A stretch of DNA of 64,000 bases from Candidatus Latescibacterota bacterium (GTDB lineage: Bacteria; Latescibacterota; CBDEFO01). Where the stretch lies: contig OZ252149.1 in the NCBI GenBank assembly GCA_965248755.1, forward strand, positions 3,232,001-3,296,000, in the 5' to 3' direction. Below, piece after piece: positions 1-64,000 of the stretch (the stretch's first letter is position 1; each line of letters opens with the position of its first letter). The notes under the pieces were generated by a model. It was not told the DNA's origin and did not search any database. It saw nothing but the letters and a program-made list of their open reading frames with translations. The translations under genes were made by a program, and so were the position numbers.

Positions 1-1
1 G

Positions 2-85
2 TGGGCCACACCTCTGGCTTGGGCAGAAAAGAACGTCCACACCGAGATCGCTGAGATCCTGCGAAAGCACGGTGCTAACCGTTAG
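2..85 (+). CDS. 3' end of an ankyrin-repeat protein (partial, runs off window)
   Basis: Frame 2 reads WATPLAWAEKNVHTEIAEILRKHGANR*, matching the ankyrin consensus TPLxxA..GH.EIAExLxxxGA. Confidence 0.7.
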   Translation, partial: WATPLAWAEKNVHTEIAEILRKHGANR

Positions 86-118
86 ATGTTCCTTCTGCAG
101 GGTGCTAACAATCACTTA

Positions 119-1574
119 TTAGCCTTTTATAAGTATCCACACATACCACAATCCGACTCCAATATATATCGCCGTGACTATAAACATCATAGTCCTGACT
201 GCCCAGTTTGGCTTCACCCATGCGGGGAAGGCTTTAGGCAACATATAGATGTTCAGATATATCAGAGCGGGACAGTATATGCCCATCGAGAGGAAGGCGA
301 TCACCCTCTATATGATTATCAGGGCCCCGGGCTGTGCAAGGAGCATGGTTATGGCAGTCAGGACGGTAAAGAGGACTACGAACATGTAGTACCACGTCCT
401 GAAGTGGAATCTTTTGGCCCACTGGAAGTTGGAGAAGAAGTAGTCCGCCTGTATTCTGGAATACCCATCTGTAAGTTGAAGCCACGCATCGCACAGGAAG
501 ACGGCAGCTACTACGAGGAAGATGGCCTTGCCGATTGGTCCCCAGGCGACCTCGAAGAAGGCCTATTGAACTACAGCTATCTGCCAGCCCTCAGGCACTT
601 TGCCTTCGGGCATAAGGAGCGCCCATGCGAGCCAGCACATAAATACCGTAGTTATAAGGTTTAGAATAACTCCTAGTCCATTCTCAAACGATAGGTATCT
701 GACAAAGCCTCGGTAGTTCTTCCTGTTCTCCTGCGTATCGGAAAAGGCGTACCCTGTGGAGGGTATAGATTCTGCCTCCCCTGTGATAGGACTTGTGACC
801 CTGCCTATGTATTTACCCATTCCCACGCCCTTATCCCTCATCCAGTAGGCGAAGAAGAACTGTCCAAATCCCCCGGCTCCTGCAAAGGCTATAGCTGTGA
901 TGATCACATTTGTATCTGCCGCTTCCCAGTTGTCGGGGACATAAAAGTAGGGTTTTATGAGCGCACTGAAGAACTCTCCACCAACCGCCAAGACCTTGGA
1001 TTGCAGAACGGCCGCAATGACTCCACCGATGAGTTATGACTACGATAGCTATGGTGAATCTTTCTATTACCTTATAGACCACTTTTCTAAAGAAGAGCGC
1101 AATGAGATACACAGCTATAGTGAGGTATCCCCAAAAGAGGGATTGTCCCCTTTGAGACCATTCCGAAGGCAGCCCGGTAAGCTCAGCAAGGGCGGTGCCA
1201 CCAGCGGAGGCGTACGCCCCGAACCAGACGTTTTCTATGAAGATGCCGATCCAGATCAACGTGGCGTACCACTTGCCTATCCTGCTGAATCCCGCCATCA
1301 TCGTCTCGCCTGTGGCAGCGGTGTACCTTATGATCTCCAAATTGACCCAGAATTGGAGAAGAGAAGCGGGGATCAGGAGTCCCAGAAATGCCGCGCCGTA
1401 TTTAGCGGTAAGGTATGGCCACCATATAAGCTCTCCGCTACCCTGGGCCAGTCGTGCCCACACGATTCCAGGGCCTAAATAGGAAAATAACCCCATAGAC
1501 ATCGGGACAGGGAGTATCTTGAGCGGACCTGTTTTTCAGAGTGTTATTTCACCTCTGTTCTCTTGTTGCGGCAT
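119..1574 (-). pseudogene. Nramp-like/APC-superfamily membrane transporter, disrupted
   Basis: Fragments 831-1502 (GPGIVWARLAQGSGELIWWP...), 563-991 and 119-304 form one membrane protein. It has an in-frame TGA near the 5' end, a frameshift near 1000, a TAG at 563-565 and another break near 310. Confidence 0.75.
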
Positions 1575-1575
1575 T

Positions 1576-2103
1576 TTATCTCCTTAATTTAATCCAATCC
1601 AAGAGAGCCTGCTCGGTGCTCTTGAAGGCTATCTGATCCCAGGGCACATTAGCAGGCTGGAACTTTCCGATCTCCAGACACTCAGGCCCTGCTTCGATAT
1701 TGCCTCCTACAGCTTCAGCAATATAAACGATAACGACAACTGGATTGTTGGGATAGGAGTACACTCCTAAAAGAGACGTTATCCGAACGTCTATATTTGC
1801 TTCTTCCTTCGTCTCTCTGATTGCGGAGGTTTCGGTACCTTCTCCTCTGTCGACGTATCCTCCGGGGAACGTCCACTTTCCCAGCACAGGTTCTATACCG
1901 CGCCTTACCAGGATAATTTCTCCGTCATCCTCAACGAGGGCGCACGACGCGACCTTGGGATCAAGGTAGACTGTGCCACCGCAGAGCTTGCAGACGGGTC
2001 GTTCTACCCCCGCTATCGTCCCTTTTTGCATCTTCCCTCCGCATTCGGGGCAAAAATTGTATTGGCTTATCATATACTTTGCCTTGAGATAACATTTAGA
2101 CAT
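1576..2103 (-). CDS. NUDIX hydrolase with N-terminal zinc ribbon (start probably ~2073)
   Basis: FCPECGG..CKLCG ribbon; Nudix box GGYVDRGEGTETSAIRETKEE. Confidence 0.9.
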   Translation of the reverse strand: MSKCYLKAKYMISQYNFCPECGGKMQKGTIAGVERPVCKLCGGTVYLDPKVASCALVEDDGEIILVRRGIEPVLGKWTFPGGYVDRGEGTETSAIRETKEEANIDVRITSLLGVYSYPNNPVVVIVYIAEAVGGNIEAGPECLEIGKFQPANVPWDQIAFKSTEQALLDWIKLRR

Positions 2104-2260
2104 TAAGGGTTATTAACCATAAAGCAGAAGAGATTGGTTCCGCTTCGCGTCTTTTCGGAGTTTTGGCACCTCACATTAAGGAAGAGAGCATCAGCCTTTA
2201 GTCATTGCAAGCGCTACCGATTGAACCCCCGATAGAATCATTCGGGGGCGGGCCTCGCCC

Positions 2261-3316
2261 CTACGTTCCATCTACTAATGTTGATCGGAGTATCTCCACC
2301 TGAAGTCTCATATTCTTCAGCGCTCTTTCGCCAGCTGAGGGAATTTCTAGCTCTTCTGTTGTGACAGAATTTACGAAATCAAAGATCAGCATGTGCAAAA
2401 GGTCGTCGAATACCTCATCCTTTCCCCCATAATTCAAGACTGATTTATAGACTCCGCCCACATCTTTCGTTCCTATGTCCACGATGAATCCGTTGACGCC
2501 GAACTTTCTCCTGAGTTCGCCATCTGTTCTATTTCTGAGCATACTCTTTCTGAGCATAATCTCAACAGAACAGCGCCACGGGATGGTCGCATGATTCGCG
2601 GTGGTCGCACCACCTTGAGGTCCGACCCAGTCAAAGTTTGTGATATTCTCAGTCTTTCTTACCGTACTTCTTAGCGTCTGCGGATCTATCTTGCCGTCGG
2701 ACATGAGCGTCAGCAAAAGGCTCAAAGCATGCGGCATAAGGTCAACGAGTATATCTTCATAACTGCAGTTTACAGTGTCGCCCCTTGACTCTAATTCTAC
2801 ATAGAATCTTTCTATATTTTCAAGGTTTCCCATTTCTCTTTCATATATCTCTTTATAGTTTCGGGGAAGAGCGACATATTGTGTGGAAACGCCTACAGTC
2901 AAAGCTTTTTCCTCTGCTGATCTTACCATCTCCTCTCCGTCTGAGAGTATCTGTTCAAACGACTTGTTCCGATCCCAGGTCAGCGGTTTTTCACAGAGGA
3001 CACAAGCCCCAGCTTCCAGGCTCTTGAGAGTATGTTCTTTATGTAGACGATAGGGAGAACAGACCCCTACTATATCCGGTTTCTGGTCATTTAACATCTC
3101 ATCTACATCCCAGTAAGCCACTCCCTGGAAGCCGAAGAGATCATGGAGTACGGACGCCGTATTCTGTGTCCTCCTTCGGGATGTACCCACAAAGGCGACC
3201 ACATCACATCCGACCAAGTTGTACCACTTTGCGTGGTGCTTTCCAATTCCCCTTGCCCCTACTATGGCTACTTTAGTCTTCAATTGTATCACCTTGTTGA
3301 AAATCGTATGCTGCAA
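2261..3316 (-). CDS. Gfo/Idh/MocA family oxidoreductase
   Basis: VAIVGARGIG Rossmann motif; CEKP motif. Confidence 0.85.
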   Translation of the reverse strand: MQHTIFNKVIQLKTKVAIVGARGIGKHHAKWYNLVGCDVVAFVGTSRRRTQNTASVLHDLFGFQGVAYWDVDEMLNDQKPDIVGVCSPYRLHKEHTLKSLEAGACVLCEKPLTWDRNKSFEQILSDGEEMVRSAEEKALTVGVSTQYVALPRNYKEIYEREMGNLENIERFYVELESRGDTVNCSYEDILVDLMPHALSLLLTLMSDGKIDPQTLRSTVRKTENITNFDWVGPQGGATTANHATIPWRCSVEIMLRKSMLRNRTDGELRRKFGVNGFIVDIGTKDVGGVYKSVLNYGGKDEVFDDLLHMLIFDFVNSVTTEELEIPSAGERALKNMRLQVEILRSTLVDGT

Positions 3317-3452
3317 TCAAAAAGGTCAGAAGAATATAGCAAAAACCTGCTTTCAGTCAAGAAATTATTTGGCAGAGTTACAAAGTTCCTGTGGGGAGCA
3401 AAAAAGTAGTTGTATCATCCCCACATTATTGCTATCTTGATCGTAATACACT

Positions 3453-3686
3453 TAACCCGAATAATTCACAAAAAAGGCCGTGTATTAATTAAGGGATTGT
3501 ATTATATTATAGTTATGCGGTTTAACCACCTTCGGTGTCATTGCGAGCCGAAGGCGAAGCAATCCCCCCGATAGATTTAATCGGGGGTTACTGTGGTAGA
3601 TGTAATACTCTCCGTCTCTCATAGAAGACCACTATAAGACCTTGAGATTGCTTCCCCGATAGACTCAATCGGGGTTTGGCAATGAC
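3453..3686. mobile_element. MITE-like element, copy 1 (lacks right inverted repeat)
   Basis: Close match to 11663-11917 and 61041-61294; begins TAACCCGAATAATTCACAAA. Confidence 0.7.
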
Positions 3687-4437
3687 AGCTACCTACTCTT
3701 TCCTAATCTACAGGGAGATGCTAATGGATCTTAAAGGTAGAATTGTTATAATAACCGGAGGGACGGGCAATTTGGGAAAGGCGGTAACTGAGGCCTTCTT
3801 AGATTCTGGAGCGAAAACTGTAGTGACATATATCATAGATGAAGAGGCAGTGGATTTGCGTTCTAATCTTGAGCATATGGAAAATCATCCTATGATTGTG
3901 AAGGTGGATGTCCTATCGCCGGAAAGTCTACTGGAGATAGTAGAAGAGGTCCTGGATAAGTTCGGGAGGATAGATGCACTTGTGCATTTAGTGGGGGGCT
4001 TCAGAGGGGATAATCCTGTGGTAGAGATGTCACAGGACGATTGGGATAGTATGTTGAATCTGAATCTGAAGTCGGCCTTCCTGTGCGCAAATGCAGTTTT
4101 ACCGGCAATGATAGGGCAAGAAAGCGGCAGGATCACGATGATTTCGTCTAAAGCGGCAGAACAGCCATTTGTCGGAGCTTCGGCTTACTCTGTGGCTAAG
4201 GCGGGAATTATAACGTTGGTCAGAACCATAGCTGATGAGGTAAAAGACAGCGGCATTACCGCAAACTGCGTTATGCCCAGCATTATAGACACAGAGCAGA
4301 ATAGAAGATCTATGCCGAAGGCCGATTTCGACAAGTGGGTCAAACCGGAAGACCTCGCTCGTGTTCTCCTGTTCTTGTCATCAGACGCATCGAAAGACAT
4401 AAATGGCGCTTCGATCCCCGTCTACGGGAGGGTCTGA
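3676..4437 (+). CDS. Short-chain dehydrogenase/reductase (start probably ~3724)
   Basis: TGGTGNLG; YSVAK catalytic YxxxK. Confidence 0.92.
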   Translation: MAMTATYSFLIYREMLMDLKGRIVIITGGTGNLGKAVTEAFLDSGAKTVVTYIIDEEAVDLRSNLEHMENHPMIVKVDVLSPESLLEIVEEVLDKFGRIDALVHLVGGFRGDNPVVEMSQDDWDSMLNLNLKSAFLCANAVLPAMIGQESGRITMISSKAAEQPFVGASAYSVAKAGIITLVRTIADEVKDSGITANCVMPSIIDTEQNRRSMPKADFDKWVKPEDLARVLLFLSSDASKDINGASIPVYGRV

Positions 4438-4575
4438 CAAGATAAGTAGACAGTAGTCAGTAGCCCCCGATAGGTTCAATCGGGGGTAGACAGGGAAAGG
4501 CAAGGGCAGACGTGCCCGGAAGACAGTAGACAGGGCAACTCCTCCCACCCCGGTATGCTGACGAGGAACAGCACG

Positions 4576-5577
4576 TTAATCTTGAAACGCCTCTGAATCG
4601 GACAACGAACCTGAAATATCCAGATCTGGCATTGAGGTTGAGTTTCGCTCCCTCAGTATGTCTCGTCCCGATCTAACCGCTCGGTATCCGAATCGCTCTC
4701 GCAGAGAATCGACTGCTCCTTGAAAGCGCTCCTTTTTTTCAGTTTCGTTATCCCACAAGCTCAACTGGCGGGCTGCAGGGCTCAGGTTGCCGGCACCTAC
4801 ACCCAAGAGTCGCACAGCCTGTCCTGGACTCCAGAGCTTTTCAAAGAGACCCATCGCCTCACTGTAAATCCTAAAGTCCAGATCGGTCGGCTCTCTCAAT
4901 GCAACTTGCCGCGTTAAGGTGGTAAAATCGGGCCAGCGCAACTTCAACGTGACTTTGCGGCAACTTACGCCCTTCCACCTAAGTCTCCTTCCCACTACCT
5001 CAGACAAGACAAAGAGAGTTCCCTGGAGTACATCCCTGTCAGGAACGTCGTGTGAGAAGGTTGTCTCCTTGCTCATAGACTTTTCTTCCCTTGTGGTTTC
5101 AACAGGGCTGTCGTCGATGCCTCGTGCATAGAGCGCTAACCTCCAACCGTTCACCCCAAAACGCCGACCGAAGTATTCCTCAGGCCATCTGGCAAGATCC
5201 CCTATGGTGCTGAACCCAAGTTTTCGCAGGTAACGGGCTGTTTTTGTTCCGACCCCCCACAGCGCACTGATTGGAAGAGGTGCAAGGAAGGCCGCCTCCT
5301 GACCAGGCGGCACCACCGTAATGGCATTGGGTGGTTCGACCATTCCCTGCGGACCGTTCGTCTGAACCGATGCTTTACCGACATTGTTAGCGATCTTTGT
5401 AACTATCTTGTTGGTAGCAGCGCCCAATGAACATGGTAATCCAATGTTGTCCCGGATTGAGGTCTGTAATTTCCGAGCTAACACTCCTGCCGGCTCTGCG
5501 CTATGTGATAAATCCAGAAACGCTTCATCTACCGAAAATTTCTCAACAACTGGCGTCAATGCATACAGATGCTCAAT
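4576..5577 (-). pseudogene. dinB: DNA polymerase IV, C-terminal part of a split gene
   Basis: IEHLYALTPVVEKFSVDEAFLDL (SxDE motif), LWGVG, KSMSKETTF; begins exactly at the IS left end. Confidence 0.92.
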
Positions 5578-5605
5578 CCCCCATTCGCCATATTAGACCC
5601 GAAAA

Positions 5606-7003
5606 ATGGTTGTCAAAGTCGCCAGAACATGTTATATTACAATAAATAAGACTCATAAATGGCGGATAAATATTGATCATCCAGAGGGTGAAAGAATGAA
5701 AGTAGGTTTTGATGGAGGAATAAAGCTTGAATTTCATGGTGCAAAGGTGACATCAAACGGTGGACTTCTTGCGTATCGTGACCTTGATTACGCACTGGGA
5801 TTATTTGATTCGGTATCAGCGGTTTTTACCGATAAACGCACAGGCCGTAATATCCAACATGATATATCTACTCTCCTGCGTCAATCGATATACAGCCGTC
5901 TTGCAGGATATGAAGATGTAAATGACGCCGAGCGATTATCCGTTGATCCCGTCATGCGAGCGATTACCGGAAAGAAGGACAAAGGCAGGCAAGCTGCCAG
6001 CTCCAACACGATAGGACGTTTTGAAACTGATATACTGACTCAGCATGACAATCTCAGAAACTTGTCAGATATCAATGGCAAGTGGGTTCAAAAAGCGATG
6101 AGTAAAACACAGCATCAACGAATCATTCTGGACATGGACAGTTCGGAGAGTCCGGTACATGGCCAGCAGGAAGGATCAGCTTACAACGGTCATTTCGGAT
6201 GTACCTGTTTTCATCCAGTGTTCTGCTTCAATCAGTTCGGGGATTGTGAAGGAGTCCTACTTCGCTCTGGTAATGTTCACAGTGCTGATCGTTGGAAGGA
6301 AGTTCTGGAACCGATCGTCAAGAGATACGAGAGCAAGAAGAATAGGAAATACTTTCGAGGCGATGCTGCATTCGCAAAGCCTGAGATTTATGATTATCTG
6401 GAGGGAAACGGCTATTTGTATGCCATTCGGTTTCCCGCAAATGAGATACTCTATGAAAAGATACGATACCTGCTGACTCGGCCAGTTGGACGACCGCCGA
6501 GGAAACCGATTGTATCGTTATATGAATTTCAATATAAAGCGGCCAGTTGGGATCAATCGAGGCGAGTGGTCGCCAAGGTTGAATGGCACCAAGGGGAGTT
6601 ATTCCCAAGAGTGGGATTTATCGTGACCAACATGAGCGCCAAGCCAGAAGGCGTGGTACACTTCTACAATGGCCGTGGCAGAGCTGAGCAGTGGATTAAG
6701 GAGGGCAAGTATGCTCTGAACTGGACCCGACTCTCATGCAAGCGTTTCGTCTCCAATCAGGTGAGGCTCTGGCTGTTTGTTCTGGCTTACAACTTGGGCA
6801 ACTTCCTGCGACGTTTTGTTCTTCCGAAGAAAATCAAACACTGGTCACTACGCAGCCTCCTCGTGAAATTTATCAAAATCGGAGCGAAGATTGTCAGACA
6901 CAGCGGATATATTACGTTTCAAATGGCTGAGGTTGGGATAGACAAGAGGTTATTTGCCGAAATATTATCCCGGATTGAACGATTGCGATGTTATTCTGTT
7001 TAA
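5606..7003 (+). CDS. IS1380-family DDE transposase
   Basis: GYEDVND, LDMDSS, RGDAAF, YNGRGRAEQWIKEGK motifs. Confidence 0.95.
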   Translation: MVVKVARTCYITINKTHKWRINIDHPEGERMKVGFDGGIKLEFHGAKVTSNGGLLAYRDLDYALGLFDSVSAVFTDKRTGRNIQHDISTLLRQSIYSRLAGYEDVNDAERLSVDPVMRAITGKKDKGRQAASSNTIGRFETDILTQHDNLRNLSDINGKWVQKAMSKTQHQRIILDMDSSESPVHGQQEGSAYNGHFGCTCFHPVFCFNQFGDCEGVLLRSGNVHSADRWKEVLEPIVKRYESKKNRKYFRGDAAFAKPEIYDYLEGNGYLYAIRFPANEILYEKIRYLLTRPVGRPPRKPIVSLYEFQYKAASWDQSRRVVAKVEWHQGELFPRVGFIVTNMSAKPEGVVHFYNGRGRAEQWIKEGKYALNWTRLSCKRFVSNQVRLWLFVLAYNLGNFLRRFVLPKKIKHWSLRSLLVKFIKIGAKIVRHSGYITFQMAEVGIDKRLFAEILSRIERLRCYSV

Positions 7004-7112
7004 ACTGCCACATTTTTTTGTGAGTCGATGGAGAGGTGTCTCTAATTGGAGGATTTAAACACAAAGAAAGTGATAATTCAGAGGAAAATACTATTTTAAT
7101 TGAAAAAAGTAC

Positions 7113-7140
7113 TTGTTGAAAAATGTAAAAGTGGTAATAT
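7113..7140 (+). promoter_or_regulatory. Candidate outward-facing sigma70 promoter near the IS right end
   Basis: TTGTTG-N16-TAATAT with a TG extended -10; position analogous to the ISEcp1 outward promoter. Confidence 0.3.
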
Positions 7141-7654
7141 TAATTCAGAAACAAGAATGTATCGAAATATAATCCCTCATGAATGTGATATGGGGAATGT
7201 CGGTTGTACTCTATCTTGAATTTATAAAAACTCAAAAAAGTTTTGGATGTTTTGTCTCTCTCACGTATCTATAATACGACAGTGATATAAATTTCTCATA
7301 AAGTATTTGTAAAATAGTTGACAAATACTAAATATATGTAAAATAAATAAGATATGTCATCAAAGAAAGCTTGACAAAGCTTGGGAATTGTACTATACGT
7401 ATAACAGTTACTAACATTATCCTGATTAAGCAAAGAACTTGATGACTTCTATGCGGTGTCTTTCACGAATTCTACGTAACAGCTATAGGTAGTCCTAATT
7501 TGTTTGCTGAAAAGATACTGCTATTAACTTAAAGAACTTTCATGCCGGAAGGGGAAATAGTTTCAGGCAAAGGAAAGGAGGGAGCGAAACATCAGAAAAG
7601 AGCTCCTGTATAGCAGTTGATGGCATTGTTCTTGTAAGGAGGTGATGAAACAAA

Positions 7655-8287
7655 ATGAGAGGACGAGCAGTGAAACCTTCCACGGTTCTGGCTACGATAA
7701 CTTTCGTTATCTTGGGTATCGCTGCACAAATACACGCCCAGGTGTCCGCCCCAATTATCACTAATTACGTCAGAGCGGTTGCAGTCGAACCCGGAGGGAA
7801 CGCGGTCTATGTGGGTTTATACATTGCAAGGCGTATGGTCCGATTCGCATCAGAGGACGTGGGAAACGCCGACCCGCGCTCTTTGACCATAGCGATAGCC
7901 GCCAAGGACGCCTTTGACTTTCTCGGCTCCCCCGAGGGTGAACTTGCGCTCGCTCAAGCGGCAGTCTACCTTGCCACAGCCCCTAAGAGCAATTCTGTAT
8001 ACTCCGCATATCAGATGGCCCAGGAAGACGTCCAAAAAAGTCCCTCTTTGCCCGTCCCTCTCCACATTCGCAACGCCCCTACGCAACTTATGAAAGAACT
8101 CGGATACGGAAAGGGCTACAAATACGCCCACGATTCTGAGGAAAGCTACATAGCTCAGGAATATCTGCCCGACAATCTGGCAGGTGCCAAGTACTACTAC
8201 CCCACAGAACACGGATACGAAAAGAAGATAACGGAAATGATGAAATGGTGGGAGAGCCTTAAGCAGTCAGTAGACAGGAGTCAGTAG
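7655..8287 (+). pseudogene. rarA: Chimeric ORF: signal-peptide N-terminus of a secreted protein fused in frame to the RarA/MgsA C-terminal domain
   Basis: About 54 aa signal-peptide region, then LYIARRMVRFASEDVGNADP...PKSNS...LGYGKGYKYAHD; AAA+ domain absent; junction at 7815/7816. Confidence 0.85.
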
Positions 8288-8467
8288 CCCCCGATTGAAT
8301 CTATCGGGGCTAGACAGGGCACCGCCTACCATCCCCCTTTCCTAAGAAGACATCAGTTTTTCCTCTTCAACTTTCGCAGGAAATTGTAGGGGCGAGGTCC
8401 CCTCGCGCCAAGGACTGGGTCTCCCAGCCCCTACGAAACGTTGCTTGGAACAGGAGCACGAGGTAAA

Positions 8468-9523
8468 TTGCTCGTATCCGAATTCGACTACTATCTGCCG
8501 CAAGGACTCATCGCTCAATATCCCTTAGTGGAGCGGGGCGAATCCAGACTGATCGTCGTGGACAGGCAGCGCAAAAGCATAGATCACAGGCACTTCAAGG
8601 ATATAGTGGACTACATAAATCCAGGTGATTGTCTCGTCATCAACGATATAAAGGTCCTCCTGGCTCGGCTGATAGGAAAGAGAGTTGTCACAGGGGGCAA
8701 GATCGAAATTCTACTTCTGAAGAGATTGTCGGAATCTCCGCCCACCTGGTCGGTACTGGCAAAGCCAGGAAGGTTAGCCAGATTGAACGCTCAATTTGCC
8801 TTCGGGGAGAAAGATAACGCTCTAACTGGGGAAATTGTGGAGATCCAGCCGGACGGAATCAGGACTATGCGATTTGAATGTACAGGATCGTTTGAGCAGA
8901 AATTAGCTCAAATTGGACAGGTCCCGCTCCCTCCTTACATAAAAAGATCCTCTCCTTATGATCAGGACTTTCAAAGATACCAGACCGTCTACGCAAAAGT
9001 GGAGGGAGCAATCGCTGCTCCTACTGCCGGACTGCACTTCACAGATCATATCCTCGATAGAATAAGAAACAAGGGCGCATCTGTAGTCCCCCTAACCCTG
9101 CACGTTGGACTCGGTACGTTTGCACCCGTGAAGACAGAAAGAGTGGAAGACCACACGATGCACGAAGAGAAGTACCAGGTCTTGGAAGACGCCGCAACTA
9201 TTATCAATCGTAGAAAGGGAAAGGTCTTCGCCGTGGGTACGACTGTGCTCAGGACGCTGGAGTCAACATCCCACTGTGACGGATCTGTCCACCCCGGATC
9301 AGGAGAGACGGACTTATTTATCTATCCGGGCTATAAGTTTAAGGTCGCAGACGCTCTCTTGACGAACTTTCACCTCCCCAAGACCACTCTCCTTATGCTA
9401 GTCTGCGCCTTTGGTGGTGCGACCACTCCGTGTGGAAAAGATCTTATTTTCAAGGCCTACGAGGAGGCTATAGAGGAAAGATATAGATTTTACTCCTACG
9501 GAGACGCCATGCTGATCGTGTGA
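8468..9523 (+). CDS. queA: S-adenosylmethionine:tRNA ribosyltransferase-isomerase
   Basis: EFDYYLP, PLPPYI, AAPTAGLHF, TNFHLP, YRFYSYGDAM; TTG start after GAGG. Confidence 0.97.
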   Translation: MLVSEFDYYLPQGLIAQYPLVERGESRLIVVDRQRKSIDHRHFKDIVDYINPGDCLVINDIKVLLARLIGKRVVTGGKIEILLLKRLSESPPTWSVLAKPGRLARLNAQFAFGEKDNALTGEIVEIQPDGIRTMRFECTGSFEQKLAQIGQVPLPPYIKRSSPYDQDFQRYQTVYAKVEGAIAAPTAGLHFTDHILDRIRNKGASVVPLTLHVGLGTFAPVKTERVEDHTMHEEKYQVLEDAATIINRRKGKVFAVGTTVLRTLESTSHCDGSVHPGSGETDLFIYPGYKFKVADALLTNFHLPKTTLLMLVCAFGGATTPCGKDLIFKAYEEAIEERYRFYSYGDAMLIV

Positions 9524-9526
9524 TCG

Positions 9527-9835
9527 CTACCCTGTCTTTCCGAAGTTGTCCAGAAAGATCACAAAGTCGGACAGTCCGATCTCTCCATTACCATCTAAAT
9601 CAAATTTAGGATCCCAATTAGCCGAATCAGTCGTTGTCCCGAAAGCATCCAAGAAGAGGACAAAATCTGAAAGACCTACTTCCTTGTTCCCGTCAAAATC
9701 TCCTATAAGCGAAGTGGAAGAAGGCTGGTTGGCCTGCCCTAATGTCGGCTCAGCGACTACCCAGTCTGACGATTGATGGGGGAAGTTCCCATCTCCTACA
9801 TACTGAATAGACTGTCCGGTCGGAACACTTGTGGG
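9527..9835 (-). pseudogene. 3' fragment of a secreted protein ending in paired EF-hand/dockerin-like motifs
   Basis: Open frame PTSVPTGQ...PTLGQAN...GDFDGNKEVGLSDFVLFLDAFG...DLDGNGEIGLSDFVIFLDNFGKTG*; truncated exactly at the unit boundary. Confidence 0.8.
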
Positions 9836-10107
9836 TCAATACACTGTTCGGAGGCTTTCCCATATACCAGGTGTCGCCGGGGGACAATTACTAACTCAGG
9901 ACACAGTTTGACCGCTTGAGCCATCGGTATCCCTGAGCCTATACCGAACTTTCGAGCTGCATACGAGCAGGAAGCTACTATCCCTCGACTATCAGGTTGC
10001 GCACCTACAGCGAAGGCTACACCCTTAAGGGACGGATCGCGCTGCTCTTCCACGGCGCAGAAAAAGGCATCCAGGTCAAAGTGTAATATTTTACGATACA
10101 TAGGCAT
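9836..10107 (-). pseudogene. dinB: DNA polymerase IV, N-terminal part of a split gene
   Basis: ILHFDLDAFFCAVE, SCSYAARKFG motifs; homology ends at ...YGKASEQCI. Confidence 0.92.
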
Positions 10108-10609
10108 TTACAGGAAAAACTTACTGAACAACTTCCGATTCTTCCCCCGGACGATACAAACTTCCCTGAGGATATCAATCACAAAATTACCTGCTGGCAG
10201 GTTCTCTTTACCCTATAAGACCAGATCCCTAGGGAGCATATCTTTGCCTCAGAAGGTAGTAAGATTTTTCACCGATCCTCATTTTTGTCAAACTACTCCC
10301 CTGAGCGGCTGCCTTTTCCTGCTCCTGATAGATTCAATTGGGGGCGCTCGCAATGACAATAGTATGTGCTCATAAGGATGTTGCTTGGTTTGTACTTTTA
10401 GTCATTGCGAGGGGGTTCTCCCCGAAGCAATCTCGGAAGGGGGGAGGAAGCGCCCTCTATCTACAGTCTACTGGGCAAAACGTTTGTCCCTATATACATC
10501 TGTTGTAGGGGCAGACCCGTGTGTCTGACCTTGGGGCTACCACTTCGTGGCTTGTGGCTCTCCAACAAAGCGCCCATGGCGCCTCGCCCCTACATACTGC
10601 CTGCTGTTC

Positions 10610-11183
10610 CTACGAACATCCGTTCGTAGGAACAGCAGTTGAGGCATTTGCAGCAAGATCCGTTCCTGACCATTTTCGCCCCGCACTCGTAGCAGGCAGG
10701 GGCGTCGGCCAGAGTCAGTAACACCTACTTTTCCCGCATCTCAACCTCTTTCATCGTCATCCCGTTTTCTCGGCGTGAGAGATCGGGTGCCGTATTCTTC
10801 CCGTTATCGCCCGGCTTCTAATCTTCTTGGGGCAGGAACTTTTTCCCCAACCATCTGAAGATATAATCTATAATAGACTCTGCCATTGGGATGTCAGGGT
10901 TGTTAGTAAAGCCCGCAGGATCAAAGCGCATGTGGCTGAACTTGTCCACCAACATCTTCAAAGGAACCCCGTACTGAAGCGCTATTGAGATCGCCGTAGC
11001 AAAGGAAGTCATAAGACCCGATACTACGGAGCCCTCCTTTGCTCCCAGTAAGAATATCTCCCCGGGAGATCCGTCCTCGTACATCCCCACAGTGATGTAC
11101 CCTTCGTATCCGCCCACACTGAACTTGTGCGTGATCGCATTCCGCTCGTGGGGAAGCTTCCTCCTGATATGAGCGTACTCCAT
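10610..11183 (-). pseudogene. Stand-alone class II ribonucleotide reductase C-terminal (TSCPD/NrdJb-like) gene, disrupted
   Basis: RRKLPHER..THKFSVGGYEGY..SIIDYIFRWL; after two TAG stops it continues DAPACYECG..RNGSCCKCLNC, with TNGCS* out of frame; own RBS AGGAGG. Confidence 0.8.
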
Positions 11184-11662
11184 AGTTACCTCCTTCTCCT
11201 CTTTTATCCTCCGCTTCGAAAGGAAGCTATGTCAATTACTACGTCACTGATCAGCATATACTGTACATAACAATAGTATTCAACAGTTCAGCTGTAAAGA
11301 AAAAAATGAAGAAACTCTAAAAAAATCTATTGGGAATTCCGATGAGGTGAAGGTAACTTTCCCAATTCAAAAGAAATCGGCGACAGAGTCCCAAAGACAC
11401 TCTCCACTCACGGATGAGCACCGTCTGATATGGCGTGGGCTTTCTCCGCCCGATAAGCAGAGGGAAAGATTGCTTCGGTGGATTTTATCCACCTCGCAAT
11501 GACCTAAGTCGGGCCCTGTCATTGCGAGCGCTCCCGAATGAATCCCCGATTGATTCTACCCCCGATTGAATCTATCGGGGGGGATCGGGAGGAACCGATC
11601 TCGGTGATACAATGCAGCGGCGAGGTTCTCTCGCCCTTGGGCCGAGAGACTTAGCAGTATGT

Positions 11663-11917
11663 TAACCCGAATAGTTTACAAAAAAAGGTTGTGTATTAAT
11701 TAAGGGATTGTATTATATTATAGTTATGTCGTTTAACCATCTTCGGTGTCATTGCGAGCCGTAGGCGAAGCAATCTCGATTCTGTGGTAGATGTAATACT
11801 CTCCGGCTCTCATAGGAGACCACTATAAAACCTTGAGATTGCTTCCCCGATTGATTCTATCGGGGACCGCTTTGCTCCTCGCAATGACTCCACCAAGTTT
11901 ATGAATTAATCGGGTTA
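11663..11917. mobile_element. MITE-like element, copy 2 (255 bp, ~20-bp imperfect terminal inverted repeats)
   Basis: TAACCCGAATAGTTTACAAA ... TTTATGAATTAATCGGGTTA; internal REP-like hairpins. Confidence 0.8.
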
Positions 11918-12039
11918 AATAGAATTTGGTATTACATTTGATTTAAGTTGCTTTTATAGAAGCTTCGAGCTTGCCTGATGTGGGAAAACTTTCCCAGATA
12001 ATACGACCGTTCGGAATCACAGGCACTTAGAAATCTTCA

Positions 12040-12068
12040 TTGACATCTAACATTTTTCTTTGTATCTT
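12040..12068 (+). promoter_or_regulatory. sigma70-type promoter upstream of the SRAP gene
   Basis: TTGACA-N17-TATCTT with TG extension. Confidence 0.55.
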
Positions 12069-12288
12069 CCTAATCCATCGGTCTATTAAGTTTGGGCGAT
12101 CTGAAAAGGAGAATAACCCGAGGGCGTTGGGGGTAAGGTTCTTTTGAGGCAGCGATCAAAGAGTACCGTTGGCAATAGTTCTTCAGATCTGCGCAGCAGA
12201 TGTCAACTAAAGGATTCGACCAACTCCACATGCCTCCTGACGACACAGCGTCTTGACAGCATGGGAGAGAGGATTAAGAGGAGATGCT

Positions 12289-12972
12289 ATGTGCGGACGA
12301 TTTTCACTGGCAACGGACACTATTGATGTGATGGAGGCTTTTCCCGAATTTGTGATGCCAGACGAGTTTAAGCCCAGATACAACATCGCCCCATCTCAGA
12401 ATGTGGCTGTAGTTGCAAATACCGGCCAGAACAATGTGGAAGATTTCACATGGGGCTTGATCCCATCCTGGGCGAAGGATCCCAAAATCGGCTATCGTAT
12501 GATCAACGCTCGCTCTGAAACTCTATCTGAGAAGTCGTCCTTCCGAACTGCCTATCTGCGACGCCGTTGCTTAATCCTGGCAGACGGATTCTACGAATGG
12601 CGCCAGGAGCCGGGGAGCAAGACCAAAGTGCCGATTTACATTCGATTGAAGTGTGGCACTCCCTTTGGCTTTGCAGGGCTATGGGAAATGTGGCGACCAA
12701 GAGACGATGCTTCTCTCCTTTCGTGTACGATTATCACAACCGAACCCAATCAGATGATGGAACAGATTCATAACCGTATGCCGGCTATCCTGAAGCCAGA
12801 AGCTTACGAGAGCTGGCTCGACCCTCAGGAGCGACGTCCCGATGAGCTGGACGAACTTCTCCGCCCGTATCCCGCTGAGGACATGACCGCTTATTCTGTG
12901 TCACGCTTTGTCAATAATCCGCGGAACGATTCGCCTGAATGCATCGCGCCGGCAGATGGAGAAAAGTTTTAG
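12289..12972 (+). CDS. SOS response-associated peptidase (SRAP/HMCES, YedK-like)
   Basis: MCGRF N-terminus, RYNIAP, INARSET, GFYEW, HNRMP. Confidence 0.95.
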   Translation: MCGRFSLATDTIDVMEAFPEFVMPDEFKPRYNIAPSQNVAVVANTGQNNVEDFTWGLIPSWAKDPKIGYRMINARSETLSEKSSFRTAYLRRRCLILADGFYEWRQEPGSKTKVPIYIRLKCGTPFGFAGLWEMWRPRDDASLLSCTIITTEPNQMMEQIHNRMPAILKPEAYESWLDPQERRPDELDELLRPYPAEDMTAYSVSRFVNNPRNDSPECIAPADGEKF

Positions 12973-13057
12973 CGTCTCGCCCAAGTGACAGACATCTGAA
13001 AAAGGATCAGGACGACTCTGCGATCCTGTCCGGTCAGCACGTTGCGTAGAAAAACAT

Positions 13058-14158
13058 ATGACAGAAGGGAATTCATCAACCGAAGCTAACGGATGGCTCA
13101 AGCAGAGGGATCTCTTCATAGGCGGCCAGGAGGGATACCATACTTATAGGATCCCCGCCCTTGTGGTCTCCGCTGTGGGGACTATACTCGCCTTTTGCGA
13201 GGGAAGAAAGTACGGAAGGGGCGATGCGGGAAAGATCGATCTCCTGTTGAAGCGGAGTTTCGACAGCGGGAAGACGTGGCAGGATACGCAGCTTGTCGTC
13301 TCCGAGGGCGATATGACATGCGGCAATCCGTGTCCGGTCGTAGATCGAAGCAACGGCACGATCTGGCTGCCCTTCTGCAAGAACCTGGGGGATGGGCCTG
13401 AGAGCATGATTGTCGAAGGCAAAGCGCCGCGCACGGTCTGGATTACCAAGAGCGCGGACGACGGTGAAACATGGGCTGAACCACAGGAGATCACCCAGGA
13501 TGTGAAAGACAACTCCTGGACGTGGTATGCGACGGGACCCGGACATGGAATTCAACTTGAAAATGGGAGGCTGGTGATCCCCTGCGACCACATCGTGGGG
13601 GTGAATTTCAATCGCAATGATCCTTATCATTCGCACATAATCTACAGCGATGACCACGGTGAAAGTTGGAAGGTCGGCGGAATTGTGGATGAGGGCACGA
13701 ACGAATCTGCAGTTGTCCAGACCGCCGACGGCGCTGTGTATATCAATTGTCGCAACTACAGAGGCGGCAAGAGGCGCGCATACGCATGGAGCTACGACAA
13801 CGGCCAGACATTCTCAAAGTTAGACTGGGATGAGACACTGGTTGAGCCGATGTGCCAGGGCAGCTTAGCTCGCCTGGCACAGGTGGGCCGCCACGACCAG
13901 AATCACGTTCTCTTTTCTAATCCTGCCAGCACAGAAAGGGAGAAGATGACGGTCAGGGTCAGCTACGATGAGTGCCGGACCTGGTCCGTCTCCAGGTTGC
14001 TCTGCGAGGGTCCTTCTGCATATTCAGACCTGGCTGTTTCCCCCGATATAAGCATCTGCTGTCTTTACGAAGCAGGCAAAGAGCATCCCTACGAGAAGCT
14101 GACCTTATCGCAGTTCGATATTGAATGGCTCACTCGTGGGGAAGATCATCTCCTATAG
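13058..14158 (+). CDS. Sialidase-family (GH33-like) BNR-repeat protein
   Basis: YRIP motif; several Asp-boxes SxDxGxTW; AYSDL. Confidence 0.9.
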   Translation: MTEGNSSTEANGWLKQRDLFIGGQEGYHTYRIPALVVSAVGTILAFCEGRKYGRGDAGKIDLLLKRSFDSGKTWQDTQLVVSEGDMTCGNPCPVVDRSNGTIWLPFCKNLGDGPESMIVEGKAPRTVWITKSADDGETWAEPQEITQDVKDNSWTWYATGPGHGIQLENGRLVIPCDHIVGVNFNRNDPYHSHIIYSDDHGESWKVGGIVDEGTNESAVVQTADGAVYINCRNYRGGKRRAYAWSYDNGQTFSKLDWDETLVEPMCQGSLARLAQVGRHDQNHVLFSNPASTEREKMTVRVSYDECRTWSVSRLLCEGPSAYSDLAVSPDISICCLYEAGKEHPYEKLTLSQFDIEWLTRGEDHLL

Positions 14159-14236
14159 CCTTACTGAATTAAATGTAGTGCTGGGGAACCCAGCCCTACG
14201 AACATCCATATCGACTCAAAAAGGAGGAGGATAAGA

Positions 14237-14683
14237 ATGCCGGAAGACATCCTGAAAAAGGTGACAAAGAGGGTGGAGGAATATTTAGAGGGGACTCACG
14301 GGGATGAGTTTGAAAAGTTCGAGGACGGCAGGTATATTATCATGGTGGGGACCACCGTGGTTCAACTCCTTGTGAGGGCCTGGCACAAAGATGACGCTAT
14401 AGTGGACTGCTTCAGCTTCCTGGTCTATGAAGCAACTATAACGGAGGATCTGATGCGTTATCTCCTCAACGAGAACGCAAACATCCACTTTGGAGCCTTC
14501 TCGCTGACTTTTGACGATACCATAAAGTTTAGCCATTCGATAGCTGGGGTGAACATGGATCAAAACGAGTTTGAGGCTACGATCAAGACTGTAGCTCAAA
14601 TCGCAGATCACTACGATGTGGAGATAATTAAGATGGCAGGGGGCAAAACAGCTCAGGAGGCCCTTAATGAAGGTTTATTGTAA
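14237..14683 (+). CDS. YbjN-like/T3SS-chaperone-fold protein
   Basis: 148-aa acidic protein with LLNENANIHFGAFSL pattern; strong RBS. Confidence 0.6.
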   Translation: MPEDILKKVTKRVEEYLEGTHGDEFEKFEDGRYIIMVGTTVVQLLVRAWHKDDAIVDCFSFLVYEATITEDLMRYLLNENANIHFGAFSLTFDDTIKFSHSIAGVNMDQNEFEATIKTVAQIADHYDVEIIKMAGGKTAQEALNEGLL

Positions 14684-14982
14684 AGAAGTAGGCAGTATAG
14701 GAAGGTAGACAGTAGTCACTGGGCAGTAGACTGGGCACCGCCTCTCCCCAAACCGTCATTGCGAAGCGCAGTGGACGCTTTGTTAGGGAGGATGAAGTCG
14801 AGGGGGAAAAGCACAAAGTGTCCGCTTTGCCGGGGTAGCGCTAGCCGCGCGGTGGGCGAAGGGATCTCAGGAATATTCAGCAGAGATTGGACAAGCAGGG
14901 GAGGATTCCCTATCCTTTCTTCTTACTGCCTGGTCCGATTATTTTCTTATCCCATGGGGGCAGAACATAAGGAGACCCGGAC

Positions 14983-15375
14983 ATGGAAATTTCCTGCACA
15001 GGCTTACATCACTGCTCTATCGTAGTGACGGATTTAGAAAGGGCATCGCGGTTTTACTCACAGGTATTAGGTTTAGAGGAGATACCCACACCCTCTACGT
15101 TCGACTTTGAAGTGGTCTGGTTTCAGGTGGGGGAAGAGCATATCCATCTCATGCCGAAAGATCGTGTAGATACGATCTCTCCCCGTCATTTAGCGTTGCA
15201 AGTGGAGGACGCTAAGAACGCACGGAATGTCTTTCGAGAGAAAGGAGTAGAAGTGCAAGAGACGGTTCCAATCCCGGGAGCCGACCGTTTCTTCGTCTCA
15301 GACCCCGACGGCAACAGGATCGAGATCGTTCAGTGGTTCAAGCCCTGGCCCCAGGGGGAAGAGGATAACAAGTAG
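14983..15375 (+). CDS. VOC/glyoxalase family protein
   Basis: LHHCSIVVTDLERASRFY; DPDGNRIE. Confidence 0.9.
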   Translation: MEISCTGLHHCSIVVTDLERASRFYSQVLGLEEIPTPSTFDFEVVWFQVGEEHIHLMPKDRVDTISPRHLALQVEDAKNARNVFREKGVEVQETVPIPGADRFFVSDPDGNRIEIVQWFKPWPQGEEDNK

Positions 15376-15525
15376 AAAGACAGCAGTCAGTGGATTCCTC
15401 TCCTTGCTTGAGTCCCCGATTCAGCCCCCAAGAGATTCAATTGGGGGTCGGGGGAGCGAAGCAATCTCGTAGAAGATAAAGAGGGAATATCCACCTTCCA
15501 GTCAATTGTTTTCGATCCCGATATT

Positions 15526-16233
15526 GTGAGATCTCTCATGAAAGAGTTTCACGTCATCAGACTGGGCACTATATCGTTTGACGACGCGTATAAAATTCAG
15601 CAAGGAATTGTCCGAAGCAGGATAGCGAATCCCGATAACTCCAGCGACTCTTTGATCCTGTGCGAGCACAACTCCGTGATCACTCTGGGACATAGAGGCA
15701 AAGATAGAAATGTCCTGGTTCCGAAGGAGGTACTGGACTTGAAAGGGATACCTCTCTGCCGGACTGACAGAGGTGGGGATGCGACCTATCACGGTCCGGG
15801 GCAACTGGTGGGCTATCCTATCTTGCGTTTGGAAGATGAGGAAAGGGATCTGCACCTCTATCTGAGAAAGATAGAAGAGGCTGTCATGCTATCTCTGAGC
15901 CGATTTGGAATCGCAGGAAAAAGGAAAGAGGGATTGACGGGTGTGTGGGTGGTCGAAGGTCGGCGGAGTGAGGATAAAAAGATATGCTCTATAGGGGTCG
16001 GCGTCAAAAAGTGGGTGACCTTTCATGGTTTTGCCCTGAACGTGAAAAAGGAGTCCTTAGAGGGGTTTAAGTACATTAACCCCTGCGGAATAGACGCATG
16101 CGATGCCATTTCGATGGAGCAACTTTCACCCAGCGTCAATATGCAGGACGCAGAGGACAGCGTGATCGAAAATTTAGGGAAAGTATTTAAGAGGGATAAG
16201 ATGGAACTTCTATCCCCTGAAGGATCTCATTAG
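15526..16233 (+). CDS. lipB: Lipoyl(octanoyl) transferase
   Basis: CEH, RGGDATYHGPGQLVGY, HGFALNV, PCG. Confidence 0.95.
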   Translation: MRSLMKEFHVIRLGTISFDDAYKIQQGIVRSRIANPDNSSDSLILCEHNSVITLGHRGKDRNVLVPKEVLDLKGIPLCRTDRGGDATYHGPGQLVGYPILRLEDEERDLHLYLRKIEEAVMLSLSRFGIAGKRKEGLTGVWVVEGRRSEDKKICSIGVGVKKWVTFHGFALNVKKESLEGFKYINPCGIDACDAISMEQLSPSVNMQDAEDSVIENLGKVFKRDKMELLSPEGSH

Positions 16234-17029
16234 TCAACTTGCCTTCAAATACAATCACAGCATCGCCCTCTAAGAAGATGTTCTTGGCCTTGTCATTTTC
16301 GACGTTGTAGTCTACCTTCAAGGTCCCTCCGCTCTGCGTTATCACATCCACGGGCGGAGCCACATCTTTCACAAGTCCCGCTACGACAGCGGCGGCGACT
16401 GCGCCAGTCCCGCATGCGAGTGTCTCGTCCTCCACGCCCCTTTCGTAGGTTCTGACCCTGATCCGATCCGGAGAAAGGATATGAACAAAATTAGCGTTTG
16501 TGCCCTTCGGCTGGAATCTTTCGTGATATCTGATCTCTTTTCCCAGATTGAAGACATCTGCCGATTCCACGTCTTCTAAAAAGATGACCGCGTGAGGGAC
16601 GCCCGTATTGGCGAAGCTTGCGTCCACCCTGCCGATGCCAAGCTCCAGTTTGAAGTTTAGTTCAATATCAAAGGGATCCACCATGGCCAGCTTCACATTC
16701 TCTCCCTTTACCTCTGCGCCATATTGCCCAGCCGCTGTCTCAAAAGTCATCTTCTGGGGAGCTATGCCTTGCAGATAGGCATATCGGGAGACGCATCTTG
16801 CTCCGTTGCCGCACATCTCAGCTTCTCCTCCGTCAGCGTTGTAATAGAGCATTTTAAAGTCGAAAGATAGGCTATCCTCGACAAAAAGAACGCCGTCTGC
16901 TCCTACCCCTAATCGCCGCTGGCAGATCCTCCTTACAAACACTTCCCGATCCTCTGGAAGGTTACCGTCGCGGTTGTCAAAGACGATGAAATCGTTTCCG
17001 GCTCCGCTCATTTTAACAAAATTTATCAT
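16187..17029 (-). CDS. dapF: Diaminopimelate epimerase
   Basis: KMSGAGNDF, MCGNG, ERGVEDETLACGTG. Confidence 0.97.
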   Translation of the reverse strand: MINFVKMSGAGNDFIVFDNRDGNLPEDREVFVRRICQRRLGVGADGVLFVEDSLSFDFKMLYYNADGGEAEMCGNGARCVSRYAYLQGIAPQKMTFETAAGQYGAEVKGENVKLAMVDPFDIELNFKLELGIGRVDASFANTGVPHAVIFLEDVESADVFNLGKEIRYHERFQPKGTNANFVHILSPDRIRVRTYERGVEDETLACGTGAVAAAVVAGLVKDVAPPVDVITQSGGTLKVDYNVENDKAKNIFLEGDAVIVFEGKLTNEILQGIEVPSYPS

Positions 17030-18288
17030 ATCTCTATAATCCTTTCCCCCCTTATGAGATCAGAATACGTCTCTCTCTCTTTTATGATCTCGAAACTCCC
17101 ATCTACGGTCATAACCTCAGGCGGACGAGGGCGGCAGTTGTAGTTTGAGGACATACAGAAGCCGTACGCCCCCGCGCTCATGAATGCCATAAGATCTCCG
17201 CTTTTGAACGGCGGCACCTCTCTGTCTTTTGCTAAAAAGTCCCCCGATTCGCATATAGGGCCTACGACATCGGCTACGACCTTTTCTCTGTGAGATCTTT
17301 CCAGGGGAAGGATGTCGTGGTAAGAGTCGTAGAAGCTGGGGCGAATAAGGTCATTTATGCCGGCGTCCACGATTACGAATGTCTTTTCTTCGCTCCTCTT
17401 TACATAAAGAACTTTGGACACCAGGACTCCTACATTTCCTACCATTGACCTTCCCGGTTCGAAGATTATTGTGCATCCAGTCTTTGAAAGGAGCGGTACG
17501 ATGGCTTCGGCAAGTTCTAAGGGCTCGGGTGGCTCCTCGTCCTTGTACCTGATGCCGAGTCCCCCCCCGATGTCTATGTACTGGATGTCTATCCCCAGGT
17601 CCCTGATACTGTCCACCATCTCAACGAGACGTTCTACACTTTCGACAAAGGGGGCTACAGTCGTTATCTGAGAACCGATATGTGAATCTATCCCTATGAC
17701 ATCCAGATTCGGCAGGCTCCGGGACATCTTGAAGCTTTCGAGAGCCTCTGAATGAGGAATGCCAAATTTGCTCTGCCTCAATCCTGTAGATATATAAGGA
17801 TGAGTCTCAGGATCGACATCGGGATTTATCCTGAGCGAAACGGGGGCCTTCAGACCCATCTTTCCCGCTATCTTGTCTATCTCCTTTAACTCTGCGGTGG
17901 ACTCCACGTTGAAGGCCAGTATCCCTGCACCCAGAGCATATTCTATCTCCTCGGTGCTCTTGCCGACTCCCGAATAGACGATCTTTTCCGGTGTAAATCC
18001 CGCCTTGAGCGCTCTGTAGAGTTCCCCACCGGAGACTATGTCGGCGCCCAGACCCCTTTTCGCCAAAATGCGGAGCAGCGTTAAGTTCCAGTTGGCCTTT
18101 ACTGAGTAGCACGTTATGTGATCTATATCTTTGAAGGCCCCGTCTATGTTCTGAGCGTGTCTTATAAGGGTTTGGGAACTGTAAAGATATAGTGGAGTTC
18201 CCACTTCTTGGGCTATCCCTTTGATGCTCACATCGTCGCAGAACAGTTCGTTTCCTTTGTACTGGAAGTAGTGCATGGATTTCTCCAA
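17026..18288 (-). CDS. lysA: Diaminopimelate decarboxylase (start probably 18276)
   Basis: YSVKAN, HIGSQ, EPGR, GPICESGD, GAYG..MSSNYN. Confidence 0.97.
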   Translation of the reverse strand: MEKSMHYFQYKGNELFCDDVSIKGIAQEVGTPLYLYSSQTLIRHAQNIDGAFKDIDHITCYSVKANWNLTLLRILAKRGLGADIVSGGELYRALKAGFTPEKIVYSGVGKSTEEIEYALGAGILAFNVESTAELKEIDKIAGKMGLKAPVSLRINPDVDPETHPYISTGLRQSKFGIPHSEALESFKMSRSLPNLDVIGIDSHIGSQITTVAPFVESVERLVEMVDSIRDLGIDIQYIDIGGGLGIRYKDEEPPEPLELAEAIVPLLSKTGCTIIFEPGRSMVGNVGVLVSKVLYVKRSEEKTFVIVDAGINDLIRPSFYDSYHDILPLERSHREKVVADVVGPICESGDFLAKDREVPPFKSGDLMAFMSAGAYGFCMSSNYNCRPRPPEVMTVDGSFEIIKERETYSDLIRGERIIEI

Positions 18289-18383
18289 AATTTGGGCAAT
18301 ATGAGTTACAACTCTGGATCACTTATAAATATACATAGATTCGGGGTATACGGACAAGGGGAAAATTGAAGACCTGCAGAAAA

Positions 18384-18578
18384 TTACCTATTATCGTCAA
18401 AAAGATCCAACTGATTCAACTTCTCCTGATCTTTCTTTATCTTTTCTTTCTGATATAGCTTCTCCGCTAATTCGCCCAGAATAAAGAACTTGGGGGGATT
18501 ATCTGTATCTTCCACCGGCTGAGGCGCAGGGAGACCCATCTTTGCCATGTTCTCTCTGATCTTTTCCCATTTGTCCAT
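18384..18578 (-). CDS. Small hypothetical protein
   Basis: 64-aa ORF filling the gap with protein-like composition. Confidence 0.45.
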   Translation of the reverse strand: MDKWEKIRENMAKMGLPAPQPVEDTDNPPKFFILGELAEKLYQKEKIKKDQEKLNQLDLFDDNR

Positions 18579-18753
18579 AAGTTGTGCTCTGACTAACTAC
18601 TTTCTACTTGAGGGGGCAAAGAGGCAAGGCATTGCCCCCGTCTAAATAAAGGGCGAGTTAACCTCGCCCCTACATCCTGTCTACTGTTTCTGGTTTTGAC
18701 TTCCCCTGCCCTCGATTGAATCTATCGGGGGATCGGGGGCCTGTCTACTGCCC

Positions 18754-19695
18754 TTATGATTTGTTCACAACGTACATTCCCGCCGCAACTAAGAGCGCTC
18801 CAGCCGCAAGGTCCCACGTTATCTTCTCTGACAGAAAAAGGGCGCTAAAGATCACTCCAAATATGGGAGTCAGAAAGAAGAAGACTACTATCTTGCTCGG
18901 ACTCTTGCGCTTCAAGAGAATGTGCCACAGCACAAAACAGAACCCGGCTACGATGACGCCCTGGTACAAATGTGAAAGGACAACTGTGGGAGTAAAATTG
19001 TAGCCTTCGACTCCCTCTGTGTAGAGGCTGAGAAGAGAGAAGAGGATAAGGCCGAATATCATCTGCCACGCCAGGAACCTATAGACATGCACATACTGCA
19101 TTATCCTCTTGCCGAACACAGCCCTGAACGCTAAAAGTAGCCCGCTTACGAGCACAATAGAATCGCCTAAGAGGTTTCTCGACTCTCCAAGTTCCAAGCT
19201 GCGCCTGAAGATAGACGCCACGCCGCAGAAGGACAGGACGATCCCGATGAGTTTTTTTACGTTTAATCTATCTCCCGGAATCAGGAAGTGAGCTAAGATG
19301 GATACGAAGAAGATATGTGTATTTATCAAGACCGTCGAATGGGCTGCGGTCGTCAGGTGTGTCCCCCAATTTAGAGCCACGATCTGAGCTGTAAAGAGCA
19401 GAGTTATCCATAGAATCGGTTTTACCTCGTTCCTTTTCATTCTCAGGGGCACACCCGTAAAGGCGCACCACAAGGCTATGGAAATCGCTCCTATGGCAAA
19501 TCTTATCGCCCCCATACCGATTGGGGGAGCCCCCTTTAGTCCGAATTTCATAGCCACAGGGTGCCCGCCCCACAACAAAGCTAAAAGTATAAGGGCGGCA
19601 CCGGACTTGAAATCCACGCCCTCAACCGGCATCGTTTCAGTCTTGACTTTGGATTCGGTTTCTCCTATTTGTGATTGGGGTTCTGATTCTGACAA
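18754..19695 (-). CDS. DMT/EamA family transporter
   Basis: About 10 TM helices, two EamA-like halves (LLWGG, IRF, TPIFG). Confidence 0.9.
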   Translation of the reverse strand: MSESEPQSQIGETESKVKTETMPVEGVDFKSGAALILLALLWGGHPVAMKFGLKGAPPIGMGAIRFAIGAISIALWCAFTGVPLRMKRNEVKPILWITLLFTAQIVALNWGTHLTTAAHSTVLINTHIFFVSILAHFLIPGDRLNVKKLIGIVLSFCGVASIFRRSLELGESRNLLGDSIVLVSGLLLAFRAVFGKRIMQYVHVYRFLAWQMIFGLILFSLLSLYTEGVEGYNFTPTVVLSHLYQGVIVAGFCFVLWHILLKRKSPSKIVVFFFLTPIFGVIFSALFLSEKITWDLAAGALLVAAGMYVVNKS

Positions 19696-19769
19696 TAAGG
19701 CGTCCTTATTGTGTAACGCAATGATGTGTCCTGATACATCGAAAAAAATAAGCTATAACTCGTTCAAGG

Positions 19770-20060
19770 TCAAGACAGACTCGATAGCTTTGCGGTCTGT
19801 TCATTCAGGTATTCCTTCACAAGCCCGAAAAGCAATTCTATCATTCGCTTGTTGCCGAGCATACGGCGCTTATCCTTGTCTGCATCTTTTGTTAGCATAT
19901 ATTCCTTATATCTCCGATTATCAAACGCAAAGAGGATAGACACCCTGTCTATTCCAAAATGCTCTGCAACCGCAAATGTGGCGGACGTTTCCATATCCAC
20001 CGCCGTGAACCCTTTTCTATAGCAATTCTCGACTTCCTTCTTCCCTTCAGCCGAAGGTGA
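19770..20060 (-). pseudogene. 3' remnant of a nucleoside-phosphorylase-like gene
   Basis: GFTAVDMETSATFAVA motif preceded by an in-frame TAG; no 5' part. Confidence 0.6.
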
Positions 20061-20108
20061 ATCGAAGCTAACCTCTTATATCTGAACCATCACGTATATC
20101 TTTCTATT

Positions 20109-20576
20109 TCAGTCGGGCGAAGCCGTGAGAAGTTTTAGACGCTGATTTAGTTCCCATAATGCGGTCTTGTTGCCGTCCCATTTCAGGAGTTCTACAGCAT
20201 GTTCGTACGTAAGCCATTTATAGTCAATGTGTTCACAAGAAAGTGTTATCTTACATTCCGACGCTTCTACACCGAAACAGTACTCGGGGATCACGAACAC
20301 TTCATCGCCCCACAGATGGCTATCCCCGAAGCATGCAACCGGTATCGATGAGACTGTGTCCAAAGCGATGAAGAGGGACTTGGTAGGTAGGCCAATTTCC
20401 TCCCATGTCTCCCGTTTTGCCGCCTCTAAAGGCGTTTCGTCATCTTCACCACCTCCTGCAATACCTTGCCAGACATTTGGGTCGGAGTCGGATCTACTAA
20501 ATATTGCATATTCAATTTCACCATACCGATGGAATCGGTAGGGCAAGACTAGGACTTGAAAAGGTGCACGAGTCAT
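20109..20576 (-). CDS. NUDIX pyrophosphatase (NudB-like)
   Basis: WQGIAGGGEDDETPLEAAKRETWEEIG; LSCEH. Confidence 0.88.
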   Translation of the reverse strand: MTRAPFQVLVLPYRFHRYGEIEYAIFSRSDSDPNVWQGIAGGGEDDETPLEAAKRETWEEIGLPTKSLFIALDTVSSIPVACFGDSHLWGDEVFVIPEYCFGVEASECKITLSCEHIDYKWLTYEHAVELLKWDGNKTALWELNQRLKLLTASPD

Positions 20577-20686
20577 TAGCTATCCTCTTTAGCGTATGGC
20601 AGTCCACACTTGCGATGCGAAGTGAAAAGACAGCGGAGTGGCCAATAGATGCCCTACACCGCGCTGTCTGGCTATTCCCCTTGACA

Positions 20687-20795
20687 TCAGTATTCGATTA
20701 ATAGAGGATACATCGTATCCACTCGACTGCTCCCAGCGTTCAACAAGGTTAGCTTGATCAAGTAACTGTATTCCGAGAACTTGGGTCTCGATGTG
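20687..20795 (-). pseudogene. Decayed copy of the apt 3' end
   Basis: About 70% identical (hand alignment) to 21486-21595; encodes frameshifted ...SGYDVSSI(IEY*). Confidence 0.75.
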
Positions 20796-21428
20796 TTAAA
20801 AAGTGCCTTCAGGAGGATCGAAATACGGCATTGATTTCTCATCGCGAAGAAGATTAAGGACAAAAGGAACTCTTAGATAATGACCTGGTGAAAGGGGTGG
20901 CAAACCGTCTTCACTAAAAAAACCGACATCTGTCGTCTCTGAAGTTGTTGATGGCGAAGGGTTTTCGCATTCTACGAGAAACACAGCATGATACATCTGA
21001 ACTTTAATCCGACTCTTCCACTTTCGAGAGTCGAAAACACCAATCAACTTTGTAACATATCCTCTTAGCTGTGTCTCTTCCCAAAGCTCACGTTGGGCTG
21101 CCTCAGCTAATGTTTCGCCTACCTCTGTGAGCCCTCCAGGAATCGCCCAAAGCCCGTTGTCCTGTCTCCTGACGAGCAAAAGTTGGTTGTCATGGAGCAC
21201 AGCAGCCTCAGCCCCTGCCAATGGACTGACATGGAACATGTTATTTTGAAACTTCTCCAATACCTCTTCTGATGATCGGTGCTCTATTGCTCCAAACAAT
21301 CGCGCACTAGCAGAAAGAATTCTTTCATATCTATCCAGATCATATTCATTTTTTGAATAATTCAGACCAAGATTGGCAATAGCCCGCAATTCATCAGCAA
21401 TCTGATACAGCTCCTCGGTTGATTTCAT
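20796..21428 (-). CDS. NUDIX hydrolase with Nudix_N domain (YjhB-like)
   Basis: [43 protein letters not shown]. Confidence 0.9.
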
Positions 21429-21485
21429 AAGATTACCTTGTTTTTCCCTACGCTCTTGCTGTTCAACTCGCCACAGTACAGGACG

Positions 21486-22001
21486 TCAATACTCGATTAT
21501 AGAGGATACATGGTAGCCACTCAACTTCTCTTTTCCCTTTAAGAAGGTAAGCTCGATCAGGATCCTTATGCCGACGATTTCGGCTTTGAGCTGTTCGATG
21601 AGCTTGCAGGTCGCCTCCATCGTCCCTCCGGTCGCCAGAAGGTCGTCTACTATAAGCACCTTCTGGCCCTCTTTTATGCTGTCTTGATGAATCTCGACCG
21701 CATCTGTTCCGTACTCCAGGGCGTACTCCTCTTTCAGCGCATCTGCGGGGAGTTTGCCGGGCTTTCGGACGGGGACGAAGGCCGCTCCGAGTTTGTAAGC
21801 CACCGCCGAGCCGAAGATGAACCCTCTGGACTCGATGCCGACTACAATGTCAACTTTGGCTTCTCGAAACGGCTCCGTAAGCTGATCAATTGCGTCCTTG
21901 AAGGCCTCTTGATCCTTTAAGAGAGTAGTAATATCCTTGAATACGATCCCTTTCTTGGGAAAATCTGGAACGTCTCTGATATAGTTTTTTAATTCTTTCA
22001 A
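21486..22001 (-). CDS. apt: Adenine phosphoribosyltransferase
   Basis: PDFPKKGIVFKDIT, ESRGF, LEYG, VDDLLATGGT. Confidence 0.97.
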   Translation of the reverse strand: MKELKNYIRDVPDFPKKGIVFKDITTLLKDQEAFKDAIDQLTEPFREAKVDIVVGIESRGFIFGSAVAYKLGAAFVPVRKPGKLPADALKEEYALEYGTDAVEIHQDSIKEGQKVLIVDDLLATGGTMEATCKLIEQLKAEIVGIRILIELTFLKGKEKLSGYHVSSIIEY

Positions 22002-22232
22002 TATGAATTCTCCCCTGACTTGAAATTCCAGATAAGTGTCTTAAGCTCTTCGCATTTCAAACAGAAACACGCGCCTGTGCTCGGAGGACGGAGATCGCCT
22101 CAATGGGACCAAGGCCTCCGGTGAAAATACCAAATTCCTCCGACAGCAGGTTAGTCCCGACGCCCTCAACATCAAACTGGGGCATTCGCCTTATTAGACC
22201 CAACCAAAGCCGATCGGTTTTTCACTTCCTTT

Positions 22233-22517
22233 TCAATATCTGACTTCAAAGTTTTTGTATTTCCCCGAATATTCTCTCCATTTTGTCCCAACGGCCGTCA
22301 CCTTGGCGGAGATTGGTCCCCTTTTCATATCTTCCAGGAAATCGTTCAGGAGTCCTATTTCCCCCTCCACTTCCACCTCGACCCTCCCGTCAGGCAAATT
22401 CCTGACGTATCCGACCAGATCGTACCTGTACGCTATTGCCTGAGCGAAGAATCGAAATCCGACTTGCTGAACTACTCCGCTTACAACGGCGTGGAGGTTT
22501 GCTCTGTTTTGGGACAT
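22233..22517 (-). CDS. acyP: Acylphosphatase
   Basis: SGVVQQVGFR; GYVRNLPDGRVE. Confidence 0.92.
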   Translation of the reverse strand: MSQNRANLHAVVSGVVQQVGFRFFAQAIAYRYDLVGYVRNLPDGRVEVEVEGEIGLLNDFLEDMKRGPISAKVTAVGTKWREYSGKYKNFEVRY

Positions 22518-22583
22518 GTCGCTTGTGTCTTCTTTTATGTATTTCCAAACGATAGCCTGTATTGGAGGTAGACCTTGCCCGCC

Positions 22584-23651
22584 TTAATCCGGCACAAAAC
22601 TTGTAGAGCTGTCCACTGCCATGACAAACTCGGCCAGTAGTGTGGCACAGTTTTCGGCGTCCTTGAAGGCTAAAAGCTCTACAGGGGTGTGCATGTATCT
22701 CAAAGGTACGCTCACAAGGCCGGCGGCGACTCCTGCCCGCGCAAGCTGAATGGCGTTAGCATCTGTGCCTGTTCCCCTGGGCTCTCCCTCAAGCTGATAG
22801 GGTATTTTCTTGTCTTCGGCTATTTGAACCAGGAGATCGAACACCACGGGATTTATGTTGGCTCCTCTTGAAATCGAGGGTCCTCCGCCTATCTTGACAT
22901 CGCCGATTCTCCTTTTGTCCACGTCAGGTTGATCCGTCGCATGCGTCACATCTACGGCTATTCCCACAGTTGGATTAACGCCGTATGCGCTCGTTGTGGC
23001 GCCCCTTAATCCTATCTCCTCCTGAACCGTAGCCACCGAAAAGAGGGCCGCCCTCGGCCTTTGTCTTTTGTCCGCCACTATCCTCATAGCCTCTGCTACT
23101 ACGAAGGCCCCTGCTTTATCGTCGAACGCCCTTGAGATAGCTTTACCGTTCCTCAACTCCTCGAAGTTTGAATCGTAGGTTATGGGATCGCCTATAGAGA
23201 CTACGGATTCCGTCTCCTGCTTGTCCTCTGCTCCGATGTCTATCCACAGCTCGTGAATCTTGGAGGCCTTCTTCCTCTCATCGTCCTCCATAAGGTGCAC
23301 GGCCTTTCTTCCGATGACGCCTAATACAGGTCCATTCTTCGTGTGGATGCGAACTTTTCTGCCCGGAATGAGCGTATAGTCGAACCCTCCGATAGTTGAA
23401 AAGTGGATGTAGCCCTCGTCGTTGATGTACACAACCATAAAGCCCAACTCATCAATGTGCCCCGCGAGCATTATCCTGGGTTCTCCGTTGGGGTTGTATG
23501 AGGCGATGGTGTTCCCGTGAAGGTCTACCTTTATCTCGTCTGCGTAGCCCTCCACCTCCCTTTTCCAGATCCTCCTGACGGGTCCCTCAAAGCCCGAAGG
23601 GCTTGGAGCCTCCACGAGTGCTTTGAGAAAGTCCAAAGACGACTTGCGCAT
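22584..23651 (-). CDS. M42 family metallopeptidase
   Basis: AGHIDE, AFDDK, VQEEIGLRGA, GTDA, YMHTP. Confidence 0.93.
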   Translation of the reverse strand: MRKSSLDFLKALVEAPSPSGFEGPVRRIWKREVEGYADEIKVDLHGNTIASYNPNGEPRIMLAGHIDELGFMVVYINDEGYIHFSTIGGFDYTLIPGRKVRIHTKNGPVLGVIGRKAVHLMEDDERKKASKIHELWIDIGAEDKQETESVVSIGDPITYDSNFEELRNGKAISRAFDDKAGAFVVAEAMRIVADKRQRPRAALFSVATVQEEIGLRGATTSAYGVNPTVGIAVDVTHATDQPDVDKRRIGDVKIGGGPSISRGANINPVVFDLLVQIAEDKKIPYQLEGEPRGTGTDANAIQLARAGVAAGLVSVPLRYMHTPVELLAFKDAENCATLLAEFVMAVDSSTSFVPD

Positions 23652-23706
23652 GTTTTCCTCCTATTCGTAGTTCATCAGATGTAGGGGCAGGGATACCCAG
23701 TCTACT

Positions 23707-23772
23707 GAACAGACAAGAATGTCTGTTCTACCAACATATATAAAAAGGTGGGTCAGACATTGCTGTCTGACA
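23707..23772. repeat. REP doublet (CAGACA(T/A)TC(C/T)TGTCTG family)
   Basis: Inverted copy of the core at 29030-29095 and 32690-32755; related copies at ~39930-40005 and ~49770-49832. Confidence 0.75.
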
Positions 23773-23843
23773 AAGCAAACTCACGGGAGGGGAAGCGGTT
23801 CCCTGCTCCCGATAGCTTCGATCGGGGTTCGGTCAACTGTCAA

Positions 23844-24917
23844 TCATGTGCTGTCTACTTGTTTCATAAGTTCGTCTTCGCTGTAAATTAAAGCTTTAGC
23901 AAACGCTCCGTCGCCTCTGTATCCATCCATGTGATCGCCTGCTGAGTAGTAGATAGTAACGATCGTTCCGTCGTTATTTCGAACCGAAGTCGGATAGCCG
24001 CAGTCTCTCCCTGGACGGGTGTCGTCGATGATCAACTTCCTCTCATAATCCCACGTACGCCCTCCGTCCTTAGAGATTATCGCGTTGGCACCGTAGGGTT
24101 CATTTCGCTGGCCGTACACCAACAGAACGTATCCGTTCTTCAAAAGCGTCATATCCCCCGGATGCTCCTGTGGCCCTGTAATCCTGGTTGGTTTTGTCCA
24201 CGTATAGCCAGCGTCGCCTGATCGGACTATCTGCAGACCTCCTCCACCCTCCTGGCCTCTGATAGCCCCTATTATGTCTCCATCTGGCAATCTCAAAAAC
24301 GAGGCCTCGCTCAAATCGGCCGCCACCAGGGAAGGATCGCTCCATGTCTGACCCTCATCCTTTGAGCGCAGAAGATAGGAGCAACATCCGGTCTTAGAAT
24401 TTTCCTCACCATCTATAACCCCCGTCATATCCCCATACATCGGCATAAGCAGCGTCCCGTCGTCCAGCGTCAGCATCCTCCCAAAAGGGGATCTGGAGTT
24501 CAGCGGCTCGTAGCTCAAAGGGTACGCCTCTTCCCACGTCTCCCCTCTATCGTGGGACCGGGTTAGGTATGTATCCACCGAGCCTTCTCCCGGTTGATAC
24601 TTTCCGTCAGGGGTGTAACAGCCCTGAACGTGGTACCCCAGGACCACGACGCCGTTCACGCTTAATCCCACCGATGGATTTCGATCGTCTCTCTGGCTGT
24701 CAACGATCCCCACAGGGAGTGACCATCTTTCACCGCTGTCGTCTGACCACAGGGAGTCCAGTCTGCCTTCGATCCCTATGTGTCCTGCCCCATCCCTCAA
24801 GACGACAACGATCCTCCCGTCCGGAAAGGAGATGGCTACGGGGAAGTACCCCTGTTCCCTTACGACAAATTTCTCCTTTGAGCCTTCAAGTTTTCTGAGG
24901 TCGATTGTCCCTACCAT
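23844..24917 (-). CDS. BNR/Asp-box sialidase-like protein
   Basis: Five Asp-boxes; DDRNP; CGYP. Confidence 0.8.
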   Translation of the reverse strand: MVGTIDLRKLEGSKEKFVVREQGYFPVAISFPDGRIVVVLRDGAGHIGIEGRLDSLWSDDSGERWSLPVGIVDSQRDDRNPSVGLSVNGVVVLGYHVQGCYTPDGKYQPGEGSVDTYLTRSHDRGETWEEAYPLSYEPLNSRSPFGRMLTLDDGTLLMPMYGDMTGVIDGEENSKTGCCSYLLRSKDEGQTWSDPSLVAADLSEASFLRLPDGDIIGAIRGQEGGGGLQIVRSGDAGYTWTKPTRITGPQEHPGDMTLLKNGYVLLVYGQRNEPYGANAIISKDGGRTWDYERKLIIDDTRPGRDCGYPTSVRNNDGTIVTIYYSAGDHMDGYRGDGAFAKALIYSEDELMKQVDST

Positions 24918-25012
24918 GTTTTAGTTCTCAAGTTAATAGGAAGTTATGTGTACGGCGATGAAGTTTAGCAAGTGGCTCATGTTTGAAAACAGGTGAAATT
25001 TGTTCGGGACTT

Positions 25013-25570
25013 TTAGACTCCTTCAATCCCTTGCTGCCTCAAGTATGTTCGTATGTGTTCCTCTCTCCGTAATCCTTTAAATAAAACGGCTTCGTAGATG
25101 TGATAGCCGCTTAATACAGGGGTACGACCCTCCGGGGTCAACAGGGAGTGTTTGATTTCAATTATCAGTCGTCGCGTCTCCTCATCCAGCGCTCGACGTA
25201 TCCGTTCCATCCAGGCCCGATTCTTTTCAAGATATTCTGTGTCCGTAGCCCATATGTCTATTTTCCACCGTGTGGTGCATGTAGTTTTGCGCACCCCCCA
25301 GTAAAGGCCATTGGGCAGTCCTTCCTCATGCTGCCGAAGAAAGTTGTTAAACTTGAGTGAAAGCACGCCGTCAATCGTTGCAATCTCTTTGCCCATCTTG
25401 AAAAAGTCATCGGTTGAAAAAGGATATGGCTCCAACACCATGTAGATATCAATGTCTGGCCAGGCCATTACGTTAATCGCGTAGCTTCCCGTGTACGACA
25501 CGCGTCCGTAAGACCGAAGGATCGCATCTATCCCTCGGTCACAAATGAGCTGGTCTGCCTCTTGATGCAA
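25013..25570 (-). CDS. Hypothetical nucleotidyltransferase-fold protein (start uncertain)
   Basis: YTGSY..VMAWPDIDI; WKIDIW. Confidence 0.65.
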   Translation of the reverse strand: MHQEADQLICDRGIDAILRSYGRVSYTGSYAINVMAWPDIDIYMVLEPYPFSTDDFFKMGKEIATIDGVLSLKFNNFLRQHEEGLPNGLYWGVRKTTCTTRWKIDIWATDTEYLEKNRAWMERIRRALDEETRRLIIEIKHSLLTPEGRTPVLSGYHIYEAVLFKGLRREEHIRTYLRQQGIEGV

Positions 25571-25600
25571 CTTGGCTGCTATCTCAAGAGCGTCCGTGTT

Positions 25601-26617
25601 TCAGTCTCCATCTTGGTTTTCAGACCATTTTTTCCAGGGTTCGTGCAGCTTCATCATCTGCCCCCACGTCTGACCGACTGGCTTCTCAAGTATCATGGGC
25701 CGGATGAAGGCCGCTGCCTTTTCCAAGCCCTCCTGTATCTCCATGTACTCACTCTCCATTTCGAGAGAGAGTATCCCGTCGTAGCCCAAGAAGCGCAGCG
25801 TAGCTATGACCTGGCGCCAGGTTTGCTCGTCGTGACCCCAGCCGGGTATAGTGAATGTCCAGGAACGTTCCTCGAAGTTGTCCTTGCTGGTGGAGTCGAA
25901 CAAGCCGCGCAGCTTGGCGTTGGGCTCGTGGATGAGGGTGTCCTTGAGGTGGACATTCTGAATCAGGTCTCCAAGATAGTGCATCGCCTCAAATGGATCT
26001 ATTCCCTGGATCCACATGTGCGAAATATCGAAGTTGCAGGCCACGACCGGGCCAAGCTCGTCTCGCAGCTTTTTCAGCTGGATCGGAGTGTGGATCATGT
26101 CGTTGATCTGCATCTCGAAGCACAGGGTTACGCCGTGATCTGAGGCGATCTTGCCGTGTTCCTTCCAGTACGGGATCAGGCGCTTCTCCCACTGCCAGTC
26201 GAGTGCGTCGCGGTAGAACGGAAATTCCATGTTGACGATCCAGGCCGGCAGGCTGTCTCCCTCGGCGCCTTCGGGAAGCCCTGCCACCAGCGCCATCCTC
26301 CGGACCCCAACTTGCTCCATCAGCTGGCAGGCCTGGCGAAATTGACGCGAATATTCGGCGGCGATCTCCGCATCCGGCGCCAGCGGTGCACCGTGCCCAC
26401 TAAACGAGTAGAGCTCGAGGCCGTGACTGGCGTAAACATCGAGCCACCGGTCCAGCTCACCCCGGTCCGCCAGCAGCTTGTCCACGTCGCAGTATCTCTT
26501 GGCAGTCGGACCCGTAGCACCGACTTCGACCGCACTTACCCCGATTGCCTGGCAGAACCTCAGGCCTTCTTCACGCTCGAAGTTCATGATAAAATGTGTA
26601 TTGATTCCAAGTTTCAC
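25601..26617 (-). CDS. Sugar phosphate isomerase/epimerase (IolE/xylose isomerase-like TIM barrel)
   Basis: CFEM, NFDISH, VHLKD, GYDGILSLEME. Confidence 0.9.
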   Translation of the reverse strand: MKLGINTHFIMNFEREEGLRFCQAIGVSAVEVGATGPTAKRYCDVDKLLADRGELDRWLDVYASHGLELYSFSGHGAPLAPDAEIAAEYSRQFRQACQLMEQVGVRRMALVAGLPEGAEGDSLPAWIVNMEFPFYRDALDWQWEKRLIPYWKEHGKIASDHGVTLCFEMQINDMIHTPIQLKKLRDELGPVVACNFDISHMWIQGIDPFEAMHYLGDLIQNVHLKDTLIHEPNAKLRGLFDSTSKDNFEERSWTFTIPGWGHDEQTWRQVIATLRFLGYDGILSLEMESEYMEIQEGLEKAAAFIRPMILEKPVGQTWGQMMKLHEPWKKWSENQDGD

Positions 26618-27396
26618 TCAGACCTCCCTGGCTTGCAATGAAATTCTACAAGGCCTCCTACCGTTTCATAGCTGGAAGGTTCCAGAACGACAATGGTCGG
26701 TCGGCCATCTTCTGCCCTGGGCAGCGGGAAAGACACCGTGTGGTGACAGGCGAGGAAGACCGGGTCGCTCAAGCGGCGATTGAGGAACGCATCCAGGTAG
26801 GTCATGCCGCCGGCATCTTCCCCGCCCAGGGGCGGTAACGCATAGTGCATAGGCACGATCCAGGTCGGCTTCAGAAACTGGATCATCGGATCCAGTTCGT
26901 CCAGTTTGACGGTGAACTTCTCGCCGACAATGGCCATCAAGACATCGCACCTGCCCATCCACGGCGCCAGCTCCTCATTGCTCAGCCCGAATCCCAGGTC
27001 TCCCATGTGTGCAAACCACAAGCCGCCGGCTTTGAAGGCGTACAAGGCATTGTCGTCTGGGCCCTCTGGATGATCCGGAATCTCCGCTGCAGGGATCGCC
27101 ACCAACGGTTCGCCGTTGATAGTTGCCGCAGTCTTGCCAGTGGCTACGTCCAGCGCGTTGATTACCTGGGGGCGTCCCCTGACCAGGCCGACGTGATCAT
27201 GGGACGAGTCAGTAAGTGAACTGACGATAACGGTTTCCGCCTCAAGGCGAAACCCATCGTCGGGAAGTTTTGTATTCGCATGCGAGAATGGGTCCATGAC
27301 AATCGAGGGCTTGCCATCTTCCCACAGCCGAAAACATGCATGACCTACAAATTCGAGTTGAACGGACATACTTAATCCCCCTTTCTTTCCCGGCAA
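26614..27396 (-). CDS. MBL-fold metallo-hydrolase
   Basis: GHACF, MDPF, HMGDLG, VPMHY; HxHxDH motif degenerate. Confidence 0.8.
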   Translation of the reverse strand: MPGKKGGLSMSVQLEFVGHACFRLWEDGKPSIVMDPFSHANTKLPDDGFRLEAETVIVSSLTDSSHDHVGLVRGRPQVINALDVATGKTAATINGEPLVAIPAAEIPDHPEGPDDNALYAFKAGGLWFAHMGDLGFGLSNEELAPWMGRCDVLMAIVGEKFTVKLDELDPMIQFLKPTWIVPMHYALPPLGGEDAGGMTYLDAFLNRRLSDPVFLACHHTVSFPLPRAEDGRPTIVVLEPSSYETVGGLVEFHCKPGRSE

Positions 27397-27501
27397 AGTT
27401 GGAAAAATTCAGCGATCTTCCTGTTCCTTGGGCCAATCGGTTTCACAAGTGTGAATGATCCCCGCTCCCCGATTGAATCTATCGGGGATTCATGCCAGGT
27501 T

Positions 27502-28305
27502 TTAGTTGCCTTTCCCTTTCTGTTGAAAGCTTCTCAGGGTTTCACTCAGGATCCTGCGTTTGATGTTGACATCCACACCCACGAAAAAGACCCGTACACC
27601 CAGATCGTGGTAAAACTCCGCCTGCTCAGGGCTGGATAGAGTCATGGTCGTAATTTTTCCTGCACCCGAAGCTGCGCTGATCACGCGCTCTATCCTGGGA
27701 GCCAGATATGCCTCTGCTTCGTCTCCGAAGATCCCAAGGCTGGCCGACCAGTCATTGGGTCCCACGGAAATCATATCTACTTCCTCGACAGCGAGGATTG
27801 CGTTGAGTGCTTCGTACCCCTCATCGCTTTCGACCATCGCCATCAGGTGTGTCGCTTCGTTTACCTGCCGCAGGGCTTGCTGGGGATTCTCATCGAGTGT
27901 AAACCCAATGCCAGCGCTGGAGCTGGAGATTCCGCGTGCGCCCACTGGCGGATACTTGCCTAGGTGAGCAAAATGTATGGCCTGTTGGACATCCCTCACA
28001 TCGGGCAGGGAAAGGATCTGAATCCCGCCGTCCAGCAGAATCTGTACATGGGTGCGCGACAGTTCAGGTATGCGCACCAGCGAGACCATACCCAGGTGGG
28101 CGATCGAGCGACCCAGTCGAATCGCTTCAACCGCCGGTTGTGGACTATGTTCCAGGTCGAGCCAGATGATGTGGTAGCCCACCTGGGCCATTAGTTCGAT
28201 GTCAGTGAGGGTGGCGTCGCGGCAGATCACGCCGTATAGCCGCTCGTGCTGGCTTAGAAGTTGACCAAGTCGATCAATCACAAGAATCAGGCGCAGAACT
28301 CCCAA
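27502..28305 (-). CDS. HpcH/HpaI aldolase family protein
   Basis: LDLEHS, VRIP, YPPVGARG, GPND. Confidence 0.9.
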   Translation of the reverse strand: MGVLRLILVIDRLGQLLSQHERLYGVICRDATLTDIELMAQVGYHIIWLDLEHSPQPAVEAIRLGRSIAHLGMVSLVRIPELSRTHVQILLDGGIQILSLPDVRDVQQAIHFAHLGKYPPVGARGISSSSAGIGFTLDENPQQALRQVNEATHLMAMVESDEGYEALNAILAVEEVDMISVGPNDWSASLGIFGDEAEAYLAPRIERVISAASGAGKITTMTLSSPEQAEFYHDLGVRVFFVGVDVNIKRRILSETLRSFQQKGKGN

Positions 28306-28360
28306 CCCTGGGAGAAATGCGCCCTCTCTCCTATCTATTTAAGTGCAGACCGAAAATCTC

Positions 28361-28510
28361 CCACTACAATCACGTAGCTTCTGGTGTAAGACACACCTGA
28401 GACAGAAGGATTCCTTCTAGCCGTAGGTCATAGTGAGCTGGTCTGTCTCTTCATTTAACTTGGATGCAATCTCAACAGCATATAGCTTTCAGTGTCTGTT
28501 TTGATTTTGC
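28361..28510 (-). pseudogene. Decayed copy of the 5' region of the nucleotidyltransferase-like gene
   Basis: Aligns by eye with 25465-25621 (shared CAGACCAGCTCA, ATCCTTC, GAAGCTACG). Confidence 0.7.
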
Positions 28511-28582
28511 CAGAGTTATTTTTTTCTGGTATGTTTTCTGGGATCTTATCTGGCTCTTCACGCATGGGCAAGCTATGTATTA

Positions 28583-28984
28583 TCATTCCTCATCAGGTGT
28601 AAGATGCTGATACAGATCGTGGATAAGCTGATCGAATTCGCCCGTCTGGCTTTCCTCCCAGAGCCGGGCTAATGTCTCTGTTTCGCTCATGTCCATTCCC
28701 ACAGACGGATGAAAGGGGTCGCCCATAGTCGGTTCAGCTAAGTCATCCGCAAATGCCTCGTCCAGCAGCTTCTCATCTTCGGGCGATAACCTCCTTATTT
28801 CGACTCCTTCGTCATCTTGGGCATCGTACTTCCAATGCACAGCGTAAAGCCCTGGCCCCGCCTCCTCAAAATCGATGGTTATCTTCTCATCCCACGCGGC
28901 GACCGCAAAAAATCTCTTCTTGATGCGCTCTGGCAACTTTTCCACGTTCAGATACGATTTTATGGTGATTTCGTATAGATCCAT
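28583..28984 (-). CDS. Hypothetical acidic protein
   Basis: 133-aa ORF with no recognised motif. Confidence 0.6.
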   Translation of the reverse strand: MDLYEITIKSYLNVEKLPERIKKRFFAVAAWDEKITIDFEEAGPGLYAVHWKYDAQDDEGVEIRRLSPEDEKLLDEAFADDLAEPTMGDPFHPSVGMDMSETETLARLWEESQTGEFDQLIHDLYQHLTPDEE

Positions 28985-29002
28985 ATTCAGTAAGTAGATG
29001 GC

Positions 29003-29140
29003 AGACAGGGTACCTCACTTAGAAGGAATTGTCAGACAGGAATGTCTGACCCACCTTTTTATATATGTTGGTAGAACAGACATTCTTGTCTGTTCTTATC
29101 TGTTCTATTTGGATCTCTATAATCCTATTTTGACCCTATA
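29003..29140. repeat. ~140-bp direct repeat containing a REP doublet (copy A)
   Basis: Near-identical core plus similar flanks at 32662-32808. Confidence 0.8.
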
Positions 29141-29290
29141 CTTCACACTCACTTCAAGAACTAAACATAACTCTACAGATGGGAAAATCCAAATATAAAA
29201 TTGCATTCCTCAATTTTCAGTTGACTTTGCTTCGAGCGTTTCTTAAATTCTTCGAGAACCGAGAAGAGAGAGGACTTACGTTCTTTTCTA

Positions 29291-30127
29291 ATGCTATCAA
29301 TCTTTGAGGAAAGAGAGGAGGACATAGAAATGTCCGCAGAAAAAAAGAGGATAGGCATAATTGGATATGGACAGATCGGCTCCTACGTTTACGAACAGAT
29401 CACCCAAAGACCGGAAATGGGGCTTGAGATAGCATTTGTCTATAACCGATCTCCCGAACGAGTCAAAAATCTTCCTGATGAGGTCATCTTGGATGAGCTG
29501 GAAGATTTTGAAAAGACCAATCCCGATCTGGTTGTGGAGTTGGCACACTCTGACATCACCAGAGAATACGGCCAGATGATATTAGAGAGCACAGATTACT
29601 TAATACTCTCTGTAACAGTTATGGCTGACAGAGAACTTGAGGAGCATCTTCTTAAAGTATGCCAGAAAAATGGCACTTGCCTTTACATTCCACACGGAGG
29701 AGTAATCGGATTAGATACGATAAATGAAGGGCGAGAGGTGTGGGATGAAGTCAGGGGACTGATGAGGAAGAACCCCAAAAATCTGGACTTCAGCAGAACT
29801 GATATTGACTCCGATAGCATTACATCAACGACAGTCTTATACGAGGGTCCCGTAAGGGATATATGTCCCAAGTTTCCCAGAAATGTGAACACTCTGGCTG
29901 CGCTTGCGTTGGGAGGGATAGGATTCGATCGGACGCAGGCGACCTTGATCGCAGATCCTTCTCTGGACGTGGCCATCGTCGAGGTGTACGCTTACAGCGA
30001 TGAGGTCAAGTGCGAGATAAAGCGGATAGAGCCGATCAAGGGTGTCACCGGAACGTTCATATTGACTTCTACTTTGCAGACGATAAAAAGGGTCGAGGTG
30101 GCAAAAAGCGGTATTCAGATCTGTTAG
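29291..30127 (+). CDS. Aspartate dehydrogenase-like (DUF108/NadX family) protein (start probably 29330)
   Basis: GIIGYGQIG, RKNP, FPRNVN, LIADP. Confidence 0.8.
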   Translation: MLSIFEEREEDIEMSAEKKRIGIIGYGQIGSYVYEQITQRPEMGLEIAFVYNRSPERVKNLPDEVILDELEDFEKTNPDLVVELAHSDITREYGQMILESTDYLILSVTVMADRELEEHLLKVCQKNGTCLYIPHGGVIGLDTINEGREVWDEVRGLMRKNPKNLDFSRTDIDSDSITSTTVLYEGPVRDICPKFPRNVNTLAALALGGIGFDRTQATLIADPSLDVAIVEVYAYSDEVKCEIKRIEPIKGVTGTFILTSTLQTIKRVEVAKSGIQIC

Positions 30128-31677
30128 AGGACCGGTCCGAGTATCCACGGGTTGAATTCCTCTTCACCGACTCCGTTTAGTTCGCTCTTGGTCCTCTTGC
30201 CTGATGCGACTTCTATTATCTCGTTGAGTATTATATGTCCTGCGTCTCGAACGTTCACTCCTTCGAGTACAACTCCGGCGTTTATGTCCATATCGTCTAT
30301 CATGTGATTATAGAGTCTTGAGTTGGTTGCTATCTTAATGGACGGTGAGGGTTTAAACCCAAAGACAGAGCCTCTTCCCGTCGTAAAGGTCACTATGTTA
30401 GCGCCTCCTGCTACCATCCCTGTGACAGAGACAGGATCGAAGCCGGGGGTATCCATTACGACGAAGCCTTTCTGTGTGACCTGCTCAGCGTAGAGGTAAA
30501 CTGCGTTCAGAGGAGTGGTGCCGCCCTTTGCTATGGCTCCGAGAGATTTTTCGTAGATAGTGGTGATCCCGCCTTCTTTATTTCCCGGTGCGGGGTTGTT
30601 GTTGATCTCCGCTCCGAGGATTGACGTGTAATGCTCCCACCATTTGATCCTTTCGACGAGCTTCCTGCCGACCTTTTCGTTTCTTGCCCTCTTGATCAGC
30701 AGGTGTTCTGCGCCGTATATCTCCGGCGTTTCTGCAAGAATGACTGTGCCTCTGTATCTTACCAGTTCGTCCGCTGCAGCGCCTAAGGCTGGATTTGCGG
30801 TGATGCCGGAGTAGGCGTCGCTCCCACCGCACTCAGTGGCGAGCACGAGTTTGGATATAGGCTGCTCTGTTCTTCTTGCGCGGTCGGCTTCGGGAAGGAG
30901 TTCAAGTATGGCTTTACTTGCGTTTTCGATAGTCTTTCTAATTCCTCCGCTCTCCTGAATTGTGATGATTTTGGGGTATCGCTTTTGGGGAGACTCTATC
31001 TGTAAGAGTCCCTGGGATTCTACGAGGTCTTTTGCCTGGTTCGATTCGCACCCGAGCCCGACTATTATATAGCCTGCGACGTTAGGATGTCTGGCAAATC
31101 CGGCAAGTGTCCTTTGAAGCTGTTGATGATCCTCGCCGCCGATTTTCAATGCACAGCCGTTTTTGTGCGTGATGGGTATCACGCCGTCCACGTTCGGATA
31201 GTCTTTCAGTATTTCGTCCGTAAAGCGGTCACAGATGTAGCGGGATGTAGAGCTTGAACAGTTGACTGTAGAGGTGACCGCGAGGTAGTTTCTGGTTCCG
31301 ACCTTTCCGTCCTCCCTTTTGTAGCCCATGAAGGTCCTCATGTCCTCTTGTGGATAGAAGTCATCGGGAGCGATCTCTGTGGCGTATTCGTAGGATTGGT
31401 CAAGCTCCTGGACTTCCAGGTTGTGAGTGTGGACGTGGTCGCCTCTATAGATGCTCTCTGTTGCAAATCCTATTATCTGTCCGTACTTCCTGACCGGGCT
31501 GCCTCTGGAGATATCGCTAAGGGCTACCTTGTGTCCGGGCAAAATGTTGACTTTGGGGACGATATTTTTTCCGTCGTATTTAAGCGTCGCTTCAGGGGTG
31601 ATGAGTTCTTTTGCGACAGCTACGTCGTCTCCCTCTTTAAGGATAATGGCTTTTTCTATAAGATCGTAGGACGACAT
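30124..31677 (-). CDS. UxaA/GarD-family altronate/galactarate dehydratase
   Basis: SAF domain GHKVA..KYGQ..HVHTHN; VGTRN; CGGSD; GNKEGG; FTTGRG. Confidence 0.93.
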   Translation of the reverse strand: MSSYDLIEKAIILKEGDDVAVAKELITPEATLKYDGKNIVPKVNILPGHKVALSDISRGSPVRKYGQIIGFATESIYRGDHVHTHNLEVQELDQSYEYATEIAPDDFYPQEDMRTFMGYKREDGKVGTRNYLAVTSTVNCSSSTSRYICDRFTDEILKDYPNVDGVIPITHKNGCALKIGGEDHQQLQRTLAGFARHPNVAGYIIVGLGCESNQAKDLVESQGLLQIESPQKRYPKIITIQESGGIRKTIENASKAILELLPEADRARRTEQPISKLVLATECGGSDAYSGITANPALGAAADELVRYRGTVILAETPEIYGAEHLLIKRARNEKVGRKLVERIKWWEHYTSILGAEINNNPAPGNKEGGITTIYEKSLGAIAKGGTTPLNAVYLYAEQVTQKGFVVMDTPGFDPVSVTGMVAGGANIVTFTTGRGSVFGFKPSPSIKIATNSRLYNHMIDDMDINAGVVLEGVNVRDAGHIILNEIIEVASGKRTKSELNGVGEEEFNPWILGPVL

Positions 31678-31694
31678 TCTTTTTATTCTCCTTA

Positions 31695-31710
31695 TGTCAA
31701 TCTATTGACA
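31695..31710. promoter_or_regulatory. Palindrome, possible operator upstream of the dehydratase
   Basis: TGTCAA-N4-TTGACA just upstream of the RBS. Confidence 0.3.
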
Positions 31711-31719
31711 GATGTCTAA

Positions 31720-32595
31720 TTACCAACGAATATTCTTAATGGCGTCTCGGGACTGATTTATATAAAGCCACCATTTATCCAGCCAAGGTGGATGTATCCC
31801 CTTGGCATGAGCGGATTCAACCAAGATTGCACGGATGCTTCTTAATTCATGGCTGATCGGATTATCGGATTCCGGCCCTTTGAAACGAAGATTGTCGGCT
31901 GCAAGGAGATCTAGGATCGTTTCAATTCTAGGAGCTAAGAGACTTCCTGTCGGCGTCTGCACAGCCGCATAATGCAGCCACTTCGCATTGGGATAGGGCT
32001 TCCCATCAAGGATCATAGCCGCTTTAAGGGCATGGGTTAGGACTTCTGTAAGGGACACAAGGACTGCAAAAGCATCCCTGCGCTCCATAGGATTATCACC
32101 GGCTCGATGATAACCACGCATTTCGACATAGTGATAAAAGAAGAATGCAAAGCGAGCCTCATCCCGCATTGGCTTACGAGCACGGGCGATCAACCCTTTA
32201 ACATCGTCTGTGTTATCTATGATGATCTTTGCCTGTTGGAGTTCATAGATCAGCGGCATAACGCCCCTTTTTAGACGATCTGAAAAATCGTCTACAGACT
32301 CAGCATTCAGATGCCCGGGTTTTCCCTCAAGCTCAAAATCGAAAAACCGCGTCTCAGAGATAGAATCGAGTTGATCAAGGTCTGTATCCGCTTGGAGAAA
32401 CAACAGATCGAGGTCTGAAAACGGATCATCGATTCCCCATGTGGTTGAGCTATGAAGAACTACAGCCGCTCTACTATAAAATCTTCCAAGGACAGAGTGT
32501 TCATTAAGGAATTCCGGTAGAAACTTATATAATCTGTCTGTCCAATAACTCTCGGTATCTTTTTCCTGGGGTAGCTCTGTCATTAAGATACTCAT
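31720..32595 (-). CDS. Hypothetical nucleotidyltransferase-like (DUF4037-like) protein
   Basis: HSS...DDPFSDLD; PYPNAKWL. Confidence 0.55.
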   Translation of the reverse strand: MSILMTELPQEKDTESYWTDRLYKFLPEFLNEHSVLGRFYSRAAVVLHSSTTWGIDDPFSDLDLLFLQADTDLDQLDSISETRFFDFELEGKPGHLNAESVDDFSDRLKRGVMPLIYELQQAKIIIDNTDDVKGLIARARKPMRDEARFAFFFYHYVEMRGYHRAGDNPMERRDAFAVLVSLTEVLTHALKAAMILDGKPYPNAKWLHYAAVQTPTGSLLAPRIETILDLLAADNLRFKGPESDNPISHELRSIRAILVESAHAKGIHPPWLDKWWLYINQSRDAIKNIRW

Positions 32596-32661
32596 CTCCT
32601 TAATAGAGGAGTCGCTATATTCCTTGATCCCAATCGTAAATTACTTTGATGTTGATTTGGA

Positions 32662-32808
32662 AAACAGGGACACCTGACTTAGAGTGAATTGTCAGACAGG
32701 AATGTCTGACCCACCTTTTTATATATGTCGGTAGAACAGACATTCTTGTCTGTTCTTATCTGTCTTATTTAGTCTATAATCACCTCTAGGCTATTTTGAC
32801 CCGATACT
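32662..32808. repeat. ~140-bp direct repeat containing a REP doublet (copy B)
   Basis: Matches 29003-29140. Confidence 0.8.
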
Positions 32809-32829
32809 CAAGATCATTTTGGAAAGTGA

Positions 32830-33585
32830 CTACTTGTACCTCAGCACCACGATCTGTGGCTTTTCAGGCATCTCGTCCTTCGAGATATTAAGAGTGTTGC
32901 TATCGGCCCTCTTTACGTTGTCCCTTTCCTTTATAAAGGAGTCTACAGTCTCAAGTCCGATCTTCAGGACGTCCGTCTTGTAGTGCATGGGGAGTATGAC
33001 AATTCTGGGTTTAAGTTGGTCTATGACCTGATGCGCTCCTTTGGCGTCTATCGTATAGACTCCGCCTACAGGGATCATAACTACATCGGGCGTTCCGATA
33101 GCTTTGAGGGCTTGATCTCTTAGTAAGTGACCAAGATCGCCGAGGTGGACGACTTTTAGATCGTCAAGTTGAAAGACGAAGATGGAGTTTTTGCCCCTGT
33201 CCTTACCTTCGTTATCGTCGTGAAAGACGGGGACGTTGTAGATCTTTACGTCTTTGACCTGTGTTTCGATGCCCACCCAGTCCGCTCTCGTGTTGTCCGG
33301 TCCTTTTAGCCCGCGCAGAATTTGGGGATTTCCTCTGGCAAGTTGGATGTTGGTGTGGTCAAAGTGTTCGTGGCTGACCGTGACTGCATCAGGTGAAACG
33401 TCGGGCAGATCGTATCCCATGCCCTCTGGAATGGGGTCCAAAAGTATCTGTGTGCCCTTTGATGAGGTTATAAGATAGCACGATTGTCCGAACCATTGGA
33501 GGGTTACGATCTTATCTTCGGTCTGGGCCGCATCGGCAAAGAATACGATAAAGATTGTGAGACCAAGTGCAACGAAGCTTATCAT
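32830..33585 (-). CDS. Secreted MBL-fold metallo-hydrolase
   Basis: Signal peptide; SHEHFDH; HLGDLG; PMHY. Confidence 0.9.
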   Translation of the reverse strand: MISFVALGLTIFIVFFADAAQTEDKIVTLQWFGQSCYLITSSKGTQILLDPIPEGMGYDLPDVSPDAVTVSHEHFDHTNIQLARGNPQILRGLKGPDNTRADWVGIETQVKDVKIYNVPVFHDDNEGKDRGKNSIFVFQLDDLKVVHLGDLGHLLRDQALKAIGTPDVVMIPVGGVYTIDAKGAHQVIDQLKPRIVILPMHYKTDVLKIGLETVDSFIKERDNVKRADSNTLNISKDEMPEKPQIVVLRYK

Positions 33586-33627
33586 CTTTTAAAGCCTCCT
33601 TCGCTTCGAGATTGAAACGGTGATCGC

Positions 33628-33708
33628 GCATAACGTTCCTACTGTTGCCGACGGTCCGAAGGACTGTCGGAAAAGGCGTCAGCCTAAGCTGGCGTCTGGC
33701 TGTTAGGC
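33628..33708 (-). other. Solitary degenerate attC-like site
   Basis: Minus strand GCCTAAC...GTTATGC, 81 bp, with central hairpin CCGACAGTCC-TTC-GGACCGTCGG; just after the cupin stop. Confidence 0.45.
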
Positions 33709-33742
33709 GAAGTCCCGTTAATCCCGGAGTCCAGGTTTAATC

Positions 33743-34180
33743 TTACTTTGGTTTGCCAGAGATGGTCAAAGGGCCCTTGCGACCAACGTTAGCCCACGTG
33801 GCGACTGCAATGGTTTCCTCGTCGCTTTCGTTTGCTCCTGATATAACCGTACCTGCTGGAATATAAGCAATGTGACCGGAACGTATTTCGGACTTTTGAC
33901 CATTGAGCCAAACAGTTAGCTTCCCCGAGTAAACGATCAGGCTTTCGTCAAATACTGGATGATGGTGTTCTGTGATTCTTGCTCCCGGAGATAAACGCAT
34001 AGCTTTGGATGCCATATTCTTAGTTTCCCAGAGAACTGTACTGGTTAGCTCGCTCTCCTTTGGTTCAGTGAGCTCCGCAACATGGAAGAGACTGACCTTA
34101 AGTTTGCTTTCTGTTCGAGGTGTAGCTCCCATTAGCAGAGCACATACGCCGATGAAGATGATTTTGATATACACATACAC
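33743..34180 (-). CDS. Secreted cupin-domain protein
   Basis: EHHHP..DESLIVYSG; IPAG. Confidence 0.8.
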   Translation of the reverse strand: MYVYIKIIFIGVCALLMGATPRTESKLKVSLFHVAELTEPKESELTSTVLWETKNMASKAMRLSPGARITEHHHPVFDESLIVYSGKLTVWLNGQKSEIRSGHIAYIPAGTVISGANESDEETIAVATWANVGRKGPLTISGKPK

Positions 34181-34189
34181 CTCCTCTGT

Positions 34190-34846
34190 TTAGTATTGCC
34201 TTGAGGGACAGAGTTCCGCAATATTGCATTCGCGACATTTGGGAGACCTTGCTTGGCAGGTTTTCCTGCCGTGATCTATCAAAAGGTGCGAAAAGAGGGT
34301 CCATTCTTCTTTTGGCACGATTTTCATAAGGTCACCTTCGATCTTGTCAGGATTTTGGTTTTCGGTTATGGCAAGCCTCTGGGAGATCCTCTTTACGTGT
34401 GTGTCCACCACGACTCCAGGGATGCCGAAGACGTTGCCAAGGACGACGTTTGCGGTCTTTCTGCCGACGCCTCCGAGCTTTGTGAGTTCCTCCATTGTGG
34501 AGGGCACCTGTCCGTTGTGTCTTTCTACGATAGCCCCACAGCACAGCTTTATGCTTTTGGTTTTGTTCCTGAAGAAGCCTGTGGGATGGATTTCCCTTTC
34601 AAGTTCCAGAACTTCCACGTCTGCGTAGTCTTGGGCGGTTTTATATTTTTTGAAAAGCTCTACTGTAACCTTGTTTACTCTCTCGTCCGTGCATTGGGCA
34701 GAAAGGATTGTGGCTATCAGCAGTTCTAGAGGATCGGAATAGTTTAAGGCAGTACCTGAGTCGGGGAATTCGCCCTTGAGTATTGCGATGATCTTTTTTG
34801 TGCGTTCTTTTTGGGCTTCTTTACTCTCCATTACATTACCCTCCAT
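34190..34846 (-). CDS. nth: Endonuclease III
   Basis: LSAQCTD, GVGRKTANVV, VDTHV, C-x6-C-x2-C-x5-C. Confidence 0.97.
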   Translation of the reverse strand: MEGNVMESKEAQKERTKKIIAILKGEFPDSGTALNYSDPLELLIATILSAQCTDERVNKVTVELFKKYKTAQDYADVEVLELEREIHPTGFFRNKTKSIKLCCGAIVERHNGQVPSTMEELTKLGGVGRKTANVVLGNVFGIPGVVVDTHVKRISQRLAITENQNPDKIEGDLMKIVPKEEWTLFSHLLIDHGRKTCQARSPKCRECNIAELCPSRQY

Positions 34847-34874
34847 TAAATTACGCTAATATACAGTTGAGCAG

Positions 34875-35290
34875 ATCTATCTCTCCTTGAAGCCCTAGGT
34901 TTTTCTCCTTGAGTTTTTCTGCCTGCAATCTTAGAAGTCCCTTCTTTTCTATCAGTTTTCTCTCCCGAAGGACTCTGTCTAATTTAGCTGAGATCTCACC
35001 CAGATTGAAGGGCTTGATAATGAAGTCACTGGGAAGTCACCGGCGCCCTCTCGTATGATGTCCATAAAGGTATATTCTTCTCCCAGAGTTGCCATGATGA
35101 TTACTTCGATGTGAGCGTTGTGTTCTTTTACTGTTTTGAGGAGTTCTATGCCGTCCATTCCGGGCATTCTGAGGTCAGTTATAACTATATGGAGTAGTCC
35201 CCGTCCCTGATAAGCTGAAAGGACGAATTTCCATCTTCAGCCATCTGGGTATCGTGCCCAAGGGCCTCCAGAAAATCACCGACCATATTG
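34875..35290 (-). pseudogene. Response-regulator receiver-domain remnant
   Basis: IVITDLRMPGMDGIELL...DFIIKPF spread over frameshifts; 5' truncated. Confidence 0.75.
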
Positions 35291-35310
35291 AGGACACCTG
35301 GGTCTGCCCC

Positions 35311-36792
35311 CTACTGTCTACTGTCTGATGACGAATCTGTGTTGCGCCTTTCTGTCATAGTTCCTATGCTCTTTTTTATTGCCTTTCCTCCTTTTATAAC
35401 TGTTCTGGAGACTTTGACTACGGGACTGAACCAGAAGTGGGCAAATTCCGCGATGCCATCTGCAGGAGTAAAGCCGTCTATGTGTCTCAGGACTCTTATG
35501 ACGTGTCCTACGGTCTTAACCTGTGGCTCGTCTATCCTTCGGAGCAGGAACACGGACAGGGATCGGGTGATAGCGGAGAGTATAAAGAGGAAGTGCAGCC
35601 CGTAGAGGGTGTAGAAGAAGAGGGAGATCTTGTATTCGATCAGGACCACGGCCAAGGCTCCGCCTATTATCGGCGATAAAGATCCGGAGAGATTCTCGAT
35701 GAGCTTGTGGCTTGAGATGTACATCGCCTTGTTTTCGTCGGGAGAGAGCTTCAGGACGAGGTTGAACGTGGTGAGCTGCTGTCCTGAGTTGCAACAGCGG
35801 ACCAAGTGTACAAGGAAGAGGAGTATATAGCTTCCGGGTGAAACAAAGACCCAGAGGACGGGAAATATCGCTTTTACCGTGGCGCAGAAGGTGAGTATCG
35901 GCTTGTTGCCGAATTTATCTGCGAGGCGCCCCCAAAATCCCACTGCGTATAGACTTGCAATCTCTCCTACGGCTGCCAGGACAGCTATCCAGAGGTAAGG
36001 GACTTCGAGATATTTGAACATATATACTAAGAAGAAAGGACCGGCAAATCCGAGGCTGAAGTTCCAGGACATGCTGTACACCAGGAGTTTTCTGAAGTCG
36101 GTGTTCTGGAAGGGGAGTCTCAATGTCTGTAGGAAACTTAAGTTTTCACGGCTCTTTACCAGTTTTGGCTCAGGGACAGCCCGTAAGGTTAAAATAGAGG
36201 CGAGGCTAAATGCGACGCCCGCTGCAAAGATGATCTGTAATCCCAGGATCTCACCTGCCGGACCCGCTGTTTTGCAGTAGTCGATGAACAATCCGGCCAA
36301 GATTCCAATTATAATGTCCGAGGCTCCTAAGGCCCTTATCCTGCTCGAAAAATATCTGCCCCTTATGCTTTCAGGAATCAGATCTGAAAGCCATGACACC
36401 CTGGAGACAAAGCCTATGGGGCCTACAAGGCCCGGAAATGATATAATAATTATGAAGAGCCATATTCTAAGGTTGGGATAAGAACTCGCTACAACCCAGG
36501 GGAGGGCAACTATGAAGATCCTTGGGAGTCTGGAGAGGGTAAAGGAAAGGAGGCAGACTTTTTTTCTGCTTTCTATTTTTTCTATTATGTGATTGCTGAA
36601 AATCTGCGTGGAACTGAAGAGCAAAGGGAGCGAGGACAGGAGTCCTATGTGAAACTCCGATGCTCCTAATACCAGCGCAAAACCGACTGTAAAGATACTA
36701 TTGCTTCCCACTATTGCCGCCATCGCACCGACAAGCGCGGCCTCGATAAGCAGCAGCTTCATTCCACGTTTTCGTTCCTGCTCTGTAATCAA
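35311..36792 (-). CDS. MFS transporter
   Basis: About 12 TM helices; WGRLADKFGNK; RGRYF. Confidence 0.9.
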   Translation of the reverse strand: MITEQERKRGMKLLLIEAALVGAMAAIVGSNSIFTVGFALVLGASEFHIGLLSSLPLLFSSTQIFSNHIIEKIESRKKVCLLSFTLSRLPRIFIVALPWVVASSYPNLRIWLFIIIISFPGLVGPIGFVSRVSWLSDLIPESIRGRYFSSRIRALGASDIIIGILAGLFIDYCKTAGPAGEILGLQIIFAAGVAFSLASILTLRAVPEPKLVKSRENLSFLQTLRLPFQNTDFRKLLVYSMSWNFSLGFAGPFFLVYMFKYLEVPYLWIAVLAAVGEIASLYAVGFWGRLADKFGNKPILTFCATVKAIFPVLWVFVSPGSYILLFLVHLVRCCNSGQQLTTFNLVLKLSPDENKAMYISSHKLIENLSGSLSPIIGGALAVVLIEYKISLFFYTLYGLHFLFILSAITRSLSVFLLRRIDEPQVKTVGHVIRVLRHIDGFTPADGIAEFAHFWFSPVVKVSRTVIKGGKAIKKSIGTMTERRNTDSSSDSRQ

Positions 36793-36823
36793 TCCTCAGC
36801 CTATCTTAATGAATGTGTGACAG

Positions 36824-37417
36824 TTACCACTGGGTCAGGTTCTCAGCCAGAACGCGGTACTGTCCCTCGTGAGCTTGGGGCTGGAGGTGGACTTTCTTCA
36901 TGTAGTTGAGGGCCCCGGCTATGTGTTCAAAGTCCCTGGACAACGCTTCGAGCAAGTGTGCTCCCGGCATGTAGAGCACCCGATTGATCTGGGCAGCCGA
37001 AAGATAAGATCTCTTTCCCTCCGCCATATAGAAGTCCAGAATTGACCTTTTCTCCACGTTCTCACGGAATATGCCTGTCATAAAGAGCGTATAGTCCCCG
37101 ATGTGTCTCCTTATCTCCCACTCCCTGGAGGGATTGAAACTTTCATCTGTGACATCGGAGGACTGAGATGCCTCTAAAAGCATTTCCACGACCAGCTCCA
37201 GTCTTCTGTCCTCCGGGTGCCTGATCCGATAGAGCGCGTCGGTGCGGGAAAACCTCGTCAGCATGTCGCAGATATATTCCATTATCTCGGTGTTCCAAAT
37301 TCTCAACTCCGAGAAGCTCATCTTTATGAACCTAGAGAAGAAGCGCCTCAGAGACGGTTGGGGGATGTCATCAGGAGAGCCTGATCCTCCCAAGTTGAAA
37401 GGGTTCTCGACTTTCAT
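36824..37417 (-). CDS. Hypothetical protein
   Basis: 197-aa ORF with RBS; RHIGDYTLFMTG..GKRSY segment looks conserved. Confidence 0.75.
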   Translation of the reverse strand: MKVENPFNLGGSGSPDDIPQPSLRRFFSRFIKMSFSELRIWNTEIMEYICDMLTRFSRTDALYRIRHPEDRRLELVVEMLLEASQSSDVTDESFNPSREWEIRRHIGDYTLFMTGIFRENVEKRSILDFYMAEGKRSYLSAAQINRVLYMPGAHLLEALSRDFEHIAGALNYMKKVHLQPQAHEGQYRVLAENLTQW

Positions 37418-37759
37418 CTTTCATCCGCTCCTTTCAGCCAAATAATATCATCCTTAATGGGGGATACTATAAAATCTAATTCCAAAAGGCCTCATCGTCA
37501 AGAGTTTTCCTATCTCAACCTCGCGCGGCCTCCCGATAGCCGTTGTCATTTGGGCATAGCCCGCAAATTACGTCGGATCAAGCTGTCGCTTGCCAATTCC
37601 TTATGTCGTTGCCAGAAATGTTCCTTAGGAGTCTGCTATTTGGGCAAAGTCTTTGAGATCCCCTGATGTATCGCCTCCTCTGGATTCAAATATTATAGTG
37701 ATAATATCTTATGTAATATCAAATGTTTATGATTGAGTATCCTCTTACTTTGGAGGCAA

Positions 37760-37774
37760 TGGCATATGTTTTGC
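37760..37774 (+). promoter_or_regulatory. sigma54 -24/-12 promoter upstream of groES
   Basis: TGGCAT-ATGTT-TTGC (GG-N10-GC) preceded by an AT-rich tract. Confidence 0.55.
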
Positions 37775-37872
37775 GCTGTATAGTCGTAGCACATAAGCGA
37801 GTCTTCAATGATACAAAGAGGAGTTCCGCTCTTGTGACCATGTCTCACACAATTCAACTAAGGGAGGTAAAC

Positions 37873-38160
37873 ATGAAGGTGAGGCCCCTATCAGACAGAA
37901 TTTTAGTCAAGCGGATCGAGGAAGGGGAGGTCCAAAAAGGGGGGATAATCATCCCTGATACTGCCAAAGAGACGCCTCAAGAGGGTGAGGTGGTCGCGGT
38001 AGGTCCCGGAAGGACAGGAGACGATGGGAAGCGCATCCCCATGGAACTTAAAGTGGGGAACAGGGTTCTCGTGGGCAAGTATTCCGGCACAGAAGTCAAC
38101 GTAGACGGTGAGGAACATCTAATGATGCGCGAGGACGATGTCCTTGCTATAATAGAATAG
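37873..38160 (+). CDS. groES: Co-chaperonin GroES
   Basis: [31 protein letters not shown]. Confidence 0.98.
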
Positions 38161-38177
38161 AGAAAGGAGAAAAATAA

Positions 38178-39809
<1,632 letters not shown>

Positions 39810-39879
39810 GTTAGTAGACAGTAGACAGGTCACAGCCTCTCATTACTGTATGCTGTCTTACTAGAACCAGAGTAGAAGG

Positions 39880-39914
39880 AAAGCCCGGTGTTATCCAAAG
39901 CGCCGGGCTTTTTG
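39880..39914 (+). terminator. Rho-independent terminator after groEL
   Basis: AAAGCCCGGTG...CGCCGGGCTTTTT. Confidence 0.75.
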
Positions 39915-40220
39915 TTTGCCCGCAAATGGACAGGACAGACAGGAATGTCTGTCCTACCAACGATGTAATGAACACTCTTCTGGTGTCAGACATTCCTGTC
40001 TGACACCGTTGAGGTCTATAGAATCGAGACTGCTTCCACCCGATAGATTCAATCGGGGGCGCTCGCAATGACAGTGTAGGAGGCTCGCATGAAAGCTATG
40101 GGCTTGAAATGACATTGTTCACGCTGGGGTCATTGCGAGGGGGATGAAATCCCCCGAAGCAATCTCGCTCTATTTTGTACGAGAAATACAACCTTCCCGA
40201 ATCACAAATTAAAACTCTTG

Positions 40221-40249
40221 TTGACATTCACGCTAAAGTGTTATATATT
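40221..40249 (+). promoter_or_regulatory. sigma70 promoter of the giant surface-protein gene
   Basis: TTGACA-N17-TATATT. Confidence 0.6.
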
Positions 40250-40452
40250 CACCCCATATTTGTGCCTTTAGGACTCCGGTCGCCTTATATCCTGTGGACC
40301 GGAGGATCACAAAAATACTTATTAAAATGTGACCCTTGTCACAAGCAAGATAAAGTTGATATGGTATATTAAGTTGTGTTAATTTGCCTACAACAACTTC
40401 AATAGACTAAATCACTTACTGGAATGCACTATTAGAGTAGGGGGATAATAAA

Positions 40453-43400
40453 ATGAGAATGAAAAAGGATCACTTCATACAGATTCTGATTGGCACTTTC
40501 CTTTTGGGCTTTTGGATGTTTGGATTTGTCCCTTCAGTTGACGCTGCAGCGGGCATCATCTCTACCGTGGCAGGAAATGGCACTCCTGAATTTTCCGGTG
40601 ATGGTGGTCCAGCTACCAGTGCGAGCTTGACTTCTCCTCGTGGCGTATTCGTGGATGGATCGGGGGTTATCTATATTGCGGATGTGAACAATCACCGGAT
40701 ACGTAAGGTGGATACGTCGGGCATCATCTCTACCGTGGCAGGAAATGGCACTGCTGGGTTTTCCGGTGATGGTGATCCAGCCACCAGTGCGAGCTTGAGG
40801 GTCCCTCATCGCGTAGTCGTGGATGTATCGGGCAATATCTATATTGCTGATGAGCTCAATCACCGGATACGCAAGGTGGATACGTCTGGCATCATCAATA
40901 CCGTGGCAGGAAATGGCACTGCTGGATTTTCCAGTGATGGAGGTCCAGCTACCACTGCGAGCTTGAATTCTCCTAACGGCGTATTCGTGGATGGACTAGG
41001 CAATATCTATATTGCGGATCAGGGCAATCATCGGATACGCAAGGTGGATACGTCTGGCATCATCTCCACCGTGGCAGGAAATGGCCTTGCTAGTTTTTCC
41101 GGTGATGGTGGTCCAGCCACCAGTGCGCGCTTGAATAATCCTTTTGGCGTATTCGTGGATGGATTAGGCAATATCTATATTGCGGATCTGGACAATCATC
41201 GGATACGTAAGGTGGATACGTCTGGTAACATCTCCACCGTGGCAGGAAACGGCACTGCTACATTTTCCGGTGATGGTGGTCCAGCTACCAGTGCGAGTTT
41301 GAATGATCCTCATGACGTATTCGTGGATGGATTGGGCAATATCTATATTGCGGATAGGGGCAATCACCGGATACGTAAGGTGGATACGTCTGGCATCATC
41401 TCCACCGTGGCAGGAAATGGCCTTGCTAGTTTTTCCGGTGATGGTGGTCCAGCTACCAGTGCGAGCTTGATTTCTCCTGATGGCGTATTCGTGGATGGAT
41501 CGAGCAATATCTATATTGCGGATCTAGGCAATCACCGGATACGTAAGGTGGTGGAGCCTCCTCCTACTGTGACGTCCATTAATCCCACTTCCGGCACGGA
41601 ATTAGGTGGTACGGCTGTAACGATAAGGGGAAACAGTTTCCAGATCGGAGCGACTGTTACTTTCGACGGTAGCACAGCCGATAGTGTAGTCGTAGCGTCT
41701 GATAGCGTTATTACCGCTGTGACTCCCGCTCATGCTGCTGACACTGTTGACGTCATAGTCACAAATCCCAACGGTCTTTCAGATACGCTCTTTAACGAAT
41801 TTGAGTTTATTGCAGTTCCCCCTGTTGTGTCATCTATTGATCCTATTTCTGGTACGGAATTGGGCGGTACGCCTGTGACGATAGTGGGGGGCAATTTCAA
41901 GATCGGAGCGACTGTTGCTTTCGGAGATAGCTCAGCCACAAATGTAGTCGTGGTCTCCGCTGTCACCATTACCGCTGCGACTCCCGCTCATGCTACTGGC
42001 ACTGTGGATGTGGTAGTCACAAATCCCGATGGTTAACCAGACACGCTCTTTATCGGATTTACTTTTCTTCCTCATCCTGCTGTAGCATCTATTGATCCCA
42101 TTTCCGGTACGGAATTGGGAGGTACGCCTCTCACGATAAGGGGGAGCAGTTTCCAGAGCGGAGCGACTGTTGCTTTCGATGGTATCACAGCCGATAGTGT
42201 AGTCGTGGTATCTGATACCGTTATTACTGCCGTGACATCCGCTCACCCTGCCGACACTGTGGACGTGATAGTGACAAATCCCAACGGTCTGGCGGATACG
42301 CTCTTTAGCGGATTTGAATTTATTGCGGTTCCCCCTGTTGTATCATCTATTGATCCTATTTCCGGTACGAAATTGGGCGGGACACCTGTGACGATAAGGG
42401 GGATCAATTTCAAGATCGGAGTGACTGTCGGTTTTGACGATAGCTCAGCTACAAATGTAGTTGTAGTGTCTGATAGCATCATTACCGCTGCGACTCCTGC
42501 TCATCCTTCAGACACTGTGGACGTGATAGTCACAAATCCCGACAGTTTAGCAGATACGCTCTTTAATGGATATACCTTCCTTAATGCGATTCCACTCGCG
42601 AACGCGGGACTTGACCAGATAGTCAACGCAAATGCGGAAGTGGCGCTGGACGGTTCGGGAAGCAGCGACGCGGACGGGGATTCTCTGTCCTTCAACTGGA
42701 TGCAGATAGGTGGGACGGCAGTTTCGCTGTCGAGTGCGACGGCACAAAGGCCAACATTTCTTGCTCCCGCGATGGACTTTGCGGAGATATTCTCTTTCAA
42801 GTTGACTGTGGACGACGGTCTGGATGCGAGTCTCCCGGATACGGTCAACGTAGTCGTGGAGGGAACGGGACCTCCTCCTCCTGTACTGACGCCCGCGGGA
42901 CTTAATGCCCTGGGAGGGGATTCGGAGATACACCTTAGTTGGTCCCCGAACACCCAGGGCATCTTCGATCGCTTCATCGTGTACAGAAGCACAACGAGTG
43001 GCTTTGTTCCCACGCCCTCCGACTCCATAGCTGGCTCCACCACTAACATTTATACGGATGCGCCTCTATCCAACGGGACAAAGTACTACTACCGCGTCGC
43101 GGCGTTGGACTCGCTTGGAGGCAGGAGCGGCCTTTCGGACGAAGCGGATGCAACTCCCCTTGGGTTCACCTACGGAGACGATTTTGCCGATTTGGACGAC
43201 TGGATAATAGGCGAGGGTAGCTGGACTACAGGTTCTGCATTAGGGAGTTCAACAGGAAATGCGACTTTATGGAACAGGCTGAGCTTTGCCGGGGATACGA
43301 GAGTCAGATTTCAGGCTAACACTGTAGCCCCCGACAGCTCTAACATCAACGTTATTATCTATGGGAACGGATCGAGTGCAAACTCAGGATATAAGTTCAT

Positions 43401-46400
43401 ATTCGGAGGGGACGGCAACACCAGCACGAAGATACAGAGGCTCGGGTTCACGCTGGCCGAAAGGAACGACCTCAGGATCGTCCCAGGTGTTGCTTACAAC
43501 ATTCAGGTCGAAAAGGTGGGAAGCACTCTAAGGTTCTATATAAACGACAAGTTAGTTTTGGAGGATACGGATCACTCTCCCCTTGTGGAGACCCGTGTGG
43601 CTCTGAATACCTTCGCCTCGCACGTGCAGTTTAACAATATTCAGATCGCAGGGGATATAGGGACTGTCATAGTATATCCCTTCTTCGACGATATGGAAAG
43701 GGGCCCACGCACCTGGATGCCGGGCGGTACCTGGGCACAGACAACGGAGGACGCCCACAGCGGAAGCGTCAGCTGGACAGACAGCCCCGGCACTTCTTAT
43801 GCAACCAATGCGAGCGTTACCTTAACGTTGCCGATGACATTGGTCGGTGCATCCAGGCCCGAGTTGAGTTTCTGGCACAAGTATAGTCTTGAGCAGGCTA
43901 CCTCCGGCAATCAAGGAGATTTTGGCTATGTGCGCATTTCGTCTGACGCTGGCGCAAAATTTTTCTCTTATTACACGATAACTGGGGCAAGCGATTGGGT
44001 TCAGGAGAAGATAGATCTGACTCCGTGGAGAGGACGGGAGATACTTGTCCAATTCTGGCTCTGGACGGATAGCGATGCCACAGTTGGAGACGGATGGCAT
44101 ATAGACGATGTGAGTGTAGGCGAGACGGAGACACCTCCCTTGGGCGGACTGCCCTTTTTTGACGATGCCAACGACGACACGACCACCAATATGTACTGGC
44201 AATCGTCCACATTCGAGTTGATAGAAAGCGGGAGTTTTGACGGGAGTCAGTACTGGCACTCCAGTCCCAGGACGCAGAATCACAGTGGGCCCGCTGTCTA
44301 CCGTACATTTGCGCGTACGACCTTGGCAAATGAGATAGATTTGAATGGGACGATAAATCCTCAGTTAGTCTTCTGGCATTCTGTCAATCGGTATGGTGCT
44401 ACCTACTATGTTCAGATATCACAGGATGGTGGTCTCAACTGGTCTACTCTGTTTAGTACGACCACTAGTACCGGTTGGACGCAGAAGCAGTTGAATCTGT
44501 CGGGTTACATAAATCAGAAGATACGCATAAGGTTTTATGTATCGAATAGCTATTACACCGATCGCTGGCTTGTGGATAATGTGCGGATCAGGGAGGCTCC
44601 TGTGGATGTTGTGCTTCAGCCACCTGCGTTGATGCTGCCTGTGGACTTAGGACGTCACAATTTCCAGTTGACCTGGAGTAAGACACAAGATCCCAAGTTC
44701 TTGCGTTATGACGTCAGAAGGAACACGACTTCATCTGTGAGTAGGAGCAGCTCTTTGGTCTTTTCCTCTGCTGATCCTTCGGACACAAGTTTTGTAGATA
44801 TTCCGAGTGTTTCCGGGACGTATTACTATCGGGTCTTTTCGGAGGATTCGACCAATGTATTGAGTATAGGCAGCAACACTGTTTCTGGGACAAACACGTC
44901 AGCTGATGTCAGTTCATATCCGTTTTATGACGGTATGGAGGCTGGCTCCGGAAATTGGAATTGGGATCTACCCTGGGGAGTATCAGAGGGGGCAGCATAC
45001 ACCGACAGTCTCGGTTGGAGCGACAGCCCCGGGAAATTCTATGAGCCTAATGCCAGCAAGACCCTTACGCTTCCCATAAACCTACAGGGTTCAAATAAGC
45101 CCGAGTTGAGCTTCTGGCACAAGTATAGCCTTGAGCAGGCTACACCCAGCAATCAGGGGGATTTTGTCTACGTTCGCATTTCGTCTGATGGCGGGGCCAA
45201 CTTTTACCCTTATTATACGGAGACTGGGTCGAGCGATTGGGTCCATGAGAAGATAGACCTGACTCCCTGGAGGGGTCTGGTGGTCCTTGTTCAATTCTGG
45301 CTGTGGGCGGATGGAGATGCCGCAGTTGGGGACGGATGGTTCATAGACAATATAAGGATAGATGAGACGACCACCGGTCCCCTGGGCGGGATACCATTTT
45401 TTGACGATGTGAACGACGACACGACCACGAATATGTACTGGCAATCGTCCACATTCGAGTTGATAGAAGGCGGGAGCTTTGACGGGAGTCAGTACTGGCA
45501 CTCCAGTCCCAGGACTCAGAATCACAGTGGCTCCAGTGTCTACCGCACATTTGCGCGTATAACCTTGGCCAATGAGATAGATTTGACTGGTACACGAAAT
45601 CCTCAGTTAGTCTTCTGGCATTCTATCAATCGCTACGGCGCTACCTATTACGTGCAGATCTCACAGGACAACGGTGTCAATTGGTCTACTTTGTTTAGTT
45701 CGACCACAAGTACCGGCTGGACACAGCAGCAGTTAAATCTGTCAGGCTATATCAATCAGCAGGTACGCATAAGGTTTTATGTATCAAATAGCTATTACAC
45801 CGACCGCTGGATTGTGGACAATATATGGGTCAGGGAGGCCCCTGTGGATGTTGTTTTACAGGATCCTACGGAGATAGACCGCCATAGTCTCAGGATGACC
45901 TGGAGCAAGTCCCCAGATCCAAAGTTTCTGCGTTATGAGGTCAGAAGAAATACGAGTTCATCTGTAAGCAGGAGCAATACTTTGGCCTTTTCCTCGGTAG
46001 ATCCTTCGGACACCAGTTTCGTGGATGCGGTCACAGTTTCCGGAACGAACTATTATCGGGTCTTTGTTGTGGATTCGACCAATGTGGTCAGCTTGGGCAG
46101 TAACGTTGTCTCGGGGACAAACTTACTTGCCAGTCAGAGTTCGTATCCGCTTTACGACGGTATGGAGGAGGGTCCTTTCAATTGGAATTGGGATCTTCCC
46201 TGGGAGGTATCAAGTGAAGCTGCATACAGGGACAGCTTGGGCTGGAGCGACAGCCCCGGGAGATCCTACGCGACCAATGCCAGCAAGACTCTTACGCTTT
46301 CGATGAATCTTTCGCTATCCAACAAGCCACAGTTGAGCTTCTGGCACAAGTATAGTCTTGAGCAGGCTACACCCAGCAATCAGGGAGATTTTGGCTATGT

Positions 46401-49400
46401 GCGTATCTCTTCAGACGCTGGGGCAAACTTTTACCCTTATTACACGATAACTGGGGCAAGCGATTGGGTTCAGGAGAAGATAGATCTGACTCCGTGGAGG
46501 GGGCGGGAGATACTCGTGCAATTCTGGCTCAGGGCAGATAGCGATGCCACAGTTGGAAACGGATGGTTCATAGACGATATAAGGATAGATGAGACTACCA
46601 CAGGCCCGTTGGGAGGGCTGCCGTTCTTGGACGATGTGAACGACGACACGACCACAAATATGTACTGGCAATCGTCCACATTCGAATTGATAGAAAGCGG
46701 GAGTCATGATGGGAGTCAGTATTGGCACTCCAGTCCCAGGACTCAGAATCACAGTGGGTCGGGTTTCTACCGCACATTTGCACGTATGACGTTAGCCAAT
46801 GAGATAGATTTAACAGGGGCGCAGAACCCTCAGTTAGTCTTTAGGCATTCTATCAATCGCTATGGTGCAACCTACTATGTTCAGATATCGCAGGACGGGG
46901 GTCTCAATTGGGCTACTTTATTTAGCACTACGACCAGTACGGCTTGGGCGGAGAAGAAGCTGAGTTTGGCCGGTTACATAAATCAGAAGATACGAGTAAG
47001 GTTTTATATTTCCAACAGCTATTACACTGATCGCTGGCTTATAGATAATATACAGGTCAGGGAAGATCCTGCGGCTACGGCTATTGTGGATTTTGCAACG
47101 GTAGATTTCCCGAATGTTGCTTCCGCTGCGGTCGGGAACCCCACCGGAAGGATTTAGGGATCTGTCTTTGAGCCGGGGATAACCGACGCTACCGGCCAGG
47201 GTGCGGGCTTGATGGCTCAGTTGGGCTACGGTCCAGAGGGTGTCCAGCCGAGAGATTCCTCCTGGACATGGCCCGTAACGGCCACTTACCTGGGCGATTC
47301 GGGGAACAGAGATGTCTATTTCGGAATCTTGAACGTCGGGACTTTAGGCACCTTCGATTTCGCCTTCAGGTTCTCCATAAACGGCGGAGTCAACTGGATC
47401 TTTGCCGATACGGACGGGAACGACATAGGCTCTGGAGGGACGAACGGATACCGTGTAAATAAGGCCGGAAAGCTCGTAGTCACCGAGCGGCCGGAAATAT
47501 CTGTGAACGTGTCTGAGTTGGTTTTATCGCTGCCTGAGAACCTGACGGGCAACAGGGCGTTCGGGATCGAGAATAGTGGCGTCGGGTCGCTTGTGCTGAC
47601 CATAAGCGAGGCAGATACTCTGCCGCCCACGCCTACAGACGTGACGTGGATCTCCGTTGCGAGCAATCTGATAGTAAACGCCAATGAGAGGAAGAGCCTG
47701 GTGGTGACGTTCGATGCCACGGGAATGACCTCAGGCTCGATAGACACCGCTTATGTGGTGCTGGATACAAACGATCCTGATGAACCCAGGATCATAATCA
47801 GGGTGATACTCAGGGTCCTGGATCCCAGCGTTACACAGCTTGTGGGCCTCGTAAAAGATGTCTTTGGCCGTCCCGTGTCTCAATTGTCCGGTACCCTCGG
47901 TTCTGCTTTTGTGCCCTTCGCCACCATTCAGGTGTTCGACAGCGGCAGCCTAATTGCCGAGACGGCGGCAGGGGACGACGGGCTCTATGCGTTCTACGGC
48001 TTATCTACAGGTAATTACGACCTGAGAGCGTACGCCGATGGCTTCTTCCCGAGCCTTACAAAAGACCAGGTTGTTCCGGCCGCCGGGGCGAATATTACTA
48101 TGCATGGAGTCCATAAGATTGCACCCACCAGCCAGTGGGTCGACTTCTGGAGTCCGAACTCCTTCTATGGCGGCCAACCGATACAGAACGGCGACGTTGT
48201 ATCTGTCCGCGACCCTGACGGTGTGGTCGCTGGCACCTTTACCGTAAGGGCGGACAGTTCATACGGTTTCATGCCGGTCTACAGGGATGACATTACCACG
48301 CCTGAGGACGAGGGAGCAGAGCCCGGAGACACATTGAGCTTTTACGTCAACGACTTTATAGCGACAGTCGTGTCCGGTGACCCAGTGTGGAGGGCAGACG
48401 GGGCTATAGAGCAAGTCGATCTTTCCGCCGCAGAGCGGGATACGATGACATTAAGGAGCGGATTCAACCTTATTTCGTTCAACGTAGATCCCCCGGACAA
48501 GTCCGTGTCGGCGGTCCTTTCGACGATAGACGGCAAGTTCAATTTGGTCAGGGGCTTCGTAGGATCAGGACGAACCTACGTTCCGGGTATGGATCTGTTC
48601 AACACGTTGACCTCTATGGACGGTCTGCACGGATACTGGGTCAAGATGGATACGACGGCTCTTCTGACCGTAGAGGGCCAGAAGATATACGACGATACGT
48701 TCCTTTCTCTTGCAGGGGGGTGGAACTCTCTAAGCTATCTCCCTGAGACTCCTGATTCCACAGAGTCGGCGCTGTCTTCGATAATAGGTCTAATAGGAGT
48801 GGTTAGCGGGTTCGAGGATGGCGCTATGACGTTTGTCCCCGGAAGCCCGTTCAACGATCTTACTCTTATGAAAAATAACCTCGGATATTTCATAAGGACG
48901 ATAGCGCCTACTGCTCTCAACTATCGGATCAAAGGTGCTCCCTCGGCGAAGTTTCTTCCCGGTCCGGATATTATAGCATATCAACCTGAGGGAGTCAACC
49001 CCCGATTAAATCTCTCGGGGGTGAACCCCACCGTCTGGTGGTCTGACTACTACGGATCTGTAACTATGAACGGATCCGATCTTCCCGCAGGGTCCATTAT
49101 AGAGGCCTACGATCCTGATGGGGTAAAGGCTGGAGAGTTTGTGATTGACAATGACGGTCTCTTCGGCTTTATGCCTGTCTACGGCGACGATCCGAGCACA
49201 TCGATAGACGAAGGAGCAGAGCCCGGAGATGTCATAAGCTTCTATTTTGATGGGCGTTTGATTGCAAAGACGGACGGTGAGAAAGTGAGATGGTTTTCAG
49301 GGGGCGAGATAAACAGGCTCGACATAGTCTTTGAAAGCGCCGGCCATGCTCTCGGCGAATCGGGGGCACCCAGGGAATACGACCTCTATCAGAACTTCCC

Positions 49401-49650
49401 GAATCCGTTCAATCCGGAGACGACTATAGAATACGAGGTTCCCAAAGCAGGCGAGGTGGCGATTGCAGTCTATAGCGTGTCGGGACAGGAGATAAAAGTG
49501 CTTGTTGATGAACAAAAGGAAGCCGGATTCTACTCGGCTGTATGGAACGGCCGGGACAGCAAAGGTAGGGTAGCAGCCAGCGGGGTCTATGTCTACAAGA
49601 TGGAAGCCGGGGAATTTACGAAGGTCCGCAAAATGATACTCATCAAGTAA
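40453..49650 (+). pseudogene. Giant (~3,065-codon) secreted multidomain protein with two in-frame stops: NHL repeats, 4 IPT/TIG, PKD, FN3, lectin-like, 3 large MAM/adhesin-like repeats, FlgD-Ig-type C-terminal domain
   Basis: ORFs 40453-42036, 42115-47157 and 47209-49650 share one frame; TAA 42034-36 lies inside an IPT repeat; TAG at 47155-57; a single signal peptide and a single C-terminal domain. Confidence 0.85.
40549..41550 (+). repeat. Six coding 168-bp (56-aa) NHL tandem repeats
   Basis: GIISTVAGNG..GDGGPATSASL..P.GVFVD..IYIAD..NHRIRKVD repeated. Confidence 0.92.
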
Positions 49651-49879
49651 GTAGCCCCCGATTGAATCTATCGGGGGTGACAGGGCATCTCTGCTTCTTC
49701 TTGACTACTGTCTACGAGATTGCTTCGCTTCGCTCGCATTGACAATGACACTGTTTGGCTTTTGCCTTCAGTAGGACAGACAGGAATGTCTGTCCTACCA
49801 ACCACCCGGTGGGTCAGACATTCCTGTCTGACGAAGCAATCTCACCTGTCTACTGACTACCGTATTTGAAAGGTCCAAT

Positions 49880-51472
49880 ATGCGTCTTTTTACAGCTTCT
49901 ATCGTGATTATAGCTTTTCTTGTTCCCTTATCGTCGTCCGCCGATGATTTTGCAAAGACGGACAGGTGGACGGACTACTTCAGCGACAACAGCAATGTAG
50001 CTACGTCTCCCATCTCCGTAGGATCGGTCATCGAGGCGCTCGATCCGGACAGTGTTCTCTGCGGACGCTTTGTAGTGGTGCAGGAGGGATTCTACGGCTT
50101 TTTGCACGTCTACGGGGATGATCCTACGACTCCCGACATAGATGAGGGAGCGGTCGATGGCGATCCCATCAGCTTTTACGTAAACGGTGAATTTGCCGGT
50201 GCCACACCGCCTGAAAGTGCGTGGGGGGTTGGTAATCCGGGGGGAATATTCCAGGTGGATCTTCCTTCAGGGGGAGGTGTGCGAGTGTTTCCCGACTCTC
50301 TGGACTTCGGAGACGTGACAGAGAGCGATTCTCTGGATTTGAACCTGATTATATCCAACTTGGGAACAGAAGACCGTTCCTTAGACAGTCTGGTCCTCTT
50401 GCCATCTCCTTTTTCTATCGTCTCACTATCCCCTGCAGTTCCGGGTGTCCTACCTCCTGGCGGAAGCGTAACTGCCAGAATAAGGTTTAAGCCGCCTGAT
50501 CCGGGCGTATTTGCTTCTGTGATTAGGGTTCACAGCGATGACCCGGTGTCTCCCGTGTTGGATGTGGAGCTTAAGGGAAGGGGACTGGTCAGGCTTGGAG
50601 ATGTCAGCCACAACAACAGAGTGACAGCGTTCGATGCCTCTTTAGTCTTGAGGCATGCAGTGGGGTCTTTGTTCCTTGCGGAACGGGACTCTATAGCGGC
50701 AGATGTCACGGGCAAAGGAGGGATAAGCTCGCTCGATGCGGCCTATATACTAAGGTTTGTAGTCGGTCTTATAGACAGGTTTCCTGTGGAAGAGGGAGGT
50801 GTAGTCAAGCCCCTCTTTTGGGTTAAATCAATCGGCCTCGGTGAATCTGAAAAAGACGGCAAGAGCGTTTCGATCCCTATTATCATAGACGATATGGAGG
50901 GGATATTGGGCGCGGAGATTTCGGTATCGTTGGACGGGACAGCTTTCAGGTTTTTAGAAGTGGTAAAGGGCGACTTAGGTGGTGAATTTTTGATGGAGAG
51001 CCGTGTAGATGACGGCAACATCAAGATAGCCTTTGCAGGGCCTTGGTCATTAGAGGGTAGGAGAGTTATAGCGTGGATAACGGTGGAAGACCAGAATGAC
51101 GAGCACGACATAAGTGGAATATCTTTATCTGGCGCCCGTTTCAACGAAGGAGATATAGAGGTTCATCTTCTGCTTTATGAAGGGATGCTTCCTTATGAGC
51201 ATAGACTATCTCAGAACTATCCCAATCCTTTCAACCCCCAGACAACAATTCGCTATGATCTTACGGAATCTGGCAGAGTGCGTCTTTACGTTTACAATAC
51301 AGATGGACAGAGGATAAGAACACTGATAGAGGAGAATCAAGGAGTGGGCGGGCATTCTGTCATATGGGACGGGAAGGATGAAAAAGGCAACAAAGTCGCA
51401 AGCGGGGTCTACATCTACAGATTAGTCTTGGAGGGCTTCGAAGCTTCCGGGAAGATGATCCTCCTTCGTTGA
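49880..51472 (+). CDS. Secreted protein with Ig-like, dockerin, cohesin-like and FlgD-Ig C-terminal domains
   Basis: Signal peptide; GDVSHNNRVTAFDA..ADVTGKGGISSLDA; QNYPNPFNP. Confidence 0.8.
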   Translation: MRLFTASIVIIAFLVPLSSSADDFAKTDRWTDYFSDNSNVATSPISVGSVIEALDPDSVLCGRFVVVQEGFYGFLHVYGDDPTTPDIDEGAVDGDPISFYVNGEFAGATPPESAWGVGNPGGIFQVDLPSGGGVRVFPDSLDFGDVTESDSLDLNLIISNLGTEDRSLDSLVLLPSPFSIVSLSPAVPGVLPPGGSVTARIRFKPPDPGVFASVIRVHSDDPVSPVLDVELKGRGLVRLGDVSHNNRVTAFDASLVLRHAVGSLFLAERDSIAADVTGKGGISSLDAAYILRFVVGLIDRFPVEEGGVVKPLFWVKSIGLGESEKDGKSVSIPIIIDDMEGILGAEISVSLDGTAFRFLEVVKGDLGGEFLMESRVDDGNIKIAFAGPWSLEGRRVIAWITVEDQNDEHDISGISLSGARFNEGDIEVHLLLYEGMLPYEHRLSQNYPNPFNPQTTIRYDLTESGRVRLYVYNTDGQRIRTLIEENQGVGGHSVIWDGKDEKGNKVASGVYIYRLVLEGFEASGKMILLR

Positions 51473-51505
51473 CGCCCGATAGATTCAATCAGGGGTTGAC
51501 TTGAG

Positions 51506-52294
51506 CTACCATTTAAGGAATTTCCTGAGCCTTCTGGAGTGCGCGCGGCTCAAGGGGATGCGGGACTTCTCCTTATCGGACATCTTGAGCTGATGTGTGC
51601 CGCTAAACCAGGGTATGATCTCTTCTATTTTATTTATGTTGGCAATGTAACTTCTGTGCACCCTCCAGAACTTGGTCGGATCCAGGGCTGATTCGAGTTC
51701 GTCCAGAGTCCGATAGCCTGTTGTCCCTTCTCCATCCTCGGTAACAGCGTTCACTATTCCATCCAGAACTTGGGTATAGATGATCTTATCCACGTCTATT
51801 ACCCTAAGATGTCCCCCCATATTTACGGACAGCCGCGGGAGGTAATGACTCTTCAGGGATAAGGCCTCCTTATCCCTCAGTGAGTTGACAAGACTATTGA
51901 TCTTTTCGGCCATGTAGTCTATTTGGCCCATCTGGTCCTTGACCCTCCCTATGGATTGCTGGAGTCTTTCCTTGTCCACTATGGGCTTTAAAAGATAGTC
52001 TATAGCGTTGACTTCGAAGGCTTTCAGGGCGTATTCGTCGTAGGCTGTGACGAAGATTACATAGGGCGCGTCCTTGGAAAGCTCCAATTCCTCCGCCACA
52101 CTCAATCCGTTACCACCAGGCATCTGGATGTCCAGAAATACCAGATCGGGCTGGAGTTCCCGGATAAGTTCAAATGTCTCGATCCCGTTGGTAGCCTGTC
52201 CCACGACCTTAATATCGGGGATGGACTTGAGGAGATAGCAGAGTTCGTCCCTTGCTAACTTCTCATCATCGACTACTATCGTCCTTATCTCCAA
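51506..52294 (-). CDS. LytTR-family response regulator
   Basis: DDE, FLDIQMP, AIDYLLKP, FWRVHRSY. Confidence 0.95.
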   Translation of the reverse strand: MEIRTIVVDDEKLARDELCYLLKSIPDIKVVGQATNGIETFELIRELQPDLVFLDIQMPGGNGLSVAEELELSKDAPYVIFVTAYDEYALKAFEVNAIDYLLKPIVDKERLQQSIGRVKDQMGQIDYMAEKINSLVNSLRDKEALSLKSHYLPRLSVNMGGHLRVIDVDKIIYTQVLDGIVNAVTEDGEGTTGYRTLDELESALDPTKFWRVHRSYIANINKIEEIIPWFSGTHQLKMSDKEKSRIPLSRAHSRRLRKFLKW

Positions 52295-53666
52295 CGCTCA
52301 TCATCTCCTGGTTATATTCAACTTTCCCTTTATGCTCCGGAACCCACATTACCACCTGCGTTCCGGCTCCCTTTCGGCTTAGCACCTCCAGCTGGCACTC
52401 CTCCCCGAAGGCGACCTTGAGTCTCTCATTAACGTTGCTGATACCGATTCCCGTCTTTAGGATTCTGGACAATCTCTTCTCGGAGATCCCGGGTCCATTG
52501 TCTTCTATGGAGATGACCACCCTTCCATTTTCTCTCCATGCGGAGATCTTTATCGTTCCCCCCTCAATTTTGGGCGATATTCCGTATTTTACGGAGTTTT
52601 CCACGATAGGCTGGAGAGCCATAGTCGGTATGACGGCGTCTAAGACGTCCGGTTGGATCGCCTTTACGACCCTCAGCTTATCACCTCCGAACCTTATAGT
52701 TTCTATGTCCAGATAGGCATCTATTAAGTCTAATTCCTCCTTGAGAGGCACGAAGTCTTTGTCAGATTTTAGGATCCTTCTGAGTATACTTGAGAGTTTA
52801 AGGACTATAAGGCGTGCTGCTTGGGGGTTTGACCTTATAGAAGACGCGATGGAATTGAGCGTGTTGAAGAGAAAATGCGGGTTGATCTGATTCTTGAGGG
52901 CTTCGAATCTGGCTTCCATAATCAGCACTGCCTGCGCAGAAGTCAGGGCCTTTTGCTGTTCCAGCAGGAGTTCCCACCGGGAACTATTCCATATATTAAG
53001 GGAGACACCCAGACACGAAACAGTGGTCAACAGAACGCACAGGATGATAGGAAGGTCATTACCGAAAGTTGAGAAGCTGAAGAGCAGATCGTCCCCGTAG
53101 CCGCTTATAGACATCCTCAAAAGTTCGAGGAATACGCAGGATGCAAAGATGGTGAGTGTCCGATCCACGGTCTTAAAGCCCGACTTCAAGAATTTCCAGA
53201 GCTTGCCGGACACCAAAGGGGAAAAGTTCCATATCTCTTCTTTATCGTCGCTGAATTCCCTTATAGCGCCACCTGTAAGTCCGCAAAGGATGCCCATCGG
53301 GATGGCCAAAATCTCAGTTGACCCCGCTCCGATGAGGGGCGGAAGGAAAGCCGCCACAAGTCCTGCCGCACAGCCCGCTGCAACTCCTGACCACAATCCG
53401 GCCATAAGGCCGATCAGAAGGGTCCCAACCAGGCTCAGATCTCCGGACTGATAGCCGACCACGATCCTGACTCCTACCCCGAAGGCTAAAAGGACGCTCA
53501 ACAGGCCTGTAAACTTAAGCTGATCCCTGAGGCTCTTGTTCTCCTTAAAGAGTATCCGTTTAAACCACTGCATCTTCAGAAGCGCCCCGGCTAAACTAGC
53601 TATTACGCCTATTCTCAGAAGCAGTGTCACCAGTAACAACTGATCTGGACTTAATCCTGTCTCCAT
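52266..53666 (-). CDS. LytS/YehU-family sensor histidine kinase
   Basis: QINPHFLFNTLN, QPIVENS, DNGPG, GIGISNV; TM N-terminus. Confidence 0.95.
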   Translation of the reverse strand: METGLSPDQLLLVTLLLRIGVIASLAGALLKMQWFKRILFKENKSLRDQLKFTGLLSVLLAFGVGVRIVVGYQSGDLSLVGTLLIGLMAGLWSGVAAGCAAGLVAAFLPPLIGAGSTEILAIPMGILCGLTGGAIREFSDDKEEIWNFSPLVSGKLWKFLKSGFKTVDRTLTIFASCVFLELLRMSISGYGDDLLFSFSTFGNDLPIILCVLLTTVSCLGVSLNIWNSSRWELLLEQQKALTSAQAVLIMEARFEALKNQINPHFLFNTLNSIASSIRSNPQAARLIVLKLSSILRRILKSDKDFVPLKEELDLIDAYLDIETIRFGGDKLRVVKAIQPDVLDAVIPTMALQPIVENSVKYGISPKIEGGTIKISAWRENGRVVISIEDNGPGISEKRLSRILKTGIGISNVNERLKVAFGEECQLEVLSRKGAGTQVVMWVPEHKGKVEYNQEMMSVGDKDDSSR

Positions 53667-53872
53667 AGTTGTCCTTGAAGAGAAAATGGAAGTCTTATTA
53701 TGTCTTATACATTGACCTGTCGTAGCTTATACCACAGTAAGCAACGTATTATAATAGTGCATCGTGCCTGAAAAGTCAAGTACAAAAGAAAAAAGGGGAA
53801 AATCAAAAACATCTCTTGACTTATCAGGTCAAAAGATATAAATTCTATCAACTTCAAAAACTGAATATTGTC

Positions 53873-54037
53873 GGTTCAGGTGGTCCTTTGGACATAATAG
53901 GGAAGACGGTGAAAGTCCGTCGCGGGCCCGCCGCTGTGACCGGAGACGAAATCCGCTTTTTTTGCCACTGCTTTTTTGTGAGCGGGAAGGCGCGGAGAGT
54001 AGGTCTGAATCCGGGAGCCAGAAAACCTGCCTGAACC
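53873..54037 (+). ncRNA. Cobalamin riboswitch
   Basis: AATAGGGAA.GGTGAAAGTCC..GCCCGCCGCTGTGA..GCCACTG..GGGAAGG..GAGCCAGAAAACCTGCC; upstream of a TonB receptor. Confidence 0.95.
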
Positions 54038-54088
54038 TGTTCCTCGGTAGTCTTCCTCGATAGCAGGAGGTTAAAGGGATAAGTGTAC

Positions 54089-54126
54089 TAGCCCCGGCTC
54101 CTTGAAAGAGGAAGTCGGGGTTTTTA
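54089..54126 (+). terminator. Riboswitch expression-platform terminator
   Basis: AGCCCCGGCTCC..GGAAGTCGGGGTTTTT. Confidence 0.6.
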
Positions 54127-54140
54127 TTTGCATCATACTT

Positions 54141-56384
54141 ATGAAAGTTTCGACATTATTCGTAATTATTTTACTGATATTTGCCGGATTTAGTGAGGCA
54201 GCGGCAGAATTGGGCAAGGTGCGCGGCAGAGTCCTGGATTCAAAGACGGGCGAACCGGTAGTAGGCGCTGTAGTTCTTATAGAGGAATTGAGAACAGGCT
54301 CCTTTTCTGATAGTCTTGGCATATTCGTGATAGAAAAGATCCCACCAGGGGCTTATGTCGTCAGTGTTGAGATGATAGGCTTTAAGGATGTTGAAAAGGA
54401 AATAGAAGTGAGGGAAGATAGCGATAACTACTTTTCTTTTGAATTAGAGGAGGAGACGGTAGAGTTAGAGGAGGTCGTCGTAACTGCTGAGGCGAAGAGG
54501 TTGATCCCGGAGGAGAGGACACCTGCTTTTGTGACCGTGATAAGAAGAGAGGACTTTGAGGGAAAGCTCTCGTCTTTACCTGACCTTTTGTCCAAATCCT
54601 CAGGGGTTCAGGTGAACTCTTTAGGGGGATTGGGGAGCTTCAGCACTGTTTCGATAAGGGCCTCCTCGTCGGAGCAGGTGAATATCTATCTGGACGGCAT
54701 CTTATTGAACCAGGCCCTCGGCGGAGGTGTGGACATTGGGGGATTGCCACTTTCTAACATAGAGAGCATAGAGGTGTACAAGGGGACAGCTCCGATTGAG
54801 TTGGGAGGAAGCGGGATAGGAGGCGTTGTAAACATTAAGACCAGAGGCTCAAAAAGCAGCGTTCCAGGAGAGGTAAGTCTGTCATTTGGGTCGTTTAACA
54901 CCCAGAGCTTAAACTGGTTTATCTCCAAGACGAAAGGAAAGTGGAGCTATCTGATCTTTACGGACTACTCCGAAAGCGATAACAATTTTGAATTCAGGGA
55001 CGACAACGGAACACCGTATAATCCCAACGACGATGAAATTTCCCAGAGAGCCAATAACGACTTCAATTCCGTCAATATAATGGGGAAGGCTAAGTACGAC
55101 TTCGGGGACGGGATGTCCCTGAGTCTCGGCAACAATTTCTACAGAAAGTACAAAGGCATCCCGGGAATTAGCAACAATCAGTCCAAGGAGGTGACACTGA
55201 CAACCCTGAGGAACCTCTCGGAGTTTACGCTTAACATTCCGAACCGAATATGGAGCAGACTGATTTACAAGCAGAGGTTATTTTTCAGCTATAATGTAGA
55301 TGACTATACAGATCTTCTGGGCGAGGTAGGAATAGGAAGGCAGGACAGTCATAATGTTACCAAGACTTACGGGATTAAACCTGTCTTTAAGTTACTGCTC
55401 GGGGGACACCATATAGTGACTTTGGTGGGGACACTGTCGCGCGAGTCGTACACACCCCAGGAGAATATCATAAGACAGAGAGAGCTTTTTGAAAGTTCGC
55501 GCAACAGGGTTCTATTCGGGGTAGAGGACGAGGTATTCTTCGGGAGGTTGACGTTCCTCCCTTCTTTTCAGTACGATCGCTACGAAAGCAGAATATTCGA
55601 GGAGAGTCCTTTTCAGTTTTCACCCATAGCTCCGAAAGACTCTAAAGCGGAGAGCTTTAAAAACTATCGTCTGGGTATGAAGATTCAAGTGACAGATTGG
55701 TTCTTAGTCAAGGGTAACGTAGCGGATTATATGAGGGTCCCGAACTTTTTCGAGCTCTTTGGGGATAAGGGAGCTGTGGTAGGAAACACAGACCTGAAGG
55801 CTGAGGGGGGCCAGAACCGGGACGTGGGGTTTAGACTGCATAAGGACAGGGCTGTCTTCGCCGAAGGCTTAGTGTGGGAGGTGGTCTATTATAATAACGA
55901 GGTGGATAATCTGATCCAGTTTATTGAGAAGAGCGCTGCAGTATCCATACCGAAGAATATAGGCAAAGCCCGAATATGGGGCATAGAGATGAACACAAGT
56001 GCTGTCCTCTGGGGTTTCTTCCGTTTGGGGGGAAACTACACCTTTCAAGAGGCTGTGAACAGATCTCCTATTCCGCACTTGAAGGGCAAGATTCTGCCGA
56101 ACCGGCCCAAGACGGAGTTGAGTGCAAAAGTGGAGTTTCTCTTAGGGTGGGGGAGGATATACTACGAGCACAATTTCGAGGGGGATAATTTCCTGGACCA
56201 GGCTAATTTAAGACCTGTAATAAAGGCGAGGACAGTTGTGAACCTGGGCATAAGTATCAGGCTTTTTGGACATCTGAAAAGCACTTTTGAGGTGAAGAAC
56301 ATAAGCGACAATCAGATAGCCGATATTGTGGGCTACCCACTCCCGGGCAGGTCGTATTTCATCACGCTGAACGGCTATTTTTAG
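54141..56384 (+). CDS. TonB-dependent receptor, probable BtuB-like B12 transporter
   Basis: Carboxypeptidase-like N-domain, plug (IESIEVYKG), C-terminal PLPGRSYF..YF; under a B12 riboswitch. Confidence 0.88.
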   Translation: MKVSTLFVIILLIFAGFSEAAAELGKVRGRVLDSKTGEPVVGAVVLIEELRTGSFSDSLGIFVIEKIPPGAYVVSVEMIGFKDVEKEIEVREDSDNYFSFELEEETVELEEVVVTAEAKRLIPEERTPAFVTVIRREDFEGKLSSLPDLLSKSSGVQVNSLGGLGSFSTVSIRASSSEQVNIYLDGILLNQALGGGVDIGGLPLSNIESIEVYKGTAPIELGGSGIGGVVNIKTRGSKSSVPGEVSLSFGSFNTQSLNWFISKTKGKWSYLIFTDYSESDNNFEFRDDNGTPYNPNDDEISQRANNDFNSVNIMGKAKYDFGDGMSLSLGNNFYRKYKGIPGISNNQSKEVTLTTLRNLSEFTLNIPNRIWSRLIYKQRLFFSYNVDDYTDLLGEVGIGRQDSHNVTKTYGIKPVFKLLLGGHHIVTLVGTLSRESYTPQENIIRQRELFESSRNRVLFGVEDEVFFGRLTFLPSFQYDRYESRIFEESPFQFSPIAPKDSKAESFKNYRLGMKIQVTDWFLVKGNVADYMRVPNFFELFGDKGAVVGNTDLKAEGGQNRDVGFRLHKDRAVFAEGLVWEVVYYNNEVDNLIQFIEKSAAVSIPKNIGKARIWGIEMNTSAVLWGFFRLGGNYTFQEAVNRSPIPHLKGKILPNRPKTELSAKVEFLLGWGRIYYEHNFEGDNFLDQANLRPVIKARTVVNLGISIRLFGHLKSTFEVKNISDNQIADIVGYPLPGRSYFITLNGYF

Positions 56385-56621
56385 ATCCGAGGAGGTGATA
56401 TAATCTTAGCAGAACGAACAGGCCGTCAAAGACAGCAGACAGATGAGATTGCTTCGTCAGATGGGAATGTCTGTCCTGAAGGCAAAAAAAAGGCTTCGCA
56501 ACGTTATTACGCGCCCTCTACGACCGTCATTGCGAGCGATAGCGAAGCAATCTCTCGTAGACAGTAAATAGTCACAAAAGTAACTTAACACAGATGGAAA
56601 TTTTACAGGGAGGGAATATAT

Positions 56622-58034
56622 ATGTCGTACGATAGGCGTTTCTATTTAGAGGTGGTTCTGGTGGTTCTCCTTATAGCCTTCGTAATTTCAGATGTGTTAG
56701 CCCAAAGAACGGCAATTGTAACCACGACGGACTTCGCAACGGGGAGCCTTGCCACTATCTCTCCGGAGGGAGAGGTTTCGGCGAATATACTACTTATAAA
56801 CAGCGATGCGACTGTGGTCTTTTACGGTGGATTGGTCTATGTGATCAACAGGTTCGGAGCGGATAACATCCTGGTCTTGGATCCTGAGGACCTGTCGAAT
56901 CCGAAGGTTCAGTACTCAGTGGGGAACGGGACTAACCCCCAGGACATAGAGTTTGCAAGCCCGGATAAGGCGTATGTGTCCAGGTTGAACTCGGCGGAGC
57001 TGTTGATAATAGATCCGAAAGACGGCGACCAATTAGGGCAGATAGACCTTTCGGACTTCGCCGACGCAGACGGGATACCTGAGATGGCTCAGATGGCGAT
57101 GGTGGGCGATAAGATCTTTGTGACCTGCCAGAGGCTTGAGAACTTTGCTCCGACGGACAAGAGTGTAGTGGTGGTGATAGATACAAAGACAGATACTATA
57201 GTAGATGTAGATCCTCAAAAAGACGGCGTGCAGGCGATAGATTTGGCTCTAAAACAACCGTTCAGCCTGGATCTTTTCAGAGGAAAGATATATTTGGCCT
57301 CTCCAAGCGCCTTCTTCGATAAGGAAGGCGGCATCGAAGTGGTCGATCCGTCCTCTTTAAGTACTCAAGGGGTAATAGTCTCTGAGGAGTCTTTAGGAGG
57401 GGATATTACGGACATAGCTATGCTATCGGAAGAAAAAGGCTATGCTGTGGTATCGGATGAGTCTTTCAACAACTTTGTAAAGCCATTTAATCCAGAGACA
57501 GGGGAAGTATCAAAGGCTCTGGAGGGGCATTCGGGGGGATCTACGCCGAGTATAGCGATAGACAATGGTCTTTTGTATGTGTCGGACAGGAGCATAACTA
57601 ATCCGGGGATATTGATCTACGATACAGTTTCAGATGTCAAAATAGCAGGTCCTATCGACACCGGGCTTCCGCCTTTCTTCATAGCGTTTATAGGGGATGA
57701 GGATACAGGGACTGCTGTGGTTGAATTTGCGGGAGTTGACTCTACTCCGGGGAAATTTTCCCTTGGACAGAACTATCCGAATCCCTTCAATCCTTCGACC
57801 GCCATTCCTTATTCCATCGCCGGCGATAAAGTTTTAAGAGTTAACCTGGATGTCTACAACTCACTGGGACAGCGGGTGGCGTCCCTTTTGAACGCGATGC
57901 AAAGGCCAGGCACTTATCTGGCTGCCTGGGACGGGACAGATAGTCTGGGGAATACTGTCTCCAGCGGGATATATCTGGCGACGTTGAAGGCTGGGAACTT
58001 TGGCCGGACCATAAAGCTCACAGTCTCAAGGTGA
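56622..58034 (+). CDS. YncE/BtuG-like beta-propeller with FlgD-Ig-type C-terminal domain
   Basis: YVINRFGADNI, NPQDI, KAYVS; QNYPNPFNP; position within the btu locus. Confidence 0.7.
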   Translation: MSYDRRFYLEVVLVVLLIAFVISDVLAQRTAIVTTTDFATGSLATISPEGEVSANILLINSDATVVFYGGLVYVINRFGADNILVLDPEDLSNPKVQYSVGNGTNPQDIEFASPDKAYVSRLNSAELLIIDPKDGDQLGQIDLSDFADADGIPEMAQMAMVGDKIFVTCQRLENFAPTDKSVVVVIDTKTDTIVDVDPQKDGVQAIDLALKQPFSLDLFRGKIYLASPSAFFDKEGGIEVVDPSSLSTQGVIVSEESLGGDITDIAMLSEEKGYAVVSDESFNNFVKPFNPETGEVSKALEGHSGGSTPSIAIDNGLLYVSDRSITNPGILIYDTVSDVKIAGPIDTGLPPFFIAFIGDEDTGTAVVEFAGVDSTPGKFSLGQNYPNPFNPSTAIPYSIAGDKVLRVNLDVYNSLGQRVASLLNAMQRPGTYLAAWDGTDSLGNTVSSGIYLATLKAGNFGRTIKLTVSR

Positions 58035-58219
58035 AAGGCAACCTAAATAGGCTATGCCCCTCGGTCTTATGCTGCACATGCAACTTATCGTACCTCTGGA
58101 AGTCTAAATATCTCTGGTAATCTTCATACTCCTCCCCTTGAGAAAGCAACAGATATTTTGCAAATTGGGGTATGAGGCTTGTCCCCGAGTGACGCTATCG
58201 GGGAAAGGAGGTTAAAGAT

Positions 58220-58309
58220 ATGTCAAGCCCCAAAGCAAACGACACTACGCGTTAGACACCGAGTCGTAAGGCAGAGGTGGTGTTGGCTCTTTTGAGAAGC
58301 CGGTATTAG
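58220..58309 (+). pseudogene. Tiny transposase-associated HTH ORF remnant
   Basis: R*TPSRKAEVVLALLR with a strong RBS; truncated. Confidence 0.4.
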
Positions 58310-58380
58310 TGAAAAGATGATTAACGATTAGGTGAGACGTTAACTTATTCTACAAAAATAAGATAAGAGACAAAACTACG

Positions 58381-59322
58381 ATGAACATTAGGAGGATAGG
58401 ACACATTTTCATATCTATAATATGCCTGTTGATTTCGGTACATTGTGTGCATGCCGAGGCGTTGAAGTTTGTCGATGCCTTGGGTGTTGAGGTGGAATTC
58501 GAGCATGCGCCGAAAAGGATTGTATCCATGTCCCCTGAGAATACTGAGATTTTGTTTGCTCTGGGACTCGGTGACAGAGTGGTAGGAGTTACTAATTATT
58601 CCGATTATCCTCCCCAAGCGGCAAAAAAGGATACGATAGGGGGATTCAAGACTCCAAATCTGGAGAAGATAGTGTCTTTAGAGCCAGATCTCGTCTTTGC
58701 AACGAGGGGTAATCCCATCCCTGTTCTGGAGCGTCTGCGAGAATTTAACATAAACGTGTTTGCAGTGGATCCCAGGTCTATCGGTGATATGCTATCGGTG
58801 CTGGAGACGATGGGAAAAATAGCGAAGGTCGAAAGCAGGGCCGATTCTCTGGTTTCGGTTTTGAAGATGAGGGTAAATAGGATCACCAAGGACTTAGAGG
58901 GGATAAGTGGTCATCAAAAGCAGAAAGTGCTGTGGAATGTGAGCGCTTTTGACACGTCGATATATACTGCAGGTCCCGGGACTATTATGGATGATCTGAT
59001 AACTTTATCCGGTGGAATAAACATGGCGGGAGTGGCCAGGATGGCATGGCCTAATTTTGGCCTTGAGAGGATACTTGCAAGTGATCCCGATGTGATCTTC
59101 ACAGGATATTTAGGGGGAAATACAGATCAGAGCATCGAAAAGAGAGTGGAGGAGATACGGGAAGCATTAAGAAGAATAGAAGGATGGAAGGCCGTATCGG
59201 CTGTGAAAGCAGGGAGGGTGTATTACATAGATATTTCGATTGCTGGGCGGGCAGGTCCGAGGTTGGTGGATGCGCTGGAGATTATGGTAGGATATATGCA
59301 CCCTCAGTTATTTGAGAGATAG
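58381..59322 (+). CDS. btuF: Cobalamin ABC transporter substrate-binding protein (BtuF-like)
   Basis: PKRIVSMSPENTEILFALG, RVVGVT..DYP, AVKAGRVY, GPRLVD. Confidence 0.85.
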   Translation: MNIRRIGHIFISIICLLISVHCVHAEALKFVDALGVEVEFEHAPKRIVSMSPENTEILFALGLGDRVVGVTNYSDYPPQAAKKDTIGGFKTPNLEKIVSLEPDLVFATRGNPIPVLERLREFNINVFAVDPRSIGDMLSVLETMGKIAKVESRADSLVSVLKMRVNRITKDLEGISGHQKQKVLWNVSAFDTSIYTAGPGTIMDDLITLSGGINMAGVARMAWPNFGLERILASDPDVIFTGYLGGNTDQSIEKRVEEIREALRRIEGWKAVSAVKAGRVYYIDISIAGRAGPRLVDALEIMVGYMHPQLFER

Positions 59323-59402
59323 GGGTTATTTAGCGTTCCTACCCAGATACAGTTCGGAGGTGATAGATAGAAGGGTCTATTTTCCCGGCAGTTACTTATG
59401 AA

Positions 59403-61028
59403 CCCCCATTCGCCATATTAGACCCGAAAAATGGTTGTCAAAGTCGCCAGAACATGTTATATTACAATAAATAAGACTCATAAATGGCGGATAAATATTG
59501 ATCATCCAGAGGGTGAAAGAATGAAAGTAGGTTTTGATGGAGGAATAAAGCTTGAATTTCATGGTGCAAAGGTGACATCAAACGGTGGACTTCTTGCGTA
59601 TCGTGACCTTGATTACGCACTGGGATTATTTGATTCGGTATCAGCGGTTTTTACCGATAAACGCACAGGCCGTAATATCCAACATGATATATCTACTCTC
59701 CTGCGTCAATCGATATACAGCCGTCTTGCAGGATATGAAGATGTAAATGACGCCGAGCGATTATCCGTTGATCCCGTCATGCGAGCGATTACCGGAAAGA
59801 AGGACAAAGGCAGGCAAGCTGCCAGCTCCAACACGATAGGACGTTTTGAAACTGATATACTGACTCAGCATGACAATCTCAGAAACTTGTCAGATATCAA
59901 TGGCAAGTGGGTTCAAAAAGCGATGAGTAAAACACAGCATCAACGAATCATTCTGGACATGGACAGTTCGGAGAGTCCGGTACATGGCCAGCAGGAAGGA
60001 TCAGCTTACAACGGTCATTTCGGATGTACCTGTTTTCATCCAGTGTTCTGCTTCAATCAGTTCGGGGATTGTGAAGGAGTCCTACTTCGCTCTGGTAATG
60101 TTCACAGTGCTGATCGTTGGAAGGAAGTTCTGGAACCGATCGTCAAGAGATACGAGAGCAAGAAGAATAGGAAATACTTTCGAGGCGATGCTGCATTCGC
60201 AAAGCCTGAGATTTATGATTATCTGGAGGGAAACGGCTATTTGTATGCCATTCGGCTTCCCGCAAATGAGATACTCTATGAAAAGATACGATACCTGCTG
60301 ACTCGGCCAGTTGGACGACCGCCGAGGAAACCGATTGTATCGTTATATGAATTTCAATATAAAGCGGCCAGTTGGGATCAATCGAGGCGAGTGGTCGCCA
60401 AGGTTGAATGGCACCAAGGGGAGTTATTCCCAAGAGTGGGATTTATCGTGACCAACATGAGCGCCAAGCCAGAAGGCGTGGTACACTTCTACAATGGCCG
60501 TGGCAGAGCTGAGCAGTGGATTAAGGAGGGCAAGTATGCTCTGAACTGGACCCGACTCTCATGCAAGCGTTTCGTCTCCAATCAGGTGAGGCTCTGGCTG
60601 TTTGTTCTGGCTTACAACTTGGGCAACTTCCTGCGACGTTTTGTTCTTCCGAAGAAAATCAAACACTGGTCACTACGCAGCCTCCTCGTGAAATTTATCA
60701 AAATCGGAGCGAAGATTGTCAGACACAGCGGATATATTACGTTTCAAATGGCTGAGGTTGGGATAGACAAGAGGTTATTTGCCGAAATATTATCCCGGAT
60801 TGAACGATTGCGATGTTATTCTGTTTAAACTGCCACATTTTTTTGTGAGTCGATGGAGAGGTGTCTCTAATTGGAGGATTTAAACACAAAGAAAGTGATA
60901 ATTCAGAGGAAAATACTATTTTAATTGAAAAAAGTACTTGTTGAAAAATGTAAAAGTGGTAATATTAATTCAGAAACAAGAATGTATCGAAATATAATCC
61001 CTCATGAATGTGATATGGGGAATGTCGG
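59403..61028 (+). mobile_element. IS1380-family insertion sequence, copy 2, with 5-bp target duplication ATGAA
   Basis: Same inverted repeats as copy 1; ATGAA at 59398-59402 and 61029-61033. Confidence 0.97.
59431..60828 (+). CDS. IS1380-family DDE transposase
   Basis: Differs from copy 1 protein at one residue (AIRLPAN vs AIRFPAN). Confidence 0.95.
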   Translation: MVVKVARTCYITINKTHKWRINIDHPEGERMKVGFDGGIKLEFHGAKVTSNGGLLAYRDLDYALGLFDSVSAVFTDKRTGRNIQHDISTLLRQSIYSRLAGYEDVNDAERLSVDPVMRAITGKKDKGRQAASSNTIGRFETDILTQHDNLRNLSDINGKWVQKAMSKTQHQRIILDMDSSESPVHGQQEGSAYNGHFGCTCFHPVFCFNQFGDCEGVLLRSGNVHSADRWKEVLEPIVKRYESKKNRKYFRGDAAFAKPEIYDYLEGNGYLYAIRLPANEILYEKIRYLLTRPVGRPPRKPIVSLYEFQYKAASWDQSRRVVAKVEWHQGELFPRVGFIVTNMSAKPEGVVHFYNGRGRAEQWIKEGKYALNWTRLSCKRFVSNQVRLWLFVLAYNLGNFLRRFVLPKKIKHWSLRSLLVKFIKIGAKIVRHSGYITFQMAEVGIDKRLFAEILSRIERLRCYSV

Positions 61029-61040
61029 ATGAATGTATTT

Positions 61041-61294
61041 TAGCCCAAATAATTCACACAAAAAGGACGTGTATTAATTAAGGGATTGTATTATATTATA
61101 GTTATGCTGTTTAAGGCCTTCGGTGTCATTGCGAGCCGAAGGCGAAGAAATCTCGATTCTGTGGTAGATGTAATACTCTCCGGCTCTCATAGGAGACCAC
61201 TATAAAACCTTGAGATTGCTTCCCCGGTAGACTCAATCGGGGACCGCTTTGCTCCTCGCAATGACTCCACCAAGCTTATGAATTAATCGGGTTA
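61041..61294. mobile_element. MITE-like element, copy 3
   Basis: Matches 11663-11917; ends ATGAATTAATCGGGTTA. Confidence 0.8.
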
Positions 61295-61344
61295 GTAGTA
61301 GTCTAACGCAGGTTTTTTAAGTTAAGAAAACCCAAAGGAGACAT

Positions 61345-62316
61345 ATGATGAGTTACTTGGAGACGACGAGGGAACTCTACAAAGATGCGGCGTTAGAACC
61401 ACAACCGGGGCTTTGCTGTTCGACCGGCTCTGGCTATGAGCTTCCGGGGCTTTCTATTCCCAAAGAGATGATTGAGATGAACTACGGGTGCGGGACGACT
61501 GTGCATATTCAGGACTTGAGTTCTGATATGGATATTCTCTATGTCGGTGTCGGGGGAGGAATGGAAGCGCTACAGTTTGCGTATTTTACGAGGCGTCCGG
61601 GATCGGTCATAGCGGTAGACAGTGTGCCTGAGATGTTGGAGGTAGCGGAGCGGAACCTCCACATAGCCGCCCTCGAAAACGATTGGTTCGATCCATCGTT
61701 TGTGACTCTGATGGAGGGGGACGCTCTGAGTCTGCCCCTACCGGACAGATCTGTGGACATAGCTGCGCAAAACTGTTTATTTAATATATTTACCGAAAGC
61801 GACCTGATGACAGCTCTGGTGGAGATAAGGCGCGCCTTGAAGATGGGCGGAAAGCTCATTATATCCGATCCTGTGTCGCAAAAGCCGATACCTGATCACC
61901 TTAAGATGGATGAGCGATTAAGGGCTATGTGTCTTTCGGGTGCCCTGTTGTTCGATGAGTATATTGAGCGCATTGTCCAGACTGGATTCGGGACGCTGGA
62001 GATAAGAGGGAGGCGTCCTTACAGAATGTTGGACAGTCGCAGATACGATCTGGACGAGGATATTCTCTTGGAGACAGTGGAGTTGGCGGCGTACAACGAT
62101 CCCATACCGCCAGACGGAGCGTGTGTATTTACGGGGAGGACCGTGATATATACAGGGGATGATGAGTGCTTTGACGACGGCAAGGGTCACATAGTGATGA
62201 GAGATATTCCCTTCCAGGTATGTGACAAGACGGCAAGGTGGTTTGAAACCTTGGATAAACAGGAGATTAATGTGACAGGTTCTACATATCACTATCCAGG
62301 TGGAGGGTGCTGTTAA
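61345..62316 (+). CDS. ArsM-like SAM-dependent (arsenite) methyltransferase
   Basis: LCC, MNYGCGTTV, YVGVGGG, QNCLFN, C-terminal GGGCC. Confidence 0.75.
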   Translation: MMSYLETTRELYKDAALEPQPGLCCSTGSGYELPGLSIPKEMIEMNYGCGTTVHIQDLSSDMDILYVGVGGGMEALQFAYFTRRPGSVIAVDSVPEMLEVAERNLHIAALENDWFDPSFVTLMEGDALSLPLPDRSVDIAAQNCLFNIFTESDLMTALVEIRRALKMGGKLIISDPVSQKPIPDHLKMDERLRAMCLSGALLFDEYIERIVQTGFGTLEIRGRRPYRMLDSRRYDLDEDILLETVELAAYNDPIPPDGACVFTGRTVIYTGDDECFDDGKGHIVMRDIPFQVCDKTARWFETLDKQEINVTGSTYHYPGGGCC

Positions 62317-62684
62317 GCTGCCAGGAATCTCCAGGAACCTAATGTAGGTTCAAGCTTCCACCTTTCGACCAAAAATCTCCAGATATGGCTTTCGATCTTT
62401 CCGTGGCTAATGCAAGTGTAGATGCTCGGCCAATTCCTCAGCTTCCGCCCGTCACCAGAGCGACTTGGTATTACAAGTATAGGGTCAAAATGGTCTGGAC
62501 AAGATCAGAGAGTTCAATAATACTATCCTGCATACAGAGGGTGAGAGGCGCCTCCGTCTCCTTCCTTAACTGTCCTGACATCTGGATTCCCTCTTGCCTG
62601 GTGTCTGTTCTGACTCAGACTAATGGCAACGAGAAAGATCAACGGCAAGCGCGAAGCTGATTGTCAGGTTGACCCCCGATAGAT

Positions 62685-64000
62685 TCAATCGGGGAACGGC
62701 AAGCTCAGCGCGATAAGTTCTGCTGGCTGAGAGGCTCCTCCTAGCGGAATGACGATGAACTGCCTGCCATCCGCCATATAGGTGATCGGAGCCCCTGACG
62801 CATTCCCAGGAAGCGCCGTTTTGGCGATCGGGGTTCCGTCTTCAGGGTCAAACGCCCACAGGAAAGCCTCTCTGTTTTCGAATTCAACTTCAATCGCGTT
62901 CCCTCGAGGTGAATTGCCTCGTACGCTCCATTCTGCCTGCAGGGCGGCGAAGAGCAGCGATTTCGTCAGAAGAGGAAAACTGCGATACGCCCTTCCAAGC
63001 GGCGGGAGGTTCAGGTGTTGCAGTGCGGGATGATCTTTTGGCCCATCGCCGACCGGACGTACCCAAAGATGCTCACCCGTATTCAAATCTATGGCTGTAA
63101 TACGCCCGTACGGGGGTTTAATTAGGGGAAGTCCCTGCGGGCCTTCCGGTCCGAATTCTACAGTTCCAGTATAGGAATAGTCAGAGGCCGAGTCTTCTGA
63201 TTTGCTCAGGGTCACAATTGCCGGATATGTATAGGATGGAATATAGATAATACCCCTTTCGGGATCGACGGCTGCTCCGGCCCAGCTGGACCCGCCTATT
63301 ATGCCGGGCAGGGCTATCGTACCCTTTTCCGAGGGAGGCGTAAAGAGAGGCCCATACTCGTACCTTTCAATGATATTGATAGCCCGCTGACGTAATTCAG
63401 GAGTGAAGTCGATCAGGTCGTCGTGGGTCAACCCCTGCCGTTCGAAGGGCAACGGCCTGGTTGGAAAGGGTTGGGTGGGCGATGTTTGCTCCCCGGGTAC
63501 GTCCGATTGCGGCACCGGGCGCTCCTCAATGGGCCAGACGGGTTCTCCTGTAACGCGGTCGAACACGTAACAGAACCCCTGTTTGGTCACCTGGGCAACC
63601 GCCTTGATTCTTTCGCCATCAACTGTGATGTCGATTAGATTCGGGGCAGCCGGAAGATCGTAATCCCAGATTCCGTGATGTAGTATCTGGAAGTGCCAGA
63701 CCCTCTCGCCGGTTTCCGCATTCAGGCATACCAGGCTTTCGGCAAAGAGGTTATCTCCATGACGATTCCCGCCATAAAAGTCATTGGTAGGAGTACTGAA
63801 GGGCAGATATACGTAACCCAACTCCTCGTCAGAGCTCATCATCGTCCATACATTCGTATTGCCCGTAGTTTTCCAGGATCCATTCTCCCACGTTTCGTTT
63901 CCAAACTCTCCCTCTTGGGGGATAGACTGGAATAGCCAGCGCTTCTGGCCGGTGCGCGCATCAAATCCTCTCACATCGCCCGGCGGCATCACCTTTTGCG
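62685..64000 (-). CDS. PQQ-dependent glucose/quinate dehydrogenase-like protein (5' part off window)
   Basis: [36 protein letters not shown]. Confidence 0.9.

What the first reader, a model, noticed from the sequence alone, without database searches (positions are those of the whole stretch)
5573..9840. IS1380 one-ended transposition unit carrying chromosomal genes, inserted into dinB
Seen: IS copy 1 has no adjacent duplication, but TCAAT flanks the whole 4,258-bp segment 5578-9835. Removing the segment and one TCAAT rejoins dinB in frame (...YGKASEQCIEHLYALTPVVEKFSVDEAFLD...). The same IS makes a 5-bp duplication at copy 2 (ATGAA). The segment's right end (ACTTGTGGG) mimics the IRR terminus (AATGTCGG) and cuts a passenger gene mid-ORF. 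Known: ISEcp1, also IS1380 family, mobilises downstream DNA using weak alternative IRRs with 5-bp duplications. Inference: the same mechanism is acting here on housekeeping DNA in an environmental lineage, as a genome-shuffling system.
Basis: partly seen in the sequence, partly recalled or inferred. Interest (0 to 1): 0.88.

Follow-up and report, generated by a model that had tools for sequence, protein, structure and literature searches.

The report
Nested IS1380 gene-capture unit in dinB
A jumping gene overshot its own right-hand end, copied 2.6 kb of neighbouring chromosome with it and landed in a DNA-repair gene; the mechanism is already known from resistance-gene elements, but here it accounts for more than half of the element's copies in one chromosome.

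Summary
A 1,626-bp IS1380-family element plus a 2,632-bp passenger (5578-9835) sits in dinB between two TCAAT copies. A same-genus genome has the intact 422-aa gene in exact register. The donor is still in the chromosome, 100% identical and continuing into the full-length gene that the unit cuts. The unit is nested: the donor is itself IS+612 bp inserted in the only rarA gene (TTTAT duplication). Of 47 full-length copies, 17 are plain insertions, 26 carry passengers (58-5,734 bp) closed by a remote duplication, and 4 are ambiguous or have adjacent deletions. The 18 distinct alternative ends share T at -6 (18/18) and A/T at -7 (18/18). This is the known ISEcp1/ISPme1 transposable-module mechanism, and the scan has noted it before (23 findings, at least 20 genomes). 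What is added is the scale in one chromosome, retained donors and a sharp end rule. New member of a known kind.

The parts
4576..5577 (-). dinB (DNA polymerase IV) 3' part, 332 codons
   Evidence: Pfam IMS_C, IMS, IMS_HHH; 92% identical to G001 DinB residues 91-422
5573..5577 (+). left copy of the 5-bp target duplication TCAAT
   Evidence: overlap of the two dinB halves against G001
5578..7203 (+). IS1380-family insertion sequence, 1,626 bp; 47 full-length copies at 99.8% or more in the genome
5578..5595 (+). left inverted repeat (18 bp, 14 of 18 complementary to the IRR)
5696..7003 (+). DDE transposase, 435 aa (an in-frame upstream ATG lies at 5606)
   Evidence: NCBIfam NF033539 385.2 bits, cut-off 180; PF13701 427.2 bits
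7144..7173 (+). candidate outward-facing promoter (10 of 12 consensus); not shown to function
   Evidence: 13 sites in the region against 6.8 +/- 2.5 in shuffles
7186..7203 (+). genuine right inverted repeat, bypassed in this unit
7204..7815 (+). first passenger, 612 bp: upstream region and first 54 codons of a BNR-repeat (beta-propeller-type) gene; ends at alternative end 1 (8 of 14 matches to the IRR)
   Evidence: 85% to G001 L020:7759-8381; Pfam Sortilin-Vps10/PSII_BNR/BNR on the G001 protein; end table
7655..8287 (+). chimeric ORF, 210 aa: hydrophobic N-terminus of the BNR-repeat protein fused in frame to the C-terminal 155 aa of RarA/MgsA
   Evidence: MgsA_C on residues 55-199
7816..7820 (+). 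TTTAT: right copy of the older duplication made when IS+612 bp entered rarA at the donor
   Evidence: the G001 rarA match begins exactly here
7816..9835 (+). second passenger, 2,020 bp: rarA 3' part, queA, 3' end of a convergent gene
   Evidence: 100% identical to donor G000:3852012-3854031
8441..9523 (+). queA, complete; now two identical copies in the genome
   Evidence: NCBIfam NF001140 431.6 bits, cut-off 324
9527..9835 (-). last 102 codons of a 244-aa gene with two DxDxDG-type repeats at its end (EF-hand/dockerin-like by inspection; no Pfam match)
   Evidence: full gene at donor L016:7724-8458; 0 Pfam families
9822..9835 (+). alternative right end 2 (5 of 14 matches to the IRR; T-T at -7/-6; ends in GG)
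9836..9840 (+). right copy of the target duplication TCAAT
9836..10107 (-). dinB 5' part, 90 codons, running out of frame into the passenger to a stop at 9796
   Evidence: Pfam IMS; 91% identical to G001 residues 1-90
59403..61028 (+). IS copy 2, plain insertion with ATGAA duplication; itself the donor of an IS+4,788-bp unit at G000:1758445

Best explanation
An active IS1380-family element makes transposable modules. Its DDE transposase pairs the left inverted repeat either with the true right repeat or with a weak downstream site, and inserts IS plus passenger at an A+T-rich 5-bp target, leaving the donor in place. History of this unit. (1) An IS copy sat upstream of a BNR-repeat gene (inferred; the remnant is probably G000:834366). 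(2) IS+612 bp inserted into the only rarA gene with a TTTAT duplication (shown). (3) From there IS+2,632 bp was copied into dinB with a TCAAT duplication, and IS+966 bp into a primase-polymerase gene with CTTTA (shown). Outcome: this dinB and rarA are split, queA is duplicated, and a fusion ORF is created. Shown: boundaries, donors, empty sites, end consensus. Inferred: transposase action, order of step 1, and whether the donor is kept by replicative copying or by cut-and-paste followed by repair from a sister chromosome.
For: Donor identical over 4,258 of 4,258 bases, with divergence exactly at the TCAAT copy. Intact dinB and rarA in G001. 26 of 47 copies show a passenger closed by a remote duplication: 24 with ends fixed by divergence from an in-genome copy, 1 by G001 rarA, 1 by continuity with a paralogue. 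18 distinct ends: mean 5.8 of 14 matches to the IRR against 3.5 background, T at -6 in 18/18, A/T at -7 in 18/18 (0.144 per site by chance); leave-one-out median percentile 0.994. The held-out end at 3782900 also fits. Targets are 79% A+T. The three rarA-lineage units share the IS allele 854T, found in 5 of 47 copies. Contigs of run X2 break at 5603, 8170 and 9835, bridge 7815/7816, and have depths 11 and 7.7 (flanks), 18.5 (two copies), 32.2 (three copies) and about 360 (IS). The mechanism is described in PMC9330008 section 7.3, PMC12116815 and PMC9601100 (passages).
Against: No experiment and no raw reads. Runs X2/X3 are contigs and may be the source sample; they overlap the two dinB junctions by only 26 and 30 bases on the short side, under the tool's 31-base bar, and 22 joints were not displayed. 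The first 612-bp passenger has no exact source left: 834366 is identical for 189 bp, then diverges. IS alleles do not always follow donor-child links: donors with 121C have children with 121G, and 1699345 has 854T although its donor has 854C, so IS bodies also recombine or were blurred in assembly. A register shifted 2 bases inward matches the IRR almost as well (5.6 against 5.8). One end (2485091) fits the -6 rule only when read as a 6-bp duplication; with the 5-bp reading T at -6 is 17/18.
Confidence: 0.93

Rival explanations
1. Assembly chimera: 47 near-identical repeats were mis-joined, duplicating flanks.
For: The genome is a single contig with an untrimmed 7.2-kb terminal overlap and small homopolymer differences between duplicated stretches; 4.76% contamination. 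No raw reads could be laid.
Against: Mis-joins occur inside a repeat and cannot place each copy's own left 5-mer at a passenger end thousands of bases away (about 0.005 per copy, seen 24 times). Separately assembled contigs branch at 8170 and 9835 with stepped depths. Empty sites match G001 to the base.
Confidence: 0.02
2. A plain IS insertion in dinB later gained the passenger by homologous recombination with the donor IS plus an illegitimate join at the right.
For: IS alleles are discordant between some donors and children, and two copies show adjacent deletions, so recombination among copies occurs.
Against: The illegitimate join would have to stop exactly at the old duplication in 26 cases, and it would not give ends with invariant T at -6. 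No microhomology: the donor continues with different bases after the cut.
Confidence: 0.03
3. The units are real, but some passengers, including the first 612 bp, were captured in a related strain and imported, not copied within this chromosome.
For: The 612-bp piece has no exact source and matches the G001 orthologue over its whole length (85%). The 979-bp passenger at 3782900 is 95% like G001 over 698 bp but 92% like this genome's own copy over 744 bp. Capture during natural transformation is shown for ISEcp1 (PMC12116815, passages).
Against: Does not apply to the dinB step, whose donor is present and identical. 834366 lies at the position syntenic with the G001 gene and shares the first 189 bp exactly, which favours later rearrangement of a native donor.
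Confidence: 0.2

Closest known systems
Transposable modules (TMos) of ISPme1 and IS1247a, IS1380 family, Paracoccus (PMC9330008 section 7.3 and PMC3281130, passages; the primary paper PMC2347374 was not held)
   Same: One IS copy moves variable lengths of DNA next to its 3' end; end misrecognition; 5-bp duplication listed for IS1247; non-resistance DNA; replicative mode suggested for ISPme1.
   Different: Here a natural record of 26 units among 47 copies in one chromosome, with nested generations and donors in place.
ISEcp1 (ISEc9) transposition units (PMC12116815, PMC9601100, bioRxiv 10.1101/616961; passages)
   Same: 5-bp duplication next to the IRL and an imperfect right end with 3-12 matching bases (here 3-8 of 14); segmental duplication within a genome; insertion into chromosomal genes.
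   Different: Passengers are housekeeping, metabolic and regulatory genes. The terminal G proposed as crucial is absent from 8 of 18 ends here. The two published ISEcp1 alternative ends seen in these passages do not have T at -6, so the rule found here may be specific to this element.
IS1380 element of Sphingobium herbicidovorans MH (PMC5737581, passage)
   Same: Environmental bacterium; the IS and adjacent non-resistance genes were placed in several identical copies in the chromosome.
   Different: About four to five copies from one donor, with no end analysis in the passage seen.
IS1380 burst in Acetobacter pasteurianus (PMC2761278, passages)
   Same: High copy number (74) with many truncated genes.
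   Different: Passenger capture is not mentioned in the passages seen.

Membership tests
IS1380 family | IS1380-type DDE transposase | tested here: met
   NF033539 385.2 bits against cut-off 180; PF13701 427.2 bits; one stop-free frame in 47 of 47 copies
IS1380 family | About 1.6-1.7 kb with short imperfect terminal inverted repeats | tested here: met
   1,626 bp; 14 of 18 complementary; IS1247 is 1,672 bp with 16/13 IRs (PMC3281130)
IS1380 family | 4-5-bp target duplication | tested here: met
   Of 17 plain copies, 15 have 5 bp, 1 has 4 bp and 1 has 6 bp; family value from PMC12116815
TMo / ISEcp1-type transposition unit | Single IS copy with the passenger on its 3' (IRR) side | tested here: met
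   All 26 units; no IS sequence at the right end of this unit
TMo / ISEcp1-type transposition unit | Duplication flanks the IRL and the far end of the passenger | tested here: met
   TCAAT here; 26 of 47 copies
TMo / ISEcp1-type transposition unit | Variable end points from one donor | tested here: met
   Donor 755330 gave 58, 186 and 1,243 bp; 921841 gave 98, 321 and 397 bp; 3849774 gave 966 and 2,632 bp
TMo / ISEcp1-type transposition unit | Alternative end weakly like the IRR (3-12 of 14 bases) | tested here: met
   3-8 of 14, mean 5.8 against 3.5 background
TMo / ISEcp1-type transposition unit | G at the 3' end of the alternative repeat (proposed as crucial for ISEcp1B) | tested here: inconclusive
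   Met for this unit; enriched but present in only 10 of 18 ends (p 0.005)
TMo / ISEcp1-type transposition unit | Strong outward promoter driving the passenger | tested here: inconclusive
   One 10/12 consensus site at 7144-7173; no RNA data were examined
TMo / ISEcp1-type transposition unit | Transposase-dependent mobilisation shown by experiment | not testable with these tools
   Needs a transposition assay
Composite transposon | Second IS copy closing the unit | tested here: not met
   No match to this IS near window 9835
IS91 / ISCR rolling-circle capture | Tyrosine-type transposase and no target duplication (PMC9330008) | tested here: not met
   DDE family match and 5-bp duplications

The most novel reading that the evidence does not exclude
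For this element, skipping the true right end is the usual mode (26 of 43 resolved insertions). The end is chosen by a minimal A/T-T contact 7-6 bases inside the cut, not by overall likeness to the IRR: near-perfect mimics (12 of 14, and an 11-base perfect match) were passed over. With donors kept, the chromosome is a ready natural library for the unsolved IS1380 pathway and shows iterative capture building fusion genes.
Probability: 0.4. Interest if true: 0.6.

Novelty: new member of a known kind. Interest (0 to 1): 0.38.

Why it matters
[quoted passage not shown] This genome offers 18 distinct independently delimited ends, 24 donor-child pairs with the donor still in place, and a testable base rule. 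No PDB chain matched the transposase at E 0.01 or better. It also shows the cost and product of such a burst: rarA lost, one dinB lost, queA and about 36.5 kb of DNA duplicated (25 units), and a fusion ORF.

Tried and rejected
Terminal GG as the end rule: rejected as sufficient (7 of 18 ends). ORF continuity across rejoined sites as a way to find ends: too many chance hits; it wrongly favoured an end at 257 bp for copy 3959959, which G001 shows to be a native site with about 507 bp deleted. Copy 2982012 was first counted as a unit (1,327 bp) and dropped from all counts after G001 showed its downstream DNA largely collinear. Copy 1274927 could not be resolved with G001. The 608-bp and 6,154-bp candidate ends for 834366 were rejected: they lie in native sequence. 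Bases just outside the cut show no pattern. The transposase matched at E 1e-60 in 9 of 121 genomes of the phylum sample, own genome included; G059 was looked at but not analysed for units. Seven literature searches listed no paper on this lineage's IS1380 or on a -7/-6 rule; most subscription papers are not held, and the primary ISPme1 paper could not be read, so this is weak evidence of absence. No supplements were opened; end alignments there could bear on the rule.
Full report
Observation. The window is G000:3232001-3296000 of a 4.54-Mb single contig with a 7.2-kb terminal overlap, so probably a closed chromosome. TCAAT lies at 5573-5577 and 9836-9840. The IS is 5578-7203. Its 435-aa ORF is an IS1380 transposase (NF033539 385.2 bits, cut-off 180), and its ends are 14 of 18 complementary. 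The flanks are the two halves of dinB. Same-genus genome G001 has an intact 422-aa DinB. The halves cover its residues 1-90 and 91-422 with no gap and overlap by the five duplicated bases. A second, intact dinB (396 aa) remains elsewhere in G000.

Donor and nesting. The whole 4,258-bp segment is identical to G000:3849774-3854031, which continues into the full 244-aa gene convergent to queA. That donor is itself a unit: IS plus 612 bp, flanked by TTTAT, inside rarA between radC and queA. G001 has rarA intact (463 aa) in the same gene order. G000 has only split or partial MgsA_C matches, 4 in all, against 1 whole match in G001. A third copy, 1891550, took 966 bp from the same donor into a primase-polymerase gene with CTTTA. 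The 612-bp piece is the upstream region and first 54 codons of a BNR-repeat gene, fused in frame to the RarA C-terminus as a 210-aa ORF. Its exact source is gone. Copy 834366 sits at the position syntenic with the G001 gene, shares the first 189 bp exactly and then resembles a paralogue, and its left side has been cut into an FliI-like ATPase gene. I infer that it is the rearranged first donor.

Genome-wide census. There are 47 full-length copies at 99.8% or more; the partial copy in the terminal overlap, one 93% copy and the remnants listed were left out. 17 of 47 have an adjacent duplication (15 of 5 bp, 1 of 4, 1 of 6). 26 of 47 have a passenger closed by the left-flank duplication: 24 where the end coincides with divergence from another copy, 1 fixed by G001 rarA, and 1 (3782900, 979 bp) fixed by continuity with a paralogue at 962156/962157. 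Eight of the 26 carry the same 186-bp passenger and may be re-transpositions of one unit. Two copies are ambiguous (1274927, 2982012) and two have adjacent deletions (834366; 3959959 with about 507 bp). Passengers of 25 units run from 58 to 5,734 bp, 36.5 kb in all, and hold whole genes such as a periplasmic binding protein, SDR, PfkB kinase, response regulator, histidine kinase, oxidoreductase, methyltransferase, PQQ dehydrogenase and an integrase (13 proteins scanned). Second-generation units besides this one are 3008331, 3743374 and probably 2711395. Window copy 2 is the donor of a 4,788-bp unit.

End rule. The ends were fixed by divergence and duplication, not by likeness to the IRR. Among 18 distinct ends, T is at -6 in 18 and A/T at -7 in 18, as in both true ends (chance 0.144 per site); GG closes 7 and G closes 10; matches to the IRR are 3-8 of 14. 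One end fits only as a 6-bp duplication, a reading required by its donor's next base. A leave-one-out profile ranks the true end at a median percentile of 0.994 within its passenger, 0.983 for this unit, and the held-out end at 0.991. Better IRR mimics were often passed over, including a 12-of-14 site and an 11-base perfect match in donor 921841. A register 2 bases inward matches the IRR nearly as well, so which IRR bases the rule mirrors is open. Targets are 79% A+T, with T at position 2 in 35 of 41 and A at position 4 in 26 of 41 (that table still included 2982012).

Artefact check. Only contigs were available. In run X2 one contig runs unbranched from dinB 26 bases into the IS, one bridges 7815/7816 and stops at 8170, one stops at 9835, and one runs from 9806 into the dinB 5' part. 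Depths are 11, 32.2, 18.5 and 7.7, and about 360 on the IS, matching copy numbers of 1, 3, 2, 1 and tens. X2 and X3 may be the source sample, so this is an independent assembly, not an independent sample. A 5,225-bp contig of another study (X6) matches from exactly 7816 and runs on beyond it, as an uninterrupted rarA would (inferred; its further letters were not seen).

Mechanism. Established for the family: a single IS1380 element moves adjacent DNA by end misrecognition (PMC9330008 section 7.3, passages), with 5-bp duplications and ends sharing 3-12 bases with the IRR (PMC12116815, passages), and gives segmental duplications (PMC9601100, passages). Shown here: boundaries, donors, empty sites and end consensus. 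Inferred: that this transposase did it, and that the donor survives by copying or by repair. At least 24 of at most 30 passenger-bearing copies have their donor in place, which limits the bias of finding units through their donors. IS alleles agree with the rarA lineage (854T) but not with several other pairs.

Comparison and novelty. It meets the tested features of an IS1380-family transposable module and fails those of composite transposons and IS91-type elements. Environmental, non-resistance cases are in print (PMC5737581, passage; Paracoccus, PMC3281130, passages). High IS1380 copy numbers are too (74 in Acetobacter, PMC2761278, passages). This scan has 23 earlier findings in at least 20 genomes, one of them nested (unchecked AI notes). 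Verdict: real, well supported, a new member of a known kind; its value lies in the number of events and the end rule.

Noticed in passing
IS position 121 (window 5698 equivalent), 10 of 47 copies: G>C turns the likely start ATG into ATC; the frame stays open from the upstream ATG. 7 of the 10 are plain insertions, and four of the ten are donors or children whose partners carry the other allele.
   Followed up: partly
G000:833334-834365 and G001 L020:8967-9377: The FliI-like ATPase gene is cut at the IS left end, and the G001 protein that resembles FlgB by inspection (no Pfam match) has no tblastn hit in G000. G001 lacks the neighbouring cluster at the syntenic place. A flagellar-type locus seems to be decaying in both genomes.
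   Followed up: partly
G000:2703516 and 2711395: Two different units inserted at the same CTGAC site of another multicopy element: a target hot spot.
   Followed up: no
G000:3746991-3751933: A plain IS copy (4-bp duplication) later landed inside the passenger of another unit.
   Followed up: yes
G000:3782900 downstream 979 bp: The passenger is closer to G001 (95%) than to this genome's own copy (92%), a possible import from a related strain.
   Followed up: partly
window 2225-62695, 10 or more sites: A 24-27-bp palindromic repeat family is scattered between genes, including at 8282-8309 inside the passenger; noted before in e1-1524658.
   Followed up: no
window 3470-3674, 11681-11917, 61059-61294: A repeat of about 250 bp, with many copies in G000 and G001, that looks like a small non-autonomous element.
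   Followed up: no
window 40552-42627 and 43669-46622: Tandem coding-type repeats with periods of 168, about 257 and about 1,235 bp, probably a large repeat surface protein.
   Followed up: no
G001 L018, L019, L020: The relative has its own bursts of other IS types at orthologous places (after dinB, between rarA and queA), while its copies of this IS1380 are decayed.
   Followed up: partly
window 10818-11183: A stand-alone 121-aa TSCPD-domain ORF next to dinB, also present in G001.
   Followed up: no

Follow-up and report, generated by a model that had tools for sequence, protein, structure and literature searches.

The closest described relatives of the element treated here are insertion sequences (IS) that mobilise the DNA beside them. 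In the transposable modules (TMos) of ISPme1 and IS1247, as presented in PMC9330008 and PMC3281130, a downstream look-alike of the right inverted repeat (IR) is misread and 5-bp duplications result; IS1247 itself is listed in PMC3281130 at 1672 bp, with IR 16/13 and a 5-bp direct repeat. ISEcp1 (ISEc9), whose units carry blaCTX-M and other genes, is portrayed in PMC12589106 and PMC12116815 as a one-ended system with a fixed left end, imperfect right ends and 5-bp target-site duplications (TSDs), in which downstream genes are gained or lost in later rounds; for ISEcp1B, work quoted in PMC12116815 suggests that a terminal G is crucial. Here we describe a related system at a locus within 64,000 nucleotides from a Candidatus Latescibacterota bacterium (genome G000, contig C1; this whole stretch is called the window). 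As in the ISPme1 and IS1247/IS1247a TMos, one IS copy has mobilised variable 3'-adjacent DNA; IS and adjacent DNA lie together within TSDs in the window unit (5578-9835) and in 24 others, and the variable outer end resembles the true right end. As far as the cited accounts describe it, the capture mechanism is the published one-ended kind of ISEcp1, ISPme1 and IS1247, and is not new. Compared with ISPme1 and IS1247, this is a natural, chromosomal record in which parents and nested captures are visible in one genome; compared with ISEcp1, the passengers are ordinary chromosomal DNA rather than resistance genes, as far as examined. A comparable genome-wide pedigree was not found in a literature search that covered few subscription journals.

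The IS occupies 5578..7203 on the plus strand (1626 bp) and has the features of the IS1380 family: a single DDE transposase (435 aa from the ATG at 5696; 5696..7003, +), a fitting length, imperfect terminal inverted repeats and a target duplication. The repeats match at 13 of 16 bases (5578-5593 against 7188-7203), the same terminal match as in the slightly longer IS1247. The transposase scored 385 bits against the NCBIfam IS1380 model NF033539 (cut-off 180) and 427 bits against PF13701. It is about 55% identical to transposases annotated IS1247 and ISKpn23, and the best identity in the plasmid collection was 58.5%; judged by sequence, the IS is a distinct element that differs from IS1247 and ISPme1. 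The genome holds 47 full copies at >99.8% identity, a count that excludes many fragments, one diverged copy (92.8%) and a partial copy where the contig ends overlap. A scan of the right end for an outward-facing promoter, which in ISEcp1-type units drives the passengers, gave one 10/12 consensus match (7144-7173, +) and 6 sites, against 2.9 +/- 1.9 in shuffles. At IS position 121 (window 5698), ATC replaces the likely transposase start ATG in 10 of the 47 copies, which belong to several passenger families. The second copy in the window (59403-61028; C1:3291403) is a simple insertion with TSD ATGAA, and gave rise to a 4788-bp capture that is now found at C1:1758445.

In the window, the IS and a 2632-bp passenger form a unit of 4258 bp, inserted in dinB between TCAAT repeats (5573..5577 and 9836..9840, both +). 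The 3' part of dinB (DNA polymerase IV; Pfam IMS/IMS_C), which includes the left TSD copy, lies at 4576..5577 (-), and the 5' part (PF00817) at 9836..10107 (-). The latter is identical at 248 of 272 nt to the dinB of G001, a genome of the same genus in which rarA and dinB are both intact, and the two halves (272 nt on the right, 997 nt on the left) add up to 1269 nt, the length of the intact G001 gene. Contigs of runs X5 and X6, from two other studies, run in a straight join across the position of the unit in dinB, and have an unfused rarA. A composite transposon would have a second IS or IS end at 9835, and none is present; the outer end falls within a coding gene, into whose tail the dinB 5' part reads out of frame, with a stop at 9796. 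Elsewhere, a 71%-identical match to the dinB 5' part (C1:1090461-1090710) suggests a second dinB-like gene.

The passenger consists of two pieces. The first (7204..7815, +; 612 bp) carries a repeated upstream element, a ribosome-binding site and a gene start, and finishes in ATGTGGG (7809..7815, +), a near copy of the true right end, ATGTCGG. The second (7816..9835, +; 2020 bp) comes from the locus of the DNA-repair gene rarA and holds the 3' part of rarA, a duplicated whole queA (8441..9523, +; PF02547) and the 3' tail of a convergent 244-aa gene (9527..9835, -); its alternative right end is TTGTGGG (9829..9835, +). The hexamer TGTGGG thus stands at both 7810-7815 and 9830-9835. A parent copy was found at C1:3849774: between the IS left end and 9835 it does not differ from the window, and beyond that point it continues into native DNA; window positions 7816-9835 match C1:3852012-3854031 at 100%, and the 244-aa gene clipped at 9835 is whole there. 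The order at this locus is rarA 5' half (...GACCC-TTTAT), IS, 612 bp, TTTAT, rarA 3' half. The 5' half ends in ...MLSAGEDPL, with TTTAT (C1:3849769-3849773) abutting the IS left end, and the TTTAT at 7816..7820 (+) of the window is the fossil right partner of this duplication. The intact rarA of G001, which has the same neighbours, reads ...GAAGACCC|TTTATATATTGC with a single TTTAT. Between rarA and queA, G001 carries an unrelated 396-aa ORF (L013:3969-5159; also in L014 and L015) that is likely another transposase.

The parent locus and the intact G001 gene together show that IS+612 bp entered rarA and that IS+2632 bp then passed from rarA to dinB. Such a serial capture had been proposed by the first-pass annotation, and its observations (the ORF switch at 7815/7816, TGTGGG at both ends, the placement of TTTAT and TCAAT) were all confirmed; the rarA 5' half that it expected beside an IS left end elsewhere in the genome is the one at C1:3849774, and its TTTAT proved to be a true target duplication. 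Because the parent locus is 100% identical through 9835 with TTTAT on both sides of IS+612 bp, and because the TCAAT duplication is joined by an exact dinB length sum, we hold it to be highly probable that IS+612 bp jumped into rarA and a copy longer by 2020 bp into dinB, with loose look-alikes of the right end as outer ends and an in-frame fusion arising by chance. In mechanistic terms, the transposase would likely pair its fixed left end with loose downstream look-alikes of the right end; the first jump duplicated TTTAT and the second TCAAT, and the donors would have been kept after each move, either by copy-in or by cut-and-paste followed by repair.

A third copy of the same lineage, at C1:1891550, comprises IS+966 bp and ends at TATCTGCC (window 8162..8169, +) with TSD CTTTA. 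Its source was either the parent copy or the window copy. All three lineage copies have the IS allele T854, present in 5 of the 47 copies. Across the genome, IS alleles do not track passenger families cleanly, which indicates an additional effect of gene conversion or polishing error. The window copy might then have been produced by IS copies recombining or converting one another, in place of a second one-ended jump, the more so as two different units, with passengers of 186 bp and 4662 bp, occupy the same CTGAC site (C1:2703516 and 2711395). Recombination within the IS swaps flanks, however, and cannot place the dinB 5' half and a right TSD beyond 2632 bp of foreign DNA, making this reading very unlikely. 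The two CTGAC sites lie in inverted repeat copies with identical flanks of 794 bp and 478 bp, and reflect either a hot spot or passenger replacement.

We also considered that the duplicated units are artefacts, collapsed or mis-joined IS repeats in a metagenome assembly. The genome is a single contig with 47 near-identical IS copies and an estimated contamination of 4.76%, its ends (C1:1-7206 and 4533530-4540735) overlap by 7.2 kb at 99.9%, so that the assembly is likely an untrimmed circle, and none of the listed contigs spans the whole unit. Contigs assembled from public runs of sample S1 nevertheless cross 7815/7816 without differences (X1 record, 7176-9835; X2 record, 7748-8170), which argues against an assembler error; S1 is possibly the source sample, and the bridging contigs are therefore not an independent occurrence of the fusion. 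The bridging contigs were made by an independent method, and stop at 8170 and 9835, the points at which the copies diverge from one another; the depth in X2 falls from 32 to 18.5 to 7.7, although depth is only a rough guide. The 25 units all end in a matching 5-bp duplication of their own, which mis-joins would not create, and we judge an artefact extremely unlikely.

The join at 7815/7816 creates an ORF of 210 aa (7655..8287, +) made of 53 donor codons, a hybrid Gly codon and 156 RarA C-terminal codons, in which a hydrophobic N-terminus (residues 1-53) gives way to LYIARR.... The Pfam match to MgsA_C spans residues 55-199 and profile positions 22-166 of 167. RarA/MgsA joins an ATPase to this C-terminal domain; the chimera has neither the AAA+ ATPase nor the lid domain nor the first 21 MgsA_C positions, the ATPase half being encoded separately at the parent locus by an ORF of 330 aa. 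Aligned with E. coli RarA/MgsA (PDB 3PVS), chimera residues 55-201 correspond to about 289-436; with a predicted export signal in front, the product is a fragment and not RarA. A phmmer alignment that reached donor residues 29-50 against RarA was taken as a chance extension. The N-terminus has a basic start and a hydrophobic stretch at residues 10-20 (11-residue mean hydropathy 2.5), and looks like a signal peptide from its hydropathy and family context. Since the ribosome-binding site AAGGAGGT of the donor is retained at 7636-7643, the same position as in paralogues, the chimera could be translated.

These features invite the reading that the chimera is expressed and selected, for instance in the form of a RarA C-terminal domain that is exported or tethered to the membrane, or by joining the separately made ATPase half to reconstitute RarA. 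The donor upstream region and ribosome-binding site are kept and the frame is open; rarA and queA share an orientation, and the captured upstream region could drive queA; the chimera occurs in three copies, two of them whole. When tblastn was run with the chimera, RarA C-terminal sequence was found at the three lineage places only, so there is no whole rarA in the assembly, yet both rarA halves are open. Against this, the copies are all identical and hence too young to show selection, the third (C1:1891550) cuts the chimera after residue 172, 21 MgsA_C profile positions remain with the other half of rarA, and rarA knockouts have modest phenotypes, as summarised in PMC5389604. Synonymous and non-synonymous differences from G001 number 19 and 20 in the rarA 5' half (289 codons) and 10 and 5 in the 3' half (150 codons); these counts reflect divergence before the insertion and are uninformative on selection of the chimera. 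No fused form was found among 30 relatives; a fusion in a relative lacking the IS would have spoken against one made by this element. Scans with junction 20-mers, an exact pattern that picks up only very close relatives, gave two chance matches in genome_contigs, neither encoding RarA (one in a transporter-like ORF), and none in metagenome_contigs. We think it quite unlikely that the chimera has been selected.

The favoured reading, that the in-frame join of signal peptide and RarA C-terminus is likely a chance by-product, is consistent with how often such joins arise. When frames with at least 30 codons before the join and at least 60 after it were scored, 1 of the 25 right junctions joined two real genes in frame, and this was the chimera; the sister unit has two frames open into antisense sequence. 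By arithmetic of orientation and frame, a coding end entering a coding target would fuse in frame 1 time in 6. If made, the chimera would be exported away from DNA, would have no ATPase and would not restore RarA; it is likely accidental and probably of no use to the cell, with the caveat that its lineage has been copied twice more, which selection could also produce. It is a newly formed gene fusion, and both of its parents can be traced. The first-pass description of the element as exon shuffling is overstated in view of the single in-frame junction in 25. A larger version of that idea makes the element a domain-shuffling machine, which captures DNA in more than half of its jumps, needs little more than an A/T-T pair seven bases before the cut, keeps its donors, and has just built and amplified an expressed, exported RarA-domain protein at the cost of the only whole rarA and one dinB; we assign this a low probability.

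The first passenger derives from a repeated family in which a conserved upstream element precedes genes with BNR/Vps10 beta-propeller matches; it includes the first 161 nt of such a gene, with a predicted signal peptide, and begins with TTGTA (7204-7208) directly after the IS. The intact secreted gene that the first-pass annotation had expected to continue beyond the junction is absent from the assembly, and a search of the genome found no source for the 612 bp at 100% identity. Among coding matches, a G001 gene comes nearest (151 of 161 nt) and continues ...YVG-IEE; a contig of run X5 shows 1 difference over the 78 bases that lead up to 7815, and continues CATTGAAG. Contigs of runs X2-X4 that continue past 7815 have 8-9 base differences and look like paralogues; run contigs of this kind show presence, not absence. 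Blast matches to the donor family stop at 7815, where its genes diverge from the window, as expected if the unit ended exactly there and not at another position. Among seven paralogues compared, five have TATGTGGG at 7815 followed by other sequence, and two are without the exact word.

Before the two jumps, the IS would have entered the repeated element upstream of a beta-propeller gene, at TTGTA. The site was probably that of a fourth IS copy, at C1:834366, which would later have been remodelled by recombination between paralogues and an adjacent deletion, with loss of the donor gene. Downstream of this copy the first 189 bp are the same, the next ~170 bp are 92-98% identical, and a different paralogue follows; it lies where G001 has a donor-type gene, a truncated fliI borders it on the left, and it shows no TSD. 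We infer this first site, rather than observe it, because the exact 612-bp donor is absent from the assembly and C1:834366 is identical over only 189 bp. A candidate interpretation of C1:834366 as a large unit in fliI was rejected: at +6154 a good end motif is followed by TCTAT, and the gene in which this TCTAT sits is uninterrupted in G001. Searches of the genome for the FliH and FliF families gave no match, nor did a scan with a FliI motif, a pattern that agrees with an adjacent deletion at C1:834366 without proving it. The flagellar cluster that ends in the truncated fliI at the IS left end (C1:811000-834365) was named by eye from translations; the 2.4 kb tested had no match in G001. Another copy of the upstream element has a diverged, older IS right end ~25 bp in front of it (C1:3036355-3036673), and older captures may have helped to spread this element.

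The 47 copies were compared for their outer ends. Fifteen have a direct 5-bp TSD at the true end, one a 6-bp and one a 4-bp TSD; 25 have passengers of 58-5734 bp closed by a TSD, and for five no TSD could be assigned. A 5-bp duplication thus accompanies 40 of the 47 (15 direct, 25 after a passenger), one of which reads better as 6 bp. The left TSD 5-mers are 80% A+T, with a consensus near N-T-W-A-W. All passengers found are on the right side of the IS, and the 25 units reduce to 18 distinct ends. Position -7 is A or T in 18/18, position -6 is T in 17/18 (18/18 if one unit has a 6-bp TSD), and a loose S-N-G-G-G tail follows, with G at -3, -2 and -1 in 10/18 each. Over the last 8 bases the ends match the true end at a mean of 4.0 positions, compared with 2.0 at random passenger positions, and over 14 bases at 5.8 compared with 3.6; in each case 0 of 5000 draws were as high. 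Individual ends match at 3-8 of 14, within the 3-12 quoted for ISEcp1B. The ISEcp1B rule of a terminal G, as quoted, does not carry over: 10/18 ends finish in G here, and the near-invariant positions are -7 and -6 instead.

The shared hexamer had been put forward in the first-pass annotation as one preferred alternative end. The part of this claim that stood is that TGTGGG is a strong end: it was used at 2 of the 15 sites reached, compared with 18 of 5026 (0.36%) for any W-T site, it differs by one base from the right end TGTCGG and likewise from the reversed left end TGGGGG (5 of 6 bases matching in each case), and 1 of 4 parent-child end pairs share a hexamer where ~0.005 per pair would be expected. 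The preference itself did not stand. TGTGGG accounts for 2 of the 18 ends and the other 16 differ from it; TCCGGG (3 of 18 ends) was used as often per site (3/14) and forms the outer end of 10 of the 25 units; the element read past 13 TGTGGG sites, and both later units did so at the first of them; and the sister unit ends at TATCTGCC. These end-use counts are small and after the fact. A fitted end profile gives p ~0.005 for identity over the last 6 bases in a given pair of ends, and p ~0.54 for at least one such pair among 18, so that the shared TGTGGG is real but weaker than it appears. TGTGGG thus mimics the true end TGTCGG well but is neither dedicated nor preferred; its standing as the end of this element is largely refuted, and we regard a dedicated second end as improbable.

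Four nested second-round captures were found, in which passengers went from 612 to 2632 bp, 612 to 966, 186 to 1177 and 186 to 274. For 17 of the 18 ends, a parent copy that continues past the end is retained, the exception being the 612-bp end. This retention fits a copy-in pathway, and also cut-and-paste with repair from a sister chromosome. With its 25 captures, 18 ends, four nested rounds and 17 of 18 parents kept, the pedigree yields a testable end rule and is consistent with a donor-keeping pathway, and the value of the locus lies in this in-genome pedigree and end rule more than in the chimera.

Several other copies showed distinct histories. The copy at C1:755330 and 12 related copies make up a 13-copy family from one parent, and the unit of IS+186 bp ending in AATCCGGG has made eight jumps and behaves like a new fixed element. 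The flanks of one TSD-less copy (C1:3959959) are ~505 bp apart in G001 (L015:10561-11066), a gap that fits an adjacent deletion made by the IS. Another copy of the same IS later inserted into a captured passenger at C1:3746991-3753026, producing a 4-bp duplication.
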